Positions 1-64,000 of a DNA stretch of 64,000 nucleotides are shown piece by piece. The notes under the pieces were generated by a model. It saw nothing but the letters and a program-made list of their open reading frames with translations. It was not told the DNA's origin and made no database searches. Source of the stretch: an uncultured archaeon. Lineage in GTDB: Archaea > Aenigmatarchaeota > Aenigmatarchaeia > CG10238-14 > SCSR01. Each line of letters begins with the position of its first letter. Within the stretch, counting starts at the first letter, position 1. The position numbers were made by a program, and so were the translations under genes. Location of the stretch: the NCBI GenBank assembly GCA_964372485.1, contig CAYJQI010000001.1:707829-771828 (forward strand). Reading direction: 5' to 3'.

Positions 1-1
1 T

Positions 2-244
2 ATGACAGATTTTATTGCAAGACAACTTTATCATAAAACAAGTGTTCATACAGAATTATTTCCAAAACCAGAATGGAAATTCCCATCTGCTAAATTAACT
101 GAAAAAATTATCGAATTTAATTCTTCTGTTTGGAACAAAAAGAAGGAAGATGGTATATCATTGAAGGATCCGATAAAAATGGAAATACCGAAAGAATTGA
201 AAAGTTTGGAGAAAGATTTGAAAGCTATGCATAATTTGAGTTAG
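2..244 (+). CDS. 3' end of a gene entering from upstream; the C-terminal tail resembles that of an archaeal class I aminoacyl-tRNA synthetase (Val/Ile/Leu type), unconfirmed
   Basis: The ORF reaches the window edge. The Lys/Glu-rich tail ...SVWNKKKEDGISLKDPIKMEIP... has the character of aaRS C-terminal extensions. No catalytic motif is visible. Confidence 0.3.
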   Translation: MTDFIARQLYHKTSVHTELFPKPEWKFPSAKLTEKIIEFNSSVWNKKKEDGISLKDPIKMEIPKELKSLEKDLKAMHNLS

Positions 245-330
245 TTTTATATATTTGAGAATTAAAATCCAAATGAAATTAAAGGTGCATTCTATTTAAC
301 GATGAAGAAAAATTACGAATAAAAAAAATC

Positions 331-1503
331 TTGAAAGAGTTGGAGTCTATAAGGGGAAGACATACTGAATTGGTTTCTGTTTATGTTCCTGCTGGGTATA
401 GTTTGAATGAAATTATAGGGCAACTTTATAATGAAAAATCCACGGCAGAGAATATCAAGTCGAAAGCCACGAGAAAAAATGTTGTTGATGCTTTGGAAAA
501 GATAACCCAGCATCTTAGAATTTTCAAAAAGACTCCTGAGAATGGGTTGGTTATTTTCTGTGGAAATGTATCAGAAGTTGAAGGGAATGTTGATATAAAG
601 ATATGGAGTTTCGAACCTCCTGAAAAAATGACTTCGAAGGTTTATTGGTGCGATCAAGTTTTTGTTCTTGAACCTTTGAGAGAAATGGTTGCTGAGAAAG
701 AAGTTTATGGTTTAATTGTAATGGATTCGTCGGAAGCTGATATTGGATTATTGTATGGGAAGAAAATCTTACCGATGAAGCATATTGATTCTCTAGTTGC
801 AGGAAAGGCAATAAAAGGAGGAATGTCACAGCGCAGGTACGACAGAATTCGTGAAGATTCTATAATAGAATATCTGAAAGAACTTGCACATATTGCATCG
901 GAGATTTTTCTAAAACAAAAAGAGTTGAAAGGGATTGTAATTGGTGGGCCTGGTCCGATAAAAGATCAGTTTGTTCGTGAAGAATATCTCAATCATCAAC
1001 TCATACCAAAAATTATTGGTGTAAAGGATATCGGATATACAGGGGATCATGGTTTCGAAGAATTGGTTCAAAGATCACAAGACTTGCTGAAAGAAGCTGC
1101 CGTAATGAAAGAGAGGAATCTAATGCAAAAGTTTCTTGTGGAATTACAGAAAGGTGGGAATATAGTTTATGGATATACTCAAACTATTGAAGCATTGAAT
1201 TTAGGATCGATAGAAAAATTATTAGTGTCAGAAGATTTCGATTGGGTGAGAGTGAAATTGAAATGTGATAATACACACGAGACTGAGAAAGATTTACCTG
1301 TAAGTGAGATTGAAAGACAAACATGTGAAGTTTGTGGACAAGTAATGAAAGTGGAGGATAAGGATTATCTTGGGGAATTATTATCTGAAAAAGCGCAGAA
1401 CTATGGAACTGAAGTTGTTATTATTTCTACTGAAACACCCGAAGGATTACAATTCAAACAATTAGGTGGAATTGGTGGATTTCTCAGATATAGGATACAA
1501 TAA
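331..1503 (+). CDS. prf1: Peptide chain release factor aRF1, with GGQ replaced by GGM
   Basis: N-domain motifs TAENIKSKATRKNV (NIKS) and YWCDQVF (YxCxxxF). The M-domain reads AGKAIKGGMSQRRYDRIRE where aRF1/eRF1 have GGQ. A C-domain Cys-containing mini-domain is present. The track start is TTG, and similarity continues upstream. Confidence 0.9.
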   Translation: MKELESIRGRHTELVSVYVPAGYSLNEIIGQLYNEKSTAENIKSKATRKNVVDALEKITQHLRIFKKTPENGLVIFCGNVSEVEGNVDIKIWSFEPPEKMTSKVYWCDQVFVLEPLREMVAEKEVYGLIVMDSSEADIGLLYGKKILPMKHIDSLVAGKAIKGGMSQRRYDRIREDSIIEYLKELAHIASEIFLKQKELKGIVIGGPGPIKDQFVREEYLNHQLIPKIIGVKDIGYTGDHGFEELVQRSQDLLKEAAVMKERNLMQKFLVELQKGGNIVYGYTQTIEALNLGSIEKLLVSEDFDWVRVKLKCDNTHETEKDLPVSEIERQTCEVCGQVMKVEDKDYLGELLSEKAQNYGTEVVIISTETPEGLQFKQLGGIGGFLRYRIQ

Positions 1504-1531
1504 TTTAAAGTTTATTTAACATCGTGATTAG

Positions 1532-2191
1532 ATGGATCGGAAATGGCCAAGATTATATCTAAGTTATAAAGGGGAGAGAACAACTGGATTTCAATTTGAC
1601 CCCGAAAGAAGAGAAGTTCATAAAGACCATGAGACATACCAATTAACTCGTAAACAAAGTGAATTAATAAAAGCATTAGTTTTGGACACCGGTTTAGTTG
1701 TACCTAGAATTGAGATGGTAGAAGCTCTAGGATATGGTGAGTTTGAGTGTGATGATCATCCTTACTTTATAAGATTCCGAAAGAATGAAAGAGCCTTAGA
1801 TTTGATTAAAAAGTTTATCTTAAACACAAAAAGAAGATTACCTATAGATGGTCACTATATATGGTCTGTAAAGAATATAGGATATGGTCTTCATTATATA
1901 CCAGATTCACGTAAACCAGAAATAACATTGGAAGCAGATGATAGACCAACTATCTTTTTTGGTGAAAATTACCCCACCTTCACAGAACTAGCTGCTTTAA
2001 TGGTAATGTATGAGAACTTTGGGAAAATTGTTGAACAAAAAGAACACATAAAAAGATTGTGGGGATTGCAAGATATTGATCCTCATCTTTTAAATGTTCA
2101 TATAGCCCTCCTGAGACGTAAAATGTTGGATAGAAGAAATCCATGTATTGTAAATGATCGCGGATACGGATATGGGCTAGTTGAAAGATAG
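1532..2191 (+). CDS. Protein with two tandem OmpR/PhoB-type winged-helix (Trans_reg_C-like) DNA-binding domains and no receiver domain
   Basis: Domain 1: LTRKQSELIKALVLDTGLVVPRIEMVEAL...IWSVKNIGYGL. Domain 2: FTELAALMVMYENFGKIVEQKEHIKRLWG...LLNVHIALLRRKM...IVNDRGYGYGL. Both match the LTxxE..LL...vsR..L...vwg....vdvhI..LRkK....I.tvrG.GY.l pattern. Confidence 0.6.
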   Translation: MDRKWPRLYLSYKGERTTGFQFDPERREVHKDHETYQLTRKQSELIKALVLDTGLVVPRIEMVEALGYGEFECDDHPYFIRFRKNERALDLIKKFILNTKRRLPIDGHYIWSVKNIGYGLHYIPDSRKPEITLEADDRPTIFFGENYPTFTELAALMVMYENFGKIVEQKEHIKRLWGLQDIDPHLLNVHIALLRRKMLDRRNPCIVNDRGYGYGLVER

Positions 2192-2220
2192 ATTAATAGT
2201 TGTGAGATTTATCTTACATA

Positions 2221-3108
2221 ATGGAAAATCATAAGATAGGTTTCATCGGTACAGGAATAATGGGCAAGCCGATGGCAATGAATTTAATCAAAGCCGGATA
2301 TACCCTAAATGTTTACAACCGTACAAAGGAAAAGACAAAAGAACTTGTTGAAATGGGCGCAACCGCATACAACTCTCCGAAAGATATTGCAGAAAATTCT
2401 GATGTGATAATAACAATTGTTTCAGATTCTCCGGATGTGGAAAATGTAGTTCTTGGTGAGAATGGTATATCTAGTGCAACTTCACATAATCAGATTGTAA
2501 TTGATATGAGCACTATTTCACCGAAAGTTACAAGAAAAATTTCACAAAGGTTGGAAGAACTTGGAATGGAAATGTTGGATGCACCTGTAAGTGGAGGGGA
2601 TGTGGGTGCAAAGAATGCAACATTAACAATTATGGTTGGCGGGAAGAAAGAGATTTTTGATAAATGTAAATCTATTCTAGAAGTCATGGGTAAAACAGTT
2701 ACATACATGGGAGATCATGGAATGGGACAGATGACGAAATTATGTAATCAAATCCTAGGCGCTCTTCATACACTTGCAGCATGTGAAGCCTTGGCACTTG
2801 CAAAGAAAGCAGGATTGGACCAAAAAACTGTATTGAATGCTGTTCTTGGAGGAAGTGCGAAATCATGGATATTGGAAAATGGCGGACCTAAGATTATTGA
2901 CAAAGATTTCAAACCTGGATTTATGGTAAAGTTAATGCAGAAAGATTTGAATTTGGTTCTTGAAAGTGCGAGGGATTTGAAACTTTCACTACCTGCGACG
3001 TCGCTTGTTCAACAATTGTATAATTCTGTTGCGGCAGATGGTGGAGAAGAATTAAGTACGTTTTCTTTGATAAAGGCGCTGGAGAAATTAGGTAATATAA
3101 AAAATTAG
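2221..3108 (+). CDS. NAD(P)-dependent beta-hydroxyacid dehydrogenase (3-hydroxyisobutyrate / tartronate-semialdehyde reductase family)
   Basis: N-terminal Rossmann motif IGFIGTGIMGKPMAMNL, DAPVSGG motif, and typical length and C-terminal helical domain. Confidence 0.85.
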   Translation: MENHKIGFIGTGIMGKPMAMNLIKAGYTLNVYNRTKEKTKELVEMGATAYNSPKDIAENSDVIITIVSDSPDVENVVLGENGISSATSHNQIVIDMSTISPKVTRKISQRLEELGMEMLDAPVSGGDVGAKNATLTIMVGGKKEIFDKCKSILEVMGKTVTYMGDHGMGQMTKLCNQILGALHTLAACEALALAKKAGLDQKTVLNAVLGGSAKSWILENGGPKIIDKDFKPGFMVKLMQKDLNLVLESARDLKLSLPATSLVQQLYNSVAADGGEELSTFSLIKALEKLGNIKN

Positions 3109-3362
3109 AAAAGATCTAATTGAGATGGTTCAGAATGATATTGTGAAATTATTCCCCATCTTTTCGCATGTGGAAAGTTTTCTGGATTTACATCATCGTT
3201 TGTTCTAAAGAATCTAATTGCTTCTCTTGGATGTCGAACAGCATATCTTATCATTTGCCTATCTTCTCGTGACGCTTGAACATAAGTAAGTAAAATCGCC
3301 AAAGATAAAGCAGTACCTCCTACTAGAGCACCAAGTTCGCATAAGGAATTGTAATTTCCCAT
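3105..3362 (-). CDS. Small hypothetical protein with one N-terminal hydrophobic helix
   Basis: ORF only. It fills the gap between flanking genes. The hydrophobic stretch is GALVGGTALSLAILLTYV. Confidence 0.35.
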   Translation of the reverse strand: MGNYNSLCELGALVGGTALSLAILLTYVQASREDRQMIRYAVRHPREAIRFFRTNDDVNPENFPHAKRWGIISQYHSEPSQLDLF

Positions 3363-3398
3363 GCTTGATATTATTCAATAAACTTTAAGTCTATAACG

Positions 3399-3956
3399 TT
3401 ATCTTACAACTTCTATCTTCAACACACCATCTTTGAACTCATTGTTAACTTGTGCATCAGAAGGAATAGGAATTAATTTGAAGTAAGCCTTGTCTCCTGC
3501 AAAAGCCTTGACCTCCATACTTTGATCCAGTTGTTTAATTTCAATATCTTCCAAGCTTTTCACGTTGGGAAGATTCAAAGTTATAACTTGTTTGTTGTGT
3601 GTTTTGTAGATTTTTGTTTCAGGTTCTTCTGTACTTTTTGGTATACGAACAGGTTTTTCCGGGCGTTTATGTTCATGATGAACGTGTTTGTGTTCTCCAA
3701 AGGCTTGGACATTAATTTTTGGCGGGGATGTATTATCAGAAGTTATAGTTATGCTAACTCCCTTCGCTTTGACTGGTTGTCGGATGTATTTAGGCATCTT
3801 CATTTCCATCATGCGATCGATATGACGCATTTCTTTATCAATTTCTTGTAATGGGTCTCTTCTAGATTCTTTCAAAGGAAATCCACAATTAGAACAAAAT
3901 GACCATTCTTCCTTAACCTTGGTGTCACAATTTCTACACTTTTTTGACCAGAACAT
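3399..3956 (-). CDS. Zinc-ribbon protein with a C-terminal Hsp20/alpha-crystallin-like domain
   Basis: N-terminus has CRNC...CSNC (zinc ribbon). The C-terminus QVITLNLPNVKSLEDIEIKQLDQSMEVKAFAGDKAYFKLIPIPSDAQVNNEFKDGVLKIEV resembles the ACD beta-sandwich, including the terminal nGvL.i motif. Confidence 0.55.
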   Translation of the reverse strand: MFWSKKCRNCDTKVKEEWSFCSNCGFPLKESRRDPLQEIDKEMRHIDRMMEMKMPKYIRQPVKAKGVSITITSDNTSPPKINVQAFGEHKHVHHEHKRPEKPVRIPKSTEEPETKIYKTHNKQVITLNLPNVKSLEDIEIKQLDQSMEVKAFAGDKAYFKLIPIPSDAQVNNEFKDGVLKIEVVR

Positions 3957-3994
3957 TCTATCTAATAGAATATGGTATTTTAAAAAGATAAGGT

Positions 3995-4180
3995 TTATGA
4001 GAGTTGCTTGAGAATCTTTCCACGGATTTCAGCATCCCCGCCAGTAGGAACTACGAGTTCTGCTTCACATTTCAGGCATTTTACAAGCGTAGAAGCCTTG
4101 CTGAAAACAACCTGCTCGTTCTTGCATTTTCTGCACGAAACAGCTACAAACTTACTTCTTGGCATTTGAATTTGTTCCAT
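3995..4180 (-). CDS. rps27e: Ribosomal protein eS27 (S27e)
   Basis: C4 zinc knuckle and the conserved string VSCRKCKNEQVVFSKASTLVKCLKCEAELVVPTGG. Confidence 0.95.
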   Translation of the reverse strand: MEQIQMPRSKFVAVSCRKCKNEQVVFSKASTLVKCLKCEAELVVPTGGDAEIRGKILKQLS

Positions 4181-4181
4181 T

Positions 4182-4463
4182 TTACACCCTTACAATTTCG
4201 AACTTTTTAGCTCTAAAACCTTGGCCCCTCATATGCTTCTTTCCACAAACTGTACATTTGTATCTTAGATCTATCTTCTTTGTGGCTTTCTCATAATCTG
4301 GTTGTGGTCTAGGAAAACTACCATATCCCTTTAATTTTCTTAAATATCGTCTCTGTCCCTGCGCCATTACTCGTCTTGTTTTCTTCTTAGCGACTTCAAC
4401 TGTGTGTTCGGTGTGTTTTTTACAGTGAGGACAGTAAGTCTTGAGCTTCTGAGGGAATTTCAT
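4182..4463 (-). CDS. rpl44e: Ribosomal protein eL42 (L44e)
   Basis: [11 protein letters not shown]...QGQRRY.RK.KGYG...KCTVCGKKH pattern. It is directly coupled to rps27e, as in most archaea. Confidence 0.95.
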
Positions 4464-4494
4464 TTAAATCAATTAGAACATCTAGTTTAAAAGT

Positions 4495-5022
4495 TTATTT
4501 AACTTTCTCCACGATACCTCTTTCCAAAAGTATCTTCATGTTTTCATCCGGAAGTGTTGTCATGTCGCCTTTTCTGAAAGGTCCGTAAGTTTTTTCGTCC
4601 ATTCCTAGAAATTCCGGTGTGTCTTCTCTAAACATAACTGTGGGTTGAGAAGGTTCGGATTTCCCAACAAAAATATTACTGGATTCTTTTCTCCGGTTTT
4701 TTATTAAAATTAACACAGAACTGTAAAATGATCTTTCATCGTCATCTAGATTTTCAGGTGATAATCCGCTTCTAGCAGCAATTATTGCGGCGTTGAGTAT
4801 CTTTCTCTCTCGACGATTTATTATATCCTCGACCAATCGTTCTACATTTCTCAGTTCTAAAGAACTCTTTCTATCATCATTTGCGATTACTTTTTTCTTT
4901 TGTTCCAAATAATTTGAGACAGAATTGAAAAAGTTCGTAGGGAGGCGTGTCAAAGTCGGTAATTTTTGTTCTTCGAGTTGGATTTTTCTTATAAGCTCGA
5001 AGGTTATAGTTTCTTCAGTCAT
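4495..5022 (-). CDS. GINS subunit (Gins51/Gins15-like)
   Basis: A-domain-like helical N-terminus (ELIRKIQLEE...NYLEQKKK...LVEDIINRRERKIL) and a small C-terminal B-domain (GDMTTLPDENMKILLERGIVEKV). It sits immediately downstream of the primase gene, the classic archaeal PriS-Gins linkage. Confidence 0.65.
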   Translation of the reverse strand: MTEETITFELIRKIQLEEQKLPTLTRLPTNFFNSVSNYLEQKKKVIANDDRKSSLELRNVERLVEDIINRRERKILNAAIIAARSGLSPENLDDDERSFYSSVLILIKNRRKESSNIFVGKSEPSQPTVMFREDTPEFLGMDEKTYGPFRKGDMTTLPDENMKILLERGIVEKVK

Positions 5023-5065
5023 GGTTTCAATTTATATCAAACGTGGAAAAGTTAAATATCTTTGG

Positions 5066-6355
5066 CTATTTGACTCGTTGTTTTCGTTCTTTCAATCTTC
5101 TTAAAGGCACATTAACCGGATTTTTAACTGTCGCGTGATTCACTTCTTTGCAACACACATCATATAATCCAAGTTGTTTATAGAAAACCTCATTATTGCA
5201 ATTCGGTGGGAGAAGATTTCTGTCCTGTCTGAAATGCCATCGTAATTGAGAACGAACATAATTCGATCCCAAAGGTGGGATATTTTTCTCATTCCATTCG
5301 AAAACTTTATCCTGAATTTTTTCATCAGACCATCCCATATTACGAAGGAATGTAATTAAAATGAACAAACCTCTTTTCTTACCATCGGATATACCGTTCA
5401 ACAAATGTTTTATACATCCTGGAAAGAAAATTTCTGGAACTTCTTTAACTTTAGTGAATTTTCTTGTCTGAGGCAACTCTTCCCTTATTTCAATTTTATT
5501 TCTACTTCCCCAATCCAATGCTTCAACGATTAGTCCTTCACTATCATTCTTTTCTTTTAAAACAAGGAATTTTTCTTCGACTTTGGCTTTTTCGATTGAT
5601 GCATCTTCTCGTTGGAATCTATCCAATTGTTCTATCTTTAGAGGAAGACTAACTAACAAATTTTTTTCATGAAGCGAATATGGTAGTCTAAACAAATGTC
5701 TAAGACCGAAAACATCGATTGAAACTATTTTATAAGGATCTATTTCGTTATCGGAAATTACATCAGTCAAATTCTTTCCCACTCTTTTCGCCAGTCCTTC
5801 ACCATCATCGAGATCAATCAATTCTTCTTTCAAAGAATCTTTTGCGTATGATTTCAAGTATTCGAGAATTGTTTGGTAAACTGAAGGGTATAATGTGCTG
5901 GTAGGTTGCAAGTTTATTCTATCTGGTAAAGATTCAAATGGCACTCCGATATGGAATCCTTTTCCACCCGTAAATTTTAAAGAATAACTCTTCACGCCAT
6001 GTCTTCCTAAAGCATCAATAAAACTTTTCGTAACTATTTTCGCAATTTCAAAATCTTTTACATCAGGATCAATTATCAAACTCCATCCTGTTCGTAATTT
6101 GTCAACTTGAGTTTTAGTCATTCCAACATCCAATTCCATTGGGTTTGACCATTGTTCAACAGAACCATGAAAGGATATAGTTCCTTCTGAAACAGCTTGA
6201 ATGACATCTGCGGGATATTGAATTATATCAGGACGCTTCCCAAATGAACCATCCTGAAAAACAGAAACAACTTCACGATTCTTTCCGATTTCCACAAGAG
6301 CCTTTTGAACAGATTCTTTGGAATACCATGACCATACCTTTTTGAACTCGACCAT
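5066..6355 (-). CDS. priS: DNA primase: AEP catalytic (PriS) domain fused to a PriL C-terminal-like (Fe-S) domain
   Basis: AEP motifs SLIIDPD (DxD), FTGGKGFHIGVP (sGxGxH) and LFRLPYSLHEK. The C-terminal third has FFPGCIKHLLNG...KKRGLFILITFLRNMGWSDEKI plus further Cys (PPNCNN, VCCKE), like the PriL-CTD. Confidence 0.8.
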   Translation of the reverse strand: MVEFKKVWSWYSKESVQKALVEIGKNREVVSVFQDGSFGKRPDIIQYPADVIQAVSEGTISFHGSVEQWSNPMELDVGMTKTQVDKLRTGWSLIIDPDVKDFEIAKIVTKSFIDALGRHGVKSYSLKFTGGKGFHIGVPFESLPDRINLQPTSTLYPSVYQTILEYLKSYAKDSLKEELIDLDDGEGLAKRVGKNLTDVISDNEIDPYKIVSIDVFGLRHLFRLPYSLHEKNLLVSLPLKIEQLDRFQREDASIEKAKVEEKFLVLKEKNDSEGLIVEALDWGSRNKIEIREELPQTRKFTKVKEVPEIFFPGCIKHLLNGISDGKKRGLFILITFLRNMGWSDEKIQDKVFEWNEKNIPPLGSNYVRSQLRWHFRQDRNLLPPNCNNEVFYKQLGLYDVCCKEVNHATVKNPVNVPLRRLKERKQRVK

Positions 6356-6460
6356 ACAATGCCTTGAGAAGATAACTCCTCGAAAATATATTGAAGTGAA
6401 GAATTTAAATCCGTTGCCGGTAAAAATAGTTATTTCAATATTCTACTATAATATACTTGA

Positions 6461-7003
6461 ATGGGGGTTGCCGAAGCTTTTAAAAATCAATGGACACTAA
6501 TTGCTCTCGGTGTTATTGGAATTTTATTTTTAACATCAACATTTTTAATCAACGGGACAGTGAAGATTGCCCTATATCTGGTTTTCACTATTGTTTCATG
6601 TGTTTTCACATATGTACTTAGCGTGAATAGATCTCCAATTGATATATCACCAATATTTTTTCTAATGGTTTTAATTTCTGTAGAATATGGTTTCTTTTAT
6701 GCCGTATTGTTTGTAATTACAACAACTTTTCTTCCTGTCTTTTTCGGTGGAGGGGATCTTGAACCTGGAACGTTTCTTTTTCTGGGGAGTTTTATATTAA
6801 TTTGTTTTCTTGCGCAAATGTTTTCAGGGACGGCTATACTTACATTAGGAATTGGATTAATGGCGTTAAATTTGGTATTTGCATTTTTCTTTCAATTTAT
6901 GGGAGAAAATCCAGGAGGATTTATTTATTCATTAATTCATGCAGTCATTACAATATTTTATTTTGCTGTTCTTGGTGAATTTTTAATTAAGATTATTAAT
7001 TAG
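6461..7003 (+). CDS. Polytopic membrane protein, unknown function
   Basis: About 5-6 hydrophobic helices and no recognisable motif. Confidence 0.5.
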   Translation: MGVAEAFKNQWTLIALGVIGILFLTSTFLINGTVKIALYLVFTIVSCVFTYVLSVNRSPIDISPIFFLMVLISVEYGFFYAVLFVITTTFLPVFFGGGDLEPGTFLFLGSFILICFLAQMFSGTAILTLGIGLMALNLVFAFFFQFMGENPGGFIYSLIHAVITIFYFAVLGEFLIKIIN

Positions 7004-8438
7004 AATCATTATACTTCCAACTTATACCATCTTTTGTATCTTCTACAATTATTCCAAAATTTTCCTTAAGATCATTTCGTATTTTATCTGCCGCGTCAAA
7101 ATCTCCAACTTTTCTAGCAGCTTCTCTTTTTTTAATCAGATCGAGTGCTTCTTTTGGTAGATCTCTTTTCTTTTCCGATGAAATTATTTGAAATAGTTCA
7201 CCATATTCTTTCAATTTTTCTTCAGCTAATTTCAAATCATTCTTTGAGAATTTGTCAGAGTCTATTTGTTTGTTCACAAGTGTAATTATTTGGAAATATT
7301 TTGTGAATGCCAGTGGTGTATTCATGTCGTCATTCATTGCATCAAGAAATTCTTTACCAAGTGAAGTTATTTTTTTAACAAGATAATCTTTCTTTCCCAC
7401 TTTCTTGTAACTTTCTGAAATTCTTTGCAGTGTAGTTTTTATTTTCTCTACTTTTTTCTTGGCAACCTCAAGATCATTCTCGTTATAATCCAATGGTTTT
7501 CGATAATGAGTTGATGCTATCCATAAACGTAATGTTTCTGGTGAATGTTTGTTGAGCGCATCTAGTAATCGAATGAAATTACCTAAGGACTTGCTCATTT
7601 TTTCTCCTTTGATTGTCAAGAGTCCACTATGAACCCAATATTTTACATAAGGTTTGATTCCTGTAGTTGCTTCAGCTTGTGCAATTTCTGCTTCATGATG
7701 CGGGAATGCAAGTTCTATCGCTCCACCGTGAATGTCATACTGAGAACCAAAATATTTCAAAGCAATTGCAGTGTCTTCTATATGCCATCCCGGATATCCC
7801 CAATCTGACCAAGGTGAAGACCAACCTAAAATATGTTCTCGTGTTGCATTAATCCATAAAGCAAAATCATTCGGATCAGTTTTATCAGGATTTATTTCCA
7901 CTCGCGCACCAGCTTTTAATTCTTCAGTAACTTTCCTTGACAATTTTCCATAATCTTTGAATTTGGATACATCAAAATAAACAGAATCATTTGCAATATA
8001 GGCATATCCATTCTCAATTATTTTTTGTGCATGATCGATTATTTCTGGTATGTGGTCAGTTGCTCTCGCAATTATATCAGGTCGGAGTAACTTCAATCTA
8101 TCCGCAGCAGCCAAATGTTTTTCCAAGTAAAAATTAGCTATATCCAATGGGTGTTTCTTTTCTTGTTTTGCCTTTTTCTCGATTTTATCCTCGCCTGTAT
8201 CAGTTGTCAAATGTCCAACATCTGTAACATTCTGTAAATAAGTCACCTTGTAACCAGAATATCGGAGAAATCTGACTAGAGTATCGTAAAAGGAATATGT
8301 TCTAGCATGGCCGAGATGGGTATAATCGTAAACTGTAACACCGCAGACGAAAAGTTCTACTTTCTTGTTATCTAGAGGTTTGAAAAGTTCCTTCTTTTTG
8401 GTCATAGTGTTGAAAAGTTTCAAAGGCATGTATATCAT
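6996..8438 (-). CDS. cysS: Cysteinyl-tRNA synthetase
   Basis: Class I signatures HLGHARTY (HIGH) and KMSKSLGN (KMSKS), plus the CysRS-typical WPGWHIE-like string GYPGWHIEDT. Confidence 0.97.
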   Translation of the reverse strand: MIYMPLKLFNTMTKKKELFKPLDNKKVELFVCGVTVYDYTHLGHARTYSFYDTLVRFLRYSGYKVTYLQNVTDVGHLTTDTGEDKIEKKAKQEKKHPLDIANFYLEKHLAAADRLKLLRPDIIARATDHIPEIIDHAQKIIENGYAYIANDSVYFDVSKFKDYGKLSRKVTEELKAGARVEINPDKTDPNDFALWINATREHILGWSSPWSDWGYPGWHIEDTAIALKYFGSQYDIHGGAIELAFPHHEAEIAQAEATTGIKPYVKYWVHSGLLTIKGEKMSKSLGNFIRLLDALNKHSPETLRLWIASTHYRKPLDYNENDLEVAKKKVEKIKTTLQRISESYKKVGKKDYLVKKITSLGKEFLDAMNDDMNTPLAFTKYFQIITLVNKQIDSDKFSKNDLKLAEEKLKEYGELFQIISSEKKRDLPKEALDLIKKREAARKVGDFDAADKIRNDLKENFGIIVEDTKDGISWKYNDSN

Positions 8439-8635
8439 ATTAATCGTCTCTTTAAAAATATCTTACTTCGCAAATCTAGAAGGGAGGGAATTTCTTTAAC
8501 AATACCGTTTCTTTTCAGAATAGATAAGTTATAGCGCAGTGTTCGTTCGGGAAGTTTTGTGGAGATCAAAAGTTGTTTGAAAGTTTTGGGACTAGAAAGA
8601 TTTTTCTTAATTAGTTGCAATGCAAAGACGTTCAC
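8435..8635 (-). CDS. Small winged-helix DNA-binding protein
   Basis: 66 aa with a GTG start. TFKQLLISTKLPERTLRYNLSILKRNGIVKEI is a typical wHTH recognition unit. It overlaps the cysS start by 4 nt. Confidence 0.55.
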   Translation of the reverse strand: MNVFALQLIKKNLSSPKTFKQLLISTKLPERTLRYNLSILKRNGIVKEIPSLLDLRSKIFLKRRLI

Positions 8636-8699
8636 CGATCATTTTCCCACAAGATTATTCATTATTGTTGAAATTTAAAGTTAAGGATATCGGCAATAG

Positions 8700-8770
8700 A
8701 GCCCAGGACGAGAGTCGAACTCGTTTACGTCGCTCTGCAGGCGACTGCATAGCCGTTCTGCCACCTGGGC
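8700..8770 (-). tRNA. tRNA-Cys (GCA)
   Basis: Hand-folded cloverleaf. The acceptor pairs GCCCAGG with CCTGGGC. The anticodon stem pairs GTCGC with GCGAC around loop CTGCAGA, giving anticodon GCA. The T-arm is ACGAG-TTCGACT-CTCGT. The discriminator is U (CysRS identity element). CCA is not encoded. Confidence 0.9.
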
Positions 8771-9033
8771 ATAGTTATATTATAGATTGAATTTATAAAA
8801 TCTTAAGGTGATTTAGTTTTAGCTCAGTAGTTATTGCACTAATCCTTGTTTTAACTGGTTGTATAGCGTTTTATTTAATTTTTTCAGTTGCTCAAAAGTC
8901 TGTAGAAACACCAAGTAATTTTTCTTCGGTACAAACAGTTAACGAATCTATAGACAACGTTAGTACAATCGCAAAATTATGCACACGTTCTAATCCAATC
9001 ATTGAAATTTCTTTATCAGCTCCACATGAGTAT

Positions 9034-10020
9034 ATGGGAATGAAATATACTATTGTTGTAAAAAATAACGACAAGAATTGTGGCATAGAAACATTTAGCT
9101 TACTTGATTCTTGCCCAGAGGGATTTTTATGTTCTTTCGATGATTCAAAATTGGTTTTAAGATCAGGTGAATCTGAAAAAATATCATTTATTCTCAATCC
9201 GATTAATCCAAAATCAACAACATCTACTGATCATTCATTCTCGATAACTGTAGAAAATGATATTGATAATGAATATAGTTCTGCCACTACGGATAGTTAC
9301 AGAACTTTTAATAATTTGGTGCAGCCAATAATATTTTTTACGAAAAATTATTCGGTCGATAACCAACTTGTTGATTTTTTTGAATCTAAAATTTTCGAAA
9401 TAAGAAAGTTTTATTTTGATAACAATAATAACAAAACGTTTCAATCTTTACCTCTTTCGATAGTTGAAGGAGATAATCTTAACGAGTTTTATTGGTGCCA
9501 TAATGCCGGTAAATGTGAACTCAATCATCAATTTGAAGGAAACATCATAAACGAGTTGCAAACAAAAGGATACCCTGTTCATCCCGATTGGAATCAATTT
9601 CCTGGAAATAGAGCTGTATGGGTTCTGGCTATAGGTGGGGGAGGATATGCAGGTGGTCGATCTTACCCAACTGGAGGTGGATTTTCTATGGTAGGTGATG
9701 CTGCAATATATGGGACGTTAGATAATAGTTGTGAAAGAGTAAAAGACAAATATTTCTTGACAAACACTCATCCCAATGCCATCGACTACTGCCAAAATAC
9801 ATGGCTACCTAGTGGAAAAATATATGGTTATGCGGTCGGTGCACTTGCACATGAACTAGGACACTCATTTCAGTTAGGTCATCCGGATAGTTATGGATAT
9901 GTGGATGGAAGTGTACAATGGTCTCAAACCGTCTTGGGTGAACACTGGCATTATCCAAATGTTGGACTTTTGGATGAAGATAGAAATATTCTAGCCACAA
10001 ATAAATTTTTTGTAAATTAA
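9034..10020 (+). CDS. Secreted zinc metalloprotease-like protein (HExxH...H)
   Basis: Motif ALAHELGHSFQLGHPD (HExxHxxxxxH). An N-terminal beta-sandwich-like segment is present. The upstream in-frame sequence encodes a hydrophobic anchor. Confidence 0.6.
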   Translation: MGMKYTIVVKNNDKNCGIETFSLLDSCPEGFLCSFDDSKLVLRSGESEKISFILNPINPKSTTSTDHSFSITVENDIDNEYSSATTDSYRTFNNLVQPIIFFTKNYSVDNQLVDFFESKIFEIRKFYFDNNNNKTFQSLPLSIVEGDNLNEFYWCHNAGKCELNHQFEGNIINELQTKGYPVHPDWNQFPGNRAVWVLAIGGGGYAGGRSYPTGGGFSMVGDAAIYGTLDNSCERVKDKYFLTNTHPNAIDYCQNTWLPSGKIYGYAVGALAHELGHSFQLGHPDSYGYVDGSVQWSQTVLGEHWHYPNVGLLDEDRNILATNKFFVN

Positions 10021-10302
10021 CTATTTTTTCTTCAATGCAGGTACTTCAATAACTTTGTTACATTTAGAACAGTTGAATTCAGGTCTGTCGAATTTCTTGC
10101 TAGTTTTACCTGATTTGGTTGTGCCCTTTCCCATAGAGATTGACTTGATTTCATAAAAACTGCAATGAGGGCACACATATTCAACTTCAGCATCTTGATT
10201 TGGTTGTTTACCAATCACCAGATCTGATCTGTTTGTGAAAAATTCTAAATTACTAGGTCTTATTCCAGCTTCCTTCCATTTCTGAATAAGTTTACTCTCC
10301 AT
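10021..10302 (-). CDS. Zinc-ribbon protein, unknown function
   Basis: CPHC...CSKC four-Cys arrangement and a Lys-rich linker. Confidence 0.45.
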   Translation of the reverse strand: MESKLIQKWKEAGIRPSNLEFFTNRSDLVIGKQPNQDAEVEYVCPHCSFYEIKSISMGKGTTKSGKTSKKFDRPEFNCSKCNKVIEVPALKKK

Positions 10303-10306
10303 GAAA

Positions 10307-10480
10307 TCACACTATTGGTTTACGTTTAGCTCTAAGATCATGTGAACCACATTTTCTACATTTAACTTTTCCAGCTCTTACCTTGGCAGAATCTGCCCTT
10401 ATTTTACTTGAACAATTTCTGCAAACAAACACTCTAGTGTATAATCGAGCCATCGCTTCAGGGAAAAGTTTCTTTACCAT
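10307..10480 (-). CDS. rpl40e: Ribosomal protein eL40 (L40e); not in the ORF track because it is only 57 aa
   Basis: My translation of the reverse strand is MVKKLFPEAMARLYTRVFVCRNCSSKIRADSAKVRAGKVKCRKCGSHDLRAKRKPIV. This is the eL40 C4 zinc-ribbon pattern (iCrkC.a.n......kCRkCg...LR.K). Confidence 0.85.
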   Translation of the reverse strand: MVKKLFPEAMARLYTRVFVCRNCSSKIRADSAKVRAGKVKCRKCGSHDLRAKRKPIV

Positions 10481-10538
10481 AACTCTATAATTTAGGTGTT
10501 AGCTTTAAATATTGTTGTTCTTCATTTAGTTTTTAACC

Positions 10539-11120
10539 ATGTTTAAGACTGAAGTGAGAATTCTTGGATTCGATGACTCTCCATTCAAAAGAGAGGATAA
10601 AAAAGTATCCGTTATTGGTGTGATTTATCGTGGGGGAAATTATTTAGATGTTGTTCTAAAGACAGATGTTCAAGTGGATGGATTGGATGCAACGGAAAAA
10701 TTGGTAGAATTGATAAATTCATCCCGACACAAACCACAATTGAAGATTTTGATGTTCGATGGAATAACTTTGGGTGGATTTAATGTTATTGATATAGCAG
10801 ATTTGAATGAAAGAACTGGGTTACCGGTCATTGTTATAAATAGGAAACTTCCTAACATAGATTCTGTGAAAGACGCATTAGAAAAGAATTTCTCTGACTT
10901 TGAAGAACGATGGAAAATGATTTCAAATGCCGGAAAAATAAAAGTTTGTGAACTGAAAGATGAGAAAAAGATTTATTATCAGGTGATTGGAATGGCAGAT
11001 AAAGAAGCAGAAGAGGTAATTAGGCTAAGTTCAACACACAGCAATATACCCGAACCATTGCGAATTGCACACTTGATTGCAGGGGCTCTAGTAAAAGGAG
11101 AGAGTGGTGGAAGAGCATGA
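10539..11120 (+). CDS. DUF99/UPF0215 family protein (endonuclease V-like fold)
   Basis: RILGFDDSPF...VIGVIYRGGNYLDVVL...DGLDAT...LKILMFDGITLGGFNVIDI is characteristic of archaeal DUF99. Confidence 0.7.
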   Translation: MFKTEVRILGFDDSPFKREDKKVSVIGVIYRGGNYLDVVLKTDVQVDGLDATEKLVELINSSRHKPQLKILMFDGITLGGFNVIDIADLNERTGLPVIVINRKLPNIDSVKDALEKNFSDFEERWKMISNAGKIKVCELKDEKKIYYQVIGMADKEAEEVIRLSSTHSNIPEPLRIAHLIAGALVKGESGGRA

Positions 11121-11635
11121 GGATTTTACCAAAATCATTGACTGATACATGGTGGGGAAATATTTTATTGGGATTTGCAGCAGCTGTAATTTTTTATTAT
11201 GTTATACTATCAACATTTCTTTCCAGTAATACACCTGTAGTTGCAGTTGTGAGTGACTCGATGAAACATACAAATCCTGAAGTTACACATTATGGATGGT
11301 TGGAAACGAATTTAGGATATAATCGAACTTATGTTAAATCATGGCCAGTTTCTAAAGGATTCAGTACAGGTGATATGCCGGTAATTAGAGGAAGTGAAAA
11401 TTACAAAGTTGGAGATGTGATTGTGTATTCAGTAGAGGGAATTGGTGCACCGATAATACATCGAATAATAAAAATCAACGAAGACGGTTCATATCAGACT
11501 AAAGGGGATAATAATGATGGACAACTTCCCTACGAAAAAAGTGTAGCGGCTGGCCAGATAAAGGGAAAAGTAATCTTTATAATACCTAAAATTGGTTATT
11601 TTAAGGTACTAATTAACCGGATATTTGGTGTATAA
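11117..11635 (+). CDS. Archaeal/eukaryal-type signal peptidase I (Sec11-like, S26B)
   Basis: N-terminal TM segment, catalytic SDSM box, IHRII (His box) and TKGDNN box. Confidence 0.85.
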   Translation: MRILPKSLTDTWWGNILLGFAAAVIFYYVILSTFLSSNTPVVAVVSDSMKHTNPEVTHYGWLETNLGYNRTYVKSWPVSKGFSTGDMPVIRGSENYKVGDVIVYSVEGIGAPIIHRIIKINEDGSYQTKGDNNDGQLPYEKSVAAGQIKGKVIFIIPKIGYFKVLINRIFGV

Positions 11636-11965
11636 ATGAGATTCTGTGAAAAATGTGGAAATTTACTGATAGTGGAAAAGAAAAGGAAGAATTCTTATCT
11701 AGTGTGCAGAAAGTGCCATCGTGTTTATAAAACGAAAGGTGAAAAATTCAGAATTTCTTCTGCAGTTGGAGAAGGAAAGAAAAAAGTCATTGTAATGACT
11801 GAAAAAGATCAATTTGCTGAACTACCAAAAACCAAGATACTTTGTTCTAAATGTGAGAACATGGAAGCGTATTGGTGGATGCAACAAACAAGATCAGCAG
11901 ACGAGCCACCAACAATGTTTTATAGATGTACTAAATGTGGAAATAGTTGGAGAAGTTATAGCTAA
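11636..11965 (+). CDS. tfs: Transcription factor S (TFS; RpoM/TFIIS-like)
   Basis: N-terminal zinc ribbon CEKCGN...CRKC. C-terminal ribbon CSKC...QTRSADEPPTMFYRCTKCGNSW with the acidic DE hairpin. Confidence 0.92.
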   Translation: MRFCEKCGNLLIVEKKRKNSYLVCRKCHRVYKTKGEKFRISSAVGEGKKKVIVMTEKDQFAELPKTKILCSKCENMEAYWWMQQTRSADEPPTMFYRCTKCGNSWRSYS

Positions 11966-11995
11966 TATTTAAGTTTTTATTTAGAACTAAATCTT

Positions 11996-12289
11996 GTGCC
12001 ATCGTTTAGATATATTCCAAAGAAAGTTTCTGAAGTCAATCCCTCTGATTTGAAAGTAGTGTTAGTTGGGAATGTTATTTCTACAGCAGAGAATTCCATT
12101 GTTCTTGGAGATGAGACGGGAAAGATTGAAATTAGTTCAGATCGCATGATGGGAAAAAATAAACTAATTCGTGTGTTTTGTTCGGTGGTAGAAGAGAAAT
12201 TGAAGGCGGATGTTGTCCAAGATATGGAAGGTCTGGATTTGGATCTATTTAAAAAGATTAATGAGCTATATAGTAAAGCAGGTGTGTAA
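11996..12289 (+). CDS. Small OB-fold-like protein (possible RPA small-subunit analogue)
   Basis: 97 aa with a GTG start. The beta-rich pattern VVLVGNVISTAENSIVLGDETGKIEISSD...IRVFCSVVE is followed by a C-terminal helix. It is translationally coupled to pcn (the stop overlaps the pcn start). Confidence 0.35.
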   Translation: MPSFRYIPKKVSEVNPSDLKVVLVGNVISTAENSIVLGDETGKIEISSDRMMGKNKLIRVFCSVVEEKLKADVVQDMEGLDLDLFKKINELYSKAGV

Positions 12290-13035
12290 TGTTCAACGCA
12301 AAGTTATCTGATCCTAGATTGCTTGTGAATGCAGTCTCAACTATCGGCGAGTTGATTGATGAAGGTGTGTTTAATCTTACTAAGGAGGGAATTTCATTTA
12401 TAGCTGCGGACAGAGCGATGGTTTCTGTTGTGGATTTCAAAATGTCTGCGAGTACGTTTGATGAGTTTAATATTGATACCGATCAAAGAATCGGATTGAA
12501 TATCACAAATCTTTTGTCGGTTTTGAAACGAGTTGGGGTGGATGATAAGATGTTTTTGAGTTTGGAAAATTCCAAATTGGAAATAAGATTGGAAGGTAAA
12601 TCCAAAAGAAAATTTGTTGTGCCATTGCTTGATGTAAGTCAGGAGGAAATACCACCAATTGGCCAATTGGAATTTCCGGCAAGTGTAGAAATCAAACCAC
12701 ATATACTGGAATCTGGAATAGAAGATGCAGATATAATTTCAGATGCTGTTTTGTTTGAAATGATGAAGGATAAATTTATTATTCGAGCTGAAGGGGATGT
12801 GAGTAAAGCTGAATTAGAGATTGAGCGAGGAAATGAAAGTTTGTTGAAATTAGAAACAAGTAGTGAAGTCAAGTCAAGATATCCCATAGAATATTTGAAA
12901 AAAATGGTAAAGGCTGCGAAGATTGCAGATAGTGCAACTTTAAGAGTTGGACAAGATTATCCGATGAAATTAGAATTCAAAGCTGGGGATAAGGCTAGTA
13001 TGTCATTTATCCTCGCACCCCGAGTGGCCGACTAG
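12289..13035 (+). CDS. pcn: DNA polymerase sliding clamp PCNA
   Basis: Full-length similarity to archaeal PCNA (F.A.l.d...l......i..lvde..f....eGi...amD..hvalv...l....F.ey pattern). 248 aa. Confidence 0.93.
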   Translation: MFNAKLSDPRLLVNAVSTIGELIDEGVFNLTKEGISFIAADRAMVSVVDFKMSASTFDEFNIDTDQRIGLNITNLLSVLKRVGVDDKMFLSLENSKLEIRLEGKSKRKFVVPLLDVSQEEIPPIGQLEFPASVEIKPHILESGIEDADIISDAVLFEMMKDKFIIRAEGDVSKAELEIERGNESLLKLETSSEVKSRYPIEYLKKMVKAAKIADSATLRVGQDYPMKLEFKAGDKASMSFILAPRVAD

Positions 13036-13135
13036 AATTAATTTAAGATGTGGAATTTAAGGAAAGAGTTTTATTTTATTCCAAAAAGTATTATAGATCA
13101 TTGGATTTATCCTAAAATTCATGAGAGCAAGACAT

Positions 13136-13462
13136 TTAACCCGCACCCTCAGCTACGCCAACGCCTTGAGTGATATCTACATTATAAGTTTTTGGTCCTT
13201 CTTGAGGAGCTTGTGGAGGTGTGGTTGGAGTATTGTAAGGAGAACTATATGGTGTTACATATGGAGTACTATAAGGTGTAGTGTAAGGCGTTTCGTAAGG
13301 GGTTGTATATGATGGTGTTGAATAAACAGATGGGGGAGGTACCCCTCCTGTAGATTCTGGTGTAGGTGATGGTACTTCAGGATTTTCATTTTCAACAGCC
13401 CTGAAAGTACATCCAGATAAAATAACAAATGAAATGATTGAAAAAATTAGAAGTGGTTTCAT
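13136..13462 (-). CDS. Putative lipoprotein with a Thr-Pro-Tyr tetrapeptide repeat tract
   Basis: Signal peptide ending in the lipobox-like ILSGC, followed by STPSYTTPYETPYTTPYSTPYVTPYSSPYNTPTTPP. Confidence 0.6.
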   Translation of the reverse strand: MKPLLIFSIISFVILSGCTFRAVENENPEVPSPTPESTGGVPPPSVYSTPSYTTPYETPYTTPYSTPYVTPYSSPYNTPTTPPQAPQEGPKTYNVDITQGVGVAEGAG

Positions 13463-13493
13463 ATTAGTGAATTCATTTTCAATTATTTAAATT

Positions 13494-13973
13494 TCAACTA
13501 ATGAGGACGTATTCTATAACAGCCCCTATAAAAATCAATGCGGTAGCTAAGAAAAATAATACATTATATTTTAGTTTAGTTTTTATCTTGAACACTTTTC
13601 TCTCTATAAAGGTTATTCCAATCAAAGACATCAGCACACTTCCTATCAGCTCCAAACTTCCGAGGATTATTATGAATATCAACGTGTATAATGCATTTTG
13701 TGAGTTGAGATAGCTCGATGCAATTGAAAAAGTATGGAAATTGAAATACAAACCAGACAATCCTGCTGTAAACATTTCTGTCACTGAAAGTATAAAATTA
13801 TTCTGGAATATTTTCAGAGCGCTAGTACCTTCGTCTGGTACACCTATAGATTCTTCACAACATAGGAAATAATCAGTATCAATCACACCATTTATAATTC
13901 CAGCTATTAGGCTGCCTAGAAAAATACATATGTAAATTTTTTCATACTTGGTAAGATTCTTTAATAGCTTCAT
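13494..13973 (-). CDS. SpoIIM/DUF95-like integral membrane protein
   Basis: Four to five TM helices. IFQNNFILSVTEMFTAGLSGLYFNFHTFSIASSYL resembles the SpoIIM family core. Confidence 0.5.
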   Translation of the reverse strand: MKLLKNLTKYEKIYICIFLGSLIAGIINGVIDTDYFLCCEESIGVPDEGTSALKIFQNNFILSVTEMFTAGLSGLYFNFHTFSIASSYLNSQNALYTLIFIIILGSLELIGSVLMSLIGITFIERKVFKIKTKLKYNVLFFLATALIFIGAVIEYVLIS

Positions 13974-14021
13974 TTTAATCGTATAATGGGACAGTTCATT
14001 CAGTATGATAATAGTAATTTA

Positions 14022-14966
14022 CTAACGTTCGCGCAATTTTTCCTCCAATTTTGCTTTAACTCTTTCCATTATTTCACGTCGAGACTCTTCAGTTATTTCT
14101 TCTATCAATTTTTCATTCACTTTACTTATGTCAGAAACATCTTTCTGGGTCATTTGTTTGTTTGCCTGCATAACTGGTGCATGTTCTTTAGACGGAGCTT
14201 TGCGAAGAGTAAATAATGTTTTCATGCGTCCTAAGAAATTCGGTTTGTTATATTTCTCGTTAACTAAAGTTCCGGCTAATTTCTTAAATTCAATGCTGGA
14301 TTTGGAATTTGGATAAGAAGCTACGACAGGCAATCCTTTTACCACACTATCTGGTATTTTTGAATCTTCTGGTATAACTGCGATGATATTATAGTTAGAT
14401 GTAGAAGTTATCTCTTGAGGGGTTAATTCATATTTGGCATGTTTGTATCTGTTGATGACTAGACCCAATATATTTTTCTTGAATTTTTTCAAAAGTTCTA
14501 TTGTTTTCATTGCATCGGTTATTGATACGATATCGGCCGTACTTATTACAATCGCGTCATCAATGTGTTTCATTGGTATGATAACTTCTTTGCCTAATCC
14601 TGGAGCACAGTCCATGACAATGATATCGTAGCTTTTATCCATATGTTTGACAAGACTGTGCATTTTTGAATTTGTTAGATCTATGGTTTGTCCGCTTAAT
14701 GGAGCCGGTAATACACGCATACCTGTTGATGGGTGGATGTATGTCGCATGCATTGCAAGCGATTGTCTTTTCAGAACATCTTTCAATGTTACAGGTGGGT
14801 CTTCATACAAGCTCAAGTGCAAGCCCAAATGTGAGCTGTGTATATTTGTATCTAAAACTAGGACATTTTTATGAAAATCGTTTGATAGGGAAGCTCCTAA
14901 ATTTGCCACAAGAGTCGTCTTTCCCACGCCCCCTTTTCCGGAAAATACACCGATCACTCTAGACAA
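14022..14966 (-). CDS. MinD/ParA-family P-loop ATPase (archaeal MinD-like) with a charged C-terminal tail
   Basis: Deviant Walker A GVFSGKGGVGKTT and Walker B IIVMDCAPG. The charged tail is about 70 aa. Confidence 0.85.
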   Translation of the reverse strand: MSRVIGVFSGKGGVGKTTLVANLGASLSNDFHKNVLVLDTNIHSSHLGLHLSLYEDPPVTLKDVLKRQSLAMHATYIHPSTGMRVLPAPLSGQTIDLTNSKMHSLVKHMDKSYDIIVMDCAPGLGKEVIIPMKHIDDAIVISTADIVSITDAMKTIELLKKFKKNILGLVINRYKHAKYELTPQEITSTSNYNIIAVIPEDSKIPDSVVKGLPVVASYPNSKSSIEFKKLAGTLVNEKYNKPNFLGRMKTLFTLRKAPSKEHAPVMQANKQMTQKDVSDISKVNEKLIEEITEESRREIMERVKAKLEEKLRER

Positions 14967-15005
14967 TTTCTCACTAATAGAATTTGGGATTTCTAATAAA
15001 AGTAG

Positions 15006-16253
15006 TTATCGTTTGGATTTTATCTTTTCCCTGATTTTCTCAAGCATGTCTACTCTGCTTTTTATCATCGTATTTTGCTTGTACGTTGATCGGTCTTTAA
15101 CTCTTTGTCGTATTTTTATCAGAACGAATATTAAAGCTGGCACACTAAGTGAAATTAAGACATATTTTATAATATTAAAGGCATTACTATCCACTATAGG
15201 TGTCAATACCGCCAACGGCGTAACTTCCAATGTAGATATTTGCCTTTCTAAAACTTCTTCGGCTGCGGCTGTCATTCGGATTTCGTATATTTTTGGCTCT
15301 GCATCTGTTGGAATTGTTATATTAGCTACAAAAACAACTTTCTGATTAGGCGATACTTCGAGTATTGAAGAGGGTGTAGATTTTTGCCATTCTAGAGGTA
15401 TTCTCTGGATAACAAATTTCAAATCGGTTATCTTCTGATTTCCGACGTTGGTCACTTCCACCGGGAAACTGAAACTTTCTCCTGGCTTCAATGTTATTTT
15501 TTCTGGGGCATCTACTGTCAAGTGGATGAAGGAACTGTTTACAAAAAATTGACTGATTGAAGATACCCAAGTTCTATTAAACACTATGATACTGGCTTGA
15601 ACTGTATACAATCCTTCCTGATCACATGTTTGTAAACTTAGAAGCCGTTCCGAATGTTCTTCCGCAGGCATAAAAATAGTCAGGCTCTGTGTGAGAACTT
15701 TATCTGGACAATTTACAGATACTTGGATTTCTATGTCAGAACCTTTAATGCCCATATTTTCCAAAATTACTTTTGTCGGTAATAGAAGACCAGGACGTAC
15801 CCGTGATGTCAGCGGTTCTACTATTATATCGAATGGGCCAAGAGTGCTTACAGAATTAAAATTAAGCAATGATGTATCGAATAGTTCGAACTTTACTTTA
15901 TCGTAAAGTTTGACTACAATTTCATGCTCTCCTATATCTTGAGGTGTAAATTTAGGCGTAAGAAATAGTCCTTTCTCTTTATCGAGATTAAAAGTAAATT
16001 CTTCATCACTAATAATTTTTCCTTCTTTGATGATTTGCACTTGTAATAAATAACCCCGTGATACATTGCTTGGATTTTCAACGCCAATTGAGAGAGTAAG
16101 ATCTTCCAAAGCAACAGGTTCTTCTGGGGAATATGTTAGATGATATATTTCTCCATTATTATCCGCAAATGCAGGTGATAACATCAACAATAGTGAGAAG
16201 AATAATGGCCAAATAATTTTCATGATTATTCTTTGGGTTTCCATATTATTCAC
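15006..16253 (-). CDS. Secreted, C-terminally anchored surface protein with NEW3/COG1470-like beta-sandwich domains
   Basis: Signal peptide. It has a repeated module of the P.eW.....p..l.v.p.....v...i.iP.da..g.Y.i type (IPLEWQKSTPSSILEVSPNQKVVFVANITIPTDAEPKIYEI). C-terminal TM segment plus a basic tail. Confidence 0.7.
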   Translation of the reverse strand: MNNMETQRIIMKIIWPLFFSLLLMLSPAFADNNGEIYHLTYSPEEPVALEDLTLSIGVENPSNVSRGYLLQVQIIKEGKIISDEEFTFNLDKEKGLFLTPKFTPQDIGEHEIVVKLYDKVKFELFDTSLLNFNSVSTLGPFDIIVEPLTSRVRPGLLLPTKVILENMGIKGSDIEIQVSVNCPDKVLTQSLTIFMPAEEHSERLLSLQTCDQEGLYTVQASIIVFNRTWVSSISQFFVNSSFIHLTVDAPEKITLKPGESFSFPVEVTNVGNQKITDLKFVIQRIPLEWQKSTPSSILEVSPNQKVVFVANITIPTDAEPKIYEIRMTAAAEEVLERQISTLEVTPLAVLTPIVDSNAFNIIKYVLISLSVPALIFVLIKIRQRVKDRSTYKQNTMIKSRVDMLEKIREKIKSKR

Positions 16254-19200
16254 TCTGTTTTATTTTCGATATTACATATCTTAATCTGGCGGCAACTGGC
16301 CTTTCGGTTCTTCTGGATTTGATGAGGTATATAATTCCAATGGCAATTGCTCCTCCGATTATGAATATTACAATGGTGAAGATAATTGACCTTTTACTCA
16401 CATTGAAGACAACTTCCTTTATGTAGAAATCTTCATCCCAATCGATTATCATATCTGCTATATATGATCCTATCACTGCATCATCTGGAACTGCTATTGA
16501 GAACAAAAATTCCTTCTTTTCACCTGGAGATACGTCAGCTGATATAGTTTCTGGAGACATCTTCCATCCGCTCGGTAGTCTTATGGATATTCCCAATTTC
16601 TTAGTTTCACTGCCTGTATTTTCAACCACTATCTTTCCTATTGTGCTCCTACCTTCCTTCAATGACGGAATTGTGAACTCTACTAATTTGAATCCAGTTG
16701 GGAATTTGCTTTCGATTATACTGAGTTCTCTAATTGGGAAATAAATATATGGTGTAAACTCATCGAGTATTTTATTGACGGAATAAGATAATGATCTGGA
16801 ACTTCCTACAACAAGATCTTCTATTGACCATTCGACTATAGGATCATCTTGGATAATTTGATCTGGATATGGTGCAAATTCAATTTCTTTAACACTCTGC
16901 GCAAGAATTTTTGGAACTTCTTCAGTTACTTCAATAAGTGATCTATTGATATCAGTTGGGTTAGATACTATTAATTCAACAGTAGTTTTGTTTGTGGTAT
17001 AGTCCAAACTAATTTCACGAGTAACAATTGGTCTATCTCCTAATTGTTCAACATTTTTGATTCTAAGCATGAAAAATACTGAAGCTTCAGCAACTGAATT
17101 TTTAACATTTATGAATACACTTCTATCTCCAATTTGTGTATTTTCAGGGACCGTGATGCTTATGGTAAATCCTCCTGTACTTCCTGGACTTAGATCTAAA
17201 CTGTCTGGAGTTACGAATATCCATTCCTTTGGAATGCCTGTTACATCTACTTTTAGATCAGTTAAAGTTTCTGATAAAATATTCTTTACTATAATACCTT
17301 CCACAACACTATTGCCTGATTGCACTCCTTTCAATATAGGGAATTTGACAAATTCAATTCCTTTTGATGGTAGTTTAGTAATTGGAGTATCCGGAACTGA
17401 AGATACTGAACCGGGTGATGATGAAGGACTTGGAGACGGGGACGGTGAAGGGGATGGCGATGGACTTGGAGATGGTGTTCCTATTGATACAACTTTATCT
17501 ACTAAATCCGAAAATGAGAAGGCTTGTGATATTATTCTTGTTATAGCTACAAATCTAGCAGCCAATTCATTGAGAGAAAATGCATTTCTAATTTGTATTG
17601 TCAAACTTTGAATTCTTGTTGGAATGTCTGTAAGTTCAATAGCATTAGTTGTTAGTCTAACACGAGTGAAAATATTTGTTATATTATCTAATATGCTCAA
17701 AGCTTGAGTTATCGCTCGGGAAAATACTTGAGATAAACTATTTATTGCTTTTTCTGATAGAAAGATTGGGTTTGTTGTTGTCCTAGGAATGGTTGAGAAT
17801 CTGCTAACTATTTCTTCCAAGTTAATTGCGCTAATAAATGAACGGGTGAATAATAGTAAACGAGTGAATGAGTCCGTAAGATCTATGGCGTTTGTAATAG
17901 ATCTCATTCTTATCATAAGAGCTTGTACATTGTCTGATATATCCAACGCTTGTAATATTACACTAGAAATCACGTGAGATGCAATGCTACGTACTTGTTC
18001 TGTTAAATCGATTGCGGTGGTAATAGATCTTGGAATTAATGAGAATCTACTCACAGCATCTGTTAGGTCGATTGCATTAGTAAAGCTCCTTATAAGTAAT
18101 TGTAATCTTGATGTAGTTTCTGCAAAATTTATTGCATTAGTTACCAATCTCATTCTTGATATAAGAACATTTATATTATCTGTGAGATCGAATGAATTTA
18201 TTATAGTTCTAGGTATTATTCTAATTCTTTCTACAAGTTCTGTTAAATCCATTCCGTTAGTGAAATTCCTAGTAAGTTTTAACATTCTTGTAAAAGTATC
18301 ATTTACATCAATCGCATTAATAAGTAATCTTGCACGAGAAACAAGATTTTGAAGATTATCGGACATATTGAATGCTTGAGTTACAGATTGGAAGAATGTT
18401 TGTTCTGTACCAGAAGATGTTCTATCAAATAATGTAATTCCGTTGGTGAAGAACCTAATTAATGACTGCATACGGCTAAGTGTTTCAGTAAAGTCAATGG
18501 AATTGATAATAAACCTTACCCGTAGAATAAGATTTTGAAAGTTATCTGTGATGTCTAAATTTTGAATTGTCTGTCTTAATCGAGTTAGTGAGGAATTTAA
18601 GTTATCTGTGATGTCAAGTGAAATAGTAACTCTTTTAATTAATGACTGTATTCTACTAAATGTCTCGGTTAGATCTATTGCATTTGTAATGAATCTTGCA
18701 CGTGTGAAGAGATTTGCTATTGTATCTGTTATGTCAAGAGATTGTGTGGTCTGCTTCATCCTAATTACAAATGCTTGAAATGTGTCATTGAGATCTATTG
18801 CATTAGTAAAGTTTCTAAAGAGTAATAATGTTCTCGGGAACACATCGGAAATATCTATTGAATTCACAATAAACATTGTTCGGGTGGATAGATTGCGAAC
18901 CGAGTCCGTAAGATCTATGGCGTTTGTAATAGATCTCATTCTTATAATAAATTTCTGTATTGTATCTGTGAGATCGAACGATTGGGTGATTAGTCTAACT
19001 CGTGTTAATATACTTCCCATTGTATCTGTGATGTCAAGTGATTGTGTTATTTGGCGCAGTCTGATTAACGGAGATGTGATTAATTCGGTGAGATCGAATG
19101 AATTAATGAATGAGCGCGTAAACGAAGCCGTCCGTGCAAAATTCTCTGTTAGGTCAATCGGTAATGTTACAAATTGGGTAATTAGAGGAAGTGTTATCTC

Positions 19201-20628
19201 TGTCTCTAGTCTATCGTTTAGACCTATTGATTGAGTAAACAGACGGGTGAGGGATTGTAATCTGCTTATAGATTCTGTGAGATCTATTTCATTTGTAATG
19301 AATCTTGCACGTGTGAAGAGATTGCGTATATTATCTGATATATCCAACGCTTGCAGTATAGTTTTGGGTAATGTCCTGAACATATCTGACATATCGGTTA
19401 AATCCAATGATTGGGTGAAGAAACGCTTGAGGGATTGTAAAAGACTGTAAGAATCTGACAAGTCGATTGATTGGGTGATTAGTCTAACTCGTGTTAGTAT
19501 ACTGCTTATAGATTCTGTGAGATCTATGGATTGTAAAGTCTGTATTATTCTGGTAAATGGCGGTGATTTGGATTCAGTCAGATCTAGAGATTGGATGAAG
19601 AAACGGATAAGAGATTGTAATCGGCCTAAGGTTTCGGTAAGATCGGTTGATTGAATTAAAAGTCTTACCCTTGTAAGGAATGTTGATATGCTATCAGTCA
19701 GATCCAAGGACTGGGTAAAGAATTTTACCAAAGAATTTTGAAATCCTCGGATTGCTGTTAATGTCAATGAATTTGTCAATTGTATGCCAGAAAATTGGAT
19801 TTTCGGCGAGTTTCCTGTGAAGAGAAACGCTTCTAATATGTCAACGTTAGTTGTTTGTATTGATGGTGTGATTGTGACAGAGACGTTTGCATTGCCAGTG
19901 AATGTAATAGATTGTCCAAGTCTTTGAAAGAGATTTAAAATTTTAATTACATTATCTGTCAATGATATCGATTGTCTAATTTCAACCGGAGACCAGTTTA
20001 CTGTAAGATTTATCCAATCTACGCCACATCCTTCAGAACCTTCTTGATTAACTCCCATGACTAAGATTGTCACATTTTTTGTATGACCAACATATTTAAC
20101 TACTTCTGAATTTGTAGTAATGTTAAATCTCTCGGTTGTTTCAGTTGTAAGTGGTTGAGTTGTACTAATATTTACCCAACTATTGCCTGTCGTATTTGCA
20201 AGATAAGTTGTACAAACTTCACCCGCATCATTTGTGCTGGCACCCTTGACTTCAACATATACAGTCATCCAATTGATAGTGCTTGCAGATTCATTTATTG
20301 TGAAATTGAAACGCATCCAAGGATCATCATTGGTAGCAGTTGAATTTGCCCAGCACCATACATCGTTAGAAGTTGCCAGATATCTATAACACATAGCACT
20401 ACCATTAGAACCAACCCATCCTTCTGTAAATGCAGGTGGTGGAGAAATGTCAGTGGTATTGAAAGTAAACACATTTTTCTTTGTCGAAGGATTCATTCCG
20501 CTGGAATTGCTAAAGTTATAATAAGTCTCGTATATTACTGCTGCTTCAACTTCTACAGAAATTAAAGTAAGTATAGCGATGAATGCCAATAATATGATTA
20601 ATTTTTTCATTTTATCAACCTTAGCCAT
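16246..20628 (-). CDS. Giant (1460 aa) secreted surface protein with five parts: an N-terminal beta-rich module, about 41 tandem 20-residue repeats, a (Pro-Ser)n linker, NEW3-like domains and a C-terminal TM anchor
   Basis: Signal peptide MKKLIILLAFIAILTLISVEVEA and many NxS/T sequons. The repeat consensus is about [SA][IL]D[LI]T[DE]xxxxxxRxRxI[TI][NQ]. The linker is PSPSPSPSPSPSPSPSSSP. Two P.[GE]W modules are present, and the C-terminal helix is IIFTIVIFIIGGAIAIGIIYLI. Confidence 0.85.
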   Translation of the reverse strand: MAKVDKMKKLIILLAFIAILTLISVEVEAAVIYETYYNFSNSSGMNPSTKKNVFTFNTTDISPPPAFTEGWVGSNGSAMCYRYLATSNDVWCWANSTATNDDPWMRFNFTINESASTINWMTVYVEVKGASTNDAGEVCTTYLANTTGNSWVNISTTQPLTTETTERFNITTNSEVVKYVGHTKNVTILVMGVNQEGSEGCGVDWINLTVNWSPVEIRQSISLTDNVIKILNLFQRLGQSITFTGNANVSVTITPSIQTTNVDILEAFLFTGNSPKIQFSGIQLTNSLTLTAIRGFQNSLVKFFTQSLDLTDSISTFLTRVRLLIQSTDLTETLGRLQSLIRFFIQSLDLTESKSPPFTRIIQTLQSIDLTESISSILTRVRLITQSIDLSDSYSLLQSLKRFFTQSLDLTDMSDMFRTLPKTILQALDISDNIRNLFTRARFITNEIDLTESISRLQSLTRLFTQSIGLNDRLETEITLPLITQFVTLPIDLTENFARTASFTRSFINSFDLTELITSPLIRLRQITQSLDITDTMGSILTRVRLITQSFDLTDTIQKFIIRMRSITNAIDLTDSVRNLSTRTMFIVNSIDISDVFPRTLLLFRNFTNAIDLNDTFQAFVIRMKQTTQSLDITDTIANLFTRARFITNAIDLTETFSRIQSLIKRVTISLDITDNLNSSLTRLRQTIQNLDITDNFQNLILRVRFIINSIDFTETLSRMQSLIRFFTNGITLFDRTSSGTEQTFFQSVTQAFNMSDNLQNLVSRARLLINAIDVNDTFTRMLKLTRNFTNGMDLTELVERIRIIPRTIINSFDLTDNINVLISRMRLVTNAINFAETTSRLQLLIRSFTNAIDLTDAVSRFSLIPRSITTAIDLTEQVRSIASHVISSVILQALDISDNVQALMIRMRSITNAIDLTDSFTRLLLFTRSFISAINLEEIVSRFSTIPRTTTNPIFLSEKAINSLSQVFSRAITQALSILDNITNIFTRVRLTTNAIELTDIPTRIQSLTIQIRNAFSLNELAARFVAITRIISQAFSFSDLVDKVVSIGTPSPSPSPSPSPSPSPSPSSSPGSVSSVPDTPITKLPSKGIEFVKFPILKGVQSGNSVVEGIIVKNILSETLTDLKVDVTGIPKEWIFVTPDSLDLSPGSTGGFTISITVPENTQIGDRSVFINVKNSVAEASVFFMLRIKNVEQLGDRPIVTREISLDYTTNKTTVELIVSNPTDINRSLIEVTEEVPKILAQSVKEIEFAPYPDQIIQDDPIVEWSIEDLVVGSSRSLSYSVNKILDEFTPYIYFPIRELSIIESKFPTGFKLVEFTIPSLKEGRSTIGKIVVENTGSETKKLGISIRLPSGWKMSPETISADVSPGEKKEFLFSIAVPDDAVIGSYIADMIIDWDEDFYIKEVVFNVSKRSIIFTIVIFIIGGAIAIGIIYLIKSRRTERPVAARLRYVISKIKQSE
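17488..19977 (-). repeat. Coding tandem repeat array, 60-nt (20-codon) period, about 41 diverged copies
   Basis: Protein residues ~218-1047 can be cut into consecutive 20-mers. Examples are SLDLTDSISTFLTRVRLLIQ, STDLTETLGRLQSLIRFFIQ and SIDLTESISSILTRVRLITQ. A few units are 24-30 aa. Confidence 0.8.
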
Positions 20629-20831
20629 TCATTTTTCAAGTAGTGAAGAGTGACAGCTCCTATACGTCTTCGGTGAACTTCACCCAAAGCTTCAAGAACA
20701 AGAATGTATTTTGTAACAGTCTGGCGATGAGAATCCATAATTCTAGCTAATTCGGTTATTGTCAATCCTTCTGGATGTGATTTGAGAACAGTGACCAATC
20801 TTTCCTTTATTTTTTCACTATTATTGTTCAT
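20607..20831 (-). CDS. Small winged-helix transcriptional regulator; start reassigned to the internal Met
   Basis: MNNNSEKIKERLVTVLKSHPEGLTITELARIMDSHRQTVTKYILVLEALGEVHRRRIG is a MarR/ArsR-like wHTH. The 39 codons upstream in the track ORF are AT-rich promoter-like sequence. The gene overlaps the start of the giant gene by 22 nt. Confidence 0.6.
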   Translation of the reverse strand: MNNNSEKIKERLVTVLKSHPEGLTITELARIMDSHRQTVTKYILVLEALGEVHRRRIGAVTLHYLKNEWLRLIK

Positions 20832-21028
20832 CTTTAATGTACACCTAAAGATATCATCGTTATTAACGAATTGGTTTTTTTGATATTTAAAGCGTCGAGA
20901 AATTGTAACGTATGCTTTTGCGTATAGTAAATTATTTAAGTAGAACATTCTTCAAAAGAGGTAAATTTTCCTGAAAAATTAGAGGAATTGGCATGAAGGT
21001 AATAAAATCAAAAATAAAAATAAAAAAT

Positions 21029-21682
21029 TTAAACAACCCAGATAAACCAAGTCACGTTTATCTTGTCATTGTTGTTCAATGTTGCTGTTGTGAATGTATT
21101 CTGTGCGAAGAATACCATTTGACCACCTGATTCGTTTCCTGTTGAATTGAATATTCCTGTTCCATTGACATGTTGACCATCACATGTGCTTGTAAATTCT
21201 CTGGTTAAGCTCCAGTTTCCGGCTGATGGTGCGGCTGTACTGTTAATTCTGACAGCATTTGCTACAGCAACCCCCATACCGCATGTGGTGTTAAGTATAC
21301 CACAGAGATGTGTTTCTGAAGCGTTCATAGCTGCTGCACATCCTGGGACTCCTGATGGAATTCTGACTGATATTCCAATAGAATTAATGGATGTGTTATG
21401 AAGTGTCAAATTAGTTGAACCTGCAAGAGTTCCTGCAAGTTGCACTGCAGTGAAATTCATTCCACTGTGTTGGAATAAATTCTTAGAACATCCCAAATTT
21501 TCAACAGAACCGTCTGCGCGTGTTACTTTTTTACAAACTGCTGAATGATATGTTAAGAATGCTGTATCTTCCTGACTAGAAGATAATGTTGTAACTCCTG
21601 TAGGACTGTAAATTGTTGTCCCCAATGTGAAAGCTATCACTGAAACGATAGCTATCAACGGTAAAATGTATAAAGTTTTCAT
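21029..21682 (-). CDS. Secreted or anchored Cys-containing protein with at least 10 N-glycosylation sequons
   Basis: N-terminal hydrophobic segment LYILPLIAIVSVIAFTLG. Sequons seen include NLT, NTS, NAS, NTT, NST, NWS, NGT, NES and NVT. No family was recognised. Confidence 0.5.
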   Translation of the reverse strand: MKTLYILPLIAIVSVIAFTLGTTIYSPTGVTTLSSSQEDTAFLTYHSAVCKKVTRADGSVENLGCSKNLFQHSGMNFTAVQLAGTLAGSTNLTLHNTSINSIGISVRIPSGVPGCAAAMNASETHLCGILNTTCGMGVAVANAVRINSTAAPSAGNWSLTREFTSTCDGQHVNGTGIFNSTGNESGGQMVFFAQNTFTTATLNNNDKINVTWFIWVV

Positions 21683-21735
21683 CTTATTCTTTTAATATCT
21701 TGTGGTTTTTTATTTAAATATCTTTTCCGATGAGT

Positions 21736-22245
21736 TTAAGCCATTCTAAATTCCAAATATGCTACCAACAATCCTAAAGGTAGGCTTGAAGCGTCGCCGG
21801 ATATCAAAAATCCAACTAATGCGAACAAAGCACCTATGCCAAGGGCTTTTCCTACCTTCATCCACATATTTGGCTTATTAGTGAAGGGTGATTTAACAGC
21901 CATGTGCACATTCCTCCTTTCCATTATAACAAAGATTGAAGTTAAAATAGCTGTAAAAGTGTAAAGAGACCAGAAAAAGATTGTATTAAGTGTAGCAATG
22001 TTACCTATTCCCGGAACATATGCAGGAAGAGTAACTAAACCTAACATGTAAGAGTTTGTTGCGCGTGTGACTTTAACACTAATCGCTTGTCCTACACCAA
22101 CAACTTCACCTCCACCTGATTTTGAAATTTGAGATGATTCCCTCACAACTTCATTATCAATTGACGCACCGTTTATGAAACTAGTATATAACAAAACAAG
22201 TACGACGAAAATAACTGGTATCAAAAAGAATTTTTTGTATCTCAT
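21736..22245 (-). CDS. Membrane protein, unknown function
   Basis: N-terminal anchor plus 3 predicted helices. Confidence 0.45.
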   Translation of the reverse strand: MRYKKFFLIPVIFVVLVLLYTSFINGASIDNEVVRESSQISKSGGGEVVGVGQAISVKVTRATNSYMLGLVTLPAYVPGIGNIATLNTIFFWSLYTFTAILTSIFVIMERRNVHMAVKSPFTNKPNMWMKVGKALGIGALFALVGFLISGDASSLPLGLLVAYLEFRMA

Positions 22246-22295
22246 TACTTAGAGTATGTGTTCGAGAATTTAAATTTTATCTTCTATCACTAATT

Positions 22296-24251
22296 ATGAA
22301 TTCTGTTTCTAACATAAGAGATAAACTATCCAAATATCATGATCTTATCATAATTCTTATTCTATTACTGACTCCGATTCTTGTAGCGAGTCCATTATCT
22401 CATAGGTTCTTACCGCTTTCAGATGGAACAGCACACTTTTTCAAAATATGGCTTTTGAGATATGAACTGGATAATTATGGAAAGGTTTTTGATTGGAATC
22501 CGTTTTGGTACGATGGGCATCCTTTGTTTAGATTTTATCCTCCACTGAGTTATTGGATCGCAACATTGTTGAGTTATGTTTTACCCTTTGAACTTTATCA
22601 GATTGTAAATTTGATGGTCTTTTCCAGTTATATTATTCTTTCATTCTCAATGTACTATCTTGCAAGAACATTAGGATTTTCTAAAATTTCAAGTTCAGTT
22701 ATATCAATTTTAACAGTTATTTCACCTGTACTTGCATCAAGTTATGCTTTCATGGGAGTATTTCCTACAAACATCGCACTCGCGTTTGTTCCACTGGCTC
22801 TGGCGTTTTTTGTCAAGAGTTTTGACGAAAATAAACTAAGATATGTTTTGATAACTGCCCTATTGGTGTCGTTTATAATTCTGGTCCATCATCTGACATC
22901 ATATTTTACTGCAGCAATGTTTTTTGTTATTTTACTTGTGAAAAATATTCCGCTTGACTCGATGAAATTAAAACAAACATTAAAATCGTTATTAATAATA
23001 TTTGCAATTATTTTTTTGACAACATCTTTCTGGACAATACCTCTACTTCTTGAATTTGGATATGCAAATTTTATAAATCGGTACACAGTTGATCCGCTTA
23101 AAGTTTTATTTACTTCGTTTTCGAAAGGTTGCATTGAATTATATTGTTTACGTACATTGGGACCTGCATTCACAACTGTAGGATTAATTGGAATTTTGCT
23201 TTCATTTGGAAAATTTGATTTCGTGAAGAATAATATTAATTTCAAATTTACGATAAACAAGAACTATATCCTAATAATTGCAATGTTCTTGACGGTTTTT
23301 TTGATTTTATTTTTATCATTTCTAAAACTATACAAATTCATCCCCTTTGGAACTGGCATAAATTATGAAAGATTCAGCCTGTACATGATTATTCCAATGT
23401 CCCTTTTAGGTGGGATAGTTGTAGAAACCGCCAGAAAAAAATTTGCTCTGTTGGCAATTACTTTGATTGTGTTCTTGATAGCATTTTCTAATTACGCATT
23501 GACTTCTTATAGTAGAAACTATGATCTTCCAGTAGACACATCAACAATTTCATATTCTGACGAAGTTCAGCAACTTTACAATTTCATAAAAGATCAAGAT
23601 GAGGGAAGAATGGCTGTTTACGGAACTTTTAGACCATTTGCATATTCTGCTCTTCCAATTCTAACACAAAGAGAAATGATTAGTGGATGGTATCACGAAA
23701 GTTCATTGATTTATGATACGATTCTTAGCAAGACGGAAGAACCAGATTTAAGGAATGGTGAGTTTCTTGATAAAATATCAGATGAAGAGTTTCTGAAACT
23801 TTTAGATGAAGGATTTGTAAGGTACATTTTCATCAACCTCTGCTCAGAAGAAGGAGGGAAAGTTAATGATGTTCTGATAAAGGAATTTTCTGTTATTTAC
23901 AATCATGATCAGTGTTTTAAAATATTGAAAAATAATGAAACTTACTACACATCTCCTAATCTGGAGTGGGGAAAAATATCGCCTGAAGAAATTATTGTTT
24001 ACAATGTTCCTAATACAGAGTTGATTGTGAAAGAAGCATATTATCCACATTGGCATGCTTATTGTGGCAAAGATGAATTTCCGATAAAATCAAATGAATA
24101 TGGAATGATGAGTATTGACACATCCAACTGCCAAAAATTATATTTGAAATATGAATATCCAATGTTTTACAGTTCGCTTTACTTTGTTTCTCTAATAACT
24201 TTGATCGGAGTAATTCTTAGAATTTTCATAAAACCTAATACTTCATTATGA
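22296..24251 (+). CDS. Large polytopic membrane protein, GT-C-like (ArnT/PMT/oligosaccharyltransferase-like architecture)
   Basis: About 12 N-terminal TM helices are followed by a ~250-aa soluble C-terminal domain and a final TM segment. No WWDYG motif was seen, so AglB cannot be claimed. Confidence 0.4.
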   Translation: MNSVSNIRDKLSKYHDLIIILILLLTPILVASPLSHRFLPLSDGTAHFFKIWLLRYELDNYGKVFDWNPFWYDGHPLFRFYPPLSYWIATLLSYVLPFELYQIVNLMVFSSYIILSFSMYYLARTLGFSKISSSVISILTVISPVLASSYAFMGVFPTNIALAFVPLALAFFVKSFDENKLRYVLITALLVSFIILVHHLTSYFTAAMFFVILLVKNIPLDSMKLKQTLKSLLIIFAIIFLTTSFWTIPLLLEFGYANFINRYTVDPLKVLFTSFSKGCIELYCLRTLGPAFTTVGLIGILLSFGKFDFVKNNINFKFTINKNYILIIAMFLTVFLILFLSFLKLYKFIPFGTGINYERFSLYMIIPMSLLGGIVVETARKKFALLAITLIVFLIAFSNYALTSYSRNYDLPVDTSTISYSDEVQQLYNFIKDQDEGRMAVYGTFRPFAYSALPILTQREMISGWYHESSLIYDTILSKTEEPDLRNGEFLDKISDEEFLKLLDEGFVRYIFINLCSEEGGKVNDVLIKEFSVIYNHDQCFKILKNNETYYTSPNLEWGKISPEEIIVYNVPNTELIVKEAYYPHWHAYCGKDEFPIKSNEYGMMSIDTSNCQKLYLKYEYPMFYSSLYFVSLITLIGVILRIFIKPNTSL

Positions 24252-25172
24252 TTTTAAGCAGTTGTAAATATCTTGTGCTATCAAGCTATATGCAAACTCA
24301 TTGGGATGTAGATCGGTTTCACTTAATGTCAATTCTTCGACCGGTAGTTGGTAAACTTCAACCATTTCACAAATACGAATATTATATTCATCAGCCAAAT
24401 TTTTAATTATTTCCTCATAAGAATCATCACCGAGTGAGAATTTAATCAGAAAAATAATCCCATCATACTTGGATCTTATTAAATTGAACGACTTGTCGAC
24501 ATATTCAAAAATATGAGTGTCATTATTGGCAAAGTCCGTTACTATGCTTTGTTTACAGGTCATTGAACATTGAGTTGTGTTTTCGGATATGTTCAAACAT
24601 TCATTATAACAAACCTTTGCCTCGGGGGCAATATCATTTCGTATAAAAGAAATCAAAAGAATGTCAGGATTGTATTCATAAGCTGTTTTGCTGAAAAGAT
24701 TTGCAACGTTCCATATGTCATATCCGGGAATTCCTAGATTCAAAATTTCGTAATCATCATCTTGGTTCAATAAAACTTGTAATTTCTTTGGCCAAGCATC
24801 ACTAAGATTTACATACCAACCATAGGTAAAACTGTCTCCCATGGCAAGTATTCGTTTTGTATCTTTGGGTTTGTTTAGTTGAAATTCGGCATCTCTGAAA
24901 CCGAGAGAATTTATGTCGATAAAAATTGTCTTATCGTCTCTTGGACATTTTACATGTGTATTGGGGATTAATTCCACATAGAGATCTGTGTCGTTACTGA
25001 GTCTTCGAGTTACATCACAAAAACCAACAATCTTGTACTCGTTATTCTCAAGGATTTTGGTATAGGTAAATTTCTCGCTTGAGTCAGAAAATTTTTCAAT
25101 TGTCTTCCAGACTGCAAAGCCGAAAATTAAGGCGCTTACTACCCATATAACAACGATTATTTTAGTGTTCAT
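24246..25172 (-). CDS. SGNH/GDSL-family hydrolase with an N-terminal membrane anchor; start reassigned to Met-105 of the track ORF
   Basis: The GDSL block is ILAMGDSFTYGW. The anchor is MNTKIIVVIWVVSALIFGFAVW. The upstream 104 codons overlap the rps8 promoter and 5' end on the other strand and look non-coding. Confidence 0.7.
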   Translation of the reverse strand: MNTKIIVVIWVVSALIFGFAVWKTIEKFSDSSEKFTYTKILENNEYKIVGFCDVTRRLSNDTDLYVELIPNTHVKCPRDDKTIFIDINSLGFRDAEFQLNKPKDTKRILAMGDSFTYGWYVNLSDAWPKKLQVLLNQDDDYEILNLGIPGYDIWNVANLFSKTAYEYNPDILLISFIRNDIAPEAKVCYNECLNISENTTQCSMTCKQSIVTDFANNDTHIFEYVDKSFNLIRSKYDGIIFLIKFSLGDDSYEEIIKNLADEYNIRICEMVEVYQLPVEELTLSETDLHPNEFAYSLIAQDIYNCLKS

Positions 25173-25245
25173 TATAAACACGGGTTTAGCGGGGAGATAT
25201 TTAAACTTTTTAAATGCTACTTTACTTAGATATAAGAGTGAACTT

Positions 25246-25632
25246 ATGTTGCAAGATACAGTCGCAGATGGGCTGACAGTCATAAAGAATGCTGAAAGGA
25301 TAGGTAACAGAGACTGTTTAATAAAATCCAGCAAATTGGTAAGCAATATTCTCAAAGTCATGCATGAAAATGGATATATAGGATCTTTTGAAGCCATTGA
25401 AAATGGCAAGGGTGGGGTTTTGAAGGTGGAGCTTAAAGGAAAGATTATAGATATTGCAGTTATCAAACCAAGATTCGCTGTCAAGACGGATCAATATGAA
25501 AAATTTGAGAAAAGATTTCTACCAGCAAGAAATGTAGGTTTGCTTATTGTTTCTACACCAAAAGGAGTGATGGGACATAAGAAAGCCAAGGAAATGGGAC
25601 TTGGTGGAAGACTCTTATCATATATTTATTGA
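25246..25632 (+). CDS. rps8: Ribosomal protein uS8; start reassigned to Met-28 of the track ORF
   Basis: MLQDTVADGLTVIKNAERIG...ILKVMHENGYIGSFE...GRLLSYIY is a canonical uS8 of 128 aa. Confidence 0.93.
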   Translation: MLQDTVADGLTVIKNAERIGNRDCLIKSSKLVSNILKVMHENGYIGSFEAIENGKGGVLKVELKGKIIDIAVIKPRFAVKTDQYEKFEKRFLPARNVGLLIVSTPKGVMGHKKAKEMGLGGRLLSYIY

Positions 25633-26174
25633 GTGATTTTATGTATTCACGAGAATTTTCTATTCCAGAAGGCGTTACGATTGAAGTTGATAATAATAAG
25701 GTAAAAGTTTCTGGAAGTAAGGGTGAAATAAAGAAGGAGTTCAAGCTTACATACAATACAAAAATCCAAAAACAGGATAAAAAGATAGTTGTATCATCTG
25801 AATCTGAGGAGAGAAAGGCGAAGGCTCTTGTTGGGACGATAGCTGCTCATCTAAGGAACATGTCGAAAGGTGTGACGGAAGGTTATACTTATAAAATGAA
25901 GATAGTTTACAGCCACTTTCCTATGACTGTCAAAATTGATGGAAATAAAGTTGTAACTCAGAACTTTATAGGTGAAAGAACTTTGAGAACTGCAAAAATT
26001 ATTGGAAATACTCAAGTTAAAATTGAGGGACAGGACATGACAATAACTGGGATTGATTTAGATGAGGTAGGTGCAACAGCATCTAATATTGAATTATCAT
26101 GCAGAATAGTTGGGTATGATAAAAGAAGATTTAATGATGGAATTTTTTTAACCCATGGTAAAAAGGCGGTTTAA
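25629..26174 (+). CDS. rpl6: Ribosomal protein uL6
   Basis: It shows the typical two-domain uL6 pattern and overlaps the rps8 stop by 4 nt. Confidence 0.93.
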   Translation: MSDFMYSREFSIPEGVTIEVDNNKVKVSGSKGEIKKEFKLTYNTKIQKQDKKIVVSSESEERKAKALVGTIAAHLRNMSKGVTEGYTYKMKIVYSHFPMTVKIDGNKVVTQNFIGERTLRTAKIIGNTQVKIEGQDMTITGIDLDEVGATASNIELSCRIVGYDKRRFNDGIFLTHGKKAV

Positions 26175-26512
26175 TGAATAAAAGAAAAAATCCAAAATTT
26201 TTAAGATGGCCTTCGAAATCGTTGAAGAAGTTAAAATCGGCATGGAGAAGACCTAAGGGAATTAATTCAAAGATCGCAGAAAAGAGAAAAGGCAAGCAAC
26301 CAATGCCTAATCCAGGTTACGGTGCACCTAGAAATACGAAATATCTTCATCCTTCAGGATACAAAGAAGTGAGGGTTGAAAATGTTAAAGGTTTAGAAAA
26401 AGTAGACATCAAGAAAGAAGCTGTAAGAATTGCATCTGCTGTCGGCGAAAGGAAGAGAGCTGAAATTGTAAAAAAAGCAGAAGAAATGAAATTGAAAGTT
26501 TTGAACCCTTAA
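26174..26512 (+). CDS. rpl32e: Ribosomal protein eL32
   Basis: KFLRW....K.L...WRRPKGINSK......G...MPNPGYGAPR..KYLHPSGY matches eL32. Confidence 0.92.
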   Translation: MNKRKNPKFLRWPSKSLKKLKSAWRRPKGINSKIAEKRKGKQPMPNPGYGAPRNTKYLHPSGYKEVRVENVKGLEKVDIKKEAVRIASAVGERKRAEIVKKAEEMKLKVLNP

Positions 26513-26690
26513 TATTTTCTGTTTGAAAAGAAGCATAGTTGTTTGTGGCTGTCTATAAGAGTGTAGATTTTTTTATTGCAATATGGACAGATACCTTCTG
26601 GTTCCTTCGAGTCTTCCGGCACAATATCAACCTTTAATTACTTGTTCCATGTTGTTCTTAAGGTTTAGAATGTCCTACATACGATGTGAT

Positions 26691-26710
26691 ATTGTAACAC
26701 GTGTTACAAT
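26691..26710. promoter_or_regulatory. Perfect 20-nt palindrome ATTGTAACACGTGTTACAAT, a candidate operator or hairpin about 100 nt upstream of the LAGLIDADG/HTH gene
   Basis: Read directly from the sequence. It is followed by a GGAGGTT (26715-26721) / AACCTCC (26761-26767) inverted repeat. Confidence 0.4.
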
Positions 26711-26809
26711 TGTAGGAGGTTGAAAGATGTTGCATATGCGATAATAAGTAAAAGGAAATGAACCTCCGATAAGTTTAAAAATTGAAAATTTAATTGTATT
26801 ACCAGAAGT

Positions 26810-27880
26810 ATGTTTTATAAATCCGTACCTTTAAATCTAAAAATTAGAATACCTAATTATTTAATCGGATTAGTAGATGAAACAGACGGAAAAGGAAATT
26901 CTCTCTATATTACTGGTGCATCTGAATTTATTGAAAATATTTGGAACGAAATAACAGAAAAGAATAGAAAATTAAATGTTAGGCAATTGATTCCAAAAAT
27001 ATTTGGTGTTACCACCGCCACATTTTATTCGTATAGAACAGGTAAAAAATCCATTTCCATTCAAAATCTCTATAACTTAATTAAGCTTTGGGCGGAAATC
27101 TGCAACAAAAAATTTAATGAGTTGGAAGAAAAATGGAACGAATTTTATTTAAGCTATGATTATTATTTTGTAACACACAATAAATGTCAAAAAGTCAGAC
27201 TGCCAAGGCAAATTACTCCGAATTTATCCTACTTAATAGGATGGTTGTGTGGTGATGGGCACTTTAAGCAATCACATAATTATATAGTTAAAATAAGTGA
27301 AAAATCACAAAGTCAATTGAAACAAGTATTAAAACCATTAATCAAAGAGTTGTTTGGAATCGATGTACCTATTTTCAGACGTTATATGAATGGTTATGCG
27401 ATACAATTTGGATCAAAATCAATCTATCGTTTCTTTAAAAAGATTCTAAAGATTAATGTTGGTGAAATACCCGACTTTATAAAAAGTTTAGACAAAATAA
27501 ATAAACGTTATTTTTTAATGGGTGTTTTTGATTCAGAAGGATGTGTGCTCAGAAGTAGAAATAGGATATCCATCGCTCAATCCAAGAAAGACTTTCTTAT
27601 ACAAATTATGAAACTAATGGAAGAGTTGGGAGTTCGGTTTCAAAAACCTACATTTCATAAAACTAAATTGGGAGAGTGGTACAGTATTAGACTTGGTTCT
27701 AAGAAAGATTTTATAGCATTTTCAGAAAGAGTTGGTTCTTACCATGTAGATAAAAAGATTCTCTTGCAAAAATGGGTTGATAAAATTAAGAATGGGGGGG
27801 ATTACCAATTTCTCCTAACTCTTTCTTTCAATCCAAACATGAATAATGTCCCAAGCAAAATTAAAACTGAACATATATAG
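26810..27880 (+). CDS. Free-standing double-motif LAGLIDADG homing-endonuclease-like protein with an N-terminal HTH
   Basis: LAGLIDADG motifs are LSYLIGWLCGDGHF and KRYFLMGVFDSEGCV. The N-terminal HTH-like unit is VTTATFYSYRTGKKSISIQNLYNLIKLW. Confidence 0.8.
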   Translation: MFYKSVPLNLKIRIPNYLIGLVDETDGKGNSLYITGASEFIENIWNEITEKNRKLNVRQLIPKIFGVTTATFYSYRTGKKSISIQNLYNLIKLWAEICNKKFNELEEKWNEFYLSYDYYFVTHNKCQKVRLPRQITPNLSYLIGWLCGDGHFKQSHNYIVKISEKSQSQLKQVLKPLIKELFGIDVPIFRRYMNGYAIQFGSKSIYRFFKKILKINVGEIPDFIKSLDKINKRYFLMGVFDSEGCVLRSRNRISIAQSKKDFLIQIMKLMEELGVRFQKPTFHKTKLGEWYSIRLGSKKDFIAFSERVGSYHVDKKILLQKWVDKIKNGGDYQFLLTLSFNPNMNNVPSKIKTEHI

Positions 27881-28362
27881 AAGATTAATTTGAATCCGGA
27901 AAATCCTATCAGAAATCCTGCCATTATTATGGCTGCACCTGAGACCATGTCTATTAAGAAACTGTAAATACCAAGTTGAGTTCCTCGTCTTCTTTTTTTC
28001 GTTATATCCGCGAGAAAACTCGTATGAACAGTATCATCAATCGCATTCAAAACTCCATATAATGCTTGTACAATGTACAACTGAACTACAGAAGTTATCA
28101 ATGTGTAAGAAAACACAACTGCTGCATATGACAATGACATTGCAATCAGAATTGGTTTTCGTCCTATCTTGTCAGAAAATCTACCCACAAACAATCCAAC
28201 TAACGCAGAAACAAATGTCATTATTCCAAAAGCTATACCAAACTCCTCAATATTTCCACCTATCTGACTAACATAGAGATAGTAGAAGGGTCCTATCATT
28301 CCCCAGCCAAGATGCATGATGGAATTGGATATGGCATATAGAGCAAAGTTTGTCAGCCTCAT
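27802..28362 (-). pseudogene. Half-length MFS transporter (TM1-TM6 only), either a truncated remnant or a half-transporter
   Basis: MFS motif A is GRFSDKIGRKP between TM2 and TM3. There are six helices, then a stop in what would be the central loop. The 3' end overlaps the convergent LAGLIDADG ORF by 79 nt. Confidence 0.55.
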
Positions 28363-28430
28363 TTTACTAATTTGGGAGAGCTAAAATAAACATTTAAATC
28401 CTATTCTTTAGAAGTAAATGAAGTGAATTT

Positions 28431-28850
28431 ATGCCAAGCCTACAGAAGAAATTAGCTGGAAAAGTATTGAAAACAGGTTTGTCCAGAGTTTGGTTGAACC
28501 CATTGAAGATGACTGATATAGAGAAAGCTATCACAAAATGGGATATACGTAAACTTGTTAAGAAGGGAGATATTAAAAAATTACCAGCTGCCATTCGAGT
28601 CAGAGGAGAAGTTAAAAGAAAGAAGAAAGGTCATGGAAGCACGAAAGGTAAGAAATATGCTGTTGTTACGAGAAAGAGCAGATGGATTTACACTATTAGA
28701 CCTCAAAGAAGAATGTTGGAAGAATTGAAAGATACTGGAAAACTTGACAAAGTCACATATAGAAAATTATACATGCTCGCTAAAGGTGGAATGTTCAGAA
28801 GCAGAGCACACTTGAAGTTATACATGGAACAGAACAAAATGTTAAAGTGA
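28431..28850 (+). CDS. rpl19e: Ribosomal protein eL19
   Basis: LQKKLAGKVLKTGLSRVWLNP... is a typical eL19 N-terminus. Confidence 0.93.
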   Translation: MPSLQKKLAGKVLKTGLSRVWLNPLKMTDIEKAITKWDIRKLVKKGDIKKLPAAIRVRGEVKRKKKGHGSTKGKKYAVVTRKSRWIYTIRPQRRMLEELKDTGKLDKVTYRKLYMLAKGGMFRSRAHLKLYMEQNKMLK

Positions 28851-28854
28851 TTTT

Positions 28855-29367
28855 ATGAAACTTTCTCCTAAATATAAAATGTCATTTAAGCGTAGAAGGG
28901 AAGGAAGAACAGATTATTCGAAAAGATTGGGATTGTTGAAATCTGGAAAACCATTGCTTGTTGTTAGAAAAAGTTTAAATTACATCACCGCACAGATTGT
29001 GGAATTTAATGGAAAAGGTGACAAAGTTGTTGCATCAGTAACTAGTAGAGAATTGAAAAAATTGGGATGGAATTTTGCATGTGATAATTTACCTGCAGCT
29101 TATTTGACTGGATTATTGATTGGAAAGAAATTGCAAGGAAAGGGTAAAGAAACAATATTGAATTCTGGATTATATCCATCAGTCAAAGGATCTCGAATAT
29201 ATGCTGTTGTTAAAGGAGCGAAAGATGCTGGATTGAATGTTCCTATTGAAGAAGAATCTTTACCAAGCGATCAAAGATTGAAGGGCGAACATATTGCGTC
29301 AAATGAAAAGTTTAAGAGCTTGCCTTCAGAATTTGAAAAGATTAAAGGAAAGATAATGGGTGGATAA
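28855..29367 (+). CDS. rpl18: Ribosomal protein uL18
   Basis: The motif RRREGRTDYSKRLGLLKSGKPLLVVRKSLNYITAQIV is present. Confidence 0.93.
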   Translation: MKLSPKYKMSFKRRREGRTDYSKRLGLLKSGKPLLVVRKSLNYITAQIVEFNGKGDKVVASVTSRELKKLGWNFACDNLPAAYLTGLLIGKKLQGKGKETILNSGLYPSVKGSRIYAVVKGAKDAGLNVPIEEESLPSDQRLKGEHIASNEKFKSLPSEFEKIKGKIMGG

Positions 29368-30120
29368 ATGCAGGAAGTTAAAGAAAAACCTAAGGAAGTT
29401 ACTGAAGAGAAATTAACTATTGTTCCAATAACTCCAGAAGAAGCTCCAAAATCCATAGAAGAAATTCCTCTTGAAGAAAAGAAAATTGATTGGACTCCAA
29501 AAACAACTTTGGGTAAGGAAGTTTTTGAAGGAAAAATAACTAACATCGAAGATATTCTTTTTTCGGGAAAGAAAATAATTGAACCTGAAATTGTTGATTT
29601 TCTTGTACCAGGAATACAGAGCGAATTGATCCTTATTGGTGGAAGACCTGGAAAAGGCGGTGGAATTGAAAGAATTCCAATTAGAATAACTGCCAAGATG
29701 CATAGTTCGGGAAGAAGATTTAGAACATCAGCATTGTTTGTCATTGGAAATGGAAATGGGATTATTGGAGTTGGAAGAGGTTCAAGTGTTGAGCCAAGAA
29801 CTTCGATGAACAAAGCACTTAGAAAAGCGAAATTGAGTGTAATAAAAATTGATCGGGGTTGTGGTGATTGGGAATGCGGATGTGGATTGGAACATTCTAT
29901 TCCATACAAAACAAGAGGTCATTCGGGATCAGTGAAAGTTGATTTATTGCCTGCACCAAAAGGAGTTGGACTTGTTGCTGATAATGAGAGTAAGAAGTTA
30001 TTGAGAATGGCAGGAATAAAGGATATTTGGGTAAAGACTTTCGGAAATACTGCAAATAGAATTAATTTAATGTATGCTGTTTTTGACGCGTTGAAGAGAT
30101 TGTACATTTACAAGAAATAG
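29368..30120 (+). CDS. rps5: Ribosomal protein uS5, with a ~45-aa acidic N-terminal extension
   Basis: The S5 dsRBD and C-terminal domain are seen (GRRFRTSALFVIGNGNGIIGVGRG...; GSVKVDLLPAPKGVGLV). Confidence 0.93.
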   Translation: MQEVKEKPKEVTEEKLTIVPITPEEAPKSIEEIPLEEKKIDWTPKTTLGKEVFEGKITNIEDILFSGKKIIEPEIVDFLVPGIQSELILIGGRPGKGGGIERIPIRITAKMHSSGRRFRTSALFVIGNGNGIIGVGRGSSVEPRTSMNKALRKAKLSVIKIDRGCGDWECGCGLEHSIPYKTRGHSGSVKVDLLPAPKGVGLVADNESKKLLRMAGIKDIWVKTFGNTANRINLMYAVFDALKRLYIYKK

Positions 30121-30121
30121 G

Positions 30122-30421
30122 TTATGTTGTTATCCAAACTTTTCCAATTATCAAATCTTTTGTTATTGGTCCAAAATGCCTACTATCTTGACTGAAACCT
30201 TTGTTGTCACCAACAACATAAATTTCATTTGAATTTGTTATTACGGATATGCGTTTTATAAGAAATTTGTCTTTTTCTTTCGGATGTTTCAATACAATGA
30301 CATCTCCTTTCGAAGGTTTACCAAAAACATACGCGAGTTTATTCACAAGAACATAATCACCGGATTTGAATGAAGGTTCCATACTTTTATCTGCGATCTT
30401 GAATCGTGATATAGGAAACAT
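30122..30421 (-). CDS. sodX: SodX-like S26-family (bacterial LepB-type Ser/Lys) maturation peptidase for NiSOD
   Basis: The Ser box is DKSMEPSFKSGDYVLV, the Lys box is LIKRI, and GDN...S.DSR is present. It has only 99 aa and no TM segment. It sits immediately downstream of sodN, as in Streptomyces and cyanobacteria. Confidence 0.75.
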   Translation of the reverse strand: MFPISRFKIADKSMEPSFKSGDYVLVNKLAYVFGKPSKGDVIVLKHPKEKDKFLIKRISVITNSNEIYVVGDNKGFSQDSRHFGPITKDLIIGKVWITT

Positions 30422-30424
30422 AAG

Positions 30425-30913
30425 CTACTTCTTTGAAATTGGATATATTGTTTCCTTTTCTGTAGGATAAGGTGCTTTGAATCTTGCTGTCCCGAAACCT
30501 TTAGTCTCCCAAAATATTTCTGCGATTTCATTCACAGCTTCTAAAAGCTCATCTGCAGCTTGCATGTTAACTTCCTGTCTAGCTTTCGAAGCAAGTTTCA
30601 TAATTTTCCATACAAGCTCATGTAAATCAGGATAATCTTTCAAGTGTTCTTGTTTAAAGTAATCTCCCCACAAAATTCTAATTTCATGTTTGCATAATTC
30701 AGCATGTTCATCCTTCACTTTTGCATATCTCGCGATCTTATGAGGATCTTCTTTAGCATCTTCAATCAATTTCGTCATTCTTATCACGGTATGCGCGGCC
30801 ATTTGTGCAATGTGGGGGTCGTATATACCGCATGGAATATCGCAGTGAGCATATGCAATTCTCGCAGGAAATATTCTGTCTAATAATTTGAATGTTAAAT
30901 GAATTAGATTCAT
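30425..30913 (-). CDS. sodN: Nickel-containing superoxide dismutase precursor
   Basis: The Ni-hook HCDIPCGIYDP (consensus HCxxPCGxY) is preceded by a 22-aa leader ending ...IAYA. A four-helix-bundle-length C-terminus follows. Confidence 0.88.
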   Translation of the reverse strand: MNLIHLTFKLLDRIFPARIAYAHCDIPCGIYDPHIAQMAAHTVIRMTKLIEDAKEDPHKIARYAKVKDEHAELCKHEIRILWGDYFKQEHLKDYPDLHELVWKIMKLASKARQEVNMQAADELLEAVNEIAEIFWETKGFGTARFKAPYPTEKETIYPISKK

Positions 30914-30971
30914 ACTTTAGTTTACGATATCCGAATATTAATATCTTCGAATTTAGCAAGGATTTTTCTTT

Positions 30972-31985
30972 TTAGTTTGGATGTGTTACCATGCACAATA
31001 TATCCGAACCACCCTTGAAGCATTCTTTCGATATTCTCTCTCTCCCTCTAAATGTCAATGTATAGAGATTTAGTTTTCTCCCGAATAATCGTACATTATT
31101 TTTTCTTGGAAGTTTGTGATGATAGAATATTCTAAACCCTAGCAACTTAACTCCATTATGCAACGCAATAATTTTAGATTTATTCGGATGCAATTCAAGT
31201 TTCAATTTCTGCTTCAAGAAATTACCAATTAGCCATTTGTATAACAAAAGTTTGCCTTTAGATCTGTGTAAGATAACAAAATCATCGACATACCGGATAT
31301 AATATTTTGCCTTAAGATTATGTTTGATGTAATAATCCAATTCATTTAGATACACATTAGCAAAGAACTGACTCGTAAGATTTCCAAGAGGCATACCTTT
31401 TCCTTTAATTTTGAAAGTGTGGTTGTCCAAAATTATTTTTATTACCCGAAGAAATTTTTCATCCTTTATCTTCTTTCTTATTACATTCATTAGGATTTCT
31501 ATATCCACTGTATCGAAATAATGTTTTATGTCTGCTTTTAATGCGTAACCAACAATCACATTTTTGTCTTGAAATTTATGAAGCAATTCACCGTTTCTGG
31601 TAACTTTTCTTTTGAAATAGTCAAACCTTTTTAATCCAACATGCGTCCCTTTATTTTTTCTGTTTGCGTAGCTATCATATATGAAAGTCTTCTCAAATAT
31701 TGGTTCGATTATATTGCAAACAGCATGATGTATTACACGATCTCTAAAATCTGAAGCATGGATTACTCTTGTTTTTGGATCGCGTATTATGAATCTCTTG
31801 AGTGGAGATGGATTGTAAATTTGTGTTTCTAATTCTCTCTTTAATTTTCTTATTTCATTGTGCAAATTTGATTCGAACTCTTGAACATACCATTTCTTTG
31901 ATTTGCCTTTCTTCGCTTTCTTGAAAGCTAATAAAAGATTTTCTAATGAACAAAGCTGAATAAAAATATTATCATATGTTTTCAT
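30972..31985 (-). CDS. Diversity-generating retroelement (DGR) reverse transcriptase
   Basis: The RT motifs include IRYVDDFVIL (YxDD). The DGR-typical block is MPLGNLTSQFFANVYLNELD, an [ILV]GxxxSQ where group II intron RTs have QGxxxSP. The N-terminus LENLLLAFKKAKKGK...FRDRVIHHAV resembles other DGR RTs. The adjacent TR/VR pair supports the call. The ATG at 31985 is preferred over the track GTG at 31994. Confidence 0.88.
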   Translation of the reverse strand: MKTYDNIFIQLCSLENLLLAFKKAKKGKSKKWYVQEFESNLHNEIRKLKRELETQIYNPSPLKRFIIRDPKTRVIHASDFRDRVIHHAVCNIIEPIFEKTFIYDSYANRKNKGTHVGLKRFDYFKRKVTRNGELLHKFQDKNVIVGYALKADIKHYFDTVDIEILMNVIRKKIKDEKFLRVIKIILDNHTFKIKGKGMPLGNLTSQFFANVYLNELDYYIKHNLKAKYYIRYVDDFVILHRSKGKLLLYKWLIGNFLKQKLKLELHPNKSKIIALHNGVKLLGFRIFYHHKLPRKNNVRLFGRKLNLYTLTFRGRERISKECFKGGSDILCMVTHPN

Positions 31986-32018
31986 AAAAATCACGGTAGT
32001 GCCACATCCCAGGTTATT

Positions 32019-32176
32019 GGGCGGAAACCAAGACCCGTAATATCGTCTCTAAAGGATTTCGAATTCGATGGCCTCCTGTTCGCATTTACGCCAAGCAACA
32101 TCTTGTTCGCGTTGAATCGCCTTTCACTTTTTCTGCAATCGTGGGGATTCAAGTTCCAATTGCCACGAATGACAGC
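32019..32176 (-). repeat. DGR template repeat (TR), 158 nt
   Basis: It aligns to 32494-32597 with identity at every non-adenine position (coding strand). It is A-rich, with AAT/AAC codons. It shares the A-free 3' segment GGTCTTGGTTTCCGCCC with the VR and lies 33 nt upstream of the RT start. Confidence 0.85.
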
Positions 32177-32381
32177 TAATTTAGCCTAATCCACCAAGTT
32201 TTCACTGAAGCTTCAGGTTTCACACTAGTCACATCTGTTCATTCATCATTGTTACTATCTGTCGCCTCTGTATTTCATGGCTAAACGGGAAAAAAGTTGT
32301 TTAATGCACTATGGACAGGCGTGTAGCCTGGGACTGATGAGCAGACTACCGTAAGTAGAATTTAGTGAAACAGAATAATAA

Positions 32382-33113
32382 CTATTGTTTTCCGAGTAAT
32401 TTACCTAAAGTTTTATAGAGGACTTCTGCTTCCTCTCTAGGAATTTTAACAAAATCAGTTTCATTTCCGTTTTCGATCAGTCCTCGTCTCGCAGGGCGGA
32501 AACCAAGACCCGCAGACGAAACCGACGGCCCCCCGTTCGCAACCGCGCCGAATCGCCCAACGCGGGGACCCAAGCCCCAATCGCCACGAAAGACAGGCCT
32601 TAAACCTTCACAATAATTAAAATCAGAATTACTCCATATATAAGCATCTTCAATTAATCCTAATTCAGGTATGTGGTTTCGTAATCTTCCATCACTTTTT
32701 GGAAAAGTAGGCAGCTCAACTCTTTCACCACCATCGATTAAATAATTTCCATTTCTTGTATCTACAAAAGAACCCTCTATTAAAACAGGAACTTTGCCTT
32801 GTTTCACTTTTGGATTTAATTGCGGAGAATAACTCCCATCTTTGTTAGGCCAAGCTATTAAACTATCCGTCCATTCTGCAGGACCGCTGATCATATCTCT
32901 TTCTATATCAAGATGATTCTTTTCAAAGTAAGCTCTTGCAGCAGACCACTCTTTGCTCGTAGGAATCACTAAACCTCTTTCCTGAACCCATTGTTTTGCA
33001 GCATACCAAGTTATATCAACGATAGGACGACCATCAGTAAGAGCCTTCGTAGTGGCAACATAAAGATTTAATTCAGGAACTTGTTTGTAATTCAATTCAG
33101 TTGCGGTTACCAT
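32382..33113 (-). CDS. DGR variable (target) protein, FGE-sulfatase / C-type-lectin fold
   Basis: ITWYAAKQWVQERGLVIPTSKEWSAA matches the FGE-type v.w.eA..y..w.g.rLPTe.EW..AA pattern. The C-terminal scaffold FRGDWGLGPRVGRFGAVANGGPSVSSAGLGFRPA keeps RGxxW-7x-R-8x-P-7x-GFR spacing. It contains the VR. Confidence 0.85.
   Translation of the reverse strand: MVTATELNYKQVPELNLYVATTKALTDGRPIVDITWYAAKQWVQERGLVIPTSKEWSAARAYFEKNHLDIERDMISGPAEWTDSLIAWPNKDGSYSPQLNPKVKQGKVPVLIEGSFVDTRNGNYLIDGGERVELPTFPKSDGRLRNHIPELGLIEDAYIWSNSDFNYCEGLRPVFRGDWGLGPRVGRFGAVANGGPSVSSAGLGFRPARRGLIENGNETDFVKIPREEAEVLYKTLGKLLGKQ
32494..32597 (-). repeat. DGR variable repeat (VR), 104 nt
   Basis: It has 23 differences from the TR, all at TR adenines: aat->gat, aac->ggc, aat->ggt, cac->cgc and so on. 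It is locally GC-rich as a consequence. Confidence 0.85.
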
Positions 33114-33145
33114 GATTAATTAGATGATAGCAAAGGATTTAAAGA

Positions 33146-34084
33146 TTATTTCAATTTCTTATTCTCCCGATGAGATTTGTAAAAGAAATACGCAACAACA
33201 CCAAAAGTGATCAAAGGCGATATCCAAACTGGAATGTGGAATTTGAAGCTGTCCAAAATCATAACTATACCTAAGAAAAGAATCGAATACATTGCACCAT
33301 TCTTCAGATATACATACTTTTTAATTCTCTCAATATTTCCAACTGTAAGTTGGCGAAGAACAATCGCTCCTATACCATTTCCTACGAGAATCAATGGAAC
33401 TGATAATGTAAATGCGAAAGCTCCAAGCACGCCATCTATTGAAAATGTGGCATCGATGGCTTCAAGATAAAAAATCTTACTTAGATCTGATCGGCCTTTT
33501 TTCATCAAATTTTGTTCCTCATGTTCAGCATATTGTTTGAATCCATGTGTGATGAAGAACGCCGTAGATCCAACAACCGCTCCGAATGCCATCAAAGGAT
33601 CTTTCTGCAATGCAAACCACACAATAATTGTTAACAGGATTGAAACTACGGCAAAAAACCATGGAGCCTGCGAATGTAAAAATCTTTCACCAATTAAACC
33701 ATAATTCTTCGGCTCGACAAAAAGCCAATGGAAGAATAGAAACAATAGGAATATCCCGCCTCCTGCAAGAAGAATAGATGAAGACGATTCAACAGCTTCA
33801 GATACAGCTGGATCATTTGTAAATGTCGCTGTTATTGATCCGATAAATCCAAGCTGTGGTACAGTCGCCCAAACAATCACTAGAGGTAATAATCCTCTAA
33901 CTACAAAAACTGCAAAAATGATTCCCCATAAAAGAAACCATCTTCGTGCAGCTCTACCCATTGTTGAAAGAACTTGCGCGTTAATTATCGCGTTATCAAT
34001 ACTTGTTATAGTTTCGAATAAAGCAAGTCCTCCTACAACCACGAGCATCGAGACTATATCCATTAACCAAGTAGGTGAAAACAA
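33146..34084 (-). CDS. TerC/DUF475-family integral membrane protein
   Basis: The motif FETITSIDNAIINA is present, repeated hydrophobic helices run throughout, and the length is 312 aa. Confidence 0.65.
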   Translation of the reverse strand: MFSPTWLMDIVSMLVVVGGLALFETITSIDNAIINAQVLSTMGRAARRWFLLWGIIFAVFVVRGLLPLVIVWATVPQLGFIGSITATFTNDPAVSEAVESSSSILLAGGGIFLLFLFFHWLFVEPKNYGLIGERFLHSQAPWFFAVVSILLTIIVWFALQKDPLMAFGAVVGSTAFFITHGFKQYAEHEEQNLMKKGRSDLSKIFYLEAIDATFSIDGVLGAFAFTLSVPLILVGNGIGAIVLRQLTVGNIERIKKYVYLKNGAMYSILFLGIVMILDSFKFHIPVWISPLITFGVVAYFFYKSHRENKKLK

Positions 34085-34154
34085 ACTATTAAAATTTATA
34101 TGGGTACGGAGCTAACTTTCTTAAAGCTTTAACCACATTAAATCATAATCAGAG

Positions 34155-34625
34155 ATGGAGAAAATGTTCGCAGTTATCCGATTAATCAACAAAGCTGATT
34201 TAAACAAGGACATAAAGGACACGTTGAAAATGCTGAATTTGGATGCTCCAAATAATTGTGTCATAGTTCCAAAAACAGCTGATTACACAGGAATGTTGAA
34301 AAAATTAAACAATTGTGTAGCTTACGGCGAAGTGGATAAACAGACTTTATCGAAACTCTTGGAAAAAAGATTGAAATTAAGCCAAGGTGACAAAAAGGTG
34401 GATGTGAATCTTTTGAAAGAATCGACTGGAATGAATTCCTTTGATGAACTTGCAGATTCTATAATTCAAGGCAAGAACAGATTGAATGATTTTAAGAAAC
34501 TCCAGAAAACATTGAGATTAAGTCCGCCTTCAAAGGGTTTTAAATCAACCAAATCCTATTATCCAGAAGGAGATTTGGGATATCAGGGGGACAAGATTAA
34601 AGATTTGTTAGAGAGAATGATCTAA
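34155..34625 (+). CDS. rpl30: Ribosomal protein uL30
   Basis: MFAVIRL...K.IKDTLKMLNL pattern. It has the archaeal long form (156 aa) and sits in front of rpl15. Confidence 0.9.
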   Translation: MEKMFAVIRLINKADLNKDIKDTLKMLNLDAPNNCVIVPKTADYTGMLKKLNNCVAYGEVDKQTLSKLLEKRLKLSQGDKKVDVNLLKESTGMNSFDELADSIIQGKNRLNDFKKLQKTLRLSPPSKGFKSTKSYYPEGDLGYQGDKIKDLLERMI

Positions 34626-35063
34626 ATGGTTGTTAGAAAAAGAAAAAAGCATTCGAGATTCCGAGGATTTAGAACATATCATGGTTCTCACAAGAAATGG
34701 AGAGGATCGGGAAACCGGGGAGGAGTTGGAAATATTGGATTATCTCGTCACAAAAAGGGATATATGTTAAAATACGATCCGGATCATTATGGTAAAGATG
34801 GATTTAAGAGACATCCTTCATTATTGAGAAATTTCAGAACGATTAATTTGAAAAATTTGGAAATGATGGTTGAAAAATTGAAAGAAAGGAAAATGGTTGA
34901 GGAAGAAAACGGAAAAATAAAAATCAATCTTGAAAAAATCGGATATGACAAACTTTTGGGAAGTGGTAAAGTAACACAACCTCTGATAATTGAAGGTAAA
35001 CATTTTTCTAAAAGCGCAATAAGTAAATTGGAACAATCTGGCGGAAAGGCAGTGAAAGTTTAA
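34626..35063 (+). CDS. rpl15: Ribosomal protein uL15
   Basis: The motif RKKHSRFRGFRTYHGSHKKWRGSGNRGGVGNIG is present. Confidence 0.92.
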   Translation: MVVRKRKKHSRFRGFRTYHGSHKKWRGSGNRGGVGNIGLSRHKKGYMLKYDPDHYGKDGFKRHPSLLRNFRTINLKNLEMMVEKLKERKMVEEENGKIKINLEKIGYDKLLGSGKVTQPLIIEGKHFSKSAISKLEQSGGKAVKV

Positions 35064-35072
35064 GGTAAAGTT

Positions 35073-36503
35073 ATGGATGAAGAACAGCCTCATGAAGAGA
35101 AGAAGGATTTTGTATCTCGAGTTGTTAAATTACTTCCCGCTGTAAGTAAGCCTGAATACAAACAAGGAATAAATCAAAAATTGAAATGGACGGGAATTGC
35201 TCTTTTGCTTTATCTTTTGCTATCATGGATAACAATCTTTGGAATAGACACATCGCAATCATTCCAACAATTTAGATTTTTTGAGATTGTCCTTGGTTCA
35301 AAGTTTGGAAGCTTGATGACGCTGGGTATTGGTCCGATAGTTACAGCCGGTATCATCATGCAACTGTTGGTAGGATCGAAAATTATCAAGTGGGATACTA
35401 CAAAACCTGAAGGCAGGAAAAAGTTTCAGACATGGAATAAATTCTTAGCGCTAGTTCTAGCCTTCGTAGAAGCAGCTGCATTTGTTTTCGCAGGAGCATT
35501 GCCTGTAGCAGGTGGAATGGAAATGGCATTGATTGTTATGTTACAGTTGGCGATGGGTGGAATCATTGTAATTATTCTTGATGAACTAGTTAGCAAGTGG
35601 GGATTTGGATCCGGAGTTAGCTTGTTCATTGCAGCAGGAACTGCAACACAATTAATTATAGGATTATTAAGTCCGCTTTCTGTTCAAGGAAGAGTTGCGG
35701 GTGGTATACCGGGATTCATATTTAATTTAATCGGAGGGGATTTTTCGACTGCAATCACATATTTAATACCTGTACTTACAACATTGGTTGTTTTCGGACT
35801 TGTAATTTATGCGCAGCACATTAAAATTCAGATACCGTTATCATTTTCTGCAGTAAGAGGATTTGGAAGGACATGGGATCTAAAACTTTTGTATACAAGC
35901 AACATTCCTGTTATTCTTACAGCTGCATTAATTGCAAACATACAATTACTTGGTAGTTTTGGTGCGCAAGCTACGCCTGATGGGTTGACATGCGGACTTT
36001 TGGGATGTTTTGATCAAAATAGAAATCCGGTAAGCGGAGTTATTTATTATTTATCATCTCCAGGAAGTGGAAGTGCATATAATAGTTTGTTTATGCAGTT
36101 GATAGGCGGGAATTTAATTCCAACTGAGGTTTTCAGAGCGATTACTTATACATTATTCCTTGTAATAGGCGGTACGATATTTTCAATATTTTGGGTAAAT
36201 ACTGCAGGAATGGGTGCAGCGACAGTTGCAAATCAATTAGATAGTGCTGGATTACAAATTCCAGGTTACAGACGAGACGTTAAAGTTATGGAGTCGGTGT
36301 TGAATAGATATATTCCAGCATTGGCAGTTTTGGGTGGAATCACGATTGGGTTACTTGCATCATTTGCAGATATGATAGGTGCTATTGGTACGGGAACAGG
36401 AATACTTTTAACTGTTATGATTGTTTATAATTATCATGAACAATTGCAACGCGAGAAGCTTGATGAGGCTCATCCGTTGATTAGAAAAATAGTTGGTGAA
36501 TGA
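35073..36503 (+). CDS. secY: Preprotein translocase subunit SecY
   Basis: It has ten TM helices, with LGIGPIVTAGIIMQLL (TM2 plug region) and the typical archaeal SecY termini. Confidence 0.95.
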   Translation: MDEEQPHEEKKDFVSRVVKLLPAVSKPEYKQGINQKLKWTGIALLLYLLLSWITIFGIDTSQSFQQFRFFEIVLGSKFGSLMTLGIGPIVTAGIIMQLLVGSKIIKWDTTKPEGRKKFQTWNKFLALVLAFVEAAAFVFAGALPVAGGMEMALIVMLQLAMGGIIVIILDELVSKWGFGSGVSLFIAAGTATQLIIGLLSPLSVQGRVAGGIPGFIFNLIGGDFSTAITYLIPVLTTLVVFGLVIYAQHIKIQIPLSFSAVRGFGRTWDLKLLYTSNIPVILTAALIANIQLLGSFGAQATPDGLTCGLLGCFDQNRNPVSGVIYYLSSPGSGSAYNSLFMQLIGGNLIPTEVFRAITYTLFLVIGGTIFSIFWVNTAGMGAATVANQLDSAGLQIPGYRRDVKVMESVLNRYIPALAVLGGITIGLLASFADMIGAIGTGTGILLTVMIVYNYHEQLQREKLDEAHPLIRKIVGE

Positions 36504-36990
36504 AATGGTATTTGATTTCCTCAGTCCAGTTACGTCTTTACTTGATCCTGTGTTTGCACCACTACTTTTCCTTAAACCACATATAGCATTGTTTATTTTC
36601 GCATCGATATTGACTACGATAATTTACGGAATAAATCGTTTGATGATAAACAGAAAACTTGCGAAGGAGATTAAAGACAAGCTCGCAATTGTAAAAGAAA
36701 ATCTTACAAAGGCCCAAAAAGATGGAAGGAAGGAAGACATAAATAAATTCCTAAGCGAGTACATGTCAATTAACAATCAATACCTCCGACAAACATTCAA
36801 AGTCATGATAGTAACGTTCATTGTTGTGATACTTTTATTCCCATGGGCAAGTAAGAAATTTAGTGATGTAGCAGTAGCTGGTTTACCGTTCTCCTTACCG
36901 ATAATAGGAACCAATTTAAACTGGATTGTTTGGTATATACTAATATCAATTACAGGAAGCTGGTTATTGAGAAAGTTTATGGGTGAATGA
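36493..36990 (+). CDS. DUF106 / archaeal YidC-Oxa1-EMC3-like membrane insertase
   Basis: It has three TM helices with a coiled-coil insertion (KLAKEIKDKLAIVKENLTKAQKDGRKEDINKF). It holds the conserved position downstream of secY. Confidence 0.7.
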   Translation: MVNEMVFDFLSPVTSLLDPVFAPLLFLKPHIALFIFASILTTIIYGINRLMINRKLAKEIKDKLAIVKENLTKAQKDGRKEDINKFLSEYMSINNQYLRQTFKVMIVTFIVVILLFPWASKKFSDVAVAGLPFSLPIIGTNLNWIVWYILISITGSWLLRKFMGE

Positions 36991-37227
36991 ATGAAGAAAT
37001 CGAAAACAAAAACACCAGGGGGAAAGATCTTAATAAGAAAAGGGAGGGAACGTCCGGATATAGCTAGATGTGCTAATTGTAACTCTCCCTTGCATGGAAC
37101 GAAAAGATTAATACCTAATCGTTTAAAGAAATTATCAGCGAGTGAGAAAAGACCTAACAGACCTTATGGTGGGTATTTCTGCTCGAGTTGCACAAGAGAG
37201 TTGTTTAGAGACAAGGTGAGAATGTAA
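36991..37227 (+). CDS. rpl34e: Ribosomal protein eL34
   Basis: The pattern KTPGGK......R....RCANC...LHG is present. Confidence 0.88.
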   Translation: MKKSKTKTPGGKILIRKGRERPDIARCANCNSPLHGTKRLIPNRLKKLSASEKRPNRPYGGYFCSSCTRELFRDKVRM

Positions 37228-37592
37228 TGGCAAGTATTGCAGTTGGAACTGTTTGCATGAAAGTTGCAGGAAGAGAAGCGGGAGCTATTTGTTGTGTTGT
37301 CAAGCCTGTGGATAAGACATTTGTAATGGTTACTGGACCTAAGCTTGTTACAGGAATAAAGAGAAGAAAATGCAACATAGAACACTTGGAACCTGTTGGA
37401 ATATTTTTGGAAAGTATTAAAGAAGATGCTGGAGATGAAGAAATCATAGAAGCTTACAAGAAATCAAATGTTATATCCAAATTTAATTTGAAATTACCAT
37501 CTGCGGGTGAGATGAAATCAGAAAAGAGCAAAGCAGAAACGAAAAGTGAGCCGAAAGAAAAACCAAAAGCTCCTAAGAAGGAAGAAAAGTAA
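37227..37592 (+). CDS. rpl14e: Ribosomal protein eL14 (KOW), with a Lys/Glu-rich tail
   Basis: The motif VGTVCMKVAGREAGAICCVVKPVDKTFVMVTGP is present. Confidence 0.85.
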   Translation: MASIAVGTVCMKVAGREAGAICCVVKPVDKTFVMVTGPKLVTGIKRRKCNIEHLEPVGIFLESIKEDAGDEEIIEAYKKSNVISKFNLKLPSAGEMKSEKSKAETKSEPKEKPKAPKKEEK

Positions 37593-37832
37593 TCAGCCCA
37601 TTAATTTTGAAAATATCGATAAAACAAAACTAAGGGCTAATAAACCATAAATTAAATTTATTGTAATTCCTACAAACTCACCTGGAAGAAGATGTTCTAT
37701 AGTTTTTCTTAATAAATCTTTCGTTGAAAAATACAAAACTATTGTAACCAGCAAAAGTATTGTAGCTACAAGCACACGGCCTTTGAAAAAGTTTTTGATT
37801 CCAGATAGAAAATTCATTCTAGCGTCCTCCAA
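37593..37832 (-). CDS. Small two-helix membrane protein, paralogue A
   Basis: 79 aa. Its LPGEFVGITINLIYGLLALSFVLSIFSKLMG aligns with the neighbouring ORF. Confidence 0.5.
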   Translation of the reverse strand: MEDARMNFLSGIKNFFKGRVLVATILLLVTIVLYFSTKDLLRKTIEHLLPGEFVGITINLIYGLLALSFVLSIFSKLMG

Positions 37833-38055
37833 ATCTTCCTAACAATTTTATTATAAAGTAAAGAGCTAGAACACCAAACACGATATTTGTTATTGTTTGT
37901 CCTAACTGTCCTGGAAATAGACCTTCTATTGCAGTTGATATTGCATTTCTTGCCCAAAACCAAAGTATTAAAATTATTATCAAAGGGATTAACGTCGATA
38001 AGATAGTTCCTCCAGCTAGAAGAGCCGGCAAAAAGTTGCTTCGGAGAAATTTCAT
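37819..38055 (-). CDS. Small two-helix membrane protein, paralogue B
   Basis: 78 aa, with FPGQLGQTITNIVFGVLALYFIIKLLGRFGG. It is a tandem duplicate that overlaps paralogue A by 14 nt. Confidence 0.5.
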   Translation of the reverse strand: MKFLRSNFLPALLAGGTILSTLIPLIIILILWFWARNAISTAIEGLFPGQLGQTITNIVFGVLALYFIIKLLGRFGGR

Positions 38056-38088
38056 TAAGTAATTATTTCTTTTGGTCCAATTAAAAAC

Positions 38089-39039
38089 ATGTGGTTAATC
38101 AAATCCGAGGAAGAAACGGATCCGAACTTTGGAAAATCACCTCAAGAGAGAACTATTGAAGAATTGATTAAATCTTGTGTGATAATTGTAGACAAACATG
38201 CGGGTCCAACATCACATCAAGTTTCAGCATGGATGAGAGATATTTTTAACATAAAATCAAGCGGACATAGTGGAACTTTGGATCCTGGCGTAACTGGAGT
38301 ACTTCCTGTGGCGTTAGAAGATGCAACCAAAGTCATGTCTGTACTTACTGGATTAAACAAAGAGTATGTTGGAGTTATGCATTTGCATAAGGAAGTTCCG
38401 GAGGATATTCTGAAAGATACTGTGTTAAAGTTTATTGGAAAAATAAAACAATTACCACCAAAAAAATCTGCTGTTGCACGAGTTGAAAGAGAACGAGAGA
38501 TTCATTATTTCGATATCTTAGAAATTGATGGGAAGGATGTTTTGTTTAAAGTTGGTTGTGAAGCTGGGACGTATATCCGAAAATTATGTCATGATATTGG
38601 AAAGGCTCTAAATTCCGGTGCGCATATGGCGGAACTGAGAAGAACGAAAGTTGGAGATTTTACCGAAGAACAATCGCATTCGCTTGTTGAACTTAGAGAT
38701 GCGTTTGAATTTTGGAAAGAAAATAAAGACGAAACTTTATTGAGGAAATTTTTGATACCTGTTGAATATGCAACATCACATGTTAAAAGAGTTTTTGTAA
38801 AGGATTCTGCTGTTGATGCGGTTTGCAATGGTTCTCCATTGTATCCGAAAGGAATAACACGAATACAAGAGGGAATAATAAGAGGGGAAACTATAGCAAT
38901 CATGACATTGAAGGAAGAATTGGTTGCATTGGGTATATCCAAAATGGATAGTGAGGAAATGATGAATAGGAAAAATGGAACTGCTGTTAGAGTTGATAGG
39001 GTATTAATGTTAAGAAGGGTATATCCGAAATGGAAATGA
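38089..39039 (+). CDS. cbf5: tRNA/rRNA pseudouridine synthase Cbf5 (H/ACA RNP catalytic subunit) with a PUA domain
   Basis: The catalytic-Asp motif is GHSGTLDPGVTGVLPVAL, preceded by VIIVDKHAGPTSHQV. A C-terminal PUA domain is present. It holds the conserved position after rpl14e. Confidence 0.93.
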   Translation: MWLIKSEEETDPNFGKSPQERTIEELIKSCVIIVDKHAGPTSHQVSAWMRDIFNIKSSGHSGTLDPGVTGVLPVALEDATKVMSVLTGLNKEYVGVMHLHKEVPEDILKDTVLKFIGKIKQLPPKKSAVARVEREREIHYFDILEIDGKDVLFKVGCEAGTYIRKLCHDIGKALNSGAHMAELRRTKVGDFTEEQSHSLVELRDAFEFWKENKDETLLRKFLIPVEYATSHVKRVFVKDSAVDAVCNGSPLYPKGITRIQEGIIRGETIAIMTLKEELVALGISKMDSEEMMNRKNGTAVRVDRVLMLRRVYPKWK

Positions 39040-39104
39040 GCTTTAATAATTCAACTATTGATTATCGAAATAAATTTTTTTAGAAAGCTTTTATCTTACA
39101 CATC

Positions 39105-39758
39105 ATGAATAATATGTATTCTGATAACATGTTGTCCCAAATGATGGGTGGAATGAAATGGGCAATTCTGTTAGTAATTATATTACTCACGGCATCTGCG
39201 ACTTCCACTGTTTCTGCACGCAAAGTGATTGAACCCGTTCCAACATGTAATGGTCTGCCAGTTACTATTCATGCTGTTATTACTGGCCGAGCTATTCCCA
39301 TTATTGGTACGACAAATGATGATGTAATTCTAGTAGAATCGGATGGTATACCACCAACAGACAAACCGTGGGTATATGGAGATGACGGCAACGATACGAT
39401 TTGTATTCAGACCGATGATGCTATTGTATGGGGCGGTGCAGGTGACGACTGGATTAAAGGAGGGTCGAGTGAGGATTGGATTAAAGGCCAGCATGGACGA
39501 GATACTATATATGGTGGGGGTGGAAATGATGTGATTTGGGGCGGGGGCGGTGATGATATACTATACGGCGGTACTGGCAATGACCAAATGAAAGGGGATG
39601 AAGACAATGACATATTATATGGAGATGCAGGAGATGATCAGTTGACAGGTGATAAGGGCATAGACCAATTGAACTGTGGTGACGGTATAGATTACGGGCA
39701 AGATGAAACCCCCGCAGTTGCATGCGAACATTACGAGTCTATTACAAATTTTGCATAG
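39105..39758 (+). CDS. Secreted protein with RTX-type (hemolysin-type) calcium-binding nonapeptide repeats
   Basis: Signal or anchor segment WAILLVIILLTASATSTVSA. At least 8 GGxGxDxxx units follow (WGGAGDDWI, YGGGGNDVI, WGGGGDDIL, YGGTGNDQM, YGDAGDDQL ...). Confidence 0.75.
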   Translation: MNNMYSDNMLSQMMGGMKWAILLVIILLTASATSTVSARKVIEPVPTCNGLPVTIHAVITGRAIPIIGTTNDDVILVESDGIPPTDKPWVYGDDGNDTICIQTDDAIVWGGAGDDWIKGGSSEDWIKGQHGRDTIYGGGGNDVIWGGGGDDILYGGTGNDQMKGDEDNDILYGDAGDDQLTGDKGIDQLNCGDGIDYGQDETPAVACEHYESITNFA

Positions 39759-39812
39759 ATGAAGCTATTTACTTGTCAAAAAGCTTAATAAACAATATAT
39801 CTAATTGAAAAT

Positions 39813-40184
39813 ATGTCGATACCATCCACAGAAAAATGGCCCATGAAAAGCGAAAGCATAATAAGTAAACTAGAGGCTGCAAAAGAGGGTGATAAAATTA
39901 AAATCAACAGAACCATCTACACAATTGTTGAGAAAAATCCTTGGACAATTTCTGTTAAAGGAAAATCATATGGCAGAACTCTTAAGCTTTATAATGTGAA
40001 GAAAACCAAAATTAATTTTAACCTTAATTTCTACATATCAACAAAAAGAGAGTTGATTAAGCTTAGTAGTGATTTAAAGACTGCCAAACGTATGATGCTA
40101 CTTTATGATACGGGAAAAACATATAAAGATGGTTGTGAAAAGTGGGAAGAAATTAAAATCAAATCTGTTGAATTCTTGAATTAA
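39813..40184 (+). CDS. Hypothetical protein
   Basis: ORF only. No motif was recognised. Confidence 0.35.
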   Translation: MSIPSTEKWPMKSESIISKLEAAKEGDKIKINRTIYTIVEKNPWTISVKGKSYGRTLKLYNVKKTKINFNLNFYISTKRELIKLSSDLKTAKRMMLLYDTGKTYKDGCEKWEEIKIKSVEFLN

Positions 40185-40302
40185 GCCAGTTTATAACGAG
40201 ATATACCATTTTCATGCGTTCTTCAGAATAATACTCATCAACCCGGCATGATACACCATCGATCGGACAAAGCTTAATAAATTAAAATTCCAGTGAATTG
40301 TT

Positions 40303-40590
40303 ATGAAAATCGCGGATATCAGACTAGGACTGAGTGGGATAACTATAGAAGCAAAAGTTGTGGAAATAAGTGAACCACGAGATGTAAATACAAAATATGG
40401 TGTAAAAAGTGTGGCAGATGCTATACTTGAAGATGAGACGGGACAGATAAAATTCTCATTGTGGGAAGATCAGATAAACTCAATTGCTGTTGGGGATTCT
40501 GTAGTTGTACATGGTGCTTATGTAACTCAATTTAGAAATGTTCTCCAGTTGAGTATTCCTAAATCAGGCAAGCTTGAAGTAGTAAAGTAA
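40303..40590 (+). CDS. Single OB-fold ssDNA-binding (RPA/SSB-like) protein
   Basis: The sequence matches the archaeal short-RPA OB pattern: ITIEAKVVEISEPRDVNTKYGVKSVADAILEDETGQIKFSLWEDQINSIAVGDSVVVHGAYVTQFRNVLQLSI. Confidence 0.65.
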   Translation: MKIADIRLGLSGITIEAKVVEISEPRDVNTKYGVKSVADAILEDETGQIKFSLWEDQINSIAVGDSVVVHGAYVTQFRNVLQLSIPKSGKLEVVK

Positions 40591-40624
40591 AATACTTTTT
40601 CTTTGAAGAATAATGTATAGTGAT

Positions 40625-40708
40625 GCCGAGGTCGCATAACCTGGTGGTGCACTGGTCTTGAAAACCAGCGGTCGTAAGACTATATGGGTTCAAATCCCTT
40701 CCTCGGCG
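40625..40708 (+). tRNA. tRNA-Ser (UGA)
   Basis: Hand-folded. The acceptor pairs GCCGAGG with CCTCGGC, and the discriminator is G. The anticodon stem pairs CTGGT with ACCAG around loop CTTGAAA. A long variable arm (GGTC-GTAA-GACT) and T-loop TTCAAAT are present. There is one T-stem mismatch. Confidence 0.85.
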
Positions 40709-40777
40709 CTCATTTAAATAATTAGAAATTTTTAAATCGGATCCTATTTTAAATAATTATCATTTCATATATCACTC

Positions 40778-41674
40778 ATGAACGAAAGGTATGGTCAACC
40801 TCAAACAGATTCTTCTCGAATAATTCCTATTGGATTGATAAATAATCCATATTTTGTGGCTGAACAAACTTCAAACACTCGTCGTAAGTATGAAGGCAAA
40901 CGCAAATTGAGACAACCAGTCGTAGTTCCTGATAATGGAAGATACGAATTAGTGTCCGGTTCAAGAGCTCTTGCAGCTGCTAGAGAAGATGGCTTGAAAG
41001 GAATCGAATGTTTTGTAAGATCGAATCTTTCTCCCCAAGAGCATGAAGAATTGAATATTATTGAATTGTATGAATGTGGAACAACACCTCCCACGAAAAT
41101 GGGCAGAATATTTCAAGCGTATAGAGATACGCATGATGTAACTCAACAAGAACTAGCCCGCCGAACGGGAATAAGTGCCGGTGCTATCCATCATTATGAA
41201 AGTCTTATTAAAACTCTCGACCCTTTTCTGGGCCAAAAACTCGACCTTGGTGAACTCACCTTCAAGGAAGCTAGGGCTATTGCAGACATATTAGATCATG
41301 AAAGACAAAGAGAAGTTGCTGTACCATTTCTAAATGGAGAATTGAGTTCTATTAATGTAGAAGGGATCGTTAAGCGGGCCAAAGAAATACCATATATTCC
41401 AATCAGCCAAGCGATCCGAGAAGCTTTGGAAGGTACGACAGAAAGAGAAGATCCAATTCCTGAAACATCTGAAATTTCAGAACCAAAGCCTGCGGAACAA
41501 GGCATAGAAGCGGATATTCTGAGATTGGCTGGTGAAATAGATTCACTAAGATTACAAAGAATCCCTGAACATCACCGATTGAAATTAATCAGTAGCTTGA
41601 GAGTATTACAAAATCGTGTTAAAATAACTCAGGATTACTTGAACAAAAAACAAATGGGATATAGATCGAGATGA
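40778..41674 (+). CDS. ParB/Sulfiredoxin-domain protein with a central HTH (ParB/KorB-like)
   Basis: The ParB N-domain-like box is YELVSGSRALAAAREDGLKGIECFV. The HTH is VTQQELARRTGISAGAIHHYESLIK. Confidence 0.6.
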   Translation: MNERYGQPQTDSSRIIPIGLINNPYFVAEQTSNTRRKYEGKRKLRQPVVVPDNGRYELVSGSRALAAAREDGLKGIECFVRSNLSPQEHEELNIIELYECGTTPPTKMGRIFQAYRDTHDVTQQELARRTGISAGAIHHYESLIKTLDPFLGQKLDLGELTFKEARAIADILDHERQREVAVPFLNGELSSINVEGIVKRAKEIPYIPISQAIREALEGTTEREDPIPETSEISEPKPAEQGIEADILRLAGEIDSLRLQRIPEHHRLKLISSLRVLQNRVKITQDYLNKKQMGYRSR

Positions 41675-41800
41675 ACTTCTTAAACCTTTAAATACTTTGA
41701 GTCAAATAAATCGTTAGGTGAACAGAAATAAAATGGCAATTTAATTGCTCTTTTACGCTACTCTAATCTTAAAAAGATCTTTGAGTGGACTTAACTTAAA

Positions 41801-41807
41801 AGGAGGT
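41801..41807 (+). promoter_or_regulatory. Shine-Dalgarno-like AGGAGGT 10 nt upstream of the TRAM gene ATG
   Basis: Read directly from the sequence: aaaAGGAGGTtacatttaatATG. Confidence 0.5.
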
Positions 41808-41817
41808 TACATTTAAT

Positions 41818-42219
41818 ATGAGATTTGGTGGAAGAGGAGGTTTCGGTGGTGGACGCCGTTTTGGTGGATCAAGATTTGACCGAAATTTCGAAAGAAATGA
41901 CGAACCAAAGCCAATAAAAGTTGGCGAAGAATACGACGTTGAGATAAAAGAAACCGGATCAAAAGGAGACGGTATAGCTAGAATCAAAAACTTCGTTGTG
42001 TTCGTTAACGGAACAAAGCTTGGAGATAAAGCTCACGTAAAAATTACAGAAGTGAGAAACAGATTCGCAATAGCTGAAAAAACTGGCGAAGCAACCGGAG
42101 CAACAACTGAAGTTTCAGAAAAATCCGAAGGAGAGGAAACTGAAATGAAAAAGTATGACGACGAAGATAATGAAGAAGGAGACGGAAGTTCCGAAGAAGG
42201 GCAGGAAGACGAGGAATAA
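41818..42219 (+). CDS. TRAM-domain RNA-binding protein flanked by an N-terminal RGG/GAR-like tract and an acidic C-terminal tail
   Basis: The N-terminal tract is MRFGGRGGFGGGRRFGGSRFDR. The TRAM core is VGEEYDVEIKETGSKGDGIARIKNFVVFVNGTKLGDKAHVKITEV. The tail is EGEETEMKKYDDEDNEEGDGSSEEGQEDEE. Confidence 0.75.
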   Translation: MRFGGRGGFGGGRRFGGSRFDRNFERNDEPKPIKVGEEYDVEIKETGSKGDGIARIKNFVVFVNGTKLGDKAHVKITEVRNRFAIAEKTGEATGATTEVSEKSEGEETEMKKYDDEDNEEGDGSSEEGQEDEE

Positions 42220-42316
42220 TTGATCTTCTTTCGCTCAATCAGTTTTCCTTTTATTTTTTAATTTCTTTACATCATCATTTTAGCTAACATTTTAATCTTT
42301 CAATCTAAATAGAATT

Positions 42317-42859
42317 ATGGACGAGATGCCTGATGAGGTTATATTGAAAACTTCCCGAATATACTTCTTGGGAAATTATTTCATTGCGGGACTCGTAATA
42401 ATTTTACTTATTCTAAGTTATTTTGTTTTTGATTTACAGTTTTCGTTTCTTCCAAAAACAGGAAATGAACTTTTATCAACTACAATAATTCTTGCTGTAT
42501 TTACAGGAGCGTTGCTTTTCATTGAACAACCTGAATGGGCAAGATTTAGAACCAAATTTATTGTAACAATGAATGAAGTTATCAAACATGAAGGGATTTT
42601 AGCGAAAGAAAAGGTTGTGCTGCCATATGCAACTGTCGCAGATATACGAGTAGAGAAGAGTTTTCTCGGAAGACTTCTTAATTATGGTACATTAAGTGTG
42701 AGTTCGTTCAAGGCTGGGAGTGATATGATAATGGAGGGAGTAAGACGACCAGAGAGAGTGCATGTGATGATACAGAATCGAGTTAATCTTATCCGAGAAG
42801 GACAGATACAAATGTTCAGGAAGAAGGGAAAGGACAAAGAAGAAAAGGACGAAGAATAA
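42317..42859 (+). CDS. Membrane protein with a bacterial PH-like (bPH_2/DUF304, YdbS/YdbT-type) domain
   Basis: It has two TM helices followed by EGILAKEKVVLPYATVADIRVEKSFLGRLLNYGTLSV. Confidence 0.6.
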   Translation: MDEMPDEVILKTSRIYFLGNYFIAGLVIILLILSYFVFDLQFSFLPKTGNELLSTTIILAVFTGALLFIEQPEWARFRTKFIVTMNEVIKHEGILAKEKVVLPYATVADIRVEKSFLGRLLNYGTLSVSSFKAGSDMIMEGVRRPERVHVMIQNRVNLIREGQIQMFRKKGKDKEEKDEE

Positions 42860-42868
42860 AATTCTATC

Positions 42869-43756
42869 ATGCCTGTTAATGCTGGACCCGAGTATTTTGC
42901 TGCTGAGAAAAGATATTCTGAAGCTAGACATGTTGACGATAAGATTGCCGCACTTAAGGATATGATAAGATATGCTCCAAAACATAAAGGAGCTGAAAAT
43001 TTATTAGCAGATTTAAGAAAGCGATTGGCAAAATTGAAGAGAGAAGCTGTTGTTGAAAGAAAGAAGTCACATAAACCGAAATTTACTATCAGAAAAGAAG
43101 GTGCAGCTCAGGTATGTATTATTGGGTTGACGAATTCTGGTAAAAGTACGTTGTTGAATGTTTTAACAAATGCTAAAGCTGAAGTTGCAGAGTATCCATA
43201 CACGACAAAAGAACCACATGTGGGAATGATGTTGTATAACGACCTTCATTTTCAATTAATTGAAATCCCCTCATCGTTTGATCGAGATTCATTAGGATTT
43301 TTACATTCATCAGATTTGATAATAATTTTATTGGACGCTACTCAAAATACCGAAGAACAAAAAATAAAGTTACTAAATATTCTAAAGGTAAATCGACTTT
43401 TGCATAAGAAAGTTGTATTTGCGAAAAACAAAAGCAAAGTATGTGGATTGGATCAGAGTATAGTTTGTATTGATGCGCAATCTAAAGTTGGATTGGATGA
43501 ATTGAAAGAAAAGATATGGGAAAATTTGGATTTGATAAAAGTTTATACAAAATCACCTCGTAAACCAAAGGATATACCTGCGCTTGCATTAGAAAAAGGA
43601 TCTACTATAGAAGATCTGGCAAAGGAGATCCACAAAGATTTTCTCAGAACTTTCAAGTTTGCAAAAATATTCAATTCGACGAAATTCTCGGGGAAAAAAG
43701 TTGGATTAGAATACAAATTGCATAATAATGATGTTGTGGAAATACACGCGGATTAA
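42869..43756 (+). CDS. DRG-family (developmentally regulated) GTP-binding protein with a TGS domain, compact form
   Basis: The DRG-type N-terminal helix region is KHKGAENLLADLRKRLAKLKRE. The G1 motif is IIGLTNSGKSTLLN, G2 is YPYTT, and there is a C-terminal TGS-like beta-grasp. Confidence 0.8.
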   Translation: MPVNAGPEYFAAEKRYSEARHVDDKIAALKDMIRYAPKHKGAENLLADLRKRLAKLKREAVVERKKSHKPKFTIRKEGAAQVCIIGLTNSGKSTLLNVLTNAKAEVAEYPYTTKEPHVGMMLYNDLHFQLIEIPSSFDRDSLGFLHSSDLIIILLDATQNTEEQKIKLLNILKVNRLLHKKVVFAKNKSKVCGLDQSIVCIDAQSKVGLDELKEKIWENLDLIKVYTKSPRKPKDIPALALEKGSTIEDLAKEIHKDFLRTFKFAKIFNSTKFSGKKVGLEYKLHNNDVVEIHAD

Positions 43757-44790
43757 ATTGTAACAGTTTCTGGTTTTTCTAAGCTTAAGAAGTCTGTTGA
43801 ATATGTATAAGCACCTGCATTAAGGAAAATTATCTTGTCACCAACTTTAGGATTATCCAAATATACTCTATATCTAAAAACATCCATAGAATCTGGTGTA
43901 AATCCCTTTATTGTGAATCGTTGACCTTGATTTTCCTCAAGTTCCCCATCAACTAATAATCTTATGTGAGTTACAAAAGTATCCATCGCTGAATTGTAGA
44001 CTGAACAATTTACAATAATATTATTTTCATATATCGCGATTATTTCTGTTTCAAGTTTAATACATGGCGCTGCAAGAAATCTTCCCGGTTCTGCGATTAT
44101 TTGAATATTAAATTCTTCCAACCATTCTTTGAATTCTTTTATTTTATTAAAAATGTGATTGAGATTATCAACGGTATAGTTCTTGTAATTTATTGGTAAC
44201 CCTCCACCTATGTTAACAATATCAATAGATTTCAATGTTTGTTCGTTCAAAATGTCTTGCAATTCTTCTTTCAGTGACCATTCACTTATATTCTGAGTTT
44301 TTCTATGAAAATGTATTCCTAATTTTTCGATATTTGGATTTTTCCTAAGTTGTGGAATTAATTCATTGATTTGTTTTGAATACATTCCAAAAACAAAATG
44401 CCTTTCGGTTCGTATTGTGTATTCTTTCATTTTCATTCGGAGGAGTAAATTCACTTTAAAATCTTTCTTTGATATGTAATCAAGTAATGTTTGCAAATCT
44501 TTTACATTATCAACTATGAATGATTTCAAATTTTTCGAAAATAACAAATCTAAATCGTTTTCATTCCATGCTTGACCAACAAACCAGATTTTGCCTTTGT
44601 CTTTCACAACATCCAGATATCTTGTAGAGTGAATTGTAAACCATGAATCTGTTTCATCTTCCAAAGTTTTCGCAATTATTGGATTTGTTTTAACACTGTA
44701 GGATACATTTCCAACCAATTCTTTCAAAATATTATACTGATCTAATAATTTTGATTTGTCAAGTAAAAATCTAGGTTTCATTTCATTCAT
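43753..44790 (-). CDS. PLP-dependent Orn/DAP/Arg decarboxylase family (fold type III) enzyme
   Basis: The PLP-Lys region is SYSVKTNP. HFHRKTQ, NIGGGLPINY, AEPGRFLAAPC and NAGAYTYS are also present. It overlaps the 3' end of the deoxyhypusine synthase gene, which lies upstream on the same strand. Confidence 0.75.
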   Translation of the reverse strand: MNEMKPRFLLDKSKLLDQYNILKELVGNVSYSVKTNPIIAKTLEDETDSWFTIHSTRYLDVVKDKGKIWFVGQAWNENDLDLLFSKNLKSFIVDNVKDLQTLLDYISKKDFKVNLLLRMKMKEYTIRTERHFVFGMYSKQINELIPQLRKNPNIEKLGIHFHRKTQNISEWSLKEELQDILNEQTLKSIDIVNIGGGLPINYKNYTVDNLNHIFNKIKEFKEWLEEFNIQIIAEPGRFLAAPCIKLETEIIAIYENNIIVNCSVYNSAMDTFVTHIRLLVDGELEENQGQRFTIKGFTPDSMDVFRYRVYLDNPKVGDKIIFLNAGAYTYSTDFLSLEKPETVTI

Positions 44791-45727
44791 CTTTTATAAT
44801 TCCTTTCCTTGAAAGGTCTTCCATCGCACGTATCATTGCAAGCGGGAATGTTATTGTAACATCTCCTATTACAGTTGAAACATCGGAATTGTCTTTTATC
44901 TTTCCCCAACTTTTTGCTTCTTTAGTTGTTGCACCACTCATACTTCCAGATGATTGACGAGATGTTGTCATGTAAACAGCATAGTCTAATCCACCATTGA
45001 TTAAGGATGCAAGTATTGCATGATGTTTCGATACTCCTCCACCAAGAGAAATTATTCCTTTAATATCGTCTTGGCTTGTTGAAAACATTATATTTGAGAA
45101 ATCTTTCACGACATCAATGATAAAATCAGGATTTTTTTGCTGGAACATAAATAAATGGAATCCTAAGGCACCATCTGTTATTGCAGGGCAGAATATAGGG
45201 ACATTATTTTTAGCGGCCTGATATAGAATTGAATTTTCGTCATTCATCATCAATCCAAATTCTTTCAACATCTCAGACACAGTCCATCGTTTTTGTTTCT
45301 GGTAAATTTTCTTAAGCATGTCATTTACAATATCTTCGAACTTTTCGTAACTTTGATTTGTTACAAGGATATTTCCAACTCGATTAGAACCTTTTTCATG
45401 AAGTTCAACATCGTCAGAATTAAAATCTCCTATCATGAATTTTTCACCAAATGATCTCATTATATCTTCTTCAATGGCACCAGTAGTTGTAACAATGATG
45501 TTAGCCATTTTCAACCGAACTACTTGTGAAAAAAATCCTCTTAACCCAGATGTAACCATGTTAGAAGTGAAAGTAAGAAATATTTTCGCACCGGATTCTT
45601 TCATTTTAATAATAGTTTGTGATGCTTTCTCTAGTTCAACACTTTGAAATCCAACATTGCCTAAAGATGTAACTAGGTCATCGACGGTCATTCCTTTCTT
45701 CCATTGAAAATCTTTTACATAAGCCAT
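44783..45727 (-). CDS. dys: Deoxyhypusine synthase
   Basis: Full-length DHS pattern, including IFLTFTSNMVTSGLR, GGGVSKHH and TSRQSSGSMSGATTKEAKSWGKI. Confidence 0.92.
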   Translation of the reverse strand: MAYVKDFQWKKGMTVDDLVTSLGNVGFQSVELEKASQTIIKMKESGAKIFLTFTSNMVTSGLRGFFSQVVRLKMANIIVTTTGAIEEDIMRSFGEKFMIGDFNSDDVELHEKGSNRVGNILVTNQSYEKFEDIVNDMLKKIYQKQKRWTVSEMLKEFGLMMNDENSILYQAAKNNVPIFCPAITDGALGFHLFMFQQKNPDFIIDVVKDFSNIMFSTSQDDIKGIISLGGGVSKHHAILASLINGGLDYAVYMTTSRQSSGSMSGATTKEAKSWGKIKDNSDVSTVIGDVTITFPLAMIRAMEDLSRKGIIKDE

Positions 45728-45868
45728 AATATCAGCTGAATGGGATAATGAAATCTAAAGAGACAGAGAAATTTTATATGTAAACTTTCTTGCATTCGTT
45801 AGTTTTGAACGAGATTGTTATCCCCTAATAATTGAATTAATGGAAGAGTATTTAAAGATTTTAAACAT

Positions 45869-46420
45869 TTAGAGAACTTTAGCTGTTAGGATCTTAACTT
45901 CTATTATCGGTTTGTCATTATTATCTGTCTGCACTTTAGCTATTGCATCAACAACACTCATCCCTTCAACAACTTTACCAAATACAGGATGTCCGCTGTT
46001 GAGGTGATCGTTATTGACGAGATTAATGAAGAATTGACTTCCACCTGTGTTAGGTCCGGCATTTGCCATTGCAATTGTTCCACGATTATTTTTCTGTTCA
46101 CCAGTAAACTCATCCCTTATCGTATATCCAGGTCCACCCATTCCAGTTCCTGTAGGATCACCTCCCTGAATCATAAATCCATCAATCACTCTATGGAAAA
46201 TAACACCGTCATAGAATCCTTCTTTAACAAGTTTCTCAAAATTACCTGCAGTAATTGGTTTGTCTGCGTAAAGTTCTATAACAATTTTACCCATTGTTGT
46301 TTCAAGTGAAACTCTTTTTGCCATGTTTTCTTCTACTACATTATCCTTTGAAATAATAAAGTATGTGCTTATTATCAAAATTACTCCCACGGCTATAATG
46401 AGATTCTGTTTGTTGAACAT
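45869..46420 (-). CDS. Cyclophilin-type peptidyl-prolyl isomerase with an N-terminal membrane anchor
   Basis: The motifs FHRVIDGFMIQGGDP, MANAGPNTGGSQFFI and HPVFGKVVEGM are present. Confidence 0.93.
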   Translation of the reverse strand: MFNKQNLIIAVGVILIISTYFIISKDNVVEENMAKRVSLETTMGKIVIELYADKPITAGNFEKLVKEGFYDGVIFHRVIDGFMIQGGDPTGTGMGGPGYTIRDEFTGEQKNNRGTIAMANAGPNTGGSQFFINLVNNDHLNSGHPVFGKVVEGMSVVDAIAKVQTDNNDKPIIEVKILTAKVL

Positions 46421-46454
46421 TGAATTAATTTTCCCTTTTGGATTTATAAATTAA

Positions 46455-46835
46455 CTATCTTATGAAAATAACTGCTAAAACTGTTACAATAGCAACTCCA
46501 ATCACAGCAGCTATAACATAATAGAAAGTTGAACCATCCATACTGGGTTGATTATTACTTTCGTTATTATTTGTACTAGTATTTTGAATCGTAGTGGTTC
46601 TATTCTTCGTACAACTTTGCATTTCTACAGGTTTGCTTGATGTTGTTCCACATTTATTCAAATCGTTACAGAATCGTGTTTCTTTACCATTTATACAGGC
46701 AAACCATTCTGTGCATTGCCAATTTTCACTGCAGTTTGCAGGATATTGTATCTCTATTTCCACTGGATCTGCTTTAACTGGAAATAGTAATAGAAGGAAT
46801 GAAAAAACAAGCGCGTATACAAGGGTTAATCGCAT
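46455..46835 (-). CDS. Small secreted Cys-rich protein with a C-terminal TM anchor
   Basis: Signal peptide, 8 Cys in about 50 aa (CSENWQCTEWFACINGKETRFCNDLNKCG...C), an Asn/Thr-rich linker and a TM segment. Confidence 0.55.
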   Translation of the reverse strand: MRLTLVYALVFSFLLLLFPVKADPVEIEIQYPANCSENWQCTEWFACINGKETRFCNDLNKCGTTSSKPVEMQSCTKNRTTTIQNTSTNNNESNNQPSMDGSTFYYVIAAVIGVAIVTVLAVIFIR

Positions 46836-46886
46836 CTTTCTCTATTATTTTTGGGGATTTAATACAATAAAACTTAACATATAATT

Positions 46887-49268
46887 ATGAGGTTTGTATT
46901 TCTTATTTTTACACTAACTTTTTTTCTAGTTTCAGTACAAGTTCAAAGTCAGCAGGCAGGACTTTATGTATCCGGTAAATTACTAAATTCTGATCAAACA
47001 CCATTGAATGCAATAATTAAAGTAACCGATATAGAAAATAATGTTTTTTCAAATGGAACTGATTCGTCTGGAAATTATAATTTGTACTTACCTGAAGTTG
47101 GAGTTTATGATATTGCATTTACATTTGAAAATTTACTAAACGTTGAGGATTATACTATAGAATTTCGTGATTTGGATTTGACCCAACGTGAAGAATTACG
47201 TGATCTGTTAATTATAACTCCTTTTAACGAGCAGAATAAACTTAAATTATCAATCGATTTTGTAGGATTGTTGGATGTTAAATTTCCGTCGGCTAAACCA
47301 TCTAAAGTATTGGTTGGTGGAATAGTCCTGACTCAGAATATATGCAGCGATATAGCTACAAATAACTGGTGCCATGAAAATGATAATCTGAGATTGAAAT
47401 TTATGGTTGAAGATAAGCAACCTGTAACTGAAACAGAGTTCACTTCGATTAAATCTGGATTTTGGTCGGATGCAAGTGTGTGGAAAACAAATAAAGTTCC
47501 GTCAACTAACGATGCTGTGTTAATTTCTACTGGAACAGAAGTGGAATATGATAAATTTTCAGATGAAGAAATAGAAAATGTAACTGTAATGGGAAAATTA
47601 AAATTCTCTCGTGCAAAAGACACGCAATTAGATGTTGGAAATATTATTGTCCAGCATGGAGGTTATCTCGAAGCTGGAATATTTTCAAATCCAATACCAT
47701 CTAGTATCAGATCATCTATAAGATTTGTTGTTTCTGATGAAAATCAATTTGTCGGTGGACCGGAGTTTCAAGCAACTGATATTGGACTATGGACGATGCA
47801 TGGAGGGAAAACAGAAATTCATGGCTCTCCAATCAAAATAACTTGGACTAAATTAGTTGAGGATGCTTCAGCCGGCTCGAATAAACTAATTGTTAACGAT
47901 ACAGTCGACTGGAAAGCTGGAGACAAAGTTATTATTACAAGCACAACTGATGATGGAAGTGAAACTGAAGAAAATACAATTTCTTCCATTTCCGGTAAGA
48001 CAATAACACTTCAAACTCCATTGAGTTATTCACATGATGGAAAAAATCCTGCACAGGCAGAAGTAGGTTTGTTGAGCAGGAATGTTTTAATCACTTCTAA
48101 ATATGGTGAAGGTAGAAGAGCCCATACAATCTACATGCATGGATCATATGGAAGTATAAGTTATGCTGAATTCAAATCTCTTGGGGTTTTTAACAAGCTG
48201 GGAAGATATCCGATTCATTTTCATATGGCAGAAGATACTTTGGTAGGAACCTTTGTTATAGGTGCAAGTATCTGGAATTCTGGAAACAGATGCATAACAG
48301 TTCATTCTACAAATGGAATAGCTATGGAAAATAATGTCGCGTATAATTCCACTGGTCATTGCTACTTTTTGGAAACTGGAAGCGAAAGCGGTGCTTTCTA
48401 CAGAAATAATTTTGTATCATATGTGAAACAGGGTCCTATACTTTCATCTGATTGTTCGAGTGCAGCTGGTTTTTGGATGCAAAGTACTAACCATACTTAC
48501 GTGAATAATGTAGCCAGTGCTGCAGGCGTAGGATTTGGCCTTGGACCAGGCAAATTCAACGGACCAATCACATTCACTTCGAATGAAGCCCATTCAAATG
48601 TAATAAAACAGGAAAATTACTGCAATGGAACTTCACGCAATACAGGCATTTGGATATACAAACATTCTGCCGGTATTGGCAATAAGCCGTCAGTAGGAGT
48701 AGTAAAAGATTTGAAGGTATGGAGAAATGAGATCGGATGGAGTCAGACAGGTTCGGCAGAAATTCGCGATTCTTTGTTTTTCGGAAATAGAAATATTAAC
48801 ATAGAATTTGGCGAACAAAAGGATAGTAAAATAATTAATTCCACTATATTAGGAAAACTTCCTGATGATGGTAGCAAGGATCCAAAAACAAAAATTGGAG
48901 CAAGGATCGCGATGCTTCCAGATTACAAATCTCCGCATCAGTTCATTAATACAATTTTCGCAAATCATTCAACAGCAGATGTTACTATATGGGAAAAACA
49001 AGAGGCTTATGGTTTTGCTACATTAAAAGATTCGAAGGTCCTTTCAGACAAAGGCATTATATTTGAACTGGAAGGAAAAGTAAATGTTTCCTCGTGGATT
49101 AGAGTTGAAAACTACGACGGCAAAAATAAAAATATTTTACCGAAAGATTTTGTACTGTTTAAAAATAATTCAAATTCAAGTATAGTTTCTCAAGGATGTT
49201 CCGAATGTGATTTTTCTAAATGTATATGGAATGAAAATTTCACAGCTTTGTTATGCCCACTTGATTAA
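46887..49268 (+). CDS. Secreted G8-domain / right-handed beta-helix protein
   Basis: Signal peptide. The G8-like segment is GFWSDASVWKTNKVPSTNDAVLISTGTEVEYD...VTVMGKLKF. Repeated beta-helix-like turns follow (N..A.NS.GH.., NN.., N...). Confidence 0.6.
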   Translation: MRFVFLIFTLTFFLVSVQVQSQQAGLYVSGKLLNSDQTPLNAIIKVTDIENNVFSNGTDSSGNYNLYLPEVGVYDIAFTFENLLNVEDYTIEFRDLDLTQREELRDLLIITPFNEQNKLKLSIDFVGLLDVKFPSAKPSKVLVGGIVLTQNICSDIATNNWCHENDNLRLKFMVEDKQPVTETEFTSIKSGFWSDASVWKTNKVPSTNDAVLISTGTEVEYDKFSDEEIENVTVMGKLKFSRAKDTQLDVGNIIVQHGGYLEAGIFSNPIPSSIRSSIRFVVSDENQFVGGPEFQATDIGLWTMHGGKTEIHGSPIKITWTKLVEDASAGSNKLIVNDTVDWKAGDKVIITSTTDDGSETEENTISSISGKTITLQTPLSYSHDGKNPAQAEVGLLSRNVLITSKYGEGRRAHTIYMHGSYGSISYAEFKSLGVFNKLGRYPIHFHMAEDTLVGTFVIGASIWNSGNRCITVHSTNGIAMENNVAYNSTGHCYFLETGSESGAFYRNNFVSYVKQGPILSSDCSSAAGFWMQSTNHTYVNNVASAAGVGFGLGPGKFNGPITFTSNEAHSNVIKQENYCNGTSRNTGIWIYKHSAGIGNKPSVGVVKDLKVWRNEIGWSQTGSAEIRDSLFFGNRNINIEFGEQKDSKIINSTILGKLPDDGSKDPKTKIGARIAMLPDYKSPHQFINTIFANHSTADVTIWEKQEAYGFATLKDSKVLSDKGIIFELEGKVNVSSWIRVENYDGKNKNILPKDFVLFKNNSNSSIVSQGCSECDFSKCIWNENFTALLCPLD

Positions 49269-49274
49269 ATTTTA

Positions 49275-49985
49275 TTACTGTTCTTCTAAATTATAAGATA
49301 ATGTCCATATTACATTGATTTTAGATGGGGTTGACATGTCATAAGGACGAGAAAAACTGAAAGTTCTGTATATATCTCTTTTTCTATTGCGGATTACTGG
49401 AAATCCTAGACCGCTAGCTATTTCTAAAAATATTACATCGCTTTTACCAGGTGGGATAAATAATGCTCTACGAGCTGATATTCTACCAAGTGATCTTAAA
49501 TAGCTTAAACCGGCTTCTTCCATACTTAAATCAATAGAATAATTCTGATCAATAGCATTAGACACTTCAAAATTTGCAAACATAGTTTCTATCCCCTTCG
49601 GAGTTAGTTCCACTAAGAGTGGATTGGGTATAGGACTATCATTGTGACTTGAAATCCATTTAATGTGAACAGGTAAGCTCTCTTCTGAAATACTGTATGG
49701 AGAATATCCAGTTACAAGTTGTAGTCTCGGATAACGTACTTGCTCCTCTAATGTAAAGTGCCCGGGAAATGCACCCCCTACTAATAAGCGGGATACAAGT
49801 CTATCATTTGGTGCATATAATAGAACTGCTTGACCATTTTGATAATTTTGATTCAAATGTTCTATTAGTTGAGAATGATCGCTCTCAAAAGGTATTCCAA
49901 GTTGTTCACCAATTCCTAGAGCGGAATCATGGTAAAGATCAGCTATTAGCATATTTGTTTGCAATGATGTTTGACCTGAAATCAT
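49275..49985 (-). CDS. Hypothetical protein translationally coupled to agmatinase
   Basis: ORF only. Its start overlaps the agmatinase stop by 4 nt. No family was recognised. Confidence 0.4.
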   Translation of the reverse strand: MISGQTSLQTNMLIADLYHDSALGIGEQLGIPFESDHSQLIEHLNQNYQNGQAVLLYAPNDRLVSRLLVGGAFPGHFTLEEQVRYPRLQLVTGYSPYSISEESLPVHIKWISSHNDSPIPNPLLVELTPKGIETMFANFEVSNAIDQNYSIDLSMEEAGLSYLRSLGRISARRALFIPPGKSDVIFLEIASGLGFPVIRNRKRDIYRTFSFSRPYDMSTPSKINVIWTLSYNLEEQ

Positions 49986-50827
49986 TTCAATAACCCTATC
50001 ATTTCAAAAACACATCTTATTACTAGAAATTCCGATATTTCACTATTTCCTATTGGATTCAAACAACACACATCGATTCCCACGACCTTTCCCTGATTTA
50101 ATTTTATAGAATTTTTAAAATCATTGAAAAATATTCCATCAGGTTCAGGCATATCAACATCAGGACAAATGCTGGGATCAAATACATCTACATCAAGGGA
50201 AATATAGACATCGGAATTTGCGGTAAACTTTCTTATCGTATCTGCGATTTCATTTTTATTTTCAATTACTTGCCTACTTGTATAAAATTTTATTCCACTT
50301 TGTTTCAAATCATTAAACTCAAATTCATCACAAGATCTAACACCAATAACCATAATATTTTCCGGTTTAATAAATTCAGAAACTCTTCTCAACCAAGTTG
50401 CATCATTAATTTTTGGATTAAATTCAATTCCTTCAATAGTATCCATATCTCGAATCTTCTCATCTTCATAAGAATTTTTGAAATCTCCGTGAGCATCAAA
50501 GACAATCAATTTGATATTCTCATACGCTTTCAATGAATACAAAGATAACAAATGATTTCCACCAAGTATTAAAGGAACTTTATTCATATCACGAATCTTT
50601 TTCACTTGAGCTGTGATTTTATCAAAAGAAGTTAATTCAACGTCTCCAACATCATGAACTTTGGCATTTTCCAGAAGATTAGTCCCGGAATCAAGGTCCA
50701 TAGGTTCTACAAACTGGCTGATTCTTCGTAATTCATCTAAAGATTTTCTAGAATTCTTTCCCAGAGGTACTCCAAAAGCTACCACATTAGATTCTTCCAA
50801 CGTAAAGTTCGAATTGATGAATTGCAT
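49982..50827 (-). CDS. speB: Agmatinase/arginase-family ureohydrolase
   Basis: The Mn-binding blocks are LGGNH, VFDAHGDF and ISLDVDVFDP. Confidence 0.85.
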   Translation of the reverse strand: MQFINSNFTLEESNVVAFGVPLGKNSRKSLDELRRISQFVEPMDLDSGTNLLENAKVHDVGDVELTSFDKITAQVKKIRDMNKVPLILGGNHLLSLYSLKAYENIKLIVFDAHGDFKNSYEDEKIRDMDTIEGIEFNPKINDATWLRRVSEFIKPENIMVIGVRSCDEFEFNDLKQSGIKFYTSRQVIENKNEIADTIRKFTANSDVYISLDVDVFDPSICPDVDMPEPDGIFFNDFKNSIKLNQGKVVGIDVCCLNPIGNSEISEFLVIRCVFEMIGLLK

Positions 50828-50854
50828 AATCCTAATGAGAAGGAAAAGATTAAA

Positions 50855-52306
50855 TTACTTGCTAATGGACTTGACTATCCTCATTACTTCCTGAGGATCC
50901 ATCTTTCCCCGGACTTTACTCATAACAATTCCATATGCTCTTTCAAACGACATTCCTGGTTGAGCTAAGATTTCTCCAGCCATATTCTTCACATCGTCTG
51001 ATGTAATTGGTTTCAAATCTAGTTCTTTCATTGCATCTGCAACCCCATTCTGTGGATATGTTGCAAGATATCTAACAATCTCAGGTATGGCTTCTTTCAT
51101 GATCTTCTTGTCTTGCAAATAATCAAAAATTTCCATCAATTTGTGCTCAGATACACGATCCATTTCAATTTTTTCTCTTCTAACAAGATCTTTGATAACT
51201 GAAGTGAAAGTAGTTGCAACTGTTGTAGGTTCAACTTTTCTTGAAGAAATAATTTTTTCAAAAAGATGCAGATATTCCGATCCGAGGATTTCTCTAGCAA
51301 GACCATCAGGTAGTTTTAATTTTGTTTTGAACCTATCTAACTTGTTTGTCCAAGGTTCAGGAAGATTCTTTTTCATATTTGAAAGAAATTCACCATTAAT
51401 CGCAATAGGATGTATATCTGTTTCAGGATACATTCGATGTGATCCAGGCAATGGGCGTAAGAATTTTGTAGTCCCATCAAGATTAGCAGCACGTGTTTCT
51501 TCTTTCGGCTTCTCTACCATCTGTCGTCTAACTTCAAACTCAATAACTTTAGATAATAATCCAAGTTCCTGTACACCTTTAACTTCAATTCGTGGTCCGT
51601 TTCTAATACTAACATTCACATCTTGTCTGATTGAACCTATTCCATGTTTAGTTTTCCCTGTTGACCTCGCCATTATTCCAATATTATATGAAATTTCCTG
51701 CAGTTCTTGTGGGTTGAACCCTTCCAAAATCCCTGTATCAATCTCAACTAATGGCACACCTAATCTGTTTAATCTATATACAACTTTTCCATTCTCTTCA
51801 CCAACAATTGCAGCGGCGTCTTCTTCCAAACTAACTTGTGTTATTGGTATTCGTTTTCCTTTGTAACTCATGTGGCCATTCATTCCAACAATTATCGTTC
51901 GTTGGAATCCACTTGTATTACTTCCATCAATAACAGTTTTTCTCATGATATGAAATTCATCCGGTATCTCGCAATTTAACAATAATGATATCTGCAATGC
52001 AACATCCAACGCTTCTTTATTCACATTGTGTGGAGGTTCTTCATCAAGTTCAACAAGACATGTTTCATTATTGAAAACTTGATAATGGAAAACCCTGTCT
52101 TGGAAATACTCAAACTGCGCAGCATCATCTACAGACCCCAATTCTGATGCAACAGGATGTAACTTTCTTGTAACTGTCATTATAGGATTTTTTTCTTTCA
52201 TTTGTGTTGAACAATTACAAAATAATTTATGTTTTGTATCAAGTTGTTGGTGCAATTCCAATCCTGCTTTTAGTTTTATCGAGTCGTAATTTATTTTTTT
52301 ATCCAT
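50855..52306 (-). CDS. gatE: Glu-tRNA(Gln) amidotransferase subunit E, short form
   Basis: It carries GLELHQQLDT.HKLFCNC, DEEPPH, GFQRT and a C-terminal YqeY-like tail. It is coupled to gatD. It has only 483 aa and appears to lack the AspRS-like insertion. Confidence 0.8.
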   Translation of the reverse strand: MDKKINYDSIKLKAGLELHQQLDTKHKLFCNCSTQMKEKNPIMTVTRKLHPVASELGSVDDAAQFEYFQDRVFHYQVFNNETCLVELDEEPPHNVNKEALDVALQISLLLNCEIPDEFHIMRKTVIDGSNTSGFQRTIIVGMNGHMSYKGKRIPITQVSLEEDAAAIVGEENGKVVYRLNRLGVPLVEIDTGILEGFNPQELQEISYNIGIMARSTGKTKHGIGSIRQDVNVSIRNGPRIEVKGVQELGLLSKVIEFEVRRQMVEKPKEETRAANLDGTTKFLRPLPGSHRMYPETDIHPIAINGEFLSNMKKNLPEPWTNKLDRFKTKLKLPDGLAREILGSEYLHLFEKIISSRKVEPTTVATTFTSVIKDLVRREKIEMDRVSEHKLMEIFDYLQDKKIMKEAIPEIVRYLATYPQNGVADAMKELDLKPITSDDVKNMAGEILAQPGMSFERAYGIVMSKVRGKMDPQEVMRIVKSISK

Positions 52307-53634
52307 TAAACCACAGTCCTGTCACTTATTTCTCCAGAATAATTTGTCATCATCATTTCTTTGACTTTACTAATTTCTTTGGTGTGACCCAAAACCCACA
52401 TTAATTTTACAAGTGCAGTCTCCGGTGTCCAATCACATTCATTTCCAATCACACCTGTCTCATTCAACAATCTCCCTGCTTCGTAAATATTCAAATCTAA
52501 TCTCCCTTTGATTGTTTGTGGTGCCATAACGATTGGTATTCCTGAATGAATGAGAGTTTTGATAACTGGTAATAAACTTTTCGAATGTGGATCATTGTTT
52601 GGATTTGCAGGAACATGTCCCAACCCTGTACCAGCAATAACAATACCGTCAAAAGTTCTGAGAGATTGAAGAAACTCCGGTTTTATTCCCGGATATACGT
52701 AAACTAATGCAACGTTTGAATTAATTTTCTCATCTAACTTTACAGTTCTCTTTTCACGCAAAGTATAATCATTTCTGAGATATTCGATTCTCTTATCAGG
52801 ATAGAAAACTTTTGCATATGGCTGAACATTTACACTTTTGAACGCGTCCCTTCGTGAGGTGTGTAATTTTCTAACTTTAGTTCCAGGATGAAGATAACAA
52901 AAATCATCATTTACACTTCCATGCATGCATACAACGACTTCTGCTATGCTAGATTGAGCAGCTGCAGTTACTGCGGATACGAGATTTACATGATTATCAC
53001 TACTTCCTCTATCACTGCTTCTCTGTGCACCAACCAAAACTACTGGAACAGGTAAATCCTTCAACATGAAACTCAAAGCTGCGGCAGTGTAATGTAAAGT
53101 ATCAGTGCCGTGCATCAAAACAACACCGTCAGCACCCGAATTGATTTCTTTAACAACTTCTTGAGCAATTATCTTCCAGTGTTCAGGAGACATGTCTTCT
53201 GATAAAAGATCGAAAAGTTTCCTTGCCTTAATATTTGCTATCTCACCGAGTTCTGGAAATGTTAATAGTAAATCTGCAGGAGAGAATGCTGGAAATACTC
53301 CTCCGGTATGATATTCCACTCGAGAAGCGATCGTACCACCGCATCCTAAGATGGAAACTGTTGGTTTTTCAGGATCTTTTTTTGTAGCAATTTCACTAGA
53401 CTTGAATTTTATAGGTTTTCCTTTCTCCACGAGCTTTATTTTGACGTTTTTGTCAAATTTTAAACCAATATTATAACCGTTGTTTAGTTTCAGAACCAAA
53501 GTTGATCTATCCCCCAGCTTAATTCTGGGCATGAGTATACCTTCATACTCAAGTTTGTCCTTAGTTACAAGAATTTTATCTCCAACCTTGATCTTCCTAC
53601 TATTCAGCAAAAATTCGACTTCTTGAGAATACAA
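52306..53634 (-). CDS. gatD: Glu-tRNA(Gln) amidotransferase subunit D (asparaginase-like)
   Basis: The asparaginase motifs are ILGCGGTIAS and HGTDT, with an N-terminal GatD-specific domain. Confidence 0.92.
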   Translation of the reverse strand: MYSQEVEFLLNSRKIKVGDKILVTKDKLEYEGILMPRIKLGDRSTLVLKLNNGYNIGLKFDKNVKIKLVEKGKPIKFKSSEIATKKDPEKPTVSILGCGGTIASRVEYHTGGVFPAFSPADLLLTFPELGEIANIKARKLFDLLSEDMSPEHWKIIAQEVVKEINSGADGVVLMHGTDTLHYTAAALSFMLKDLPVPVVLVGAQRSSDRGSSDNHVNLVSAVTAAAQSSIAEVVVCMHGSVNDDFCYLHPGTKVRKLHTSRRDAFKSVNVQPYAKVFYPDKRIEYLRNDYTLREKRTVKLDEKINSNVALVYVYPGIKPEFLQSLRTFDGIVIAGTGLGHVPANPNNDPHSKSLLPVIKTLIHSGIPIVMAPQTIKGRLDLNIYEAGRLLNETGVIGNECDWTPETALVKLMWVLGHTKEISKVKEMMMTNYSGEISDRTVV

Positions 53635-53680
53635 GCTTGTCCCTTAATAATTACGTTTCAAGAATATAAAATGATGAGAT

Positions 53681-54583
53681 TTAGAACATATTTTGAGTAA
53701 TCTGAGTTACGAAATTTATGTCCATTAGATCAAGATCTTTCTTTGCTTCAGACGAATCACAAATATTACCTTCAAGGAGCATGATAATTTGATCTTTTGT
53801 AACTGGGAATTGTGGAATCCATTCAAAAATTGGTAAAAGATTCATGGACCAAACTGGAAAAGACAATTTAATTATCTTCAATTTGTACGATTTTATAATT
53901 ATATCCAATATTTCGTTATATGTATAAGCTTCAGGACCACCGAGATGGTAGATTTTCTTGAAAGAGTGATTGTTGTTTATTGATTTGACAAATGCATTTG
54001 CTACAGTTTCTACTGATACAGGTTGTAATTTATAATTTCCATCTCCAAAATATAGTGCGACATCGTATTTTTCTATTGTTTGAGCTAATTTATTCGCAAA
54101 ATCATCATTACCACCAAAAATTATAGAAGGTCTAAAAATTGTGTATTCTAAACCGGATTTTTTCACAAATTCTTCTGCAGCGTGTTTAGTTTTTTGATAT
54201 TTTGTACCGTTTGGCTTGGCTCCATTCGCACTCATGTGAAGAAATTGTTTTATTTTGTTTTCTTTGGCTGCTGCAATCATATTTTTAGTTGATTCTACAT
54301 GAATTTTTTCAAAAGTAATTCCTTTCCAAATATTTTCCCGTATTATTCCGACAAGATGGATTACAACATCACATCCTTTCATTGATTTGATGAGAAAATC
54401 TGGATCATTTACGTTTCCCTGAATAATTTCTATAAGTTTAGATTTCACATCCGGTTTATTTTTATGAGTTAGAACTTTTACTTTGTAATTTGCTTCTACA
54501 AGTTTCTGAAGAATTTCATTTCCAACAAATCCCGTTCCACCAGTCAAAAATATTTTCTTATACATCTTTTCACCAGAAAGCAT
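53681..54583 (-). CDS. Atypical SDR / NAD(P)-binding epimerase-dehydratase family protein (NDUFA9/NmrA-like)
   Basis: The Rossmann motif is IFLTGGTGFVGNEI. The true start is probably MYKKIF at 54565. Confidence 0.75.
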   Translation of the reverse strand: MLSGEKMYKKIFLTGGTGFVGNEILQKLVEANYKVKVLTHKNKPDVKSKLIEIIQGNVNDPDFLIKSMKGCDVVIHLVGIIRENIWKGITFEKIHVESTKNMIAAAKENKIKQFLHMSANGAKPNGTKYQKTKHAAEEFVKKSGLEYTIFRPSIIFGGNDDFANKLAQTIEKYDVALYFGDGNYKLQPVSVETVANAFVKSINNNHSFKKIYHLGGPEAYTYNEILDIIIKSYKLKIIKLSFPVWSMNLLPIFEWIPQFPVTKDQIIMLLEGNICDSSEAKKDLDLMDINFVTQITQNMF

Positions 54584-54887
54584 TTAATAACTCCCACTAA
54601 ATTATTGTTATTCTGAATATTAGGAGGTGACATAGTTGGCAAGAAGACGCGCTAGAAGATCCGCTCGAAGAGAAGAAGCAGAGTAAGACACTTCTGTTAT
54701 TTTCCTTTATACCTCTTCCAGTATTTGTTTAAATTTATCTTTTCCCAAACTACCTTGGTTTTCTTCAAATGTTGTTTAACTTTTCGAAATCTTTGTTTTA
54801 GAATTACCATGAATTATATTGGTTCTGCAAGTTTTTACTGGTTTGTGAAGTACTACTATATATACATGAAGCAACATATTTTGTAAA

Positions 54888-56045
54888 ATGCGGGAACACC
54901 TGAAATTGTTTTCTTTGGGTGGATTATTAATAATTCTGGCTACAGTTGTTTTGGCAGCCTCATTATCTAATTCGCCTTCAGCATGTAGCGGTCAGTGGAC
55001 AAATTGTTCAAATGCATTCGGTGATAATTCCAACAGGGCAACTGCTTCTGTAACAGCATCCGCAAATAAGAGTGGTATATGGAATAATTATGGATTTTCT
55101 GTAGCAGATAGCGCATCGATAGACCAAGTTGTTATAAGGGCTGATTTCTTTGCAAGCAAAACAAATGGTTATATTAATGTTAGAGTTAGTGGAGATGGTG
55201 GTGCAACTTTCGGTCCATCTCATGTGGTTGGTGGAAATACAGCTGAACAAACTTTCAACATAGATGTGACCAATGACTTGGCATGGACATCATCTAAACT
55301 TAACAATTCAAACCTTCGAGTGAATGTAACTTGTTTCAAGCAGGGAAGTGGAAGCAATCCAACATGCAATCTAGATTGGCTACCAATAAATGTTACTTAT
55401 ACGTCATTTGATTTTTCAGTTTCTGCAAGTCCAAGCAGCGATACCATTGTGCAAGGTGAAAGTGCAGAATCTAACATAACAGTTACTTTACTTGGTGGGG
55501 TTTCTCAAAATGTAGCACTTTCGGTAGAAGGATGTCCTACTAATGCAATATGTAATCTCAATCCTTCATCTGGATCTCCAACTTACACATCTGTATTTAC
55601 AGTTATTACAAATGCATCGACACCTTTAGGAACGCATTTAATTAATGTTTCCGGAACTGGAGATGGTCTTACAAGAAAAACTAGTTTTACATTAACTATT
55701 AATGAAGATTGCACAAGAGCCAATCCAACAGTTTTAATATCACCAGATACACAGGATGCATCAGCTGGTTCACAATTAAACTACACTACTGAAGTGACAA
55801 ATAATGACTCAAACGGTTGTGGATCTTCAGTATTCAGTTTGACAAGAACTATTCCATCGGGATGGACGGGAACATTTCTCTCCAATTCATTAACAATAAG
55901 TCCAGGTAGCTCTGCGTCAACTACATTCATGTTAACATCTTTATCAAATTCAACAGCAGGAGATTACAACTTCAACAACACAGCAACTAATTCAAACTCA
56001 TCTTCATTCAAGTCAAGTGATTCGGCTGTATATCACGTAAATTAA
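54888..56045 (+). CDS. Secreted Ser/Thr/Asn-rich surface protein with beta-sandwich modules
   Basis: It has a signal peptide and many NxS/T sequons. Its N-terminal module ends CNLDWLPINVTY, like the N-module of the giant protein (CGVDWINLTVNW). Confidence 0.6.
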   Translation: MREHLKLFSLGGLLIILATVVLAASLSNSPSACSGQWTNCSNAFGDNSNRATASVTASANKSGIWNNYGFSVADSASIDQVVIRADFFASKTNGYINVRVSGDGGATFGPSHVVGGNTAEQTFNIDVTNDLAWTSSKLNNSNLRVNVTCFKQGSGSNPTCNLDWLPINVTYTSFDFSVSASPSSDTIVQGESAESNITVTLLGGVSQNVALSVEGCPTNAICNLNPSSGSPTYTSVFTVITNASTPLGTHLINVSGTGDGLTRKTSFTLTINEDCTRANPTVLISPDTQDASAGSQLNYTTEVTNNDSNGCGSSVFSLTRTIPSGWTGTFLSNSLTISPGSSASTTFMLTSLSNSTAGDYNFNNTATNSNSSSFKSSDSAVYHVN

Positions 56046-56046
56046 T

Positions 56047-57756
56047 TCAACTTACGATTGATTGTATAAATCCTATAAACAATGGACTCGGTGTTAACGG
56101 ACGGGATAAAAATTCTCCATGTGATTGTGTTGCAACAAAAAATTTATTTTTTGGTATTTCTATAAACTCGACTAGATTTCTTTTTTCATATATACCTGAT
56201 AATAACATCCCATTTTCTTCCAAAATTTTATGGAATTGTGGATTCAGTTCCCATCGATGACGATGTCTTTCTATAACAGATTCTTTATTATAAATTTTCC
56301 TCACAATAGAACCTTCTTTTAATTTTGCCGGATATCCACCAAGTCTCATTGTTCCACCCATATTGGAATTTTCAATATTAGTTTTTTGTTCAGCTATTAT
56401 GTCAATCACCGGACAATCTGTACTAGAATCTACTTCCGTTGTATGAGCCGTTTTTAATCCGCAAACATTCCGTGCAAATTCTACCACCGCCATTTGCATA
56501 CCATAGCATAATCCAAGATAAGGAATATTGTTTTCACGGACGTAATTTATTGCAGCAATTTTTCCTTCAACACCTCTTTTACCAAAACCACCAGGAACAA
56601 TTACACCTTGAACATTTTTCAAAGCTTCCTCAACATTTATTTTTCCATCTTCGATATCAGTAGCTTCAACCCATTTTATTTTAACCTTTGTACCAAAATA
56701 CGGAGCTGCATGCTCAAGAGATTTTATGATACTCAAATAAGAATCATGAACATTTGTGTATTTCCCAACAATTCCAACTACAATTTCTTTGTTTGCATTT
56801 TTTACTTTATCAACAAATTCATTCCAATTTTTAAAATTGAGAACACTATCACCATTTTCTTTCGGGGAAAGATTCAAAATCTTAAACAATTCAGCATCCA
56901 ATCCTGTATTTTGAAGCATTAGTGGAATTTCATATACATTTGAAAAATCGTACAAATTATAAACTCTTGTAACAGGAACATTTCCGAATATGCTAATTTT
57001 TTCCTTAACAGAATTCGGTATTGGGTTTTTAGACCTGCAAATTATCATATCAGGTTGTGTGCCTAATGATAATAATTGTCGCAATCCGATTTGTGCAGCT
57101 TTACTTTTGAATTCTCCAAGAGATTCGGGCTCAATTATAAAAGTTACATTAACAAAAGCAACATTTGATCTTCCTTCTTCATATTGCAATTCGCGCATAG
57201 CTTCAACAAAATAAGAATTTTCCAAATCTCCGACAGTTCCACCGACTTCAACAAGAACAACATCTGCATTTGTTTTTGTAGCAAGATCACGCAGAAAATA
57301 TTTTATTTCACCAGTAACATGTGGAATGAATTGAATATCTCTTCCAAGATATTCACCTTTTCTTTCTTTGTCCAAAATTATTTTGAAAATCTTTCCCCCA
57401 GTCAAATAATTATCTTTTGTGAGATTTCTATGGAGAGCTCTTTCATAAGAGCCGAGATCTAAATCACATTCTGTTCCATCATCCAATACAAAAACTTCAC
57501 CATGACGATAAGGAGTTAAAGTTCCTGCATCTACATTCAAATATCCGTCAAATTTTATTGGTGAAACTTTAAGGCCATGGCAACTTAGTAAAGTAGCGAG
57601 TGCAGCAGAAAAAGTTCCCTTTCCGACACCAGACATTACACTTCCTGTAATGATGACAAATTTAGTTTTACCAGTTTGGTATCCGATAGGTATGAAAGAA
57701 TTAGACTCATGCTCTAATGTTCGCTCGGCTAAAGTTTTTCCGTTAACAAGTGACAC
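56047..57756 (-). CDS. pyrG: CTP synthase
   Basis: Full-length match. The synthetase motif is GSVMSGVGKG and the glutaminase motif is GLCYGMQ. Confidence 0.96.
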   Translation of the reverse strand: MSLVNGKTLAERTLEHESNSFIPIGYQTGKTKFVIITGSVMSGVGKGTFSAALATLLSCHGLKVSPIKFDGYLNVDAGTLTPYRHGEVFVLDDGTECDLDLGSYERALHRNLTKDNYLTGGKIFKIILDKERKGEYLGRDIQFIPHVTGEIKYFLRDLATKTNADVVLVEVGGTVGDLENSYFVEAMRELQYEEGRSNVAFVNVTFIIEPESLGEFKSKAAQIGLRQLLSLGTQPDMIICRSKNPIPNSVKEKISIFGNVPVTRVYNLYDFSNVYEIPLMLQNTGLDAELFKILNLSPKENGDSVLNFKNWNEFVDKVKNANKEIVVGIVGKYTNVHDSYLSIIKSLEHAAPYFGTKVKIKWVEATDIEDGKINVEEALKNVQGVIVPGGFGKRGVEGKIAAINYVRENNIPYLGLCYGMQMAVVEFARNVCGLKTAHTTEVDSSTDCPVIDIIAEQKTNIENSNMGGTMRLGGYPAKLKEGSIVRKIYNKESVIERHRHRWELNPQFHKILEENGMLLSGIYEKRNLVEFIEIPKNKFFVATQSHGEFLSRPLTPSPLFIGFIQSIVS

Positions 57757-57785
57757 ACCAAAATAGGATTCTAAAACTTATAAGC

Positions 57786-58931
57786 TTATCTTCCAAAAAC
57801 GATCGAGACAACATCTTTATGTTTAAGAATATGATCTGCCGCCAATCTCATTTTTGTTTTCACATCAATCCCTGTAATAAATTTCTCACCAAGTTGTGTG
57901 TGAACTTTGAAGGCAAACTCTTTCATTGTAGTTCCATTAGGAACCAGCAAAACATCTGGTAAAATATTTCCATCCTTGTCTGTTAGTTTGTTAACATCGG
58001 CAACCGGATATACAGCAATGTATCCGAGAATCTCAAAGATGGATTTATTCAAACATTCTTGTACACCAGTCGACCCAAATTTATCGATGACATGTTTTTT
58101 GATGAATTCCAATGCTTTCTTCTGACTTTCATCCATATTTCCTAATATTTCAAAACCATTTCCCACATGATAATTAACAAATCCTTTTTCAGTAGCTTTC
58201 TTCAGCGCTATTTCAGATTCTGCACTTGTAGGAACCAATTCTTTATAACTTCCTTTCAATTTTTCATAATTATTTTGTGCTGGTGGCAAGTCAATTTTAT
58301 TAGCTACAATAAGAATAGGTTTTGATTTTTCTCTCAAGACTCGTGAAAATCTTTCAACATCAGTAATTGGCGATAGTTCCAATGTATCGGATAATTGTTG
58401 TTTTGTTACTTCCAATCCACTCAATTTTTCATGAAGAAAATTAATAAGCTCGGCTTTTGATGTGGGCAGTTTTGTTTTTTCCAAATTTCTTCTGATAACA
58501 CTTTCAAACCATAAATCGATTTCATTTCTTAGAAAACCTATCTCTTTCGACACATCAAAATTTTCTGTTATTTTCCCTTCTTCATCAGTTAAGCCAGATG
58601 CATCAACAACTTGAATTAAAACTGATGCTTGTCGTAAATCATTCATGAATTGATTCCCAATACCTTTACCTAAATGTGATCCTGGAATTAATCCACCAAC
58701 ATCAACTAGTTTAACCGGAATGAATCTCTTTCCATTTTTACAATGTCCGTGTTTTGGCTTACAATCTGTATTATAATTTTTACAAACACAATCAATCACA
58801 ACATAAGCAACACCTGTGTTTGGAGTTATTGTTGTAAATGGTACAGGAGATGTTTTTACATCAATCATCGTTGCGGCTTTGAAAAAAGAGCTCTTACCCG
58901 CAGATGGTTTCCCAACTAACCCAATTATCAT
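57786..58931 (-). CDS. Obg/YchF-like P-loop GTPase with a C-terminal TGS-like domain
   Basis: G1 is GLVGKPSAGKSSFF, G2 is PFTTI, G3 is DVGGL and G4 is NKID. Confidence 0.8.
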   Translation of the reverse strand: MIIGLVGKPSAGKSSFFKAATMIDVKTSPVPFTTITPNTGVAYVVIDCVCKNYNTDCKPKHGHCKNGKRFIPVKLVDVGGLIPGSHLGKGIGNQFMNDLRQASVLIQVVDASGLTDEEGKITENFDVSKEIGFLRNEIDLWFESVIRRNLEKTKLPTSKAELINFLHEKLSGLEVTKQQLSDTLELSPITDVERFSRVLREKSKPILIVANKIDLPPAQNNYEKLKGSYKELVPTSAESEIALKKATEKGFVNYHVGNGFEILGNMDESQKKALEFIKKHVIDKFGSTGVQECLNKSIFEILGYIAVYPVADVNKLTDKDGNILPDVLLVPNGTTMKEFAFKVHTQLGEKFITGIDVKTKMRLAADHILKHKDVVSIVFGR

Positions 58932-59006
58932 ATCAAATAACTATTCAAGAAAGCATTAAAGAGTTACCATTTTGACATATTTATAAATAATCTGGTTATT
59001 TACTTT

Positions 59007-59429
59007 ATGGACAAGAAAGAAACAATCACAGTTCAGACAGTAGTTAATGCTCCTGTAGAAAAAGTTTGGGAATTTTGGACTAATCCCGAGCATATTACTA
59101 AATGGAACAATGCATCGGATGACTGGCACACACCATGGGCAGAAAATGATCTGAGAGTAAGTGGGAAATTTACTTGTCGAATGGAAGCGAAAGATGGTAG
59201 TTCTGGTTTTGACTTTTCAGGTGTATATGATGAAGTAAAAGAAAATGAAGTAATTGCTTACACCATGGACGATGATAGAAAAGTAAAAGTTACTTTCACA
59301 AAGAACAATGATAATGAAACCGAGATAGTGGAAACCTTTGAAGCCGAAGGCACTAATCCTATTGAAATGCAACGTAGCGGATGGCAAGCTATTTTGGACA
59401 ATTTTAAAAAATATGTTGAAGCGAGTTAG
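59007..59429 (+). CDS. SRPBCC-superfamily protein (AHSA1/Aha1-like START fold)
   Basis: The sequence VNAPVEKVWEFWTNPEHITKWN...GKFTCRMEAKDGSSGFDFSGVYDEV is typical for this family. Confidence 0.75.
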   Translation: MDKKETITVQTVVNAPVEKVWEFWTNPEHITKWNNASDDWHTPWAENDLRVSGKFTCRMEAKDGSSGFDFSGVYDEVKENEVIAYTMDDDRKVKVTFTKNNDNETEIVETFEAEGTNPIEMQRSGWQAILDNFKKYVEAS

Positions 59430-59716
59430 CTCTTGGCCATCATGTATAATTCTCTAACCATTCGTTCGATAGTTTGCAATCGTTGATTTATCGCATCATA
59501 CTCCACTTTCATACTATCAACCTGACTTAACATCAGATCTATTTTAGATTTCAAATTGTTAGTTGCAACATCAGATGGTTGGAACTGAGAAGGTGGTATA
59601 TCAGATGGTGGAAGAGGGGGTAATTGATCTTGTACTGGCTCTCTTGATTTTCCTCGACCAAAAATAATTTTGAATGGAAATATGATTATTTTTCCAACTG
59701 TTCCTAAAACTCCCAT
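59426..59716 (-). CDS. Small protein with three parts: a hydrophobic N-terminus, a Pro-rich linker and a C-terminal coiled coil
   Basis: The N-terminus is MGVLGTVGKIIIFPFKIIFG and the linker is PPLPPSDIPPSQFQPSD. A heptad-like LKSKIDLMLSQVDSMKVEYDAINQRLQTIERMVRELY follows. Confidence 0.45.
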   Translation of the reverse strand: MGVLGTVGKIIIFPFKIIFGRGKSREPVQDQLPPLPPSDIPPSQFQPSDVATNNLKSKIDLMLSQVDSMKVEYDAINQRLQTIERMVRELYMMAKS

Positions 59717-59717
59717 T

Positions 59718-60239
59718 TTATGCCCCCTTTAACACAATCTCAGGTGCTATACCCAAAGTCCTTTCGAGTGCACGTTTGAGATCGTTAATTTTTATTCGAC
59801 ACTCTTCCATATAATTTCGTCTTATGTCGTTATAAAGAGTTCTGAAATACAGCCATCTTAATGATTTGTATAAAGCGCTTCTTTGAATGAATGTATTTTC
59901 GGCTGATCTCGTTTGCACTTTTCCTCGTAGGAGTATTGTTACATCACCGTCTTTGTTGGGATCTGCATATTGTTTACCTTCAACTATGATTTCCGGATAA
60001 AGAACTGTCCACATGTCATAAGTTTTCTTGGTGATGAACTTGAAAAAGAACCATCTCGGATCAGATGTATTATCCCAGCGGAAATCACGTTCCCAAACAT
60101 CTTTTCCACGAACATCAAATATTGCTCTTAGAAATCCGCCCATTGCGCCATATATTTTGAATGGATTTGGACCATGATATTCGATTTTTAACTGTCTATC
60201 AGGTGTTAGGCAGTCGTCTTCTAAAATCCATGTTGGCAT
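59718..60239 (-). CDS. Uncharacterised protein, paralogue 1 of a tandem pair
   Basis: It aligns with the next ORF at EYHGPNP/EYTGPNP, ERDFRWD/EREFKWE, LRGKVQT/FEGKIRT and YMEECR/YVEECR. Confidence 0.5.
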   Translation of the reverse strand: MPTWILEDDCLTPDRQLKIEYHGPNPFKIYGAMGGFLRAIFDVRGKDVWERDFRWDNTSDPRWFFFKFITKKTYDMWTVLYPEIIVEGKQYADPNKDGDVTILLRGKVQTRSAENTFIQRSALYKSLRWLYFRTLYNDIRRNYMEECRIKINDLKRALERTLGIAPEIVLKGA

Positions 60240-60243
60240 TCAA

Positions 60244-60771
60244 TCACATCTTTGGGATTATGTTGAAGAAAGTTCTCATTTCATCTGAAAACTGTAACAA
60301 AAGTGCACGGCATTCTTCAACGTACTTTTTTCTAATACCTTGATATATCATTTTGTGGTAGAAAGTCCTTATCATTTCGTAAGGAAGACTTCTCTGCCAT
60401 ACCGTATCTTGAGGGTATTCTGTTCTTATTTTTCCTTCGAACGATATTCTCACAGATCCTTCTTTTCCAAATTCCTGACTAGGCTTGGCATTGCCATCAA
60501 TAGTTATTGTTATATCCTGGAATGTGTGTGTATCGAGATCTTTGATAGTTTCGAATCTAACATGGAAGCTTTCCCCACCAGCCACCTTTTCCCATTTAAA
60601 CTCCCTTTCCTGAATTTCCTTTTCTGTTATGTTAAAAAGAGAACCGAACAATTTACGTATTTGTTCATATGCAAGCTGAGGATTTGGTCCAGTATACTCC
60701 AAAGTCGCCCCAGGCCTTGGAACCAGACAATAGTCATGAATTAGAATTCTTGATCTTGCAAATACTGGCAA
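60244..60771 (-). CDS. Uncharacterised protein, paralogue 2 of a tandem pair
   Basis: See paralogue 1. The two genes are separated by 4 nt. Confidence 0.5.
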   Translation of the reverse strand: MPVFARSRILIHDYCLVPRPGATLEYTGPNPQLAYEQIRKLFGSLFNITEKEIQEREFKWEKVAGGESFHVRFETIKDLDTHTFQDITITIDGNAKPSQEFGKEGSVRISFEGKIRTEYPQDTVWQRSLPYEMIRTFYHKMIYQGIRKKYVEECRALLLQFSDEMRTFFNIIPKM

Positions 60772-60823
60772 ATAATCACTATATTTATTATGGTCATTTA
60801 AAACTAAAAGTTATAGTATAATT

Positions 60824-60991
60824 ATGGTAGTAGGTCGGTTAGTGGGTTGGTTACTGATTTTGGTTGGTTTGTTCTTTATTATAGCAATGCCGTCGATGAG
60901 GAACTATATGCCCGATAAATTCCAGCATACGGTCATTTGGGTGGGAGTTGTTATTCTGGGTATAGGCATTTTTGTTCTAGTTAAAAGTTAA
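60824..60991 (+). CDS. Small (55 aa) two-helix membrane protein, not in the ORF track
   Basis: My translation is MVVGRLVGWLLILVGLFFIIAMPSMRNYMPDKFQHTVIWVGVVILGIGIFVLVKS. It lies 25 nt upstream of the 586-aa ORF on the same strand. Confidence 0.4.
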   Translation: MVVGRLVGWLLILVGLFFIIAMPSMRNYMPDKFQHTVIWVGVVILGIGIFVLVKS

Positions 60992-61016
60992 TGAGAATAA
61001 AAAACCATATTAGATT

Positions 61017-62777
61017 ATGTCCGATGTTATTACAAAGGCTATTTTTAATGATAATCCGGGAATGGGATTGAATGCAAATCCTTTCGAAGGTGAGATGTAC
61101 ATAGATATGACCTCACCGATGGGGCAATTATCAGGAATGTATCTTGGATTGATGTTTTCTTTGCGTAGATTTGGTTTTGAAACTTTGAAGATCGATGAAT
61201 CAATAGATGTTTCTCCCGTTTTCAAACAATATTACGATCTTACTATACAACAGAAGCAAAGCCTTGAAGCACAAATTAAAGGAGGACTTGGCCAGATTGC
61301 AAATGCAATTCATGATTACGAATTGATACGACATGATCTTAGGAAATATAAAGAGTATTTGGATTATTTCACGAGAATCGAGCAAGGGAAGAACCTTTTG
61401 AAAAAAGCCAAAAAAGATGATGAAAAGGAAGAAGCACAAAAAATGATAACTGAAGGTGTACAGACTCTTCGTTCTGTTTTTATAGATCAAGTCGATGCAC
61501 ACACTGGTGAAGGAATTGCATTAAGAACAATAACCTCAAGATGGCCAACGATAATTGTTGATTTTCAGAGATTGGATGAGAATGAAACTGATCAGAAAAA
61601 AATTGCAGAGAAACATAAAATTTCAGAAGCCGAAGCATCTATCCTTGCAACGAAAAATAAACTCTTTATTGAATGGAGGGATAATCTTTTCCGACCTACT
61701 TTAAAGGAGCGATATGAAAATGTTCTTCGATTGGTTGAAGCGAGAAAAACATCTGTCCAGAGATATACCGACATGCTTAAACCTACTATCGCACGGTATA
61801 AACTGATCAACGACGCATTAGAAAGTCCAGAAGGAAGACAATGGGGTCATACGGGATTCTTCCAACCCAGTGCTCAAGCATTTTCAAACGATCTTATACG
61901 AATTTGGGCATTCATGCCCTTTGCACCTGCAGAGAAATATAAATTCACTTTGGATTATATGAATCAAATTTCTTTAGAAAAAGCCGGATTCTTAAAATCG
62001 GAGATTAAAGAATTGGAAAAATTTGGTGTTAAACCGAAAGATCTAGTATATGCATTGCCTGCTGAACCATCTATTGATAAAATTGTAAGAGATGCTATAC
62101 CGGAAGTTCAAAAAACATACAAAGTTCAAATAACAATCAAAGATGTATATGATGCGAGAAAAAGGTTAACTAATTTATTTGGAAAAACAGCTTCTGAAAG
62201 ACAGGGTGCAGAAGGTGGAATAAGACCGGGAGCATCGTGGGTGTTCAGTCCTTATTGGATTTTCCTTGACATTCCAGTAAATCGAAGTGTAATAAGACTT
62301 GCAAATGGAACTGAAATGGAGGATCTATTCATACAAAATCTAACAGTCAAAAACAGAACACAGAATGTAATAATTGTAACTTTATTAGAAGTTATTGCAA
62401 GAGAAAAACAATTGGAAAATTATATCAGCCGACTTTTAGGTGAACTGGGTGGAGATCCGCAGGCACTGAAAACTATTGAGGAAATGTCAAAAGAAGAATA
62501 TCCAGAATTTTTTGGCGGTGAGAGGAAAGAGGAGAAGAAAGAGAAGGAGAGAAAAAGTTTATTGAAAGATTTATCGAAAACTGGTGCAAACATTGAGAAC
62601 TTTTTGAGAAATACATTTGGTGTTAGTTTTGGTTTCATGAGAGCAGGTGTGCCGTATGAGTTTGCAATGGATGATAGAATTGCAGAAATGTTTCAAGTGG
62701 AAACAATGGTCCAAGGTTATCTTTATGTTTTAAGATATTTGCAACAAGGTATGGGCGTTCCGGGGATAAGGGTATAA
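61017..62777 (+). CDS. Uncharacterised 586-aa protein, helix/coiled-coil-rich, with no recognisable motif
   Basis: It is a long uninterrupted ORF with coding-like composition. It has no P-loop, signal peptide or TM segment. Confidence 0.55.
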   Translation: MSDVITKAIFNDNPGMGLNANPFEGEMYIDMTSPMGQLSGMYLGLMFSLRRFGFETLKIDESIDVSPVFKQYYDLTIQQKQSLEAQIKGGLGQIANAIHDYELIRHDLRKYKEYLDYFTRIEQGKNLLKKAKKDDEKEEAQKMITEGVQTLRSVFIDQVDAHTGEGIALRTITSRWPTIIVDFQRLDENETDQKKIAEKHKISEAEASILATKNKLFIEWRDNLFRPTLKERYENVLRLVEARKTSVQRYTDMLKPTIARYKLINDALESPEGRQWGHTGFFQPSAQAFSNDLIRIWAFMPFAPAEKYKFTLDYMNQISLEKAGFLKSEIKELEKFGVKPKDLVYALPAEPSIDKIVRDAIPEVQKTYKVQITIKDVYDARKRLTNLFGKTASERQGAEGGIRPGASWVFSPYWIFLDIPVNRSVIRLANGTEMEDLFIQNLTVKNRTQNVIIVTLLEVIAREKQLENYISRLLGELGGDPQALKTIEEMSKEEYPEFFGGERKEEKKEKERKSLLKDLSKTGANIENFLRNTFGVSFGFMRAGVPYEFAMDDRIAEMFQVETMVQGYLYVLRYLQQGMGVPGIRV

Positions 62778-62778
62778 T

Positions 62779-64000
62779 ATGACATATAACATTGCAGTTA
62801 CAAGTGGTCTTTATAGTATTGCACGTGGTCGTGAATTGGCAGGTATCAAAGCGAAAATTTCTCAAGTACTAACACAAGGTGTAAATAGTATCCAAGTTGA
62901 TTTGGATAGTGTATCAGAATTAACCGAGCCAGAGATTGAAACAGTTATTAAAAGATTCGTAGATGATTTGGGAATCAAATGGGTCATGCATGCTGAAATA
63001 ATAGAAGAAACTGCAATGGAAACTGCAATTCTCACAAATTGGAGACATTCACATAGAAGATTGCATATGTATCTCGACACTTTTTACGAAAAGTTTGTAA
63101 AAAGGGGGTTGAAAAATTATTTACCGGAGTATGTTGATTTCCACATTTCCATAATGATGACAATGGGGTATTTTGGAGAACGCTATAGAATAGCAGGTCT
63201 TCCAATGGTAAGTTTTGATGGTGAATATGATTGGATGAAAATTTTAAATAATAACAGTGATTTGAAAGATTGGTTTAGAAATCATATGGTTCTATTAGTT
63301 ATTGGGAGAGAAGCACCAATAGTTGCAACTCCAGACGAATTGAGAGAAAGAGCAGGTAGATCTGTTATTGAGAAGAAATTGGAAAAAATTGAAAATGAAA
63401 ATCCTGAAGAATATAGAAGAAAAATTAACGAATTCATTGAAAAGAACAGACATCAACCGCAAACTGTTGATGATTTTGTAAGTATTTTTGGTGAGAGCAT
63501 AAGACCCACAGATGAAGAAAGAGGTGATGCATTAATAGAACAATGGCTTGAATACAGTTCTCTACGATATACAAAAGGTTCAATAACCGACGAAGAGGTT
63601 GCATATTCAATAGTTGCAAAATATTTGGAACTTAAGAGAGATGATCCAAACGAACCTTTATGGAAACTTTTCTTTGGTGAGAAAACTATCGAACAACTGG
63701 AAGTGGAATGGGGTAAAAAACTTATTGATCTACAAACGAAGGAAATTTATTTACATCCTGATGTTATAGCGATGATTGGATCCAGATATATTATGGGTCA
63801 TTTCGAAGCTGACCCAGGAACATTCTACTTGGGAGAAAGTTACAAGGTAAATCCAGAAAGATCTAAAGACACATTCTTCAAGAAAAAGGCAATAGACAAA
63901 TTAAAAGAATTGAAATTAGTTTTAGTTTTTGAAAACCCGGAAGCTGCACCAGGCTCGGAAGGACTTAGAAGAATATTTCGAGCAAAACAAATGTATAATT
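62779..64000 (+). CDS. Uncharacterised protein (at least 407 aa) running off the window; not in the ORF track
   Basis: The ATG lies 1 nt after the preceding stop. I read no stop through 64000 in this frame (MTYNIAVTSGLYSIARGRELAGIK...LVLVFENPEAAPGSEGLRRIFRAKQMYN). WVMHAE, DFHIS and VFENPE loosely recall a xylose-isomerase-like TIM barrel. That resemblance is a weak guess. Confidence 0.5.
   Translation, partial: MTYNIAVTSGLYSIARGRELAGIKAKISQVLTQGVNSIQVDLDSVSELTEPEIETVIKRFVDDLGIKWVMHAEIIEETAMETAILTNWRHSHRRLHMYLDTFYEKFVKRGLKNYLPEYVDFHISIMMTMGYFGERYRIAGLPMVSFDGEYDWMKILNNNSDLKDWFRNHMVLLVIGREAPIVATPDELRERAGRSVIEKKLEKIENENPEEYRRKINEFIEKNRHQPQTVDDFVSIFGESIRPTDEERGDALIEQWLEYSSLRYTKGSITDEEVAYSIVAKYLELKRDDPNEPLWKLFFGEKTIEQLEVEWGKKLIDLQTKEIYLHPDVIAMIGSRYIMGHFEADPGTFYLGESYKVNPERSKDTFFKKKAIDKLKELKLVLVFENPEAAPGSEGLRRIFRAKQMYN

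Follow-up and report, generated by a model that had tools for sequence, protein, structure and literature searches.

Six genes at the 3' end of the window (the whole 64,000-nucleotide stretch of archaeal DNA that was analyzed, from a genome of the Aenigmatarchaeota, a DPANN lineage) constitute a real, tightly linked module that is conserved across this lineage and, in part, elsewhere among the DPANN archaea. The module is previously undescribed, does not represent a prophage or any known defense system, and is tentatively suggested to encode one membrane-tethered multi-protein enzyme complex that probably acts on phosphoester bonds.

Organization and conservation of the module

The minus strand carries g1 (59426-59716; 96 aa), g2 (59718-60239; 173 aa), and g3 (60244-60771; 175 aa, TTG start), while g4 (60824-60991; 55 aa), g5 (61017-62777; 586 aa), and g6 (62779-64000, the window end; first 407 of 601 aa) lie on the plus strand. 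All six open reading frames were found where a first-pass annotation had placed them and are far beyond chance, because each belongs to a conserved family. The spacings of 1, 4, 25, and 1 nt were likewise unchanged, with the g6 ATG 1 nt past the g5 stop, and bore out its two tightly packed divergent operons. That annotation had asked for the contig to be extended beyond a last gene of at least 407 aa, and full-length g6 (P0121) has 601 aa. The count of six genes stood, but not the limit to six, as a nucleotidyltransferase gene follows g6. The 245 nt it assigned to a shared control region is the g3-to-g5 distance, which includes g4; the true divergent gap is AT-rich and spans 52 nt (60772-60823), and measures 43-70 nt within the window's clade. 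The first plus-strand gene is preceded at ~15-25 nt by a conserved "CTAAAAAG(T/A)T(A/T)TA"-like motif, and the g3 start adjoins "ATCACT" (AGTGAT on the minus strand, Shine-Dalgarno-like), and these may represent promoter and ribosome-binding elements.

Of 80 related loci, 73-78 had the same arrangement, their genes ~1-4 nt apart. Searches by tblastn recovered g2 and g3 in 75 and g6 in 73 of the 80 loci, and unbiased clustering of open reading frames recovered g5 in 78, g2/g3 in 73, g6 in 67, g4 in 54, g1 in 53, and a downstream nucleotidyltransferase pair in 52, with the relative positions of the module genes fixed. Median gaps were 1 nt for g5-g6 (67 loci) and 4 nt for both g3-g2 and g2-g1, and 4-nt overlaps were frequent at the gene junctions. 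Lack of co-occurrence in other genomes had been named as grounds for abandoning the cluster, and the linkage found here decisively contradicts such a lack.

Linkage among g5, g6, g2/g3, and the nucleotidyltransferase also persists, with the gene order changed, in the Nanohaloarchaeota and in a DPANN archaeon that is unclassified. In the latter (L088), a g6 relative has two relatives of g2/g3 ahead of it on the same strand (hhalign E = 1.6e-32 and 1.2e-11), and the g5 relative (E = 1.4e-26) is on the opposite strand. In Ca. Nanohalococcus occultus (L087), a g5 relative (E = 3.3e-10) is followed by a g6 relative and a nucleotidyltransferase ortholog (28% identity over 398 aa, E = 2e-43), and at L095 g2/g3 relatives adjoin a g6 relative on the same strand after rearrangement. 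Among the 22 diverse metagenomic loci with enough upstream sequence, g5 was directly upstream of g6 in ~17. The g2/g3 pair was not detected beside g5-g6 in Nanohaloarchaeota-like loci, and at four distant loci (L089, L100, L102, and L103) neither g5 nor g2/g3 was detectable next to g6.

The module is flanked in the window by housekeeping genes encoding CTP synthase (pyrG) and an Obg-like GTPase, as previously annotated. Across the 80 loci pyrG was retained in just 9-13, about a tenth, and the Obg-like GTPase was nearby in 41-45; GatD/GatE and TFIIB also recur as neighbors. A prophage signal was looked for and none was found, in agreement with the earlier view of the locus, and PADLOC gave no defense system signal.

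The g6 metal site and the downstream nucleotidyltransferases

The g6 product is assigned from its sequence to the xylose-isomerase-like TIM barrels, with a predicted metal-ligand set of the endonuclease IV type. Nine of 32 distant g6 relatives matched Pfam AP_endonuc_2 (PF01261; best E = 6.8e-10), and a further comparison scored the relative P0339 at 31.4 bits, just above the gathering cut-off of 31.1; the window's g6 itself had no match to this model or to the NCBIfam Nfo models, and searching PDB sequences with a profile of the barrel alone returned nothing. The N-terminal half of g6 corresponds to positions 6-102 of the AP_endonuc_2 model and the C-terminal half to positions 110-230. Between the strands bearing H122 and E385 the barrel is interrupted by a ~250-residue, largely helical insertion with coiled-coil-type Pfam matches, which reaches ~500 residues in g6 relatives, and a conserved C-terminal extension of ~100 aa follows the barrel.

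Alignment with Escherichia coli Nfo by hhalign, weak in itself (E = 0.014 and 0.24, single-sequence template), paired the Nfo ligands H69, H109, E145, D179, H182, H216, D229, H231, and E261 with g6 H71, H122, E385, D426, H429, H459, H467, H469, and E502, respectively. All nine positions are conserved in the window's clade and eight family-wide, the ninth (Nfo D229) being His in the window's clade and unconserved in the wider family. This His/Asp/Glu set is otherwise invariant across very divergent relatives, which argues for catalysis. Endonuclease IV resembles g6 in the PF01261 matches of g6 relatives and in the aligned ligands, and differs from it in the split barrel, the C-terminal extension, the His or variable residue at the D229 position, and the obligate partner gene of g6. 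Nfo works alone.

Past the window end, the genes that usually come next after g6 encode a paralogous pair of nucleotidyltransferases of the Pol-beta type; in 35 of 52 loci the nucleotidyltransferase gene starts <120 nt from the end of g6. They have the NTP_transf_2 catalytic core (G-S...D-x-D), and their profile matched the kanamycin nucleotidyltransferase core (E = 8.7e-11). The shared core aligns over ~60 residues, whereas the other 200-330 residues are family-specific, and the scores did not reach the cut-off for any named NCBIfam subfamily, the archaeal CCA-adding enzyme among them. The initial description of the cluster as having no recognizable families is not supported in view of g6 and these nucleotidyltransferases; it still applies to g5.

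The g5 partner, the g2/g3 pair, and the membrane proteins

More than 373 relatives of g5 were found, all named ones from Aenigmatarchaeota, with 42-65% identity among the best 120 of them and 31-65% across Aenigmatarchaeota loci, and g5 was present in 145 species-representative genomes. Outside this family the protein is without known relatives: searches against Pfam and PDB sequences found nothing even with divergent relatives as queries, and Foldseek searches with its AlphaFold2 model (pLDDT 74.6, pTM 0.65) gave no match in the PDB (best E = 0.11, TM 0.16 or less) or BFVD (best E = 0.014). The model has a beta-sheet body and 60-65-residue helices (70-130 and 204-269); residues 481-555 are disordered and rich in Lys/Glu, and the C-terminal helix is conserved. 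DPANN-wide invariants include H106-D107-x-R109 and F155/V159/D160.

The annotated paralogy of g2 and g3 was confirmed by BLASTP (30% identity over 166 aa, E = 1e-28), and two copies per locus occurred in 73 loci. An N-terminal MPxFAR invariant across the g3 relatives (n = 181, identity up to 86%) confirmed the TTG start. No match was found for g2 in Pfam, NCBIfam, PHROG, or PADLOC or for g3 among PDB sequences, and g3 had no profile similarity to the neighboring AHSA1/SRPBCC protein. The AlphaFold2 model of g3 (pLDDT 82.8) is an alpha/beta protein in which an antiparallel sheet is combined with one short helix and a C-terminal helix of 46 residues (129-174). Its Foldseek neighbors in the PDB were weak, with TM ~0.3 for Cyt1Aa, volvatoxin, and YwmB and ~0.2 for Bet v1/START; Cyt1Aa and volvatoxin had a Foldseek probability of 1.0, and PYL, PR-10, Lam, and Ups1 proteins were also returned. 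The g3 model shares with Cyt toxins, volvatoxin A2, and Bet v1/START proteins a sheet packed by helices and a long C-terminal helix, but at TM 0.17-0.35 and RMSD 7-18 Å, without sequence or profile similarity, and with a C-terminal helix that appears much longer and projects from the sheet.

TM-length hydrophobic segments in the six window products were confined to g4 and the g1 N-terminus. All 54 members of the g4 family have two hydrophobic 19-residue windows and a conserved loop "FP...YQPE", as expected of the two-helix membrane protein annotated earlier, and the g4-g5 gap is held at ~25 nt. The g1 family (n = 53; fixed position ~1.7 kb upstream of g5; consensus "Mg.f..ffkkKk ... KaKidL..tqidslk.qyEalneri.nIErMv.EIY.mAKs") combines an N-terminal hydrophobic/aromatic and polybasic motif, a proline-rich variable linker, and a conserved C-terminal amphipathic helix, with only faint coiled-coil Pfam matches. 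What had been called its hydrophobic head is this short motif, and a TM-length stretch is absent in 46 of the 53 relatives; g1 is likely a peripheral membrane tether rather than a transmembrane protein. A Walker A motif was in none of the six products, matching the reported absence of a P-loop.

Proposed function and alternative readings

The products are proposed to be subunits of one enzyme complex at the cytoplasmic membrane face. The catalytic centre would be g6, keeping the multinuclear metal site of endonuclease IV and most probably hydrolyzing a phosphoester bond, and the two downstream nucleotidyltransferases would work alongside it. The g5 gene lies just ahead of g6, the two overlapping or 1 nt apart, and g5 is suggested to be an obligate partner of g6 whose long helices probably pack against the helical insertion of the barrel. 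The g2 and g3 products are probably paired as a heterodimer that serves as an adaptor or binds a ligand, and g4 through its two TM helices and g1 through its targeting motif, flexible linker, and docking helix would hold the complex at the membrane. The preferred guess for the substrate is nucleic-acid ends, with a 3'-end cleaning phosphoesterase coupled to nucleotide addition, either for repair or to process acquired DNA or RNA. DNA-repair enzymes do not typically have membrane anchors or a START/Cyt-like pair.

A lipid-handling machine, in which g2/g3 pick up or hand over membrane lipids, g6 cuts phosphodiester bonds in the head groups, and re-activation of the products falls to the nucleotidyltransferases, would draw on the membrane- or lipid-binding folds nearest to the g3 model, the two dedicated membrane-association proteins, and a distribution confined to DPANN lineages, which generally lack lipid synthesis; such a cell could then remodel host-derived lipids. 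This is rather unlikely given the low g3 TM-scores and the lack of similarity to SRPBCC proteins, including the adjacent one. Furthermore, the nucleotidyltransferases resemble Pol-beta/kanamycin-type enzymes rather than cytidylyltransferases, and we know of no AP_endonuc_2-type barrel acting on lipids. The first-pass annotation had instead speculated on a membrane-associated scaffold or remodeling machine. Membrane association was retained from the g4 helices and the g1 motif, and every soluble component has a long helix and g1 is built like a tether, so that g1, g2/g3, g5, and the g6 insertion might form a coiled-coil lattice with a secondary enzyme site. The invariant g6 metal ligands favor an enzyme complex over a pure scaffold, the identity and invariant polar motifs of g5 are unlike typical coiled-coil scaffolds, and Pfam and Foldseek gave no matches to ESCRT-III/PspA, SPFH, dynamin, or BAR proteins, making this reading quite improbable.

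It is similarly improbable that g3-g2-g1 and g4-g5-g6-nucleotidyltransferases are unrelated in function and joined by the synteny of small, slowly rearranging genomes. The partial synteny of the Obg-like GTPase, GatD/GatE, and TFIIB and the missing g2/g3 pair in Nanohaloarchaeota-like loci would fit such a case, but g2/g3 relatives adjoin g6 relatives on the same strand in the rearranged L088 and L095, and g2/g3-g5 linkage (73-75 of 80 loci) is far above that of the flanking housekeeping genes. A peptide- or protein-modifying system is very improbable. Its g6 would act like the DUF692/MbnB-type multinuclear iron TIM-barrel oxidases, whose ligand positions are the same, with g5 presenting the substrate and g1 or g4 being that substrate, and the obligate partner gene and small conserved proteins would be accounted for. 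However, none of 58 g6 family members matched DUF692 in Pfam, the matches being to AP_endonuc_2, the window's g1 and g4 contain no cysteine, and g5 is unlike known partner proteins.

No prior description of these genes was found, consistent with the uncharacterized system first suspected. The Aenigmarchaeota-specific "Module 128" families "completely lacking functional predictions" (Castelle et al., 2021; PMC8204110) are of the same kind by description. That paper does not describe a gene cluster and assigns neither fold nor function, and the core found here reaches beyond the Aenigmatarchaeota.

Organization and conservation of the cluster

The six open reading frames proposed in the first-pass annotation were all recovered, with g1 (59426-59716, 96 aa), g2 (59718-60239, 173 aa), and g3 (60244-60771, 175 aa) on the minus strand and g4 (60824-60991, 55 aa), g5 (61017-62777, 586 aa), and g6 (62779 to the window end, 407 codons and open at its end) on the plus strand. 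The reported spacings of 1, 4, 25, and 1 nt were correct, g2 and g3 were paralogous as claimed (30% identity, E = 1e-28), a Walker A motif was present in none of the six products in line with the stated lack of a P-loop, and the housekeeping neighbors flanking the cluster were CTP synthase (pyrG) and an Obg-like GTPase. Of three claims that required correction, one concerned the g1 N-terminus (see below); in addition, the 245 nt divergent region included g4, the real intergenic distance being 52 nt, and the cluster does not end with its sixth gene but continues past g6 into further genes. Extension of the contig, as the annotation had advised, recovered 2.4 kb past the window via g6 and gave a complete g6 protein (P0121) of 601 aa.

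The 52 nt spacer between g3 and g4 was AT-rich and a 'CTAAAAAG(T/A)T(A/T)TA'-like motif was kept among relatives approximately 15-25 nt 5' of the first plus-strand gene, while comparison of the relatives also placed 'ATCACT' (AGTGAT on the minus strand) at the border of the g3 start. These motifs are compatible with an archaeal BRE/TATA promoter element and with a Shine-Dalgarno site, and a search of RNA-seq runs found none carrying the sequence. A second small hydrophobic ORF of ~48 aa was identified just 5' of g4 in L037, L041, L046, L048, and some 20 other loci from more distant Aenigmatarchaeota, giving two tandem small membrane proteins and a g3-g4 spacer extended to 160-250 nt. Antisense 'shadow' ORFs within g5 (61592-61810, minus strand) and g3 (60340-60744, plus strand) recurred in 69 and 30 loci, respectively, and were rejected as extra genes, since they recur only as a consequence of how strongly the true genes opposite them are conserved.

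More than 373 g5 relatives were identified, with full-length identities of 42-65% among the best 120 listed, and all named relatives belonged to the DPANN phylum Candidatus Aenigmatarchaeota. When every species was represented by a single genome, g5 relatives turned up in 145 genomes that, where named, were likewise all Aenigmatarchaeota. The first-pass annotation had set co-occurrence in other genomes as a test of the cluster, and its genes do co-occur: tblastn over 80 fetched loci detected g2 and g3 in 75 each, g6 in 73, and g1 in 51, and unbiased clustering of all ORFs in these loci recovered g5 (78), g2/g3 (73, two copies each), g6 (67), g4 (54), and g1 (53) with constant relative position and orientation. 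This linkage exceeds background synteny because the flanking genes were retained less often (pyrG in only 9-13 and the GTPase in 41-45 of the 80 loci). Median gaps were 1 nt for g5 to g6 and 4 nt for both g3 to g2 and g2 to g1 with frequent 4 nt overlaps, a gene arrangement typical of what would be co-translated subunits. The module is among the best-conserved gene sets of unassigned function in the Aenigmatarchaeota.

Compared with PHROG, Pfam, and NCBIfam, the six window proteins had no significant match, IMG/VR viral contigs contained no relatives of g5 or g3, and PADLOC models had zero matches for all six proteins. In addition, the chromosomal position of the module was conserved across the 145 genomes that each represented one species, and its base composition (GC) was uniform. 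Given the lack of PHROG and PADLOC matches and of viral relatives, the uniform composition, and the fixed phylum-wide location, the cluster is by sequence comparison not a prophage, in agreement with the earlier argument from its neighbors, and not a known defense system.

The g6 family and the downstream nucleotidyltransferases

The full-length g6 protein had no match in Pfam or NCBIfam, and when the profile was run exhaustively against 1.84 billion representative proteins, the family proved compact, at only 206 clusters. The xylose-isomerase-like TIM barrel AP_endonuc_2 (Pfam PF01261) was matched by nine of 32 g6-family members, mostly distant ones (best E = 6.8e-10), including P0339 at 31.4 bits against a gathering cut-off of 31.1 and P0342 at 30.0 bits. 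As profile matches over the full length (E ≤ 1e-16) connect the matching relatives with g6, the predicted membership of g6 in PF01261 holds by transitivity and not directly. In the relatives, model positions 6-102 were covered by the N-terminal part of the protein and positions 110-230 by its C-terminal part, with coiled-coil-type matches in between. Because the halves map to these separate regions, the barrel appears to be split by a helical insertion, which fits a g6 barrel interrupted by approximately 250 aa and by a much longer insertion in relatives of at least 800 aa.

Escherichia coli endonuclease IV (Endo IV, Nfo) binds zinc at a trinuclear site through nine ligands (H69, H109, E145, D179, H182, H216, D229, H231, and E261). 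An hhalign comparison with weak statistics (E = 0.014 and 0.24) but exact agreement in position put these on g6 residues H71, H122, E385, D426, H429, H459, H467, H469, and E502. In this same weak alignment, eight of the nine ligands were identical and D229 was replaced by H467. The eight aligned residues were invariant or near-invariant across the broad g6 family, with H467 conserved in the window's clade only. The g6 product is thus probably a multinuclear-metal TIM-barrel enzyme that may work like the Endo IV group.

Nfo is a compact single-domain barrel of ~285 aa that is found by curated models, whereas g6 has 601 aa with the ~250 aa insertion plus a C-terminal extension and lacks an NCBIfam match. 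Since g6 is neither a compact domain nor recovered by the curated models, it is judged not to be an Nfo orthologue. Among PDB sequences, no meaningful hit came from the g6 family profiles or from an alignment reduced to the g6 barrel by excising the insertion. The UniRef label 'Portal protein' on the Candidatus Nanohalococcus occultus g6 relative (SVXNc_0669/WP_414836361, 10001-12406 in locus L087) was unsupported by any search, and the label 'sugar phosphate isomerase/epimerase' on one DPANN relative reflects the AP_endonuc_2 Pfam match.

Two paralogous genes of ~283 and ~400 aa followed g6 on the same strand in 52 of 78 loci, with the first usually starting 28-80 nt past g6. In the window organism, the gene after g6 was also of nucleotidyltransferase type, seen as an 84 aa fragment cut by the contig end in locus L005. 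Precomputed Pfam matches placed the NTP_transf_2 catalytic core in these downstream genes, the family profile matched kanamycin nucleotidyltransferase in the PDB (E = 8.7e-11) over the ~60-residue catalytic core only, and G57-S58 and D69/D71 were invariant in the family. On this evidence the genes are assigned to the Pol-beta-superfamily nucleotidyltransferases, though they score under the cut-offs of all named NCBIfam subfamilies including the archaeal CCA-adding enzyme. The earlier description of a cluster with no recognizable families consequently fails for g6, whose relatives match AP_endonuc_2, and for the nucleotidyltransferases, and stands for g5 and g2/g3, which had no sequence match.

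Predicted structures of g5, g2/g3, and the membrane components

In the AlphaFold2 model of g5 (pLDDT 74.6, pTM 0.65), a body of beta sheet was combined with helices 60-65 residues long, a disordered stretch rich in Lys/Glu, and a helix at the C-terminus that is conserved. The Foldseek comparison that had been recommended gave no PDB match for g5, the top hits being generic coiled coils (best E = 0.11, all E > 0.1, TM ≤ 0.16); a comparison with viral structures gave nothing usable; and searches of Pfam and PDB sequences were empty even via very divergent relatives. Residues invariant across DPANN include H106-D107-x-R109 and F155/V159/D160, which suggests a functional site besides the structural coiled coil. 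A PHA01746 Pfam match in eight of 33 g5 members (best E = 3.5e-4) covered the long helix only, was lost in divergent relatives, and was taken as helical-composition noise. A g3-like domain in g5 split by helical insertions, considered for its similar strand/helix order, was also rejected (hhalign probability 0.2%).

The g3 model was confident (pLDDT 82.8) and showed a sheet with one short helix, followed by a C-terminal helix that runs for 46 residues. Its closest structures in Foldseek were Cyt toxins/volvatoxin/YwmB and Bet v1/START/PYL at TM scores of only 0.17-0.35. The Cyt toxin and volvatoxin matches had a Foldseek probability of 1.0 but TM of 0.30-0.35 and RMSD of 7-9 Å, no superposition above TM ~0.5 was reached, and the likeness of the modeled g3 to these toxins is a resemblance only. 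Similarly, SRPBCC/Bet v1/START proteins differed from g3 in giving no Pfam match and a Foldseek TM of ~0.2, and the g3 family profile found nothing meaningful among PDB sequences. An AHSA1/SRPBCC-family protein of 140 aa (59007-59429, plus strand; Pfam E = 2.4e-23) adjoins g1 convergently. It is placed outside the module because none of the 80 related loci had it in this place and it showed no profile similarity to g2/g3, and g2/g3 as divergent SRPBCC proteins of this kind were rejected (hhalign probability 0.03%).

Two transmembrane helices were present in all 54 members of the g4 family. In g1, a motif of membrane-targeting type at the N-terminus was joined through a variable linker rich in proline to a C-terminal helix that is strongly conserved; the 'hydrophobic head' once assigned to it did not hold as a membrane-spanning segment and was retained, at the family level, as a short aromatic plus polybasic N-terminal motif.

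Linkage in other DPANN archaea and possible function

Distant g6 relatives were identified in an unclassified 'DPANN group archaeon', Nanohaloarchaea MAGs, and the cultivated N. occultus. In the unclassified archaeon (L088), two g2/g3 relatives (E = 1.6e-32 and 1.2e-11) lay directly 5' of the g6 relative and in its orientation, and a g5 relative (E = 1.4e-26) was divergently encoded. In N. occultus, the gene directly before the g6 relative was a g5 relative (E = 3.3e-10), with a nucleotidyltransferase orthologue (E = 2e-43) in the vicinity. A further 29 metagenomic loci were collected with a narrower g6 alignment, of which approximately 17 of the 22 with enough upstream sequence had g5 directly upstream of g6, the Nanohaloarchaeota-like loci had a nucleotidyltransferase after g6, and L095 had the g2/g3 pair preceding g6. 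In four loci, g6 stood alone. The gene divergent from g5 in Nanohaloarchaeota-like loci encoded an N-terminal transmembrane helix plus coiled coil, matching g1 at the level of layout.

In L108-L117, the genes divergent from the g5 relative encoded a transmembrane/coiled-coil protein of ~150 aa, a membrane protein of ~250 aa, and then proteins of ~320 and ~285 aa in which MoxR-type AAA+ and DUF58-type motifs, respectively, were judged by eye. The MoxR/DUF58 genes were missing from the Aenigmatarchaeota loci and were set aside as a neighboring operon. Genes for eRF1 and an NYN-domain nuclease lay within a few kb of the module in both L087 and L088, with a TatD DNase also in L087, an arrangement that could either be left over from older synteny or reflect a functional tie to nucleic-acid metabolism.

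The module is best read, though tentatively, as a membrane-tethered enzyme complex. In such a complex, g6 would be the catalytic metal-dependent phosphoesterase and g5 its obligate partner, whose long helices possibly pair with the insertion of g6. The g2/g3 pair would form a heterodimer serving as an adaptor or for ligand binding, g1 and g4 would be the membrane anchors, and the two nucleotidyltransferases would act in the same pathway. Known enzymes that share the Endo IV ligands cleave the DNA backbone or clean up 3' ends, and those of the Pol-beta type attach nucleotides to hydroxyls; from these chemistries, nucleic-acid end processing would be favored. Membrane anchoring and a START/Cyt-like pair fit such processing poorly, and a lipid-remodeling machine is an alternative regarded as unlikely. 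The scaffold or remodeling machine first guessed at found no backing in similarity to known families, as g5 and g1 had no Pfam match to ESCRT-III/PspA, SPFH/flotillin, BAR, or dynamin and Foldseek with the g5 model detected none of these.

A mainly structural membrane assembly, with which the long helices of g5 and the anchors might be reconciled, is a distinctly improbable alternative beside the conserved putative metal ligands of g6 and the invariant residues of g5. That the locus comprises two unrelated neighboring operons is just as improbable: the linkage persisting through rearrangement is the strongest evidence, at the level of gene order, that the families would work together. A peptide-modifying system of the DUF692 type is very improbable. 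Returning to the membrane-tethered complex, its boldest joint version remains doubtful as a whole: an undescribed lineage-defining machine of Aenigmatarchaeota, Nanohaloarchaeota, and related DPANN in which g5 and g2/g3 lack known relatives, an Endo IV-like enzyme carries a coiled-coil arm in its barrel, nucleotidyltransferases are dedicated to it, and the tethered whole would process host-acquired macromolecules, either nucleic acids or lipids.

DPANN archaea are widespread, ultra-small, and mostly host-dependent, and functions are still to be assigned to at least a third of their genes. The module gives a concrete starting point, with a probable metal-dependent phosphoesterase in an unusual split barrel, an obligate partner of apparently new architecture, and clear membrane tethers. 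Should its substrates be nucleic acids or lipids derived from the host, the module would bear directly on symbiont survival with reduced biosynthesis, and even with a mundane function g5 and g2/g3 would be promising as new protein folds. Candidatus N. occultus is co-cultured with Haloferax, and recurrence of the core in this archaeon makes the function experimentally testable. The cluster as a system resembles no known kind and g6, its sole recognizable enzyme, is a novel form within a known superfamily. No description of the cluster, a split Endo IV-like barrel, or the g5 and g2/g3 families was found in the literature, and that on N. occultus did not mention these genes. DPANN surveys count lineage-specific families without describing them, including an Aenigmarchaeota-specific set 'completely lacking functional predictions' (Castelle et al., 2021; PMC8204110).

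Elsewhere in the window, a 385 aa Ser/Thr/Asn-rich protein (54888-56045, plus strand), which has a hydrophobic segment at the N-terminus and carries an NPCBM_assoc/NEW3 domain (E = 4.7e-7), is probably secreted or located at the surface, and a very large ORF of 1460 aa was identified at 16246-20628 on the minus strand.
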